64,000 nt of DNA from the human T2T-CHM13v2.0 reference genome, Homo sapiens: the NCBI RefSeq assembly GCF_009914755.1, contig NC_060931.1; one strand, written 5' to 3'. Shown here piece by piece: positions 1-64,000 of the stretch. The number at the start of each line of letters is the position of its first letter. The first letter of the stretch is position 1. The translations under genes were made by a program, and so were the position numbers. The notes under the pieces were generated by a model. That model had not been told where the DNA came from. It did not search any database and worked only from the letters and a program-made list of their open reading frames with translations.

Positions 1-1805
1 TTCTGCCTTTCTGCAAAATTACTGAATCAAAGTTTGAAGTAGTGCGTTCTTTAATGGATTTTATTTATAAAATCATCTTTACTGTAATCTGTGTTCCTTG
101 ACTTTTCATCAACATTGAAAACATTTTCTCTTAATTTTTTCTCATTAACATAATGAACCATATTCATTTCTTGGTCAGTTGTGAGCCATTCTTTTATTCC
201 ACTTGGATTGTTCATTTTAAGTGAAGGAGGCGGAGCCTTTAATGTATACGCAGACATTTTTTAAATAATAACAGGATATTTCTTAGTCTAGAGCTTGTAA
301 ATTCTTTAATATAAGGAGTTTTATAGGATTAAACAGTAGTTTCTCTGCGTTTCAGTTAACTATTTAACTTTATCAGAGTTTCAGGCATATCCAAAACACT
401 GAAAGCACCTGCATAGTGAATCAATGAAAAAAGAAAAGTTTTCCTCATTTTGCATTTTGAACTCTGAATAATATTTCTATCTACACAGCAGCCCAGAAAA
501 CAATAAAAGTATCACTTCATATAACATTGCATCGTTCCTGGATTCTCTACAGTTGTTTAGTTCTCCTCAAGTAAGCATATGCTTCTGAGACATTCTTTTA
601 CTTCAGGTAAATATAAGCAAAACAAAGAAAAATCATTTTGTCTATTTCTGCATCAGTTCTATAAGGAGCAAGTAAATTCTTTTATTTTCGTTTAGGTTGG
701 ATGTTGTCATATAAGGATAGATGGTAGTGTTCAACGTGTTCAAGATGGGTAGTAGGAATTCAATGGCCATGAGGTGTCATGGATCAAGGTCAGGTTTAGT
801 GAATCAGGTACTCTTCAGTAACAGGTGGTTCATACAAAGCATTGAAGCTTAAAGTTGCTGTGAGTTCAGCAAGCAGGAGGGTTGAGAAGACAGGCAGATG
901 GTTTAAAACTAAAGGTCAATAAGTGGGCAAGACTAGTTAAATGAGGCAGATACTCCCCAAAGATGGAATTCCAGAAAGGTGCTTGAAAAGGACTGAATTC
1001 TTAAAGCCTACTGCTGTTAGTATGTAGAGTTCTTGAGGAAACAAGCAGTTTGGCATAACTTAATCTACTAAGAAACTATAAGAAGGTGAAGGAAGTTGGA
1101 ACATCTTACTGGAAAAAGAATGAGGGAGTGAAGAGGGAATCTTGTGAATTCAAAACTTGCAGAAAAGCTATTCTGTTTCCTTTTTGTTTAGGTTCTCATG
1201 CACTAGCAGCTGCTAGAATAGATATTGGAAGGCAGGGCCAAAATAGGTCAGTTGTTCAGTTTTGCAAGATTATTGAGGATATAGAGAAATTAATTTGTGA
1301 AAACTCTGAAATCATCTGCAGCTCCATGTTTTTGTTTGAACTGAATAACTTAGGACTTTGAGAAGTCAAAGCCGTCAGAAAGTAACATGAAGTCCATTCA
1401 GCTGAATAAATGTCATATTTTGCTATTAGCATAGAAAAGAATCTTTAAAACTTCTTTCCAAAAAGCACTCAGTATTGACCCATATGTTCCAGTATAGTTG
1501 TGAACCATGTACAACTGATGTTTGACTTATTTGACTCAACATGAAAGGAATTTAACCAGCTGCCCTTGCTGAATCTTGTCTCCTGAATATGGTAAATGGT
1601 TTTTGTTTTTAATCTTAATACCTTAGATTTCTGCAGACCCCAGTTTTCTCTTTTAGAGTTAACTGATAATTATTGGATAGTATCTATAATATACCTGGCT
1701 GTTCTGTTCTGTACTGTGCTCTAGTATTAGTTTAAATGGTAGACTTTTCTCTTAAAGTAACTTTAATAGTTTAATAGTTAAAGTTACTTGAAGGTATGTT
1801 TTAGA

Positions 1806-2005
1806 TCAGGGACTGGCACTATGGCCTCCTGCTTTTGGTAAATAAAGTTTTATTGGAACACATCCATGCCGATTCATATACATGATGTCTATGGCTGCTT
1901 TGGCTTACGACAGCAGAGCTGAATGGTTGCAACAGAGTCATATGGCCCGCAAACCGAAAACATTTACCATTTGACTCTAACAAAAGCTTGTTGATCACCA
2001 TTCTG
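1806..2005. mobile_element. MER58A-like hAT-Charlie DNA transposon
   Basis: gtaaataaagttttattggaacac...tatggctgcttt...ggcccgcaaaccgaaaacatttac signature. Confidence 0.8.
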
Positions 2006-2009
2006 GTTT

Positions 2010-2205
2010 AGTTATTCTAAACCAAGTGTGGTCCTTGGAGCAGCAATTCAGCATCACCTCAGCATCACGTCGTATTGTTAGAAATATAAATTCTTGGACC
2101 CACCTACTGAGTCAGAAATTCTGGATATGGGCCCCAGCAATCCATGTTTTTAGAAACCTTCCAGGTGATTCTGATACACATTAAAAGTTTGAGAAACCCT
2201 CTTCT
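2010..2205. mobile_element. MER5A-like hAT-Charlie MITE
   Basis: cagcatcacct...ctactgagtcagaaattctg...ccaggtgattctgatacacattaaaagtttgagaa. Confidence 0.8.
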
Positions 2206-2254
2206 AGATCAGTGTTTCCCAAATGTTTGTCACACTTATTGCCTTTATTATTAT

Positions 2255-2551
2255 TTATTTTTATTTTTTATTTTTTGGAGACAGAGTCTCTGTCTCCCAG
2301 GCGTGAAATGCAGTGGCCTGATCTTGGCTCACTGCAACCTCCGCCTCTCGAGTTCAGGCGATTACCCTAGCTTCCCGAGTGGCTGAGATGACAGGCATGC
2401 ACTGTCATGCCCTGCTAATTTTTGTATTTTTAGTAGAGATGAGGTTTTGCCATGTTGGCCAGGCTGGTCTCAAACTCCTGACCTCAAGTGATCTACCTGC
2501 CTTGGCCTCCCAAAGTGCTGGTATTACAGGCGTGAACCACCATGCCTGGCC
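2255..2551 (-). mobile_element. AluS element
   Basis: Full dimer with TSD ttgcctttattattattta on both sides. Confidence 0.95.
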
Positions 2552-3098
2552 TTGCCTTTATTATTATTTACTGTTTTCTGTTTATTTAATATTTTCCTTT
2601 ATGTCAACTCACTTTCTAAAAATTTTAAGTTAATTTTAAAATGAAAGTTTATACCACCATAAAAATAAATACAATGAAAACAAAATGGTGTATTATGTAA
2701 CTAGACTCTTGTCACTTAGGGTTCCTGTGCTAAAAATTAGAAGTTGTTAAATTTATTAAACAAGTACTGTTGCAAAATGGGAACTTTTTTTCTTGACTTA
2801 ATTGTGATTAATAATTTCCTTACTGAGTGGTATTTAAAATGTCTTGTTGGCAAAATCATGTAACACCTAAAGTCATCTTTTGTGCAAATCTCATACTTTG
2901 GAAATTACTGTTCCAGGGAGTATTCATGTGAAAGGAAAGCTGTTTGAACTATATATATACCTAAGCCTGTAAGCAGAAATGACTGGACAGAAATACAAGC
3001 CTGTGAGACAGAGAGATCTAGGAGATCCCTAGAGAGGTCCATCAAGACCTCCAGGATGAAATTACCTCATTTAGCTCAATTTCTCACCTCTCCGTTAG

Positions 3099-3302
3099 TG
3101 CTTTGGTCCACGGGGGTCAGTGTTTCTGCAGGATTTCACCAACTGGTTCCACAGTGGGAATGTGAAGAGGTACCTGGCTGTGGGAAAAGCTGCTTATCAA
3201 AGAGAGGCCTGATAGAAATGCTAGGGAAAGTGGCTGTGAGCCTGCATTATGGACGGGAGCAGAGCGGCAGGGCATGTTGCTAGGACTAAGCAGTCGATTC
3301 AC
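3099..3302 (+). other. LUC7L2: Candidate poison cassette exon in intron 1 (204 nt) with in-frame TAG at 3281-3283
   Basis: Acceptor tttctcacctctccgttag|TG (alternative tgtttctgcag|G, start 3132), donor CAC|gtgagt. A GC/CpG-rich block in an AT-rich intron; the exon-1 frame equals ORF-track frame 3056..3283. Confidence 0.6.
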
Positions 3303-3714
3303 GTGAGTCTGGACACCATGTATAAATATTTTGAAAACTTCCTGTTACAATTTAATTTACTCCATTGTGTTAGAGGGAGTGCTTCCCTGCACATGGTGTT
3401 CTGTATATTTATTGGTTGATGTGCTTTAGGGTATAGTAATTATTTATAGCAATAGATTGATACCCAGGTTGCAGAGTTGCTTTAGTTATATCTTTATTTC
3501 CTTTTCTTAGAGATTATAGACATAATTTGCTTCTGTCATCTTTTGACCAAAAATCTAATGGGAATGAAGAATTACACTTGAATGTTTATTTTTAAGTAAT
3601 AAGTTCTGTGATAGTGATTATAGGTGTCTGCATTTAAAAAAATGTTTTAAAAAGTACAGAGGTCAAACAAGCATCTGTATGATTGAACAAATGTTATTTC
3701 GTATATTTCTGTCA

Positions 3715-4134
<420 letters not shown>

Positions 4135-4406
4135 TCACTGTGAGGCAGTATTTCTGCTGTGTTGTTTAGTTTTAAGGCTCACGTCTCCTTCATGGTGATC
4201 TGTTTTTCATTTTAACTTCTTCCTTTATCATTGGGTTGTCTATCACCTCTGTCCCTTGATATTTTCATCTTTTTTTTTCTTTTTTATTTCTTTTCCTTTG
4301 GATTTGGGGAGGCTCTAGTTGGCTTCTGTAGCTATCACCAGCTGATGAGAACTTGTCTTTTTTAATAGATAAATCAGCCAGTTACTTTTTCTTTGATTAT
4401 TTTCAG

Positions 4407-4531
4407 CTATTGCTTGATAGCCAAAGATAGCTTTCGTTACTTCTAATTTTGTATATAGAAAGTTCTGGATGATAGAAGGCACCGGCTATCCAGAGTGCAA
4501 TTGTTACTATGTCAGAATTACAGCTCTGCAA
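4407..4531 (+). other. LUC7L2: Candidate poison cassette exon in intron 1 (125 nt from 4407, or 73 nt from 4459)
   Basis: Acceptors tttttctttgattattttcag|CT and ttctaattttgtatatag|AA; donor CAA|gtaagtat (perfect +1..+8 match to U1). In-frame TGA at 4415-4417 or 4470-4472. Confidence 0.45.
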
Positions 4532-5736
4532 GTAAGTATCAAAATATAAAATTTAGCAGGCTGTAACTTTTTATGCCATATATCTTAAAATAAATTCTAT
4601 ATAACCTATTTTAGGACTTAATGTTAAAGTAACTATTCAGACTTTTCTGATGTCTCTTGTAAATTTAAGAAGAGGAATAGGCTGATAGATTTCCTAAAGC
4701 ACATACCCCCCAAAACATGATAGCATTGGTCCCTGCCAGCTACCAAGACCCTTTGCTTGTATTAATATAATGAGAGAAGATAGGTGCAGGGCATGGAATA
4801 GAGCCTTGGAATGGAGATTCTTTAGTATTCCTGTTCTCACATTTTCATCATCACCATTCTGGTTAGCTTCAAAAGATCCTACAAGGTTTTTCTTCTACTA
4901 ACAAGGCTGTTCCCCAGTTTCATTCTTATAATCTTGTGATATGGATTTTCACAGACAAGTGGGCCAGATTTTTAACATTTTAAAAACATTAATCTTTGAT
5001 CATATCCAGCAAGAATGAACTTGTTCTGGAGATTTCTTCTACAGTGGGCATCACATTTTAAAAATGTTTGGCTTGTCATGGGGATTATGGTGGGGGGTGA
5101 TACTGGTACCTATTTCTGATTATAAACTTATGGGACCATATGAACCAGAAGATTAAGAAGGATAGCTTTTCTGAGCTGTATAGCACCCTTGTGTTTACAT
5201 TTTCTGGAGGAAAGGAAAGCTGCTTTGTTTTATTAGGAACGACTTGATGTCACATTTGGAAGGCAGACTGTCATAATTGTTTTTTCCCGTTGCCATCTTT
5301 GGCATAGTACTCTTTCTTCCCTTTCCTTATGTAATAAATATATGCCTGGAAAGTTTTACATAGATCAAGACATATTAAATGTTTTCAAAGCATCTGTATT
5401 ATTATGTTAAGACATGGTGATGAGTCCTTTTGTAAAATGAACCCTATACTTTGGATGGTTTAAATATACAGTGGGTTAAACTGAGTGTATATATTAACAG
5501 GGGAACATGTAGCAAGGGAGTAATGTTTTTTTAAAAGGTTAATTACAAAAGGATTTGTATAGGTGGATTTTAAGCTGAATTCTAAAGGAACAACAAAGGT
5601 AGGTGGGAGAAGTTGGTAGAGTGGGTGAGAAAGTTTGAGGAAGATGTAAAAATGATCAGATTGGCTCCTTAGTATAAGAGTTACTGTGCAGCAGTAATCA
5701 TCGCTTTTACTTTGATTCCACATGAAGACACAAGGG

Positions 5737-6032
<296 letters not shown>

Positions 6033-6675
6033 TGACACAAGGTTTTACTTGTGCACTGCTTTAGATCTCTTCCTGCCCTGGACTAGACTAGAAATTGGCC
6101 ATGGATCTTTATACAGTTCCCACATTATTACGTGAACTCAGCAGCTTATGTTGGAAGAAATGGAGGGAAAAAGAGGGAGGAACGTTTCTCTGCATTTAGG
6201 GATTCAAGGGGTCAGGAAAACAAGCTTTAAGCTTTTGGTTGTACACCTCTCTAGCTCTAGCTTTCCTTTCACTGAGGGGTTATGGATCTTATTTCAGAGG
6301 GAAGGAAACTGTCCTGTCCCAAGCCCACTGTGACACGTGACCCTTAACTAGTATACCTGTGGGGAGGGCTTCAGTTGCCACCCTAGAGAATGTGGGAGGG
6401 CTTCCCTTCCCCTGCCCCCATTTGTAGACATGGGAGTGTCTCCATTGCTTTGTATGCTGTTGCATTCTCCTCCCTCCTTGTTTTCCCTAAGCTAAGCTCT
6501 AAGCTAATTCTGTACAAAATACTGATTGTTTTTGTAAATTGCTTGCCATGAATGCCTGATAATGTACAGTGAAATAGGATTCTGCATACCATTAAATATG
6601 TCAAATATTACAAACTTTAAGGTTCTTTTGAAATTACAATACTAAACTCAGTTCACTTTTGCTTAGCCTTCACAG

Positions 6676-6743
6676 TTGTTGATCACATAGCATGGTCATC
6701 CACTCACAGCTTAAAAAAATACAGGGAGCATCGGAGAGAATGG
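6676..6743 (+). other. LUC7L2: Alternative cassette exon in intron 1 (68 nt): frameshifting, with an ATG (6692) giving the N-terminus MVIHSQLKKIQGASERM(G)-DTTRQ
   Basis: Acceptor cttttgcttagccttcacag|TTG, donor TGG|gtaaag. The ATG frame joins exon 2 in phase, G-runs lie downstream, and I recall this as an annotated isoform. Confidence 0.8.
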
Positions 6744-6815
6744 GTAAAGTAAAATTTTGATGTTTTTAAAATAGCACCTAAATCTATGAAAGTTGATTTG
6801 GTTTCTTGTTTGTAT

Positions 6816-6854
6816 GGGAGGGAGAGGGTGGGTAGTACTGGGGGGAGGGGGCGG
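6816..6854 (+). promoter_or_regulatory. G-run / G-quadruplex motif (candidate hnRNP F/H intronic splicing enhancer)
   Basis: GGGAGGGAGAGGGTGGG...GGGGGGAGGGGG starting 73 nt after the weak donor at 6743. Confidence 0.55.
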
Positions 6855-7927
6855 ATATTGGGAAGATAGCATGCAAAGTATAAAATCATGTCAGATACTA
6901 CCTAGGCTAAGGTTGTAATGTTACTAATAAAATTTAAGTGTTAATATAAGTTTCAGAAAAGGCAGGACCATAGAATGGCAGTGTTGGGAATGACAGTGGG
7001 CTTATTTTTTCCCTCCTGATATATGGAAGGGGATTTTGAGAATAGCAGTATTTGAGTAAAATTTAGAGAGGAGGCCTCTTTTTAAAGTGACCTGTCTATA
7101 TTCCCTGGTGGAACTGACTGCCTTAGGCTCTGATACATTGGTGACAGACCTGGAGATGAATAATATGCATCCTCATTTTTATTGTATACTTGTGACTCAG
7201 GTGTTCTCAAAGGTTATAATTCATGAAACTCATGAAGGTGTTGAACAAAAGAGGGAGGAAAGAGAGTTGTTGCTTGGTAGAGAATTTGGTAGAAATAGGA
7301 ATTAATAGAAAAGTTGATGTTTCTATTAAAATGAAAAACACCTCACTTGCTAGAGTTCTAAATCAAGTTTCTAATTCTAAAAACTTGGCTGTGTAGTTAA
7401 GTACAAGGCCTGAATAACTATTGTAGAGGTTATAGGACAGAGAGATCTCCATGTTTTTATAGGTGGGATATTTTTTGTTGTTGACAGAAGTAACTTCGCC
7501 TGATCTCTGTTCCATTATTTTAATTTTTTTTTTTTACTTTATACACTAAAAATTTGGATTAAAAAATGAAAAATGTAAGAAATCAAATGTTACTCAAAAA
7601 GTATTGTTTTGCTCCCAACTCTGCAATTCTACATGAAGCCATTTGCCAAAGCCAGATATGGTTTACTTACTGTTCCCCCAAACCTTCTTGCTCTTATAAG
7701 CTTTGTCAAAGCTATTACTCCAGGTTGTAGTGCTTTTTTTTCTACTTTACTTTGATCTAAGTCCTGTCTTTCCTTCAAATTTTGGCTACTTATTGCATGA
7801 AGCTTTTTCCAATATTTCCATTCTTGGTGGTAATTTTAGTCTAAGAATTCCTGAAGTACTACCTAATTGAAACACACATTTGATACTTGGATCATGTTAT
7901 CTTGTATTATAACTTATTACTCCATTA

Positions 7928-8221
<294 letters not shown>

Positions 8222-9680
8222 TCATTGTGACAGGATACTTTTTCCCCCATAATAGGTTATTTTTATATGACTTTATGCCCACAAAACCCAAAGATAAAAC
8301 ACATTAAATTGAAAATAATTTCTTGTATTATAAGGTGATTTGGTTCCTATTTGCAGTTCTTTCTTCTTTTTATAAAATAGGTGCTGTTTTACCTAGTTTC
8401 TTATGAAAAACATGGTTTGGGCCAGATATCTTGACAGAAACCAAATTACCAGCATTTTTCTTTTAAAAATTATTGTTGGTTTAGCTGAATTGTACTGCCA
8501 TGGAATAAGCCCAAATAAATTTGTTAAGTACTGCATGGTTATGCAGCCAGATTGTTTTAAAATGTAAACCTTAAAGTCCCCAAGGCAGAACTTTAAAAAT
8601 ATCAATAAACAGTCAGTTGCTATTCTCTCTCAAGGTATTTCTGTATCTCAAATTATTAAGCGTTTTATTATTTCATTGTTTTAAAGATTTCTATAATGGC
8701 TGCTATTTGATAGCTGTATTTGTTGAGTTTGCTACGGTTATCAAATATTTATGGAGCACCCATTCATTTGCGGTGAGGAGTTATTTTAAAATGTTTTTTG
8801 GCATTTATAGAAACAGATTCTGATCTTAAAAGCTCACCAGGGAAAATATGTACAACTATTATGTATCCATAAAAATTTTAAAAAACACAAAAAAGCTCAC
8901 CAGGGATACTGCCTGGTTTGCTATATTCCTATTAGGAATTTGTTCATATTTTAACTGATAGCTGTGTCTTCAGGGCACAATAACTTAATATTTGAATATA
9001 AGTTGTTAAGCACAAATCAGTTACTCTGCCTGATGAAATGTTTGATTAGTAAAACTCCATGAATACTGATTTTATTCTAAGGCCTGAGCCATTAGTTTAA
9101 CAAAGCACTGAAATGATTCTGCTGTTGCCATTACCAAAACATTTAGATACTTTTAGCAGGAAGACTTATTAGATACATAAGGGATTTTTTTGTTTTGTTT
9201 TGTTTTTGTTTCAACTTTAAAATTTTATCATTTTAAAATTGCTTAATATAATTAGGGTACAGATTTAAAATGAAATTTTTTTCTTAAATGGTAGGAAGCA
9301 AAAAGCTTCTAATTAAATAGCATTGACATTCTGATATGAGTTTATCATAGCACCATTCTAACATGAGCTTGAGGTCCTCACCAAAGTCTTGATGAAACAT
9401 ACTTTTTAAAGAAATAATTTTTTAAAACCCCACTTGGCTCAAAGACATTGTCCAGAGCTCCAGCTTTGGACTTTTACCTGTAGTCAGTCATACAATTATC
9501 TGGGGTTATACTTGTTAAGTCAGTATTTAAAAAAATGAAACACCCTGATTTTGTTCACTTTTGTTTTTATATAAAAGAATCTTTACAGTCAACATGTACT
9601 TCTAGATGCTGTATTGAAATTGCTGGCAGAGTTTATTCTATACAAAATGAACAATCTGGCCCCTTGTTTTATTTGTAAAG

Positions 9681-9751
9681 GTTCAATGTATCTATGCCTG
9701 CCTACCTCAATCTGCAAGGGAGTGTCAGAAAGGCCCCGCATTCGCCAAGCC
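9681..9751 (+). other. LUC7L2: Alternative cassette exon in LUC7L2 intron 1 (71 nt): frameshifting poison exon, also carrying an ATG (9694) that gives the alternative N-terminus MPAYLNLQGSVRKAPHSPS(R)-DTTRQ
   Basis: Acceptor ccttgttttatttgtaaag|GTT, donor GCC|gtgagt. The ATG frame joins exon 2 in phase. CpG-retaining, repeat-free context. I recall this N-terminus as an annotated LUC7L2 isoform. Confidence 0.85.
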
Positions 9752-10910
9752 GTGAGTTATCGCTAACTTTTCAGATGTGTTAATGAATGTGGAACAAAAG
9801 CAGTTGTGTTTAAAAGGAAAAAGGACCATCAAAATAACTTTTATTATAGTAGCAGGCGTAAACACTAAACTGAATATTCCAAATTGTGTCAAAAATAACC
9901 TACTAGAGACGAGCTTCTAGAAAACCTATTGTTGAACTGCTCTGAAGCTATCATTTTAACTATAAATTACTGTTGTTAAAATTTTATATACCCTGGTTGC
10001 AAATTAGAATGTTTTAAAAATATCTTTAACCACGTTAAAACAATTTGAACAAAATCTTACCCCATCTAAAAATGATAGTGTTTAGTTGAATTTAAGTTAA
10101 GCTCTTTAGTATATGACCATATGAAGGGGTAAAGTTTTAATCTTTTTTGTTATTTACATGTGAAAATACAGAAACTAAGTGATTGAATCACATCCTACAC
10201 GAAAGTTTTTGGAGTGCTCCAGGCATATCATGTGAAATACAGAGGTATTTATATCTCTTTTGGCACCAATAGTTCTTGCTTCAGTAATTCACCAGTAGGT
10301 TTTCATTCATCGATAATATATCAGTTTAAGGCTAAAATAAAACACCTACATTTCTTAGGGCTTATCATTCTATATAGAAAGAGGAAACATCCTAATGAGT
10401 TTTTTCTTTTGTTTTTCCAAAGAGATTCTAAGCAAAAAAATTTTAACTAACATCTATATTTTGTTATTGGAGCTAGTTACCTTTCTTTTTCTTAGATTCT
10501 TTAACGTTTTGAGTAGATAGCCATATTTGATAAGCAGGTTGGATGCTTCTGTTGCTTAGGAGGTAGGTGTATTGTGTTATATGAAGACAGAATGAATTTA
10601 AATATACCCAGTTTGGCAGTATGAAAAAGCTCAGACTACATAAAACTTGGAGGTATGGAACCTTTGGACGCATTAAAGTTAACGTTTCATTAGGCAATGT
10701 GCCTTTGTTTGACTGGTGTGTAAGTCCTTCTTCCAGGTTTGTACGCTCTTAAACGCGTTATTCTACCCTCTCTAACTCCTCCCAGCAGCAAAAGGGAGAC
10801 ACTTCAGCTGGAACAAAATAGTGGAAGAAATGGCGTCTGGGGTTCAGTGGGGATTCGCAGTGTGTATGCAATGTTTGCAAGATTATTTTTTATGTTTTTC
10901 AATTACTGTA

Positions 10911-10916
10911 AATAAA
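10911..10916 (+). terminator. Candidate intronic poly(A) signal in intron 1
   Basis: TGTA directly adjoining AATAAA, preceded by a U-rich tract, about 430 nt upstream of exon 2. Confidence 0.45.
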
Positions 10917-10964
10917 AATATATCAATGCTTAGTGTCAAGAAGGGAACATTGTATACCAGTATA

Positions 10965-11085
10965 AACTCTCTTAGTGGGTCTGCAAGTTGCTTAACCTCT
11001 CGGGGCCTCAGTTTTCTCATCTGCAATATGAAGGAGTTGGACTCGATAATCTTTAAAGTCCATTCCTGCTCTAAAATCCTATGCT
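10965..11085 (+). mobile_element. MIR
   Basis: caagttgcttaacctctc...cctcagttttctcatctgcaatatgaaggagttggact MIR core. Confidence 0.8.
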
Positions 11086-11341
11086 TTTCTGAAGTACTCT
11101 ATTTAACAGAATGCATTGCTTTCTCACTTTGACTATTTGAATTATGTATGCAGTACACTTACTGCAACTGCATGTTGTCTAAAATAGTTTTTCTATAGGA
11201 TGTATATAAAAACTAATCCCTCTTGAGCTGATTTATAATGTGTGTATATAGCCACACATAAAAAGCTAGTAATAGTAGGGCTCTCAGAAAATACTTTCCA
11301 GTTGTCTAACCTTGAATGTTATTAACTCTTCTATATTACAG

Positions 11342-11436
11342 GAGATACAACTCGTCAACGAATCAAATTCAGTGATGACAGAGTATGCAAGAGTCACCTT
11401 CTCAACTGTTGTCCTCATGATGTCCTTTCTGGAACT
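11342..11436 (+). CDS. LUC7L2: LUC7L2 exon 2 (95 nt, phase 1->0): (G)DTTRQRIKFSDDRVCKSHLLNCCPHDVLSGT, N-half of zinc finger 1
   Basis: Acceptor ctcttctatattacag|GA, donor ACT|gtatgt. The manual translation matches the LUC7-family N-terminal CCCH zinc finger. Confidence 0.98.
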
Positions 11437-12466
11437 GTATGTATTTACTAAATGTATTGTTAGATTACTGATATGCTGCAGTAATGAACTACTTGATAAA
11501 GTCTTAATTCTGTGTCAAAAGAATTGACTTGTGAGGGGAGATTTGCATCCTTTATTGTTTGTTTATTCAGGATGATTACTTAAATCTTCAGTAATGGGTT
11601 TCCTCACAAAAGTGGTTGATACGTTTTGTTTTATAATTTTTTCCATTCTTCAGAGCAGTTTTTTAAAAGCATGTTTTATTTGGAATACAGAAGTAGTTAT
11701 ATAGCATTTGTACTTTTAGTTCAGAAATAAAATAATTTATTTTTAAAGTTCCTTTTACTGTTAAACAGAGTAGACTTTTATCTAGTACGGTATACATTTT
11801 TGTTAAGATTTGTACACATTTGTGGAATCAGTGGGGAAATATATTAGTAAATACTTATATCCACACAGCTTAATTTGGGAGTATTGTCACTTAAAATATT
11901 GCTCCTGCTAATAATGTAAAGCTCAATTTAGATTCTATGTCTGCAGAGATGTTGATCTTAGAGTATCATCGTTTTAATTTGGAAGATAAACTGCATGATG
12001 ATGGACCTGTTGGAATGTGGAACAGAGAATTTGATTCTCTGAATTTTGGATTTGGTTGAAATGATTACAAGTAGCTTCCCTTCATAGTTGCATCTGATGC
12101 TGGTGGGGAGCTAGTAGGGGCTAAACCTCGAGCTGGCTTTAGTTCTCATTTGCCAGAAATGACTGAAATGAAGAAAGATTTCTGACTTGCCTTTTCAGAA
12201 GCAATGAGTTTCTCAGCCAAATGAGTGGTTTCTTCTTTGATAGGAAGAGTTAAAATTAAGGACATGCCCCAAAGAGAGATGTATCAAGGCATATGCAACA
12301 GGAAACACCTTTGACTTTTTCCAGGAGGAAAGACAGTTGAAACTATATTATGTTAACGGGGAAAAAAGAGCCTAAGTTTATTTTAAAGTATAATACTACA
12401 AAGCAAGAAATCCAGTTTCTGAGCACAGGAATTTGGAAGGACTGTGACAGATAATAAATATAATAA

Positions 12467-15915
<3,449 letters not shown>

Positions 15916-16597
15916 CTATTCTTCTAGAATATATTCATATTGTAGTCTCTCTCTTTTCCTCATTTTGGCCCACTTTCTCCCTGCTAAACTCACTGTAGGC
16001 AGTATGCCCTTTCAGATTTAGGCAAAACAAAAAAAACTAAACCAAGCTGTCGTTTTTTTCCTCAACACATTTCTTCTGGTACGTATCTTCCCTGAGGAAA
16101 GATAAAGAAATTGACATGCTTTAAAAAATATTTCCATCTAGTTCCTAGTGATCGGGAAAAAAGATACATGACTAATAATTTATAGTAGACTTTAAATATA
16201 AAGCAAAGATGTTAACAGAAACTTGAAATTAAGATCTTAGGACATGGCAAATGTATACTCTCATAGTATGTGTGTTCAAAATTCAGAAATCAGCACCACT
16301 AATTTTATGATAGCCCTCATCATAGCGTAACTTTACTGTTGATAGGCCCTCATATCTTCTAGTGTAAAGTCATCATTTTACAGTTCAGAAAAACTAAGGC
16401 TTAGAGAAATTGTGCTGTTAAATGTCTCAATAAAAAAAAACCACAGTATTCTATACCATTTAGGAATCTTAAATCTAGAAATACTTAAAACAATTTTTTG
16501 TCAGTTTTTTAGGTAATTCAGTTATCCAGGGCAGTGACTTTCACATGTTTCTGAAACATCCTTGGAGGCAGCTCATGCACTAAGGATTTAGGAGTAG

Positions 16598-23200
<6,603 letters not shown>

Positions 23201-25209
23201 CTCTTGTTTGACCAAACTGATTTACTTATTGTCGTCTCACTCCTTTCTTTCCCTCGCATGCTTCTCATTTTTGTTTACACTCTTTTCTTCTGCCTGCAAT
23301 ATTCTTTCTCCTCTCTACAAATTTAAATCCTATCTGGCTTACTATATGTGATTGCCTTACCCTGTAACAATTTAGCCTCTGAACCCCAGTATAGCACCTG
23401 CTTTCTGTACTATTGAAAAAAAATTTATCTCATTTGTGTATATATTCTCATTCTCTCTCTCTTTCCAGTTAGATAGTACACCATAGTCTTTGTGTGATAA
23501 GACCTCTTGTTTTAACTTTTTCTAGTTTTCTTTGCATATCTAGGGTCAGAAATGGTTATAAAAATATTTCCTATGTTCTTAAGAAAATTACAAAAAGGTA
23601 GAAAAATATCATGATTTATCTTTACTTTGGGAAAAATAGGTTTGGAGCTGGAACATATACAAGTGGGAAGAGGCAGTTAAGAAATTGGGAAGTGGTAGAA
23701 AAGCAGCAGCGTTATGTATGCACAATGTGCCCCATTTCTCTTCACCCTATACTCATGTCTAAGGTATACTTGTTAACATGGGGGTCAGACTCCGTGTTCT
23801 TGTGTAATTCGTTAGAGCATCTTCTGGAAAAATGCTTGAGCTGTAACTATGGGGAGGAATATGTATAACTTTCATCCTGGAAAACTTGGATAAAGAAAGC
23901 CTGTAGTGAATGTAGTCATATATCTGTATCATACTAGATGCTGCTACTTAGATTTCCTGTTATTACATCAAAATCATCTTGTCCAGAACAAGACATTTTC
24001 CCTCATAGATCAGTTTTCCCATTTGATTTAGTCAGTTCTCTTGGTGGCATCATTGTTTTCTCATGTTTGAAATACTTGAAACCCTGAAGAGACTCCTGAC
24101 TTTTTTCTTTCCACACTTAATTTCCATTTAGCTAATACCTGTAGGTTGAAAGTTATTGTGTTATTGAAAGAATATTGAGCTATATTAAAGACCTGTTGAG
24201 ATTTTTACTCTGCTGCCATTAGCTTATGATCTTAGGCAAATATTGATCTGTCTGAGTCTTGATTTCCATATTTGTAAGAAGGTGTGATGGGATTCATTAT
24301 TCCAGAGACACTTCACATTTTTTAAATGATTTTTTTTTTTTTTAATTCTTCGGCACTCTGGTTTACCTCTGTCACCTCCTTTCTTTTTTCTCTTCTAATT
24401 TGACCCCAGTGGCTTTATTCCTAGGTTCTTGTAATATCTTTTCTTGCCCTTTGTCTCTTTCTTCTGGTCAATCCATCTAGTGTTAATGGTTCTGAAACAT
24501 GGATTTTATTGTGTCGTATTTCTGCCTGAGTAGTCAAGCATTCTTCTTTGCCTACAGAATAAATTCTGCATTTTTTTTGACTCATTTTCAGACTCTTTCA
24601 CCATCTAGTCAGAGGCTGTAAACTAGTGGCCTGTGGGCCAGTATAATCCTACATCCCCTTTTCCCCCCATCATTTTCCTTTATCTTCTAGTAGAAATCTT
24701 CTCGTTCCAGTTAAGTTGTTCCTCTTTATTTTCCCGATAGGAAATACTGTATTCTCCTCTTGAAGCATGTGCTCTGGCTCTTTCCCTCTATTATTTGTCT
24801 TCTGTGTAAATTATCTTCACTTGTCCTAGAAACCTCCTCATACACACTGATATTTAATAAAGATAGCCCTCTTTTGTGAATTTGCTTGAAAATGGAAGCA
24901 TTAGAAGTAGGTAAAGTTATGAGCCAAGGAAATAAGTTATTCATTGAACAAATATTGAGCTGTAATATAATATTATATCATATTATGTAACAAAATATTG
25001 AGTACCTATTATGTGGTGGACTGTGTTATCTGATTGGGGCTGTTACAATGATCAAGAAAGACTATGTTCCTCCCTCATTGAGCTTATATCCCATTGCAAT
25101 CAATATGCAAAAATAAGTAGGTTGACAGCCTGCCTTCAGAGTGCTTTTATAAACATCTTACTTGATCTGAACAGCAATCCTGAAGTACTTGAGAAAACAG
25201 AAGTTCAGC

Positions 25210-29020
<3,811 letters not shown>

Positions 29021-30924
29021 ACCATGTTTTAAATTTTAAGTACTTCTCATGTGCATAGCACAGTGCCAGAGTAGATGCTTAGTAGTCATCATGGTATGGA
29101 CAGAGGAATATAGATGACTAGTATTCTGAAAATCTGCCTTGGCTATACCTACTGTCCCACTAGGTCCCTGAAGAGATAACCACTGAGGATATTCCACATA
29201 CAAAAAAGCCTTCTTTATTATAATTAGGCCCTTGGTCCTAGGGCTTTGACACCAAAATCTACTATGATGAGTCAGGCTAGGCTATAAACTTGCAAGGACT
29301 TAGAGCCCAGAAAGTGACAAGCCCAACTAGCCTGCCTCTTGGAGGAAAAAAGAAGAATAGCTCAAAACACTTAAGAAGGTAAGGAGTCCAAGCAAAAGAG
29401 ATAATCCAAGGAGAGGCTAAGAAGAACCTCCCTCCAGAAGCTCAGATCAGTTTTGTCCTGGAATTCATCTTGACCACTCTGGCTTGTTAATAAGCCGCCC
29501 TGTGCCAAATGTTCTTCTTTGCCCTCTTTCCTAGTTTGATTTATTCAACATAGGCACATCGTAGATAAAACAGAAGAATCCTTGCCCTATGGAGCTCACA
29601 TTTTAGTGAGTTAATCTTACCCCTCTCATGCATCTTCCCCATGGCATGCCTTCCCCAAAAGGCTACTCTCACCAAAAAGTCCACCTCTACTATAGTGGTA
29701 AAATTGTATCTTTCTTGTGTTCATTTTGTTCTTAGTCTACATAGTTGCTTTTCTTCCTTTGGTTGGTTGTGTGATGTAACTTTAAAGAAGTGGAGGCAGG
29801 GAGCCTAGAATTATTGCAATAGAGACAGAGATGTTTAGGTTAAAAACAATGAGGCAAAATTTATGTGTTACTTTTAAGTTTTTGTTGAATACGGATTGGA
29901 AATGTAGTTGATCAGGGAACTGATGAAAGTAAGATAAAGGAGATACGGAAGAAAGGAAGTAGACAGCTGCTTTGAATCTCTGTGGTGAGCTTTCTTAGAT
30001 GTTGTGGGGAATGACTTACTGAAAAATATTGAAAGGTAAGTTAGTACTGAAATAACCGGAACTAGCATGGTAAAGTGGAAGCAATATTAGACTAGGAATC
30101 AGTCTAACCAGATTTTCTGATAAGCACCCTGAGCAAGTCATTCTTTCTGTGCAAAGAATGGGACTAAAACTAGATCAGTGAGTGGTTCTCAACATTGCAC
30201 ATTAAAAATACCTGGGGGGCTTTTACAATTCAGTCAGTCTTTGGGAGGTAGGAATTGGGACTGTTTTTTAAAAGCTTCCATCAATATTATGTAAAAGTTC
30301 CCCAGGTCTAAGTTGAGAACCACAGTGGATCAAAAAGTCTTTCCAACTGTGACATCTTGCATTTTATGAAATAAAATAGAATGTAGCATCATGTGAACAG
30401 CTATAGCTTGTGGAAATAAAATATTAAGGAAGTTGTTGGCGTGATTGATGTTTAGAAATTGTTAATTTCAGAAACGTACTGCCTGGCATATCAAAGACAA
30501 TGACAGCATCCTTCTGCCATTAGCTTCTTTCATTCCTGTTATATTTTCTGGAATTCTTTCTTAGGAATATTTAAGTTTTTCTGCATTTTCTTAATAATTG
30601 TTTAATGAGCACCTTTTAAATTTGAATTTCTACACATCATAGAAAGCTTTACTTTTTGTTTATTGTCACTGAAAAACTCCTTAGCTTGTTAAACCAGACT
30701 AATGAATCGGGGGGTAAGGATTGGAGCCTGGAAAAATCTCAGCATGCTCAGTAACAGTACAGTACTTTAATACCATTAAGCATGATGAGGACTTTTATAA
30801 CAGTGATGAGTCCTCATTATTTCCCAAAGGATAACTGGGGGCAGAATTTATACGTTCCCATTCATTCCATTATATAATTAAGAACTGAAGGTAATATAGT
30901 TTTACAGAAAAACATTTTCTGTTT

Positions 30925-31735
<811 letters not shown>

Positions 31736-33299
31736 AGTATTCAGAGAGTTGAAGTCTGACTCATTGGAGTCCCTTCGGGCCATAATAAAACAAATCTATT
31801 TCTGCTGCTTTATGAAAAATTCCTCAGTTGATTGAAGTTGGTTCACATCTTTTGTCTTCTCTATTTATTTCTGTTCCCTGGCTTTTTTGTGCAGCCTGGT
31901 TTTGAGATACTTTGTCTAATTTTCTCATATTCCTTTTGAAATGTGTTAGTACATAGAATGTGTGTTTTGGAGAGCAGTGGTTTGCTTTTAAAACCAGCCT
32001 TCAGTAGAGAGTTCCTACTTTGTTTATACTGTGTCCTCTTTGAGTTAGTTTTAGACAATATAGATTTTTCTCAGTTGTGCCATGCTGTAACTGTTACTCT
32101 TGACTACTTACATTTTTAAAATGTCTGATTCTCTGCTCATACCTACTTATTTGTAAATTTATTGTCTTGGATATGTAACTATAGGACTTCATATTTATTT
32201 CTTTTAAATTTTATCTGGTCTATTAATACTTTTGAATCTTGATCTCGTGCATTAGCTATCCTTTTTAGTTGGGATATTTTATAAAATTAATTATCATACG
32301 TTTGTTTTATACATATTTAGGTTGTTGACAAGTTAAATAGGCATACTCATTTTTAGATACTGTATACAAAGCTAAGGCTCAGACCTGTGTGCCATACTCT
32401 ATTCCTGTTCCCTGTTACCATAAACTTCCCTGTGATTAATAGTGGCATATAAATAAATAAATATTTTAAAGATCTGCCTTCTAAATCTTCTGTACAACCT
32501 GGAACATTACTTTTTGCCTTTTCCTAAGATTCATTTGCTTCTCCCTCTTTAGATCCAGTTTAATTGTATCCTCTTCAGAAAGGTCTTCTCTGACCAACTC
32601 ATCCCAAGTAGGCCCCCATAATAATGGGGAACATTGCTATTTTATTACATCATCTGACTTTGTTCATAGACATGATTCTTGTTATTTGTTTCCCCTCAAA
32701 TAGAATGTAAGCTCCATGAAGTCAGACTGTCTGTGTCACTTAAGTCTATATCCCTAGCACCTAAAGTAGTGCTTACCACAAGTGGGAACTTAATAGTCAA
32801 AGGAAGGAGAATGACTTGTACTCCCTTTTTACCAACCCTCCAGAGATTTTGAGGTATTCCAAGGGTGGTCACACCTCCAGTTGGAAAATCTCCGCCTTGC
32901 TTTCATCACCGATTAATCATACCTGTAATGATCCTTGCATCTTGCCAATTTTTTCTCATATTTTCCCCCAAAAAAGTTTCATGAAAGATCTTAACAGTTG
33001 CCTAGATACATATAAAAATGGATAGATTTTTAGATATTTTGTCTCAGATATGAGGAAAGCCTCTGGTTTGGTAAATAACACCTAATTGGAATTTCCAAGT
33101 AGAAGGACCCTAGATTCAGTAAGAGTATTTATTTCCCTGATACATGCTTATTATAAGTGGGATTAAATGCTTGTTCTCTGTGCACTTATGTTGGGTCTTA
33201 CTAGTAAATCACCTCTTTACTAGTTTATATGGAGTCTTGTCCCCAGACAAGACTATATCAAAGTCAACAGTCTTGTTTTGTTGTGGGTTTTTAAAAATT

Positions 33300-33436
33300 T
33301 TTTATTTTTTAAAATTGAGACAGGTGTTAGTGTGTTGCCCAGGCTAGGCTGGTCTCAAATTCCTGGGCTCAAGCGATCCTCCTGCCTTGGCCTTCCAAAG
33401 TGCTGGGATTACAGGCATGAGCCACCATGCCTGGCC
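33300..33436 (-). mobile_element. Left Alu monomer (FLAM/AluJ half), antisense, 440 nt upstream of exon 3
   Basis: gctcaagcgatcctcctgccttggccttccaaagtgctgggattacagg. Confidence 0.85.
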
Positions 33437-33876
33437 ACCAGTCTGGTTTTTGAGGACTCCATCTTTATTTGAAAAATAGGATGTTCTTCAAAGCACATTG
33501 ACATCTCAACAATTTGATGTATATATTCTTTTAGTTTGGTTTAAAATTAACTTGATCTTTTTTGTGTTGTGGAGCTAAATGAACTATGTTGTGATATAGA
33601 AGCTAGCTTTTTTCAGATTCTGAAAAGCTTTTCCATATCCATTTATTCTTAAATACAAGTGATCCCTGTTCCCATCTGTTGGTAGACAAAATTGGTGCCA
33701 TTTTTTTCTTCTGACACCACGTTTTATATTTGTCTATGAAATTTTGTAATTTGGAAGCCCCTACATAAAAAAGCATCTGTATGACTTAATATGTATTCTG
33801 ACAAGAACTGTGGTTGTTGAAGCATTTTTTAAAAAACTTTTTTTTGTTTTAATATTATGTCTTTTTTCCCTTCCAG

Positions 33877-33975
33877 AGAATGGATCTTGGAGAATGTCTG
33901 AAAGTCCATGACCTGGCTTTAAGAGCGGATTATGAAATTGCATCCAAAGAACAAGATTTTTTCTTTGAACTTGAT
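33877..33975 (+). CDS. LUC7L2: LUC7L2 exon 3 (99 nt, phase 0->0): RMDLGECLKVHDLALRADYEIASKEQDFFFELD
   Basis: Acceptor ttttttcccttccag|AGA, donor GAT|gtatgt. Completes ZnF1 (C-x7-C-x14-C-x3-H across exons 2-3). Confidence 0.98.
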
Positions 33976-34371
33976 GTATGTGATTTTGCTTTAATGGTTT
34001 GTTGTTATCTTTTGCTGTAAAACATTGTGAATGTGGATTAAGATCTCTTAATAGGAAAAACTCTTAGCAGTTTATCCTCTGGTTATATGAAGGGTAAGAC
34101 TCAAGTAAGATCATGTACTTTCTTGACAACTCTTTTAAAAATATGAGGTGAGACTGTATTTTAAGAAAATGTGTAACAGTCGTATGATTCATATATTCTT
34201 TTGGAAATTAAGCATATTCTTCCCAACAAAATAGTAATGATTAAGGAAATATCAAGCAAATGTAAGCAACTAATTTATAGTGTATATAAGGACCTATCTT
34301 TAGTAATATACTGAGTTTTTACATTCATATTTATTTTTGAATCTACTTATATATATATATACATGTATATA

Positions 34372-35062
<691 letters not shown>

Positions 35063-35486
35063 GTTTGGGGGATATTAAGGACAGTGTTTTTAATGAAAAA
35101 CCAAGAAATGGAAGACACCATTTAGATACCTAAAAAAGCCTGAAATGTAACTTTATATTGCTGTTTTTATATGAAAATCGTTTGCATAAAAATAAAGTTT
35201 TTTTGCATATATATAATCAGCATTACATAAAACATACTAATGTGCATAAATCTTTGATACATTTTATAAGTGAAATAATAGATGTTTTAAATTTGGTTTT
35301 AGGAGATAAACCAACAAACAGGTCCTCTTGTCTTCTGAATATCCAAGAATTTCTGCTAATGGAAATGAAATTGTTTTCAGAAATATAATTTACAACACAT
35401 TTTCCCTACTTTTTTGGTGGTTTTTGGCCTTGCGGGGGTATTTTTATATTTATATCTTCTGATTTATCAGTCTTTAACAAATCTAT

Positions 35487-35810
35487 AGCCAGGCGTGGTG
35501 GCTCGTAATCCCAGCACTGTAATCCCAGCACTTTGGGAGGCTGTAATCCCAGCACTTTGGGAGGCCGAGGCAGGGGTGGATCACCTAAGGTCAGTAGTTC
35601 AAGACCAGCCTGGCCAACATGGTGAAACCCCATCTCTACTAAAAATACAAAAATTAGCCGGGCATGGTGGTGGGTGCCTGTAATCCCAGCTACTCAGGAG
35701 GCTGAGGCAGGAGAATCACTTGAACCCGGGAGTCAGGTTGCAGTGAGCCTAGATCATGCCACTGTGCTCCAGCTTGGGGGACAGAGCGAGACTCTGTCTC
35801 AAAACACAAA
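35487..35810 (+). mobile_element. AluS with internal tandem triplication of gtaatcccagcact
   Basis: Seen directly at 35505-35556. Confidence 0.9.
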
Positions 35811-36759
35811 CAGAGAAACCAAATCTATTTCATTAGTTCTAAACGCTTTTCTTTTTCTGAGGTGCTAAGAGTTCTCTCCTGTGGTTTCTTCTGGCATATT
35901 TTGGCTTCATTTTATAGACTTTTAAGTCCTCGATTCATCTCAGATTTATTCTGGTTTAAGGAACTGAGATATGGATCTAGTCTCCCCCCAACCCCACATA
36001 GCTACTTAGTCACCCAACACTATTTGCTGATTAGTCCATCTTTTCTCTCACTGCTTTGAGATGCCATCTTTATCTTTACATAAGGAAATTTGAATAGATT
36101 TCTGTTGTGATTTAAAAATTTTCAAATTAAAAGAAATTAACTATTTTTATGTTATCACAGATAAAAGCTGTTTAAGAAATGATCCTTATTGCTTTTCACA
36201 TTGAAGAAATTCTTGGGTTATCCAACTATTTTTGGAATTCAATGTGTGCTGAATAAATTTGTATTTTTAGTTCAAACATTTGTATCTTGAATTAGTTATA
36301 TTTCTGTACAGTAAGATTTGGAAGTCCAAACTTGAGAATGAATTCTTAAAGTTTACTTTTAAATGAACTATTAATTGTAGACATTAATATGTGCCTCACA
36401 AATGTCTTATATAAATATTGAATTTTTATAGTGTAGATACTGCTAAAATTCTCAATGGTTTATTCTCTGAAAAAAGATAAGTTTTCCTGATGTGCGAGAC
36501 TCTTGTCTCAAAAAAAAAAATTCTAAAGCAGTTTGGAGAATTAAAAGAAAAAAGGGTAAAAATGTTCGGAAATACTTACTGTTAGCATTTTGTATAGTTT
36601 TCCATTTTTTCTGTATTTTCTTTTTGTCCATTCAGATCTAGACTTGCAGCAGATTTTTCTGTCTTTATTTTACAAAATTGGGATCTTACTGCATAACATT
36701 TGTAATTTGCTTTTTATTTACAAATGAATCCTGAACATTTCTTCATGTCCTCAAGTGAT

Positions 36760-37330
<571 letters not shown>

Positions 37331-37430
37331 CATGGTAGCATTTTAAAAAGCAAAGTGTGATTTTTGTATGAAGATATTTCTGAATAAAATTGACTTTCTG
37401 ACAGTAATTGTCTTTAATTAAACTTTGTAG

Positions 37431-37541
37431 GCCATGGATCATCTGCAGTCATTCATTGCAGATTGTGATCGTAGAACAGAAGTGGCCAAGAAAAGATTAG
37501 CAGAAACTCAAGAAGAGATTAGTGCTGAAGTAGCAGCAAAG
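37431..37541 (+). CDS. LUC7L2: LUC7L2 exon 4 (111 nt, phase 0->0): AMDHLQSFIADCDRRTEVAKKRLAETQEEISAEVAAK
   Basis: Acceptor aaactttgtag|GCC, donor AAG|gtaaga; in frame with exon 3. Confidence 0.98.
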
Positions 37542-37589
37542 GTAAGAATTTTAATCATTTCATTAGTACAAAGTATTATTTCGACTCCT

Positions 37590-38450
<861 letters not shown>

Positions 38451-38924
38451 GCTTTTAAAAGCAAATGTTAAATGTCAATATTTCACCTGTAAGTTATAAC
38501 CACAGTAATACATACATAAAGTTAACAGTAATTTTTTAATGTTATCCAGTGTATGTTTATTTTTCTTATAGAGTCGATTTATTAGAATCCAAACAAGGTC
38601 TTTTATATTGCATTTGTTGATGACTTATTACAACATAATTATATTCCATTCAGTATGATCAAGTGTGTTTTATGAAAATGCAGAATGGGAGAAAAAGAGT
38701 TACCCAGGTGGAGTTTAGATGACAGTATTAAAATATGGTGTTCAGATATGTATATACAAATGAAAATAGATTCCATCGTTTGAGAAAAGGGTTGCTTTTA
38801 GTCAACCTTTTCTGAAAATTCTCTGAAGATGGGGACTGGAAAGACGGGCATCCTGAAGTACAAAGGATCTAGTATCTCATGGTTGGAAGAGATCTGTAAG
38901 TGCTTGGTAGAGCCTGAGTTGTAT

Positions 38925-39345
38925 TGGTTGTATTGGTTATCCATCACTACACAAATGCTGTATAACAAACCACCTCAAAGCTCAGTGACTTAAAACACTA
39001 TTTATTTAGCCCATGACTCTGCAGTCAGTGATTTAGGCTGAACTTGACTGAGCAGTTATTCTTGTTTCAGCTGGGCTTACTCACATGCCTTGCAGTCCAC
39101 TAGAGGATGCAGAGCCATGCCCAGCAGGCTAGCCTGGCCGTGTTCTCATAGTGGTGGTAGAGGTGCAGAAGCATCAAGCCCCATCACACAGGCCTCTCCT
39201 TTGGTCATGTTTGCTACCATCTCAGTAACCAAAGCAAGTTCATGGCCAAATTCAGAGTCAGAGTACGATGGTACACAATTACATGGTCAAGGACATGGAT
39301 ACAGGGAAGAAAGAAGAGTTTTGGACAACAGTTTAGTCATTCAAT
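38925..39345. mobile_element. MLT1-family (ERVL-MaLR) solo LTR
   Basis: gtataacaaaccacctcaaagctcagtgacttaaaaca...ccaaagcaagttcatggccaa. Confidence 0.75.
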
Positions 39346-39521
39346 GATACATTTAAAGGAAAATACCATTTGGTAGAGAGGGAGGATAGTGATAATAGAA
39401 TTGGACTCTCATTGAGGGAAGAAATATTTTGGGTTGAAGGATATTTGAGAAGTAAAGACTATTAATTAAACCAGTAAACTGGTTTGTTGGGACTGGAAAC
39501 TCATACCAAACTAAAACCTTC

Positions 39522-39849
<328 letters not shown>

Positions 39850-40049
39850 TTATAATTGGCCATACAGCAAAGACTTTGTGGCCCAAATAATGATTATATG
39901 TATGTTTTATGTGCCATTACAACAGTAGGAATGAACTAAGTTGCTAGGATGATGATGGTGATGAGGAAGAGGAACGTATTCTTTCCCAAGGCCAGAGTTA
40001 ATCCTGGTGGAAAGCTAAGGACTCATAGAGTGGAGTTGCCAGGCGAGTA

Positions 40050-40690
40050 TGCTGAAAATCAGCAAGGTGCTATGCAGGGTACATACGAGGCTTATTTTCT
40101 CATTTCTCACAACTTTGTGGGATAGGTACTTCTTAGATGAGGAAATGAATTCAGGTATAAGTAATGTGGCCAAAATTACACAGATAGTAATTGGTTTAGC
40201 AATAAGTCAGATCTGATGGATTCCTGAACTTGATCCACCAATTCATTTCTTTAACTCATATTTGAGCCTAGGCTATTTGCTGAGCACTAGAGATACAAAG
40301 ATGGGAAATACAGATAGCTGTCCTTAAAGTAGTATGATATTTATGAAAGGAACTGTCAAAAAAGATACAAAGGTGACACAAAGGAGAGAGTATGGCCATC
40401 TTTGCTGATGTGTTTAAGTGGGGCTGGGATGTGGTGACTGTTCAGGAATGTTTTACAGAAATGGCCCTTGAGTTGTATCTTGTTGGAACGAGTGAATATT
40501 CAGTAGGCAGGCGAGAGGTAAGGGATCCCATCCCAGAAAGAAGAGTATATGCAAAGTAACAGAGGTAGAAAACAACAGGGTAAGTTTGGGGAAACTATAA
40601 ATTATGTTGTGAGGTGGGGGAGTAGCAAGAGATGGTTTAGAAAAGTACAAAGGGCCAGATCATGGAAGAAATCGTATTTTACACTAGGAA
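40050..40690. mobile_element. MIR (about 40050-40230) followed by an L2 fragment (about 40240-40690)
   Basis: ctcacaactttgtgggataggtact...gatgaggaaatgaattcag; catatttgagcctaggctatttgctgagcactagagatacaaagatg...gggccagatcatgga. Confidence 0.65.
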
Positions 40691-40937
40691 TACACCACCT
40701 CGCCAGAGGATAGAAAGTTATATTGGGCCCAGTAGTAGCCCTGACTTCATTGAGGTAAGGCAGGCAGGCTCAGAACATCCTGATGTCTCAGTAGTTCATT
40801 TGGGATACGCTCAGAAAGCATTCTTTAACCACATACTGCCTTAGATAACAAGTTTTTTCTCAGCAGTTCTGAAATACTTTGAAATTTAAAATTCATTCTC
40901 TTGTTTATTCATGATCTTCTTTTTTATTTCTTTTTAG

Positions 40938-41081
40938 GCAGAACGTGTTCATGAGTTAAATGAAGAAATTGGTAAATTGTTAGCCAAGGTGGAACAACTA
41001 GGAGCTGAAGGGAATGTGGAGGAATCCCAGAAAGTAATGGATGAAGTAGAGAAAGCACGGGCAAAGAAAAGAGAAGCAGAG
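40938..41081 (+). CDS. LUC7L2: LUC7L2 exon 5 (144 nt, phase 0->0): AERVHELNEEIGKLLAKVEQLGAEGNVEESQKVMDEVEKARAKKREAE, coiled coil
   Basis: Acceptor tttctttttag|GCA, donor GAG|gtaaat. Confidence 0.98.
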
Positions 41082-41259
41082 GTAAATTCTTAATAGTAGT
41101 AGACGAATTCTGCTTAATTTGGTAAGACTACAAATAAAAAGTAGTAGATGAAACTTCAGTATCTATACTTCTCTAAGAACATGTATTTGAATGGAAATTA
41201 TTGAACAGTTGTTAAAGAGAAGTTGAACTAAAAGACAAAAACAAAACAAAACTCGGAAA

Positions 41260-41948
<689 letters not shown>

Positions 41949-42295
41949 GTTTTTTTGTTGTTGTTGTTTTTTAAAATACTTTTGGTAAATTTGTCTTTCA
42001 GAAAATCTCTCTAAGTTGTATTTATTGATATAAAGTTGTTCATAGTGTTCTCTTTTAATATCTGTAGAATGTTTGCAATTCGTGTCTTTTCTTAATTAAT
42101 CTAGCTGGTCAGTTTTATTTTGTTTTTCAAAGAACCAGTCTTCTGATTTTATTGTTTTTTTCTTGTTTTCTATTTCATTGATTTCTGTTCATGTTTATTA
42201 TTTCCTTATACTCCAGTGGAGAGAGGCGCTAAGGATAGAGGATGGGGATAAAGGGAACCTATAATTTTCATAACAAAATAGCCATGCTTTTGTGG

Positions 42296-42355
42296 TTTTT
42301 TTTTTTTTTTTTTTTTGAGCTGGAGTCTCGCCCCAGTGAGCCACCGTGCCCAGCC
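42296..42355 (-). mobile_element. Internally deleted (collapsed) Alu, about 60 bp
   Basis: T21-gagctggagtctcgccccagtgagccaccgtgcccagcc with TSD cttttgtg at 42287-42294 and 42357-42364. Confidence 0.85.
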
Positions 42356-42467
42356 ACTTTTGTGTATTTTTTAGAAAACACTTTTGGTATAAGCATAGTA
42401 TATTTTATTTAATTGTATGACTTTTAGTGAGATTTATATGGTCATTGTTTTTCTCACTTTTGTTTAG

Positions 42468-42644
42468 GAAGTTTATCGGAATTCTATGCCAGCTTCCAGT
42501 TTTCAGCAGCAGAAACTTCGAGTCTGTGAAGTCTGCTCTGCCTATTTAGGACTTCATGATAATGACAGACGACTGGCTGATCATTTTGGGGGTAAACTGC
42601 ACCTGGGATTTATTGAAATAAGAGAGAAGCTTGAAGAATTAAAG
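42468..42644 (+). CDS. LUC7L2: LUC7L2 exon 6 (177 nt, phase 0->0): EVYRNSMPASSFQQQKLRVCEVCSAYLGLHDNDRRLADHFGGKLHLGFIEIREKLEELK, zinc finger 2
   Basis: Acceptor cttttgtttag|GAA, donor AAG|gtacat. Contains the LUC7 hallmark CEVCSAYL...DHFGGKLH C2H2 (U1/matrin-type) finger. Confidence 0.99.
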
Positions 42645-43855
42645 GTACATTGGTAAAATATTCCTCACTTTATCCTCTTGTTCTTTTGATCTGTATCAGT
42701 TGCCTTTTTGTACAATATTCTTGACTATGATTCAGTAATATAGTATCTAATGATTAATACTAAACAGTGTAGGATTATAGATGGAAATTCAAGTTGGTTT
42801 AATGGATGCTGCCTGAGAAACAGACTTAATATTATCCTGTTATTTTGGGAGTTACCATTTTATATTAGATATGACACCGAGTTAGGGATCTTTCAAACTA
42901 GTTACTAAAAGAGTCCCATAAAACTTCATTGTTATTGTTCTTTTCAATAAGGTCAATAAGAATGTAATAATATAATATTTATAAGAAGTTTGAGAAAATG
43001 AACCCAATATTAATTTGAAATATTTTGCAATTCTTTATTAAATAGCAAGCTTGCAGAATCTCTAGTTTTATTTTATGCTCCTGCTTCCACTTCAGAAAGG
43101 ACTTATGAAAAAATTTATATTTTTTTAAAAGGACAATCACTATTACTTAAATAATATAGGCTTTTGTGGGGAAGACAACACAGTTTTTACTCTTGTTGTT
43201 TAGAGGGGATAAACACAAAAAAGCATGGTGATATTTCTGAAGTGGTAAAGATGAGTGTTGGTGGATATAATCTATTTACCTTTTAATATGCTGATAGCTT
43301 TTTAAGAATTGTGGCACTGTAGTGTTTTTTCATGAATTGAGGTCTGGCTGACAGATAGGAAACATGGGATAGTCATTTTCTTTGTAACTGTTATTGTCAA
43401 CTGGAATTAACTCAAGGTCCATAGCATTTAAAATAATATAGAATCAGAAAATGCCTAGGGACATCTCCATATTCTCAGGTAACAGTGGGCTCTTTTCAGT
43501 ATTCTGAGTAGCTAGGGTGATCTCAAGTAATTTTTTAAAAATTTCGAAAAGAGTCACTATAGCAAATAGTTACTAGGCTCCAAGTTAAAACTCCAGTGGT
43601 TCCTACTTGGGAGTCTTTGCAGATAGACCTAGCAACAGAACTCAAGCATTTTACTCATATCTTTAAAAAGCAGCAGCATCAGGATGGTAATTGGAAGTGA
43701 CCTAAATATTTCCATATTAGAAATCACAGGGCATGGGAACTTGTGATTTATAATGGTTGATGTTTTTTTAAAAAATACAAAATAATACTAGAAAACATTT
43801 AGAGGAGGAAAATCTTGTAGAAGTGACTTGGAAATGTCATTAAGAAATCATGAAA

Positions 43856-44575
<720 letters not shown>

Positions 44576-44856
44576 AAAATAATTTGTTTTCACTTAAAAA
44601 AAAAAACAAAAAAAAAAACCAAGTAGAAATCATGGAGAAAGGTGAAATTTTACACATTTTCCACAAAATGGGGAAAGATTATGGAAAGAAGACTTGTAGG
44701 CCTAATGATTATTTCTGGCAGTACTTCAAATTGAATTATTAAACAGATTTTGACAGCAGTTGTACTGTATTAGAAACCAGATAATATAAAGTTTAGGATA
44801 AAGCTGTTTAAGAATGGACTCAGTAAATATTCTCCTCATTTATTACTGTTTTTAAG

Positions 44857-44948
44857 AGAGTCGTAGCTGAGAAGCAGGAGAAAAGAAACCAGGAACGGCT
44901 GAAACGAAGAGAAGAGAGAGAGAGAGAAGAAAGGGAGAAGCTGAGGAG
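44857..44948 (+). CDS. LUC7L2: LUC7L2 exon 7 (92 nt, phase 0->2): RVVAEKQEKRNQERLKRREEREREEREKLR(R), RE-rich
   Basis: Acceptor ctgtttttaag|AGA, donor GAG|gtatgg; extremely purine-rich. Confidence 0.97.
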
Positions 44949-45219
44949 GTATGGAGTAATGGGCCAAGTAATTGAAGTTGAATCTCTGTGGTTCTAAAAA
45001 GAGATATAATTGATTTTAAATTTTAGATGGTGATAAATCTGTTATGGGACGTGGGAAACTTCTGCTTACTTTAAAAAATATTACTGTGCGAATTATATAA
45101 ATGTTTAATTATACAAGTATCGTAACTCTTGGCCATTTAACGGAATGTGATTTCCTTTAAAATGTGTGGAAGAGTGAATAAAGAATGCTTCGTATCTTGT
45201 AAGATTTATAACAAAATCC

Positions 45220-45510
45220 AGCCGGGCATGGTGGCTCACGCCTGTAATTCCAGCACTTTGGGAGGCCGAGGCGGGTGGATCACGAGGTCAGGAGATCGAG
45301 ACCATCCTGGCTAACACGGTGAAACCCCGACTCTACTAAAAATACAAAAAATTAGCTGGGCGAGGTGGCGGGCGCCTGTAGTCCCAGCTGCGCGGGAGGC
45401 TGAGGCAGGAGAATGGCGTGAACCTGGGGGGGCAGAGCCTGCAGTGAGCTGAGATCGGGCCACTGCACTCCAGCCTGGGCGACAGCGAGACTCTGTCTCA
45501 AAAAAAAAAA
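45220..45510 (+). mobile_element. Young AluY (AluYe5-like diagnostics)
   Basis: gggcgaggtggcggg, G7-cagagcctgcag and gggcgacagcgagac variants; perfect 19-bp TSD aagatttataacaaaatcc (45201-45219, 45511-45529). Subfamily call is from memory of the consensus. Confidence 0.85.
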
Positions 45511-46659
45511 AAGATTTATAACAAAATCCTTTTCTAGCCCTTTGATTTTTCATATTGGGCTAGATTTGCACCAGGTTAGCATAGAATTATTATTTTTTTT
45601 TTATGATGTATTTTGTTAACAAAAGGTTTAAGGGTGGTTGTTTCATTGAAGGGTTTTTTTTACATTGAACTTTGGTTAGTTCCTCAATTCTAGGAGCCAT
45701 AAACTATTAAAAAGTCTAAAAATATCTAAATGTATATAATTCCTCTTACATTGGTATTCATTAATTGATAAAATCTTAGAATTCTAGTATTTGGAATGTC
45801 TAAACATTCTTCTGAGTCACTTTTACCATTGGCAGCTAAAATCACATAGCATCATGGTGGCAACATTTTTTTGTAACTCATCTTTTTAACTTCAGCAGCT
45901 TTAGGATGGACAGTTATATCACAAATGATTTGCCTGTAGTCCTAATTTATAGTGTTCCTTGAATCATACTACATTTAAATGTCTTAAATTTAAATACCTT
46001 CTCTTTAGAGTTAGCAGATGTGCTTAAGCTAATTAAAACCCTTTGTAGTATTAGGTTATGCTCACTTCCTTCGATCTTTGAGCATATTATATACTCAGTA
46101 TATTTCAAGAAGTTTAAACAGACTTCGTTTGTGTCACATGGCTTATAACCAGGTAATCTTTTTGCACCATAAAGACAGTGAAACAAAACTACATGTCTAT
46201 ATGGTCCCTTTTTAGGAGAAGTGATGTCAGTCCTCTATTGAGAGAGAGAGATTTCTTCATTTACTGTAAAGTTTACCTCAGAGCTTTTATCTACTTGTTC
46301 TTTTGTGTATAGTAAGTCCTTATGGGAATATTGCCCAGTATTCTAATATATAAGTGGAATTTTCAGTAATATTGGGAATCTCATTTTAAGATTCAATTGA
46401 GGTGACAGTAACATGGAACAGAATTTCTTTGCAGGACTACATTTTCACATTTGTAGATGATGAAAAAGTATATCACATCTTACTCCTTTGTTTGCCAAAT
46501 GGCAAGTTTCTTTTGACAGTGATTATATAATGCAAATTTCAGAAACATTAAAAAAAAGTCGTTGAATCTGTGAGCTTAAAGAAATATGGAAGTATGGAAG
46601 ATGAGGAAATTAGAAACTAGTATAAAATTATATAAGATGGGATAAAAGAAAAAAATCAT

Positions 46660-46910
46660 AATCATTTACTGGGTGCTTATTGTATGCCAGACACTGTAGT
46701 AAGGAATTTATCCATATTCATCTAATCTTTATAAACCCCACCCCCACTCCACCCCAGTAAAATTTATATTAGTATCCCTCTTTTGCTAGTGACAGAGTAA
46801 GCTGAGAGAGGATATGTAACTTACTTAGGTCACACAGACAGTGAATGGTAGAACCAGAAATAAAACTCAAATCTGGCTGATCTCAAAGTCATGCTTTCAA
46901 CAATGCTATA
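46660..46910 (-). mobile_element. MIR
   Basis: catttactgggtgcttattgtatgccagacactg...gtaacttacttaggtcacacag...aactcaaatctggctga. Confidence 0.8.
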
Positions 46911-47232
46911 TATCATCCAAAAAAAAATAATAATCCCTGTGGTGTCCTACTAGCCATAATATTCACTTTACATTTCATTGAGCGTTACCTGTGTGCTAGG
47001 AAATGTGACAAGTGCCTTAAGTAGAGTATCTCATTTCATTTGAAGAAACACATTGTAAGATTGAACTAGGTGTTCTAGAGATTATAGTATGAGGTTGTAG
47101 CTCCAAGAGTATGTAGATCTCAGACCATAGAAATTTCACTCTTTTCCCAGAAGGGAAAAAAGAAATGACAGATATAAAAGAATTTTTTCCAAGCTGGTAA
47201 GTGGTTTCTGGAAAATTAGCAAGTTGTGATAT

Positions 47233-47599
47233 GTAGGTTGAGCATCCCAAATCCAAAAAATGAAATCCAGTGAGCTTCAAAATCTGAAACTTCTTGAGTG
47301 CTGGCAGCATTTAAAGGAGATGCTTATTAGGGCATTTCAGATTTTGGTTTCTGGATTTAGGGATGCTGAACCAGTAAATTATAATGCAGACACTTCAAAT
47401 TTTGAAAAAAATCGGCCACCTGTAATCCCAGCACTTCGGAAGGCCAAGGTGGTTGGATCATTTGCATCCAGGAGTTCAAGACCACCCTAGGCAACAAAAA
47501 ATGTAAAAATTAAAAAAAAAAAAAACAAAAACAAAAAACAGAAAAAATCCGAAACACTTATGATCCTTAGCGTTTCGGAGAAGGAGTACTCAACCTGTA
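47233..47599. mobile_element. Tigger4a/MER46-like MITE interrupted by a sense Alu monomer (about 47414-47545)
   Basis: Terminal inverted repeats taggttgagcatccc / gtactcaacctgta with a TA end. Confidence 0.8.
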
Positions 47600-47844
47600 C
47601 TGTGTTTTAATCTCCTAGGAACATATTCTTTAAGAGCCAGGTATTCTTGAGTTAAGCAAACCCTGCAAGGTGAAGAAATCTGTCGAGTTTGTGGTGTCTT
47701 TTGGAAAATTTTGTGTGCGTAGGTACACGCCTTGTATTTATAAAATTAATGTAAACATTAGAAATCAGGAAGAATATAATGTAACACTGCACTGTTTTCT
47801 TATTTATAGCCACTTTTCTAAAAATACATATTTTTTTTTTTTAG

Positions 47845-47874
47845 GTCCCGATCACACAGCAAGAATCCAAAAAG
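47845..47874 (+). CDS. LUC7L2: LUC7L2 exon 8 (30-nt microexon, phase 2->2): SRSHSKNPK(R)
   Basis: Acceptor T12-ag|GTCC, donor AAG|gtaggt; keeps the frame between exons 7 and 9. Confidence 0.93.
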
Positions 47875-47959
47875 GTAGGTGTATTACATAAGACAGGTAT
47901 AAGTAGTGAAGTTGTCTTTTTCAAAGGTAGTTTTTATAGATTGATTAAATGGTCCTTTA

Positions 47960-49085
<1,126 letters not shown>

Positions 49086-49329
49086 ACCTTACAGTTCTGT
49101 TAGCAACATCTATCAATGATATTTCTGCCTAAAACACTAAAAAAACTAAAGAACATTAATAAGTGGGGCCAGTTGTGTCAGCTAATTTATATTATTGGTG
49201 AATTTCTCTGATCTAGCATGATAAGTAGAAACATTAAACTGTGATACTGTTATTGTTTACTGTTTGATTAATATAAGCTGGTCCCTTTGTTGAAAACATA
49301 AAGTATTGCACATAGAACATCTTTAGATA

Positions 49330-50690
<1,361 letters not shown>

Positions 50691-50864
50691 TTACCTAGAA
50701 TTTTTAAAAAGATGAATAAAGTTATACATTGGAAGAAATGGCATTCATAATAACTCAAAATGAGTGGTTAAACGAAGTATGATTTGATAAAACTTACACT
50801 GAGAGTTTTATATTTTTTCCCTCTGCTTCCTTTTGGAATTACTCTTTTCAGCTGTGGAAATAAC

Positions 50865-51330
50865 GCTTTTTTTTTTTTTTTTTTTTTGAGACAGGGTCTC
50901 ACTCTGTCCTGAGTAGCTGGGACCACAGGCGTGTGCCACCATGTCCAGCTAATTTTTAAAAATTTATTGTAGATACGGGGTCTCCCTATGTTGCTCAGGC
51001 TGGTCTTGAACTCCTCCCGTTTAAGGATTAAGCAGTCCTCCCATTGTGGCCTCCCCAAGTGCTGGGATTACAGACACAAGCTATTGTGCCCAGCCAGAAA
51101 TACTCTTTTTAAGTGTGGCTAAAGCTACGTCCATGTCATGTACCTTTCTTTGACTATAATGTTGACATAAGCTGAATGCCTTTTAGCATCGTTCATAACA
51201 ATCAGTTGAAGATAAACTGTATTTGTAAACTATCTCATATGTATAATATGATTTTGAACTTGCTGTATCAAATTATGAGCAAACCTCACATTCTTAAAGT
51301 GACTTAAATTTAAGAGTTTTATTGAGGTAT

Positions 51331-51388
<58 letters not shown>

Positions 51389-52635
51389 TTACTCTGAAGT
51401 CAGTGATTTTTTAGCAGATTTAAAGCTGTGCAACTATCACCATAATCCAGTTGAGAACATTTCCATCATTCTTAAAGTGACTCTTCTAACAAAGTTGCAT
51501 TCCTTTGTTTCCCCTTGTTTTCTGTCAAACGTTTATGTCCTCTCCATGCCATTTCCACCCTCACCATGCACCCCCACCCACCCCACAAGTTAGTTTGTGA
51601 CCTGGTGGAGGCTATAAAAGTGTCTTACCTTGTGGGTTTTTTTCTTTTCAAAAAATGTCTTTATTTTGCCAGCACCTTGATCGTATATTTTCTGGTTTTT
51701 CAGAATGTTTTTCGTTCTCTATTTCTGTGTATTCATTAGAAATACATTTTTTTTGCAATCTGAGTCAAGTTCTCAAAAATGATTTTCGCAAGTGTTCTTT
51801 CTCCCAAACTGTTTGCTCCTTGAATAGAGAACTGTCTTACTGTGTTTGTTTTGTCTTGCTCTCTATTGCCCAGGCTGGAATGCAGTGGTGTGAACACAGC
51901 TCCCTGTAGCCTTGACTTCCTGGGCTTGGGTGATCATCCTTCCTTAGCCTCCCAAAGTGCTGGGATTAAAGGCGTGAGCTACTACCCCTGGCCCTTACTC
52001 TGTTTTGATTACACTGTGACTAGACATGCATATTGTGGGCATTAAAAACTTACTTCTATGGTTATCTCACCTTTCTAATTCAGACAAAGAGTAATTTGTC
52101 CTGACGTATTCTTCCTCATCTCTTCTCTTCCCTTCTGTCCAGGTCTGTCAGGTACATATTTAATTTCTAGAGGATACAAAAATGTTCAAGATATTTAAGT
52201 GCAATTAAATTCATAACAAATCTAGATAATATAGCCCCTGGCATATAGTAGTGGTTCAAAAGTTGCTTTCACTTGAAAAACTATTTCTGATAATAAATTT
52301 ATACATTACTGATTGCTCTCTGAGAATTATCAATCAGTGTCTTGTTTTTGAGACAGAATTTCACTCTTTTGCCCAGGCTGGACTGCAGCGATGTGATCAC
52401 CAGGTCATTGCAGCAGCCTTGACCTCCCTGGCTCAAGAGATTCTCTCACCTCAGCTTCCTGAGTAGCTGGGACTACAGGCATGTGCCTCTGTGTCCAGCT
52501 AATTTTTGTATGTTTTATAGAGACAGAGTTTCGCCATGTTGCCTAGGCTGGTCTTGAAATCCTGAGCTCAAGCGATCCTCCTGCCTCAGACTCCCAAAGT
52601 GTTGGGATTACAGGTGTGAGCCACGGCGCCTGGCT
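50865..52635 (-). mobile_element. Antisense AluJ copies and fragments (50865-51095, 51845-51993, 52345-52635) and a short L1M fragment (about 51315-51480)
   Basis: Alu and L1M motifs. Confidence 0.8.
51335..51384. repeat. (TA)25 microsatellite
   Basis: Perfect dinucleotide run. Confidence 0.98.
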
Positions 52636-52832
52636 GAGAATTATTAATGTTTTATTTTGAATTCTAGTATGTAGTTATTAACACACCAGCAATTCAGTGT
52701 AGATTTAGCTGACTTGGAATATAATTGACATTAAGACTACTGAAAAAAAGTTTCTCTTTAAAGAAAAGGCTTTAATAAATGAGAAATATAGTAATTACAA
52801 AGGTAGAAACAAAATCAAATCTTGTCTGGTAG

Positions 52833-53024
52833 ATCCAGGTCCAGAGAGCATCGCAGACATCGATCTCGCTCCATGTCACGTGAACGCAAGAGGAGAACTC
52901 GATCCAAATCTCGGGAGAAACGCCATCGCCACAGGTCCCGCTCCAGCAGCCGTAGCCGCAGCCGTAGCCACCAGAGAAGTCGGCACAGTTCTAGAGATAG
53001 GAGCAGAGAACGATCCAAGAGGAG
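52833..53024 (+). CDS. LUC7L2: LUC7L2 exon 9 (192 nt, phase 2->2): RS domain SRSREHRRHRSRSMSRERKRR...RSRERSKR(R)
   Basis: Acceptor cttgtctggtag|ATCC, donor GAG|gtattg; ORF track 52822..53031 shows the RS repeat. Confidence 0.97.
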
Positions 53025-54129
53025 GTATTGATGTGTCAATCAGAGGATATGGAGCTACCTTAATGTTTTAGAGTTGTTTATGTTTACTTATGTTACTTAT
53101 GTTTAGAGTTCAGATTATTGGTTTGAAACTTTTGCATCTGGTAATATGTACACATTTATGTGTGGGTGTACAACATTTTTCTGTGATTATATGGGTAGTT
53201 TTGAAAGAATATACTTATGAGCCAGAGCAAGAAATTGGAACCAATATGTGTAGAGGTTATTGCTTTTCTCTGCTTAGTGTGTCTTGGAAAAAAGTTCTTT
53301 ACAGGTAAATAATTTTAAATACCAATACCCTTAGTATGGATCAGCAAATTAGGGGCTCTGAGAAGTCCTTTCATTACAAGAGTTGTTTAGCTTTGATTTA
53401 TTGTTTTCTAAACTTATTTGAGCTGGGATGCTTTTTCAGAGCAGACACATTCTAGTATATTCTTGTTTTATCTGCACTATAGATATGTATTGTTACATAC
53501 CTTCAGCTTGGCAAGGCAGACTAATAAGGAGGTTCCAAGACTTCCCTTGGTTTAATGAGAACATTCAAAAGGTGCAGGCATAGGGTAAGGTATGTTTGAG
53601 GACTTGAATATCTATTAAGGATAGACAAAGGATTATAATGTGGTAGAAGAGTTTAGCATTCATAGTCTGTATAGATCAAACTGTCAAAACTTCTCAGGTC
53701 ACATGATGGCCCTTAAACCAGGTAATTTCTGTGTAACGTAAGCCATGTTTAAAATTGCTTTTTTCTTGACAACTATTCAGAAGTATATGTATGATAAACA
53801 TTTTTTGAGTGCCTAGTACCTACTAGTCTTACATATTCTGTGGATTACTCCACATAAAATCTATAATAAAATCCACAGAAAGCTGTTAAAATCTTTCCTA
53901 TTTTTTTTTGACTCAACTTTCCATTCCCTGAAATCACTCACAAGCTGAGTTTGTTAATAGGCTCTCAATATTTTATTTCTTATATTCTGGCCTTGTTTTT
54001 AGTATTTCTTAAGGTGATTTTAATAATAATTAATTGTATATGTTTTACTGTACTAGACTTAGTAAAACATAAGAAAGACGTATAACATAGTTGAACAACT
54101 TTAAGTTGCTCTAAGAAGTTTCCTATGTG

Positions 54130-56394
<2,265 letters not shown>

Positions 56395-56932
56395 CTTTTT
56401 ATATCATTTTAAGTTTATTAAAACATTAAGTAGAATGTTCAAAGTGGACATTATTTTAGAACCATTTTTTGTTTAACCCTCCTTAACTATATTTCTAAAA
56501 CTGAACAGTCATATTTTTTATTTTCCTGAAAGTATTACTTATTCAGGTTCTTGGTAGTGCCTCAGATCCTAATTTTGAATATGGGTTGAGTGAGATAATT
56601 ATGTAAAAGTGCTGTGTCACCTGTAAAGAACCAAATAAATGTAATTTGTTGAATTTTAGATGTTGGAAGTATGGAAGATTCCATGTTTATTCTGATTCCA
56701 TAATATGTTTGGTTTTCCGATTGATTTATTATTTACCTTTCTTATAATGAAGTTGGGTATGGGAATGGAGAAGGTAGTAAACAGTTATGGCTAATCAAGA
56801 TTTATTAGTGTGAGCATCTTTGTCTTTTTTTATTTCCCCTTGTTGGTTGAATAAGCTAACTCAGTATGAGTAGATTTTTAGAAGTGGTTATTTAAATTCA
56901 TATTAATAATTGAGTAGTTCTCTTATCTAAGT

Positions 56933-57085
56933 CAGGTGTTGGCAAACTGTTGCCGATAGGCCAAATCTGGCCGGTAGCCTGTACAACCAGCAAGCTATGG
57001 ATGGTTTTTACATTCTAAAAAGAAAAGAACTGCCACAAAGATTGCATGGACCTGCAGTACCCCAGATAGTCACCATCTGGCCCCT
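56933..57085. mobile_element. MER58-like DNA transposon fragment
   Basis: caggtgttggcaaact...ggccaaatctggcc...atggtttttacatt...atctggcccct. Confidence 0.65.
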
Positions 57086-57457
57086 ATTCTAAGCCATTTA
57101 AAATTTAGATAATACATTTCTTTCACTTTTTAAAGCTGTTATCTATGTATTATTTTTTATATTAAAATACCTTTTATGAATTGGAGAAACTCTGTGTTGT
57201 CTCTGAGATGAGAGTAGCCTGTAAGAAATTATTTTAGCCTTCTGACCCTCTGCTATTTGTTTTTCACCCATCTTCTTGTTTTAATGCCCTTATCAACTAT
57301 GGTAGTGCTCTGTAATTTGTCAGAAAACTGACTCCTCTGTCATGGGTATATTCGTCTATATATCTTCAGCTATCAAGAGCTTAATATTTATCCTATTCTT
57401 TAATTTGGGTTTTTGGGTTTCCCAACATATTTTGCTCCTCAAATTAATATTTTTCAG

Positions 57458-57635
57458 ATCCTCAAAAGAAAGATTCAGAGACCAAGACTTAGCATCATGT
57501 GACAGAGACAGGAGTTCAAGAGACAGATCACCTCGTGACAGAGATCGGAAAGATAAGAAGCGGTCCTATGAGAGTGCTAATGGCAGATCAGAAGACAGGA
57601 GGAGCTCTGAAGAGCGCGAAGCAGGGGAGATCTAA
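57458..57635 (+). CDS. LUC7L2: LUC7L2 last exon, coding part (178 nt): SSKERFRDQDLASCDRDRSSRDRSPRDRDRKDKKRSYESANGRSEDRRSSEEREAGEI*
   Basis: Acceptor atatttttcag|ATCC; TAA ends at 57635 (ORF track 57342..57635). C-terminal EAGEI is typical of LUC7L/LUC7L2. Confidence 0.98.
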
Positions 57636-58424
57636 CTAGCTGTGTACATTTCTTCAGTCCTTAAGCTTCCTACGGAGTTACGTACTATTGTTTAGTTCAC
57701 AGCTGTTCAGGGTGACAGTGAGCAGATCCAGACACCAGATCCAGCTAGGCTAGATGTACAGTATCTAACTTGATCTGAACTGAACCTGTTTTCCTTGATG
57801 ATGCCTAAAACTACATCCATAGTTTCTGGTGAACCTGTAATACAGTTCTGAAAGTACAGTTTTATATAATAAGATGCTGATCTCTTTATTCTTTCAAGTA
57901 AGAGTGCTAGTGAACAAATTGTGTTACTTGCCTTGGGATTTTTTGAACGTTTGTAAAATGCTGTCTTCCTAGTCCAAACAGCTGCAGCTTTGGGCATTTT
58001 TCTTTTTAATTATTCTTCCTCTGACTTTGTATCCCTTAATACCTACACTCTCCAATTGTAAGAGAAAGGGGGCAGGGAAGCAATATAGCTTCCATTCTAA
58101 GGCTGTATTCCCGTTATGAATTACTAGCTGATTACAGTTCAGAGCATTGATCCTGGAATGTGTGCTGGAGAAATTTAAAATACTGGGGTTTTTTGTTTAA
58201 TGGTGCCTATTTAGAGTTGGAAGTTGAACAGCTGTTGCATTACATACTTTTGCTTTTTTATTGAAATTTTGAAATCAAACGTCTTGATTTTTCTGTTCTG
58301 TTGAATTGCTATGTTCAGGATGTTCTAGGGGGTGGGGGCAGGGACTCTTTTCGTAATAAGCACTTGTTTTATTTTGTGTGTGTGGAGTATAAAGGCTACA
58401 CCCTTATTGTAAAAAAATAATAAT

Positions 58425-58463
58425 AATAAAATGAAAGAAACAATCACCACCACCATTATTAAA
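58425..58463 (+). terminator. Proximal poly(A) signals AATAAA (58425-58430) and ATTAAA (58458-58463)
   Basis: Hexamers seen directly, with TGTA just upstream and a TG/T-rich tract around 58500. Confidence 0.5.
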
Positions 58464-58725
58464 CTGTAACTTGTCTAGTAAATTGTCACTAGAACTATTT
58501 GCTGTGGGCATTTCCTCTATTCTGTTACGTCATTAACAGTGCCTTACTGTGCAAGGCACCAAAGGACATAAATACGTACTTGCAAAGATTCCAGATGAGC
58601 TGTTCATGTGGGCCCCTTGCTGACTATATTCCAGCCACTTCAGGGTTGTTTGTAATGACCGTTATAGAGAAGGGCTCGACCTGCAGAAGAAACTGGGGTG
58701 TTTTTATTCTCATTCAACAAACCCA

Positions 58726-58731
58726 AATAAA
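58726..58731 (+). terminator. Probable main poly(A) signal AATAAA
   Basis: Canonical hexamer with upstream TGTA (about 58650) and a U-rich element; gives a UTR length consistent with my recollection of the mRNA. Confidence 0.65.
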
Positions 58732-59573
58732 AACAGTATATGTAACCAACATAATGAGACTTAAGTTTCTGCCTTGAAGAGTTGTATATCCGTTAGTAAC
58801 TTAAACTGTAATTGGCAGGTATCACTTGTGATTCTGGAAATTCTGAGGAACACAGATTCCTTAAGTAATGAAATTAGTATCTGTGGGTATCATTAACTAA
58901 GGTCACCTTTCAAGAACTGTTAATGTCCTTTGTCCCCAAGTTTGACAGATTTGATGTCAGAGGCATGTGGGCCTCTGTGAAGGTGCTGAGAGAATGGGAA
59001 ACTAAGGCCATTCTAAGTGATACCAGATTACGTTAAAAACCCTCATCAAGTTCCCAATTTACCAAGCTATGCCTCATTAACTGAGGGTTTTCTGCTGTAT
59101 TTGGTTCCACACATGCAATTTATATGGCATTTAATCTGAGAGACCCATCTGCCTCAGTGGCCCATTTCCCTTTTATTTTTGGTTGCTAAGAAATGTTTTG
59201 TATCTCCTTTGTTCCGGGTAGTCTGTGCTGTTCTAAATCCTTACAAGCACTTCAGATTTCGTACATTGGGGTTCGGAGTAAGATCAAAAGGACTAGCTGG
59301 TTGGTGTGAGGAAGAATGTCTGGGACCTGGCCCATTATAATAGTATATCTGGACTTAGATTTTGAACTCTAAAGCATATGTACAGTTGGAATGGAACACT
59401 TGTAGAAGTAACACAGGTCTATATATCAATGGTTACTGCAGCTGTGGTTTCTAGATGGTATAGGCTGCCCCAACATGAACAGGGCATAAAGCGCACCATC
59501 ACTGTGGGGCTGCGTGCCACAGCGGACCACTTCAACCGCATGGCTCTTTACATGATTGATGCCACTGAATTAG

Positions 59574-59579
59574 AATAAA
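59574..59579 (+). terminator. Possible distal poly(A) signal AATAAA
   Basis: Followed about 35-55 nt later by GU/U-rich tttttggtctttctgtgttggtg. Confidence 0.4.
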
Positions 59580-59777
59580 ATCTCAAATCTTAATATCACT
59601 TTCTCATACACAATTTTTGGTCTTTCTGTGTTGGTGACTGGTAGAAAGCATAAGTAAGTATATTGTATTTGCAAAAAACTTTTGTCCCTCTGGGGAGTGT
59701 TTTGCTAAGTTTTTACCTTCAGTAAGGTTTCCTTCATTTTGCTGTCATCAAGTATTACCCTAAAGCTCCTTTGCTGA

Positions 59778-60502
<725 letters not shown>

Positions 60503-60798
60503 CAGGCTTGTTTTTTAAACAAAGACTTTCTTACCTGTGATTATTAGACCTAAAACCAATATACCTTTATCTTTTCCAAGTTCCCTCTTTCCCCTCCATG
60601 TTACATTTTAAGCATCTATTTTTAGTGATAGCTTTCAACATTGGCCTTTTGAGCCATCGCCCAGTATGCATTACAATTTCCACAAACACTTTTGCCATTT
60701 GATGTCGTAAATTCTTTCAAAATGGTTTTTAGGTAATGATTATGTACATCATTTAAGTTTTTCCGAATAAATGCTGATTATAATTGTTAAATGTTCAT

Positions 60799-62285
<1,487 letters not shown>

Positions 62286-62839
62286 TACATCACGATTTTA
62301 TTATATCTTGACTGTTGATAATTAAAATTTCCTGGGATATAAATAAGGCAATATGAAGTTGCCCTTTCTCAGTATTTTTCTTTGTACTGCCTGTTATTTG
62401 AAAAAGCATTTTCTCCCTCAGGGGAGTTAGGAAAGGTTAGAGAGCTGAGAGAACAGGGTTTCCCTGGGCAGAGGCCGAGTAGGGGAGAGCAGGCAGGGGT
62501 CTGTCAGCAGAGTAGTACTGGGGCCATGCATGAGTGGGGCCTTGGGGGCTCTAGGGTCAGCAGGCAGCACACTGGCATGTTCTCCAGGTAGCAGCAGAAA
62601 CATTAGGGTGTTAGAGGTTTGGGGTCTGCAGGCATATCTGGGGATCAGAACAAGCTAATGGCCAGCATTGGCTGAAGCAAGGCTTTGAGACTCACAGAAT
62701 TGGGCTGTCAGTCAAGCAGGGATCTAAGAGATGGGGCCAGCCAAGCAGAAGTCAAAGGCTGGTGCCAGCATCAAAATCTGCTCTGATGCTCCTTTGGGAG
62801 ACTGATTCTTCAAGTCTCAAATGCTGTTCACACCTGTCT

Positions 62840-63050
62840 CTGGATGCTGTTGGCTACCTGTAAAAGAAAATACATTCAAATGGGCTTAAACTCTGAAGGG
62901 ACCTTAGCAGCTCGTGTGATTGAGTTGCATGCCAGCTCCATATCTTGGACTAGCATCTGAGCCCTATATCCATATGAAGAGAAACCATTTCATCTTGTGT
63001 CTCTTAAGAGCAAGGCAACTTTTCCCAGAACCTCTCGCAACCTTTTTCTC
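62840..63050. mobile_element. Old MLT1-family LTR fragment
   Basis: gatgctgttggctacctgtaaaagaaaatacattcaaatgggcttaaac...aagagcaaggcaacttttcccagaa. Confidence 0.55.
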
Positions 63051-63139
63051 ACATCTCTGTCCCTGGCACAGAGACCTACATAGACGATGCCCGATGAATG
63101 TGGAATGAATGAATGAAGTGCCTCATGTTTTCCAACATA

Positions 63140-63926
<787 letters not shown>

Positions 63927-64000
63927 TAGGTAATGAAACACAAAGGAGACTGAAGAGATGATAATCAGTAAAAGGGCTTGAACTCTGATTGGATCTTTGT

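What the first reader, a model, noticed from the sequence alone, without database searches (positions are those of the whole stretch)
489..11436. Battery of poison exons in LUC7L2 intron 1, mostly with 'right-handed' donors: a candidate multi-sensor autoregulatory circuit
Seen: five exon-like units lie before exon 2, with donors CAA|gtaagc (570), CAC|gtgagt (3302), CAA|gtaagt (4531), TGG|gtaaag (6743) and GCC|gtgagt (9751). Each produces a premature stop when inserted at the phase-1 junction between exons 1 and 2. Four of the five lack G at -1 but have +5G. Established: LUC7L2/LUC7L are reported to promote 'right-handed' 5' splice sites (weak exonic, strong intronic match) while LUC7L3 promotes 'left-handed' ones, and LUC7 paralogues cross-regulate through NMD-coupled splicing. 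Inference: the intron is a graded sensor array in which excess LUC7L2/LUC7L activates several right-handed poison donors, while the one -1G/+5A donor (6743) could read LUC7L3 or hnRNP F/H. Individual exons are probably annotated; the array-level design is the claim.
Basis: partly seen in the sequence, partly recalled or inferred. Interest (0 to 1): 0.85.

Follow-up and report, generated by a model that had tools for sequence, protein, structure and literature searches.

The report
One known LUC7L2 autoregulatory exon, not an array
This stretch of LUC7L2 intron 1 holds one already published self-regulating exon and one other annotated alternative exon, while the other three "poison exons" look like the ordinary exon look-alikes that any long intron contains.

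Summary

Only one unit is backed by evidence. Exon 9681-9751 (GCC|GTGAGT) is the "AE2" exon of Kenny et al. 2025. It is 58 of 71 bases identical to the LUC7L PTC exon on chr16, with the same donor 9-mer. That paper already shows it is promoted by LUC7L2/LUC7L, repressed by LUC7L3, and dependent on its right-handed donor.

By the published Balance score, only this donor is right-handed (+3). The other four score 0, +1, +1 and 0.

Exon 6667-6743 is RefSeq-annotated. It has a weak balanced donor and the densest G-run cluster of the gene body just downstream.

Units 489-570, 3099-3302 and 4407-4531 are not in RefSeq and have no LUC7L counterpart. Their number and quality are about what shuffles, the antisense strand and base composition give. 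A premature stop is generic: 41 of 46 comparable pseudoexons give one.

Verdict: the real part is already known, and the sensor-array idea is unsupported. RNA-seq and cross-species conservation could not be examined here.

The parts
489..570 (+). Unannotated exon-like unit, 82 nt, donor CAA|GTAAGC. Most likely an ordinary pseudoexon.
   Evidence: Sites confirmed. Donor matches 5 of 7 consensus positions, Balance 0, polypyrimidine fraction 0.58. 91 of 660 GT sites pair with U1 at least as well. The frameshift gives a stop in exon 2. Single copy, with no LUC7L counterpart. Not in RefSeq (hub table). A stronger left-leaning donor, CAG|GTAAAT, lies 36 nt downstream at 606.
3099..3302 (+). Unannotated exon-like unit, 204 nt, donor CAC|GTGAGT. 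A good-scoring pseudoexon candidate.
   Evidence: Sites confirmed. Donor 6 of 7, Balance +1, polypyrimidine fraction 0.79. In-frame stop at 3281. One of 3 pairs passing the strictest thresholds. Single copy, with no LUC7L counterpart. Not in RefSeq.
4407..4531 (+). Unannotated exon-like unit, 125 nt, donor CAA|GTAAGT. The best-looking of the three unannotated candidates.
   Evidence: Sites confirmed. Donor 6 of 7, Balance +1, polypyrimidine fraction 0.84. In-frame stop at 4415. Single copy, with no LUC7L counterpart. Not in RefSeq. Its -1A is the non-consensus base that LUC7L3-promoted sites favour, per Kenny et al..
6667..6743 (+). RefSeq-annotated alternative exon, 77 nt, weak balanced donor TGG|GTAAAG. 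It carries an ATG at 6692 in frame with exon 2.
   Evidence: Annotated in the hub table. Donor 3 of 7, Balance 0. Read from exon 1 it frameshifts to a stop in exon 3. ATG 6692 (and ATG 6740) restore the exon-2 frame. No LUC7L counterpart.
6816..6862 (+). Cluster of seven G-runs 73-119 nt downstream of donor 6743. Candidate G-run intronic splicing enhancer (hnRNP F/H type).
   Evidence: Seven runs of three or more G in one 100-nt window. This ties for the densest in the 64-kb window; the other window (62461-62560) overlaps the annotated enhancer 62063-62699. The function is inferred from recalled general knowledge of G-run enhancers and was not tested.
9632..9680 (+). Intronic block upstream of AE2 that is conserved with LUC7L. 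It includes an unusual AAG|G acceptor.
   Evidence: 39 of 51 alignment columns are identical to the LUC7L locus, against about 45% in the flanks. The acceptor is AAG in both paralogues.
9681..9751 (+). AE2, the published LUC7L2 negative-regulatory alternative second exon. 71 nt, strongly right-handed donor GCC|GTGAGT, ATG at 9694 in frame with exon 2.
   Evidence: RefSeq exon (hub table). 58 of 71 bases (81.7%) are identical to chr16 LUC7L, and the donor 9-mer is identical. This matches the paper's '82% identical' and 'identical 5'SS, Balance +3'. Balance +3. Read from exon 1 it frameshifts to a stop in exon 3, and ATG 9694 restores the frame.
11342..11436 (+). Constitutive exon 2, entered in phase 1.
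   Evidence: Hub table. Only the frame with one leading base is open and continues through exons 3 and 4.
857..865 (+).
10717..10725 (+).

Best explanation
The interval is the last 11.3 kb of the 15.7-kb intron 1 of human LUC7L2.

It contains one proven autoregulatory cassette exon, AE2 (9681-9751). Its strongly right-handed donor GCC|GTGAGT is stabilised by LUC7L2 or LUC7L on U1 snRNP and disfavoured by LUC7L3. Inclusion ends the exon-1 reading frame prematurely, in exon 3, so nonsense-mediated decay is predicted. At best it allows initiation at ATG 9694, giving a protein without the N-terminal helix. Excess LUC7L2/LUC7L therefore lowers the output of functional LUC7L2. This part is shown in print.

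A second annotated alternative exon (6667-6743) has the same coding consequence through ATG 6692. Its donor is weak and balanced. It probably depends on the downstream G-run cluster rather than on LUC7 handedness; this is inference.

The three remaining units (489-570, 3099-3302, 4407-4531) are most likely ordinary pseudoexons, or at most low-level cryptic exons, of the kind expected in a long AT-rich intron. The 'mostly right-handed battery' is an effect of how the donors were picked, not a designed sensor array.
For: - Identity of AE2: the region 9632-9757 hits chr16 LUC7L. The exon is 58 of 71 bases identical and the donor 9-mer is identical. This matches Kenny et al. 2025, which reports 82% identity, an identical 5'SS, Balance +3, minigene regulation by LUC7L, LUC7L2 and LUC7L3, and loss of regulation after a right-to-left-handed swap (passages).
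- A LUC7L2 poison exon was assayed by RT-PCR with and without SMG1i in the ZNF207 preprint (passages). Which exon was assayed is not stated in the passages read.
- Handedness: Balance is 0, +1, +1, 0 and +3 for donors 570, 3302, 4531, 6743 and 9751 (using the definition read).
- Chance level of donor hexamers: 5 sense GTRAGT sites against about 4.95 expected.
- Chance level of donors: 28 donors with at least 5 of 7 matches, against 31 antisense and 28.4 +/- 5 in 100 shuffles. All 28 have a possible acceptor with polypyrimidine fraction at least 0.55 within 40-300 nt.
- U1 pairing energies of the five donors are matched or beaten by 28-91 of 660 GT sites, and sense and antisense counts are similar.
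- Among the 28 strongest pseudo-donors, Balance is -2 (5 sites), -1 (10), 0 (10) and +1 (3). The intron is therefore not enriched in right-handed sites.
- A premature stop is generic: 41 of 46 comparable pseudoexons give one.
- Paralogue comparison: apart from Alu elements, the only LUC7L2/LUC7L matches are exon 1, the AE2 block and exon 2. The other four units hit only themselves in the genome.
Against: - At the strictest thresholds (donor at least 6 of 7, polypyrimidine fraction at least 0.75) the intron has 8 donors and 3 donor-acceptor pairs. Shuffles give 4.2 +/- 1.9 and 0.66 +/- 0.85, and reach the observed values in 27 and 21 of 500.
- Donors with at least 6 of 7 matches are about three times denser here (8 in 11.3 kb) than in introns 2-9 (11 in 45.2 kb), and the antisense strand has 2.
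- Units 3099-3302 and 4407-4531 are two of those three top pairs, so they could be used at a low level.
- RefSeq is not exhaustive. GENCODE, long-read catalogues and RNA-seq after NMD inhibition were not available.
- Cross-species conservation could not be computed.
- My splice-site scores are crude (consensus counts, U1 duplex energy, pyrimidine fraction), not MaxEnt or SpliceAI.
Confidence: 0.75

Rival explanations
1. One reading: intron 1 is a graded multi-sensor array. Several right-handed poison donors (570, 3302, 4531, 9751) are switched on by excess LUC7L2/LUC7L, and 6743 reads LUC7L3 or hnRNP F/H.
For: - AE2 works this way.
- All units give a premature stop.
- There is nominal enrichment of the strongest donor and donor-acceptor pairs in this intron.
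- A G-run cluster lies downstream of 6743.
- LUC7L2 intron 1 is about 8 times longer than LUC7L intron 1 (15.7 kb against about 1.9 kb), which leaves room for added exons.
Against: - Only 1 of 5 donors is right-handed by the published score.
- -1A, present at 570 and 4531, is the base favoured by LUC7L3-promoted sites when -1 is not G.
- Kenny et al. report that a right-handed donor is necessary but not sufficient for activation by LUC7L2.
- Three units are unannotated in RefSeq.
- None of the other four units has a paralogous counterpart.
- Site counts are at chance level.
- Two Balance +3 sites (859, 10719) were not even part of the proposed array.
- No paper found by the searches describes more than one such exon.
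Confidence: 0.06
2. Some of the unannotated units (most likely 4407-4531 and/or 3099-3302) are genuine low-abundance cryptic NMD exons of LUC7L2. They would be generic splicing noise or tissue-specific events, not LUC7-handedness sensors.
For: They have the best combined donor and acceptor scores in the intron. They carry immediate in-frame stops, so transcripts including them would be removed by nonsense-mediated decay and escape curated annotation.
Against: They are not annotated in RefSeq (hub table). No expression evidence was seen in any paper read. No paralogue conservation was found. The statistical excess is marginal.
Confidence: 0.14
3. The modest excess of strong donor-like sites in this first intron reflects U1 snRNP binding sites with a non-exon role. 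Examples are suppression of premature cleavage and polyadenylation in a long promoter-proximal intron, or decoy sites that modulate intron 1 splicing. They would not be poison exons.
For: There are 8 sense against 2 antisense donors with at least 6 of 7 matches, and a density three times that of introns 2-9. Six of the 8 are left-leaning (Balance -1), which does not fit a LUC7L2 sensor. The general phenomenon (U1-PAS axis, telescripting) is recalled knowledge and was not checked in a call.
Against: The excess is nominal (27 of 500 shuffles) and disappears at the 5-of-7 threshold. Polyadenylation-signal distribution was not analysed.
Confidence: 0.05

Closest known systems
LUC7L2 AE2 / LUC7L PTC exon autoregulatory and cross-regulatory circuit (Kenny et al., Nat Commun 2025, PMC11842720; passages read)
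   Same: Exon 9681-9751 is this exon: the same donor 9-mer, 81.7% identity to the LUC7L exon, Balance +3, and an ATG that replaces the N-terminal helix coding sequence.
   Different: The finding extends the circuit to four more units. None of them is right-handed by the paper's score, and three are unannotated. The paper describes a single exon.
Poison (PTC) cassette exons of SR proteins and other splicing factors, coupled to nonsense-mediated decay (Lareau et al. 2007 and Leclair et al. 2020 appear in reference lists seen; their content is recalled)
   Same: A cassette exon in a splicing-factor gene introduces a premature stop when included and is promoted by the factor itself or its paralogue.
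   Different: The classic cases are single, highly conserved exons. Here only AE2 shows deep conservation, and only between paralogues. AE2 and 6667-6743 also carry an in-frame ATG, so RefSeq treats them as encoding alternative N-termini.
Intronic pseudoexons: splice-site-flanked intronic segments that are not spliced (general knowledge, recalled)
   Same: Units 489-570, 3099-3302 and 4407-4531 have plausible splice sites, no annotation, no paralogue conservation, and chance-level abundance.
   Different: Two of them score at the top of the intron's candidates, so low-level use cannot be excluded.
G-run intronic splicing enhancers bound by hnRNP F/H downstream of weak 5' splice sites (general knowledge, recalled)
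   Same: Seven G-runs lie 73-119 nt downstream of the weak donor at 6743.
   Different: Binding and function were not tested, and the distance is at the long end for such enhancers.

Membership tests
Right-handed 5' splice sites (Kenny et al. 2025) | [quoted passage not shown] The paper's right-handed tail is >= +2. | tested here: not met
   Balance is 0 (570), +1 (3302), +1 (4531), 0 (6743) and +3 (9751), with the definition read. The criterion is met for 9751 only, so 1 of 5 as a set.
Right-handed 5' splice sites (Kenny et al. 2025) | Positive LUC7 Score (ratio of the right-handed to the left-handed position weight matrix). | not testable with these tools
   The matrices are in the supplementary or source data, which were closed. 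The paper gives +7.6 for the AE2 donor. It also says -1A is favoured by LUC7L3-promoted sites and -1U by LUC7L2-promoted sites.
Autoregulatory poison / negative-regulatory cassette exon | The exon is actually spliced into transcripts (annotation or junction reads). | tested here: inconclusive
   The hub RefSeq table lists 6667-6743 and 9681-9751 only. The other three units are absent. No RNA-seq, GENCODE or long-read data were available.
Autoregulatory poison / negative-regulatory cassette exon | Inclusion gives a premature stop upstream of later exon junctions. | tested here: met
   All 5 of 5 units do so. The feature is not discriminating, because 41 of 46 comparable pseudoexons do the same.
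Autoregulatory poison / negative-regulatory cassette exon | Inclusion is promoted by the gene's own protein or its paralogue. | not testable with these tools
   Published for AE2 only, by minigene with LUC7L, LUC7L2 and LUC7L3 overexpression and a donor swap. No data were found for the other four units.
Autoregulatory poison / negative-regulatory cassette exon | The included isoform is stabilised when nonsense-mediated decay is inhibited. | not testable with these tools
   The ZNF207 preprint reports RT-PCR of a LUC7L2 event with and without SMG1i and says most such events act through NMD. The exon is not identified in the passages read.
Autoregulatory poison / negative-regulatory cassette exon | Sequence conservation of the exon and its flanks. 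| tested here: inconclusive
   Conservation between paralogues is met for AE2 (58 of 71 in the exon, 39 of 51 upstream). It is not met for the other four. Cross-species conservation is not testable because no vertebrate genomes other than this one are held.

The most novel reading that the evidence does not exclude
LUC7L2, unlike LUC7L with its compact intron 1 of about 1.9 kb and a single PTC exon, has gained additional NMD-coupled cassette exons in its expanded 15.7-kb intron 1. The candidates are 6667-6743 and at least one of 4407-4531 or 3099-3302. These exons would respond to different inputs: LUC7 dose through AE2, and G-run/hnRNP F/H activity through 6743. LUC7L2 output would then integrate several splicing-factor signals rather than only its own level.
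Probability: 0.1. Interest if true: 0.5.

Novelty: already known. Interest (0 to 1): 0.2.

Why it matters
LUC7L2 is a haploinsufficient myeloid-neoplasm gene on 7q, so how its dose is buffered matters. The buffering exon and its handedness logic are already in print, so the finding adds no new mechanism. This check contributes four things:
- The published AE2 is placed on exact coordinates in this assembly.
- The other proposed exons are shown not to share its right-handed signature or its paralogue conservation.
- The 'battery' is shown to be what chance and the way of picking donors produce.
- Exon 6667-6743 and its G-run cluster are flagged as the only other element worth a targeted experiment.

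Tried and rejected
- **Own-genome searches.** I searched with each unit plus flanks. Only AE2 has a second copy (chr16 LUC7L). The other four hit only themselves, so no repeat origin or paralogue was found at that sensitivity; old diverged repeats such as MIR or L2 would be missed.
- **Paralogue comparison.** blastn of window 1-12000 and of the 25 kb upstream against 20 kb of the LUC7L locus gave no non-Alu match apart from exon 1, the AE2 block and exon 2. A tblastx attempt timed out and was replaced by blastn.
- **Rfam.** A scan of 1-11700 at gathering thresholds gave 0 matches.
- **Literature.** Searches for a multi-exon design used these term sets: 'LUC7L2' with 'poison exon'; with 'LUC7L', 'nonsense-mediated' and 'autoregulat'; with 'cryptic exon'; with 'alternative exon 2', 'N-terminal helix', 'isoform 2' and 'AE2'; with 'unproductive splicing'; and with 'ultraconserved'. 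None described more than the one exon.
- **Daniels et al. 2021.** I read the outline and passages. They say only that LUC7L and LUC7L3 rise on LUC7L2 knockdown and that LUC7L is alternatively spliced.
- **Jourdain et al. 2021.** The paper is not held.
- **Protein-database search not run.** I considered looking for the alternative N-termini in other species. The isoforms differ from the canonical protein by about 20 residues and would be hidden inside 90%-identity clusters. A spliced protein also cannot be given as a window reference.
- **Upstream promoter.** I considered that the alternative exons might belong to transcripts starting at the upstream FMC1 promoter, because the RefSeq gene span starts at -24247. 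The hub table does not resolve this.

Full report
**Observation**

The window is human chr7 (T2T-CHM13), and positions 1-11341 are the 3' part of LUC7L2 intron 1.

| Unit | Length | Donor |
|---|---|---|
| 489-570 | 82 nt | CAA\|gtaagc |
| 3099-3302 | 204 nt | CAC\|gtgagt |
| 4407-4531 | 125 nt | CAA\|gtaagt |
| 6667-6743 | 77 nt | TGG\|gtaaag |
| 9681-9751 | 71 nt | GCC\|gtgagt |

Exon 2 (11342-11436) is open only when one base precedes it, which is phase 1.

I located the canonical exon 1 outside the window by listing every ATG followed by 61 bases and then GT. Its coding part runs from -4458 to -4398 and ends in G, with donor ACG|GTAAGT. The same stretch is the only non-repeat match to LUC7L upstream of the window. 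Intron 1 is therefore 15.7 kb, and the window holds 72% of it.

Inserted after exon 1, every unit gives a premature stop:
- The stop lies inside the unit at 3281 (unit 3099-3302) and at 4415 (unit 4407-4531).
- It lies in exon 2 for 489-570.
- It lies in exon 3 for 6667-6743 and 9681-9751.

Four of the five donors lack -1G and have +5G, as stated.

**What the one solid element is**

A search of the window's own genome with 9600-9830 found a second copy on chr16, in LUC7L, at 84% identity. In a pairwise alignment:
- The 71-nt exon is 58 of 71 bases identical (81.7%).
- The donor 9-mer GCC|GTGAGT is identical.
- 39 of 51 columns just upstream are identical.
- The flanks fall to about 45%.

This matches what Kenny et al. 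[quoted passage not shown] They state 82% identity to the LUC7L PTC exon, an identical 5'SS, MaxEnt 8.7, Balance +3 and LUC7 Score +7.6. So 9681-9751 is AE2.

That paper already shows the following by minigene:
- LUC7L and LUC7L2 overexpression promote AE2 inclusion.
- LUC7L3 represses it.
- Swapping the right-handed donor for a left-handed one of similar strength abolishes regulation by LUC7L2.

Two other papers fit:
- The PRPF40A paper says mouse Luc7l2 also encodes splicing-mediated non-productive isoforms.

**Handedness of the other donors**

[quoted passage not shown] The five donors score 0, +1, +1, 0 and +3. Only AE2 falls in the right-handed tail (>= +2).

The paper adds that, when -1 is not G, LUC7L2-promoted sites favour -1U and LUC7L3-promoted sites favour -1A. 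The donors at 570 and 4531 have -1A. It also states that a right-handed donor is necessary but not sufficient for activation by LUC7L/LUC7L2.

**Is the battery more than chance?**

- **GTRAGT count.** It occurs 38 times in the window on both strands, against 55.9 +/- 8.2 in shuffles. On the sense strand of 1-11341 there are 5 sites (860, 3303, 4532, 9752, 10720), against about 4.95 expected from the same shuffles.
- **The -1 base.** None of these 5 sites has -1G. Picking donors by the intronic hexamer therefore yields 'no -1G, +5G' by itself.
- **Donors with at least 5 of 7 consensus matches.** There are 28 on the sense strand, 31 on the antisense strand and 28.4 +/- 5 in 100 shuffles. All 28 have an AG with polypyrimidine fraction at least 0.55 within 40-300 nt upstream.
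- **Balance of those 28 donors.** It is -2 (5 sites), -1 (10), 0 (10) and +1 (3), so the intron's pseudo-donors lean left or are balanced.
- **U1 duplex energy.** Between 28 and 91 of the 660 GT sites pair at least as well as each of the five donors, and sense and antisense counts are similar.
- **Premature stops.** Of 46 pseudoexons built from donors at 5 of 7 or better and acceptors at 0.65 or better, 41 give a premature stop. The 5 that stay open share one Alu-internal donor.

**Results against my reading**

At the strictest of four threshold pairs (donor at least 6 of 7, polypyrimidine fraction at least 0.75), the intron has 8 donors and 3 donor-acceptor pairs. Shuffles give 4.2 +/- 1.9 and 0.66 +/- 0.85, and reach the observed values in 27 and 21 of 500. 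This is uncorrected for the four thresholds.

The three pairs are 3099-3302, 4407-4531 and one whose donor (3787) lies in an Alu. Donors at 6 of 7 or better are also about three times denser here (8 in 11.3 kb) than in introns 2-9 (11 in 45.2 kb), with 2 on the antisense strand. Six of the 8 have Balance -1, so the excess does not fit a LUC7L2 sensor.

Units 3099-3302 and 4407-4531 remain credible cryptic-exon candidates. Nothing here shows that they are used.

**Paralogue and copy-number evidence**

Units 489-570, 3099-3302, 4407-4531 and 6667-6743 (each with flanks) hit only themselves in the genome at E <= 10. blastn of the intron against 20 kb of the LUC7L locus gives only exon 1, the AE2 block and exon 2, apart from Alu matches.

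LUC7L's intron 1 is only about 1.9 kb: exon 1 is matched at 8805-8903, the PTC exon at 9722-9848 and exon 2 from 10832 in my sense-oriented copy. Only AE2 dates back to the LUC7L/LUC7L2 duplication. Cross-species conservation could not be tested with the tools at hand.

**The second annotated exon**

Exon 6667-6743 is in RefSeq (hub table). Its donor is weak (3 of 7 matches, +5A, +6G) and has Balance 0.

Seven G-runs lie at 6816-6862, which is 73-119 nt downstream. This ties for the densest 100-nt G-run window in the 64 kb; the other (62461-62560) overlaps the annotated enhancer at 62063-62699.

Both annotated exons carry an ATG in the frame of exon 2, at 6692 and 9694. Inclusion therefore ends the exon-1 frame prematurely but leaves open an ORF for a protein lacking the first 20 residues. 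This is the N-terminal helix that, per Kenny et al., contacts SmE. In LUC7L, that helix is needed for the U1/5'SS/compound binding assayed in the CP3 preprint.

Because RefSeq tends to give coding status to exons that offer such an ORF, I draw no inference from the coincidence. Neither ATG of AE2 is present in the LUC7L copy.

**Mechanism and verdict**

- **Shown in print.** AE2 is a LUC7L2/LUC7L-activated, LUC7L3-repressed negative-regulatory exon that acts through its right-handed donor.
- **Inferred.** 6667-6743 is a second alternative exon with the same coding consequence but a different, probably G-run-dependent, control.
- **Most likely.** The three unannotated units are ordinary pseudoexons or rare cryptic exons.

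The graded sensor array is not supported. I put it at about 0.06. I put at about 0.1 a weaker form, in which at least one further regulated NMD exon has been gained in the expanded intron.

The literature searches found no description of more than the one exon. Supplementary tables that I could not open may hold junction data. Rfam found nothing in 1-11700.

Noticed in passing
outside the window, -4458..-4398 (G000 C7; loci L007-L009): The canonical coding exon 1 of LUC7L2 lies only 4.4 kb upstream of the window, with donor ACG|GTAAGT. Intron 1 is therefore 15.7 kb, against about 1.9 kb for the paralogous intron of LUC7L. The RefSeq gene span that starts at -24247 must come from other transcripts sharing the FMC1 start.
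   Followed up: partly
window 857-865 and 10717-10725: Two donor-like sites with the maximal right-handed Balance (+3) and -1U: GCT|GTGAGT at 859 and TGT|GTAAGT at 10719. By the published criteria they are better LUC7L2-type donors than four of the five that were listed.
   Followed up: partly
window 9676-9685 and the LUC7L locus (L010/L011): The AE2 acceptor is a non-YAG AAG|G, and it is conserved in the LUC7L copy. Both ATGs of AE2 (9686, 9694) are absent from the LUC7L exon, and the LUC7L copy aligns with a one-base gap. This fits LUC7L being annotated as a pure PTC exon and LUC7L2 as an alternative N-terminus.
   Followed up: partly
window 6816-6862: A cluster of seven G-runs downstream of the weak donor at 6743. 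It ties for the densest such cluster in the 64-kb window.
   Followed up: partly
whole window, both strands: The hexamer GTRAGT is depleted overall: 38 observed against 55.9 +/- 8.2 in dinucleotide shuffles, and 99 of 100 shuffles have at least 38. The sense strand of intron 1 sits at the shuffle expectation, while the rest of the window is below it.
   Followed up: no
window 1-11341 versus introns 2-9: Donor-like sites with at least 6 of 7 consensus matches are about three times denser in the intron 1 part (8 in 11.3 kb) than in introns 2-9 (11 in 45.2 kb), with 2 on the antisense strand. Most lean left (Balance -1). This may be a first-intron U1-site effect.
   Followed up: partly
window about 2244-2600, 3720-4040, 5733-6055, 7930-8087: Four Alu-type repeats, seen as many matches to the Alu-rich LUC7L locus. 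None overlaps any of the five units. The donor-like site at 5970 inside one of them gives the only pseudoexons that stay in frame and open.
   Followed up: no
window 10680-10870: A stretch about 500-650 nt upstream of exon 2 that retains several CpGs, seen by eye. It contains the Balance +3 site at 10719. It has no LUC7L match, and its conservation across species is unknown.
   Followed up: no

What the first reader, a model, noticed from the sequence alone, without database searches (positions are those of the whole stretch)
9681..9751. 71-nt exon with three possible fates, including an in-frame swap for exon 2 that could rebuild zinc finger 1
Seen: the exon is stop-free in all three frames. 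(a) Included with exon 2 it shifts the frame to TGA 33899-33901 in exon 3, an NMD target. (b) From ATG 9694 it gives MPAYLNLQGSVRKAPHSPSR-DTTRQ. (c) It has the same phase as exon 2 (71 and 95 are both 3n+2, phase 1->0), so exon1-71nt-exon3 is in frame: GSMYLCLPTSICKGVSERPRIRQA-RMDLGECLKVH. This gives C-x5-C-x18-C-x3-H instead of the native C-x7-C-x14-C-x3-H. Inference: a mutually exclusive isoform with an altered ZnF1 may exist. It may also be coincidence.
Basis: partly seen in the sequence, partly recalled or inferred. Interest (0 to 1): 0.75.

Follow-up and report, generated by a model that had tools for sequence, protein, structure and literature searches.

The report
Known LUC7L2 autoregulatory poison exon
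This 71-base exon is the already published self-regulating "poison" exon of the splicing factor gene LUC7L2, and the proposed zinc-finger-rebuilding swap for exon 2 is correct arithmetic with no biological support found.

Summary

The exon is already in print. It is the "LUC7L2 AE2" exon of Kenny et al. 2025 (PMC11842720, section 8). That paper reports it as homologous to the LUC7L PTC exon, promoted by LUC7L and LUC7L2 and repressed by LUC7L3 through its 5' splice site. My alignment gives the paper's figure, 58 of 71 bases (82%), and the same splice-site 9-mer.

The exon sits in a conserved island of about 125 bases. That island is more alike between the two paralogs than coding exons 2 and 3 are. 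This points to constraint on the RNA.

From the exon-1 AUG, inclusion gives a stop 74 bases before the exon 3/4 junction. That is a classic poison exon.

The in-frame swap for exon 2 is probably coincidence, for four reasons:
- The LUC7L copy is 70 bases long, so its swap is out of frame.
- The unrelated 77-base exon in the same intron also swaps in frame.
- The swapped peptide matches neither the LUC7 profile nor exon 2.
- I found nothing in print about such an isoform.

Junction reads could not be checked here.

The parts
9632..9680 (+). Conserved intron stretch upstream of the exon. It holds the pyrimidine tract and a weak AAG| acceptor.
   Evidence: 39 of 51 alignment columns are identical to the LUC7L intron. 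The flanks further out fall to 20/52 and 82/200. The -3 A of the acceptor is the same in both paralogs.
9681..9751 (+). 71-nt cassette exon, the published LUC7L2 'AE2' or poison exon.
   Evidence: 58/71 bases are identical to the 70-nt LUC7L exon at G000:C16:222228-222159, which equals the 82% stated in PMC11842720 section 8. A genome-wide search gave only the self match and that one paralog match.
9752..9760 (+). 5' splice site, GCC|GTGAGT. The exon side is weak and the intron side strong, which the paper calls 'right-handed'.
   Evidence: The 9-mer spanning -3..+6 is identical in LUC7L. PMC11842720 section 8 reports that swapping this site abolishes regulation by LUC7L2 in a minigene.
9686..9688 (+). 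First ATG in the exon. It is in the frame that runs to the premature stop.
   Evidence: It has T at -3 and T at +4. The LUC7L copy has GTG here.
9694..9696 (+). Second ATG, in frame with exon 2 (reading b).
   Evidence: It has T at -3 and C at +4. The LUC7L copy has TTG here.
11342..11436 (+). Constitutive exon 2 (95 nt). It encodes the first two Zn ligands of ZnF1.
   Evidence: It matches Pfam LUC7 positions 23-50 at 30.4 bits. It aligns to yeast Luc7 residues 37-61 in 5zwn_Y and related entries.
33877..33975 (+). Exon 3 (99 nt). It encodes the third Cys and the His of ZnF1.
   Evidence: It matches Pfam LUC7 positions 51-82 at 27.5 bits.
33899..33901 (+). Premature TGA reached when the 71-nt exon is included together with exon 2.
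   Evidence: It ends 74 nt upstream of the exon 3 donor.
6667..6743 (+). The other annotated alternative exon (77 nt), used here as a control.
   Evidence: It is also 3n+2, also open from the exon-1 frame, and also gives an open swap for exon 2. It has no paralogous copy in the genome.

Best explanation
The 71-nt exon is the conserved negative-feedback (poison) cassette exon of LUC7L2.

They are then out of frame in exon 2 and stop at TGA 33899-33901 in exon 3, with seven exon junctions downstream. That mRNA is non-productive and a candidate for nonsense-mediated decay. LUC7L3 has the opposite effect.

Shown here:
- the exon's anatomy, its reading frames and the premature stop;
- homology to the LUC7L poison exon;
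- a conservation pattern that fits constraint on the RNA rather than on a protein.

Taken from print:
- regulation by the LUC7 proteins through the 5' splice site (minigene work);
- the 'poison exon' label and the NMD-inhibitor RT-PCR.

Inferred:
- NMD is the main fate;
- little protein is made from AUG 9694.
For: Identity with the published exon. The exon is 58/71 (82%) identical to the LUC7L exon and has an identical 5' splice-site 9-mer. PMC11842720 section 8 (read whole) gives the same two facts for 'LUC7L2 AE2'. The other alternative exon, 6667-6743, has no paralog.

Premature stop. Inclusion gives a stop 74 nt before the exon 3/4 junction. The 70-nt LUC7L copy likewise gives a stop, in exon 2.

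RNA-level conservation.
- The island 9632-9757 is the only non-repeat match in this intron to the LUC7L 5' region; the only other collinear matches are exons 1 and 2.
- Exon nt 1-51 are 46/51 identical, and the upstream intron is 39/51 columns identical. Coding exon 2 is only 67/95 and exon 3 only 72/99, with most of their changes at third codon positions.
- The intron in front of exon 2 is 20/58 identical.
- A passage in section 11 of PMC11842720 dates the LUC7L/LUC7L2 duplication to about 425 Myr.

Initiation context. The exon-1 AUG sits in GCCGCCATGT. AUG 9686 and AUG 9694 both have T at -3, and 9694 lies inside the ORF that starts in exon 1.

Literature.
- PMC11842720 section 8 reports that LUC7L and LUC7L2 overexpression raises AE2 inclusion, that LUC7L3 lowers it, and that a splice-site swap abolishes the effect.
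- Passages of 10.1101/2025.04.25.648738 speak of 'poison exon inclusion' in LUC7L and LUC7L2, with RT-PCR with and without SMG1i.
- Passages of PMC11648925 say that mouse Luc7l2 encodes splicing-mediated non-productive isoforms.
Against: [quoted passage not shown] It describes AE2 as replacing the N-terminal helix, which is reading (b).

RefSeq lists the exon among exons of other LUC7L2 transcripts (hub table). I could not see those transcripts' type or CDS.

The ZNF207 preprint says that 'most' of four tested events affect stability through NMD. I could not see the figure, so the result for LUC7L2 itself is unknown to me.

I have no expression data. Conservation was measured only between two human paralogs, because no other vertebrate genome is reachable with these tools.
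Confidence: 0.88

Rival explanations
1. Reading (b) is the exon's main purpose. Under this view the exon provides an alternative start codon (AUG 9694) and makes a LUC7L2 isoform whose N-terminal Sm-ring-binding helix is replaced by about 20 unrelated residues. That isoform would be a functionally different, or inactive and competing, protein.
For: AUG 9694 is in frame with exon 2. PMC11842720 section 8 describes AE2 in exactly this way. AUG 9694 is specific to LUC7L2, since LUC7L has TTG there. That could be a gain of function. Passages of 10.64898/2026.06.26.734742 report that a LUC7L isoform lacking the N-terminal helix is inactive in their U1/5'SS binding assay, so such an isoform would behave differently.
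Against: In transcripts that carry exon 1, scanning ribosomes first meet a strong AUG (GCCGCCATGT) whose ORF runs across 9694. They then meet AUG 9686 in another frame. AUG 9694 has T at -3 and C at +4. In frame (b), all 5 paralog differences in nt 1-51 fall at codon positions 1 and 2 (3, 2 and 0 at positions 1, 2 and 3). The ATG is not shared by LUC7L although the exon is conserved. The peptide was not found in the full-text library (0 papers).
Confidence: 0.06
2. Reading (c). Under this view the 71-nt exon and exon 2 are mutually exclusive, and exon1-71-exon3 encodes a LUC7L2 with an altered first zinc finger (C-x5-C-x18-C-x3-H).
For: The arithmetic is right, and NMD would remove both the both-in and the both-out combinations. 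That is the pattern of frame-enforced exclusive exons. Both Cys codons are kept in the LUC7L copy, and 3 of the 5 paralog differences in nt 1-51 are at third positions of this frame. All conditions together are met by only 12 of 566 pseudo-exons in the window.
Against: - The LUC7L copy is 70 nt, so its swap is out of frame and stops at once. The property is therefore not conserved with the exon.
- The unrelated 77-nt exon also swaps in frame.
- Frame (c) is also the frame read in the poison isoform, so its conservation does not single out the swap.
- 3 of 5 is not significant. By my estimate such a result arises by chance about one time in four once the best of three frames is picked.
- The swap peptide matches no Pfam family at E<=10, whereas exon 2 scores 30.4 bits on LUC7.
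- BLASTP finds no alignment to exon 2 at E<=100.
- The residues shared by exon 2 and yeast Luc7 around the two Cys (K-S after the first, P-x-D after the second, then G-T) are absent, and the yeast spacing is also x7.
- The donor of exon 2 (ACT|GTATGT) is also weak on the exon side. By inference LUC7L2 should favour both exons together rather than one or the other.
- Literature: 72 papers hold 'LUC7L2' and 'mutually exclusive', 15 were listed, and I read passages in 5. None of those passages describes such an isoform of LUC7L2.
Confidence: 0.03
3. The short protein made from the poison isoform is itself functional. It consists of the exon-1 helix followed by the exon's frame-(c) residues, which are shared by both paralogs. 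It might act as a decoy for the Sm-ring contact.
For: The first 15 codons of frame (c) are identical at 13 of 15 positions between the paralogs, with 3 synonymous changes. Both paralogs keep the exon free of stops in that frame.
Against: The upstream intron is conserved as well (39/51 columns). The exon's 3' part has diverged (18/28) and carries a 1-nt indel, so the two tails differ. The mRNA is predicted to be unstable. There are only five informative differences.
Confidence: 0.03

Closest known systems
LUC7L2 'AE2' (alternative second exon), Kenny et al., Nat Commun 2025, PMC11842720
   Same: It is the same object. It shows 82% identity to the LUC7L PTC exon, has an identical 5' splice site, and lies between exons 1 and 2 (against section 8 of the paper).
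   Different: Nothing differs in the object itself. The paper stresses the replaced N-terminal helix (reading b) and says that no PTC exon is annotated. The frame arithmetic here shows that, read from the exon-1 AUG, it is a PTC exon just like the LUC7L one.
LUC7L intron-1 poison exon (human and mouse; PMC11648925, PMC11842720, 10.64898/2026.06.26.734742)
   Same: It is a paralogous copy with the same acceptor context, the same donor 9-mer and the same position after exon 1. Inclusion frameshifts to a premature stop.
   Different: The LUC7L copy is 70 nt rather than 71 nt. It has neither of the two ATGs. Its stop falls in exon 2 rather than exon 3, and its swap for exon 2 is out of frame.
Highly conserved poison exons of SR proteins and other splicing factors, with auto- and cross-regulation between paralogs such as PTBP1/PTBP2 (recalled; cited in PMC11842720 section 8)
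   Same: It is a cassette exon in a splicing-factor gene. It is conserved at all codon positions together with its flanking intron. Its inclusion is promoted by the gene's own product and by a paralog.
   Different: According to the paper, regulation here runs through the character of the 5' splice site read by the U1-associated LUC7 protein. It does not run through exonic or intronic binding motifs.
Frame-enforced mutually exclusive exon pairs
   Same: The two exons are of the same length class, and both-in and both-out are out of frame.
   Different: There is no sequence similarity between the two exons. No junction evidence is available. The property is absent from the paralog.

Membership tests
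Poison (AS-NMD) cassette exon of a splicing factor | Cassette exon with usable AG and GT splice sites inside a coding-region intron | tested here: met
   The borders are AAG|G...GCC|GTGAGT. RefSeq annotates the exon (hub table).
Poison (AS-NMD) cassette exon of a splicing factor | Inclusion creates a stop more than 50-55 nt upstream of a downstream exon junction | tested here: met
   TGA 33899-33901 ends 74 nt before the exon 3 donor, and further junctions follow.
Poison (AS-NMD) cassette exon of a splicing factor | Nucleotide conservation of the exon and flanking intron beyond what coding would require | tested here: met
   This was tested between paralogs only. The exon is 58/71 identical and the upstream intron 39/51 columns, against 67/95 for coding exon 2 and 72/99 for exon 3. 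Conservation across species could not be tested.
Poison (AS-NMD) cassette exon of a splicing factor | The inclusion isoform is stabilised when NMD is blocked | not testable with these tools
   Passages of 10.1101/2025.04.25.648738 report RT-PCR with and without SMG1i for LUC7L2 and say that 'most' events are NMD-linked. I did not see the figure.
Poison (AS-NMD) cassette exon of a splicing factor | Inclusion is promoted by the gene's own protein | not testable with these tools
   PMC11842720 section 8 reports minigene assays in which LUC7L or LUC7L2 overexpression raises inclusion.
Mutually exclusive exon pair (71-nt exon with exon 2) | Same length class, so that exactly one of the two keeps the frame | tested here: met
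   71 and 95 are both 3n+2. Both-in and both-out are out of frame.
Mutually exclusive exon pair (71-nt exon with exon 2) | The two exons encode related sequence | tested here: not met
   BLASTP finds no alignment at E<=100. The swap peptide matches 0 Pfam families, while exon 2 matches LUC7.
Mutually exclusive exon pair (71-nt exon with exon 2) | The property is kept where the exon is kept | tested here: not met
   The LUC7L copy is 70 nt, and exon1-70-exon3 stops immediately.
Mutually exclusive exon pair (71-nt exon with exon 2) | Observed splice junction 9751->33877 | not testable with these tools
   No RNA-seq data can be reached. Nothing was found in the passages I read.
LUC7 first zinc finger (CCCH) | Ligand spacing C-x7-C-x14-C-x3-H | tested here: not met
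   The native spacing is x7/x14/x3 and the swap gives x5/x18/x3. Yeast Luc7 also has x7 between the first two ligands.
LUC7 first zinc finger (CCCH) | Conserved non-ligand residues around the first two Cys | tested here: not met
   Exon 2 shares these residues with yeast Luc7 residues 37-61. The swap peptide gives no LUC7 profile match.

The most novel reading that the evidence does not exclude
A single-base length difference (71 nt in LUC7L2, 70 nt in LUC7L) may have turned an ancestral pure poison exon into a LUC7L2-specific switch that also has productive outputs. One output would be an exon-2-replacing isoform with a non-canonical first zinc finger. The other would be a helix-less isoform from the LUC7L2-specific AUG 9694. 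If so, feedback would change the kind of LUC7L2 protein made as well as its amount.
Probability: 0.04. Interest if true: 0.6.

Novelty: already known. Interest (0 to 1): 0.15.

Why it matters
LUC7L2 is lost or reduced in -7/del(7q) myeloid neoplasms (abstracts of PMC11842720 and PMC8078730). Its dose depends on this feedback exon.

Knowing that the exon is a true premature-stop exon when read from the exon-1 AUG makes it an obvious handle for raising LUC7L2 output from a remaining allele, for example by blocking its inclusion. That suggestion is my inference and was not tested.

The zinc-finger swap would be interesting if it were real, because the role of ZnF1 is still open (discussion passages of PMC11251517). 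Nothing found here supports it.

Tried and rejected
- Other vertebrate genomes: none can be reached with these tools, so per-frame dN/dS across species was not possible. Only the human LUC7L paralog could be compared.
- Structure prediction of the swapped finger: not run. The spliced protein is a joined sequence, which the tools do not accept.
- RNA structure: RNAalifold on the two paralogs proposes two small helices. The single-sequence fold is no more stable than shuffles (z = -0.73, with 47 of 200 shuffles folding at least as well). No pair shows a compensatory change (0 of 21). I rejected this as evidence and kept it as a lead.
- Peptide search in the paper library: 0 papers.
- Literature on a LUC7L2 mutually exclusive event: 72 papers hold both terms and 15 were listed. 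Passages read in PMC8078730, PMC8299698, PMC8966091, PMC13102718 and 10.1101/2025.04.25.648738 contained nothing on it.
- Further papers read with nothing on this exon: PMC13100119 and PMC9808567 and PMC11389820.
- Jourdain et al. 2021, cited by others for LUC7L NMD, is not held.
Table S3 of PMC8078730 (rMATS events, including mutually exclusive ones) and the source data of PMC11842720 may bear on reading (c).
- Earlier findings of this scan were not open.
- Repeat origin: rejected. The exon region matches only itself and LUC7L in the whole assembly.

Full report
**1. The observation**

The sequence is as described. Window 9681-9751 is a 71-nt stretch bounded by ...TAAAG| and |GTGAGT. It has no stop codon in any forward frame. 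Only 1229 of 63929 71-nt windows on this strand share that property, or 1.9%.

Exon 1 of LUC7L2 lies outside the window. I located it in the same assembly by homology to LUC7L exon 1. Its coding part is window -4458..-4398, and it ends with a single G of a split codon before GTAAGT.

A script that joined the exons by coordinates confirmed all three readings:
- Reading (a): exon1-71-exon2-exon3 stops at TGA 33899-33901.
- Reading (b): ATG 9694 is in frame with exon 2.
- Reading (c): exon1-71-exon3 stays open, and the Cys/Cys/Cys/His spacing becomes x5/x18/x3 instead of x7/x14/x3.

**2. What it is**

A search of the whole assembly with 320 bases around the exon found two places. One is the query itself. 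The other is chr16:222153-222279 on the minus strand, at 84% identity and E = 1.2e-26. That second place lies between LUC7L exon 1 (chr16:223165-223105) and LUC7L exon 2.

The exon is 58/71 (82%) identical to the LUC7L copy. The donor 9-mer GCC|GTGAGT and the AAG| acceptor are the same in both.

Kenny et al. [quoted passage not shown] They report that it is 82% identical to the LUC7L PTC exon and has an identical 5' splice site. The two descriptions coincide.

The other annotated alternative exon of this intron, 6667-6743, has no paralogous copy. The finding is therefore AE2.

According to that section of the paper:
- LUC7L or LUC7L2 overexpression raises AE2 inclusion in a minigene, and LUC7L3 lowers it.
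- Replacing the "right-handed" donor with a "left-handed" one of similar strength abolishes regulation by LUC7L2.

Three further sources bear on it, read as passages only:
- A preprint (10.1101/2025.04.25.648738) speaks of poison-exon inclusion in LUC7L and LUC7L2 and of RT-PCR with and without an SMG1 inhibitor. I could not see the figure.
- PMC11648925 describes the mouse Luc7l poison exon and says that Luc7l2 also encodes splicing-mediated non-productive isoforms.
- 10.64898/2026.06.26.734742 describes the human LUC7L poison exon in intron 1.

**3. How it most likely works**

The conservation pattern points to constraint on the RNA.
- Between the paralogs, the island 9632-9757 is the only non-repeat match in this intron; the only other collinear matches are exons 1 and 2. 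The remaining matches hit several chr16 places and look like dispersed repeats.
- Inside the island, the 49 intron bases before the exon are 39/51 columns identical. Exon bases 1-43 are 40/43 identical, bases 44-71 are 18/28, and there is a 1-nt indel.
- Outside the island, identity falls to the level of unrelated sequence: 20/52, 82/200, 42/97 and 88/212.
- Coding exon 2 is only 67/95 identical and exon 3 only 72/99, with most changes at third codon positions. The intron before exon 2 is 20/58.
- A passage in section 11 of PMC11842720 dates the LUC7L/LUC7L2 duplication to about 425 million years ago. An exon that has stayed more alike than its coding neighbours, together with its acceptor region and donor, fits a regulated splice unit.

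In transcripts with exon 1, the first AUG sits in GCCGCCATGT, a strong context. Its ORF passes through the 71-nt exon in frame (c). It is out of frame in exon 2 and ends 74 nt before the exon 3/4 junction. The LUC7L copy does the same, with its stop in exon 2.

I therefore read the exon as a poison exon in a negative feedback loop. That NMD is the main fate is an inference from the position of the stop and from the cited preprint.

**4. Reading (b)**

AUG 9694 is real and in frame. However, it has T at -3 and C at +4. It follows another weak AUG (9686) in a different frame, and it lies inside the ORF that starts in exon 1. LUC7L has TTG at this position and GTG at the 9686 position.

Translation from 9694 would need a downstream transcription start or heavy leaky scanning. 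It may exist as a minor product, and the published description of AE2 emphasises it.

**5.

For:
- The arithmetic is right.
- The both-in and both-out combinations are out of frame, as in frame-enforced exclusive pairs.
- The two Cys codons are kept in LUC7L.
- Of the five paralog differences in exon bases 1-51, three are at third positions of this frame and none at second positions.
- Only 12 of 566 AG...GTRAG pseudo-exons in the window are 3n+2, open and carry at least 2 Cys.

Against:
- The LUC7L copy is 70 nt, and exon1-70-exon3 stops after a few codons. The in-frame swap is therefore not a conserved property of this exon. A frameshifting poison exon has an even chance of being 3n+2.
- The unrelated 77-nt exon is also 3n+2, is also open from exon 1, and also gives an open swap. 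Coincidences of this kind occur in this very intron.
- Frame (c) is also the frame translated in the poison isoform. The Cys codons sit in the stretch that is 90% identical regardless of codon position. Their conservation therefore cannot single out the swap.
- Five differences carry no statistical weight.
- The swap peptide matches no Pfam family at E<=10, while exon 2 scores 30.4 bits on LUC7 positions 23-50. BLASTP finds no alignment between the two at E<=100.
- Exon 2 aligns to yeast Luc7 residues 37-61 (E = 0.015, 2 of 2 hits are Luc7 chains). The two share not only the two Cys at x7 spacing but also several neighbouring residues, and none of these appear in the swap peptide.
- The donor of exon 2 is also weak on the exon side. 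By inference LUC7L2 should favour both exons rather than choose between them.
- I found no mention of such an isoform.

I put reading (c) at about 3%. The direct test is junction reads, which were out of reach.

**6. Comparison with known systems, and novelty**

The exon is the published LUC7L2 AE2 and belongs to the well-known class of conserved poison exons in splicing-factor genes with auto- and cross-regulation between paralogs. It meets the features I could test: splice sites, a premature stop more than 50 nt upstream of a junction, and conservation of exon and flanks between paralogs. NMD sensitivity and autoregulation rest on print.

It fails three of the four features I listed for a mutually exclusive pair. 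The swapped finger fails both features of LUC7 ZnF1.

Two small additions go beyond the paper:
- Read from the exon-1 AUG, AE2 is a premature-stop exon exactly like the LUC7L one.
- The two copies differ by one base in length, which explains why only LUC7L2 has "productive-looking" readings.

**7. Limits**

- No other vertebrate genome, RNA-seq data or proteomics data could be reached.
- The spliced protein could not be folded, because joined sequences are not accepted.
- Jourdain et al. 2021 is not held.
- My recollection of the RefSeq and UniProt isoform descriptions was not used as evidence.

**Verdict**

Interest is 0.15.

Noticed in passing
window 6667-6743: The other annotated alternative exon (77 nt) is also 3n+2 and open in the frame coming from exon 1. 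It carries two ATGs (6692, 6740) in frame with exon 2. Unlike the 71-nt exon, it has no paralogous copy anywhere in the assembly. It is probably a younger exon.
   Followed up: partly
window 9640-9652 with 9681-9691: The consensus fold of the two paralogs pairs intron bases upstream of the pyrimidine tract with the first 11 bases of the exon, which loops out the tract and the acceptor. All 10 pairs are invariant, and the paralog differences nearby fall in the bulge and loop. There are no compensatory changes and no thermodynamic support (z = -0.73).
   Followed up: partly
window 9740-9745 with 9752-9757: A possible 6-bp hairpin could occlude the donor GTGAGT. Three one-sided changes in LUC7L keep the pairing. 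They are all transitions opposite G or U, so this is weak evidence.
   Followed up: partly
L021:542-602 (window -4458..-4398): The coding exon 1 of LUC7L2 lies only 4.4 kb before the window, although the gene table gives the gene span from -24247. The longer span must belong to other transcripts that start near FMC1.
   Followed up: no
window 3722-4039, 5770-5889, 7937-8014: These stretches match several different places in the 5-kb LUC7L region at 77-89% identity, which is the behaviour of dispersed repeats. 3708-4044 is listed as masked in the hub table.
   Followed up: no
window 11434-11445: The donor of constitutive exon 2, ACT|GTATGT, has little exon-side complementarity to U1 by eye. LUC7L has ACG|GTAGGT. 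Exon 2 may itself depend on LUC7L or LUC7L2.
   Followed up: no
G000:C13:69313213-69313682 and G000:C4:41355888-41355983: Weak LUC7-profile matches with internal stops turn up on chr13 and chr4. They are probably processed pseudogene fragments of a LUC7 family member.
   Followed up: no
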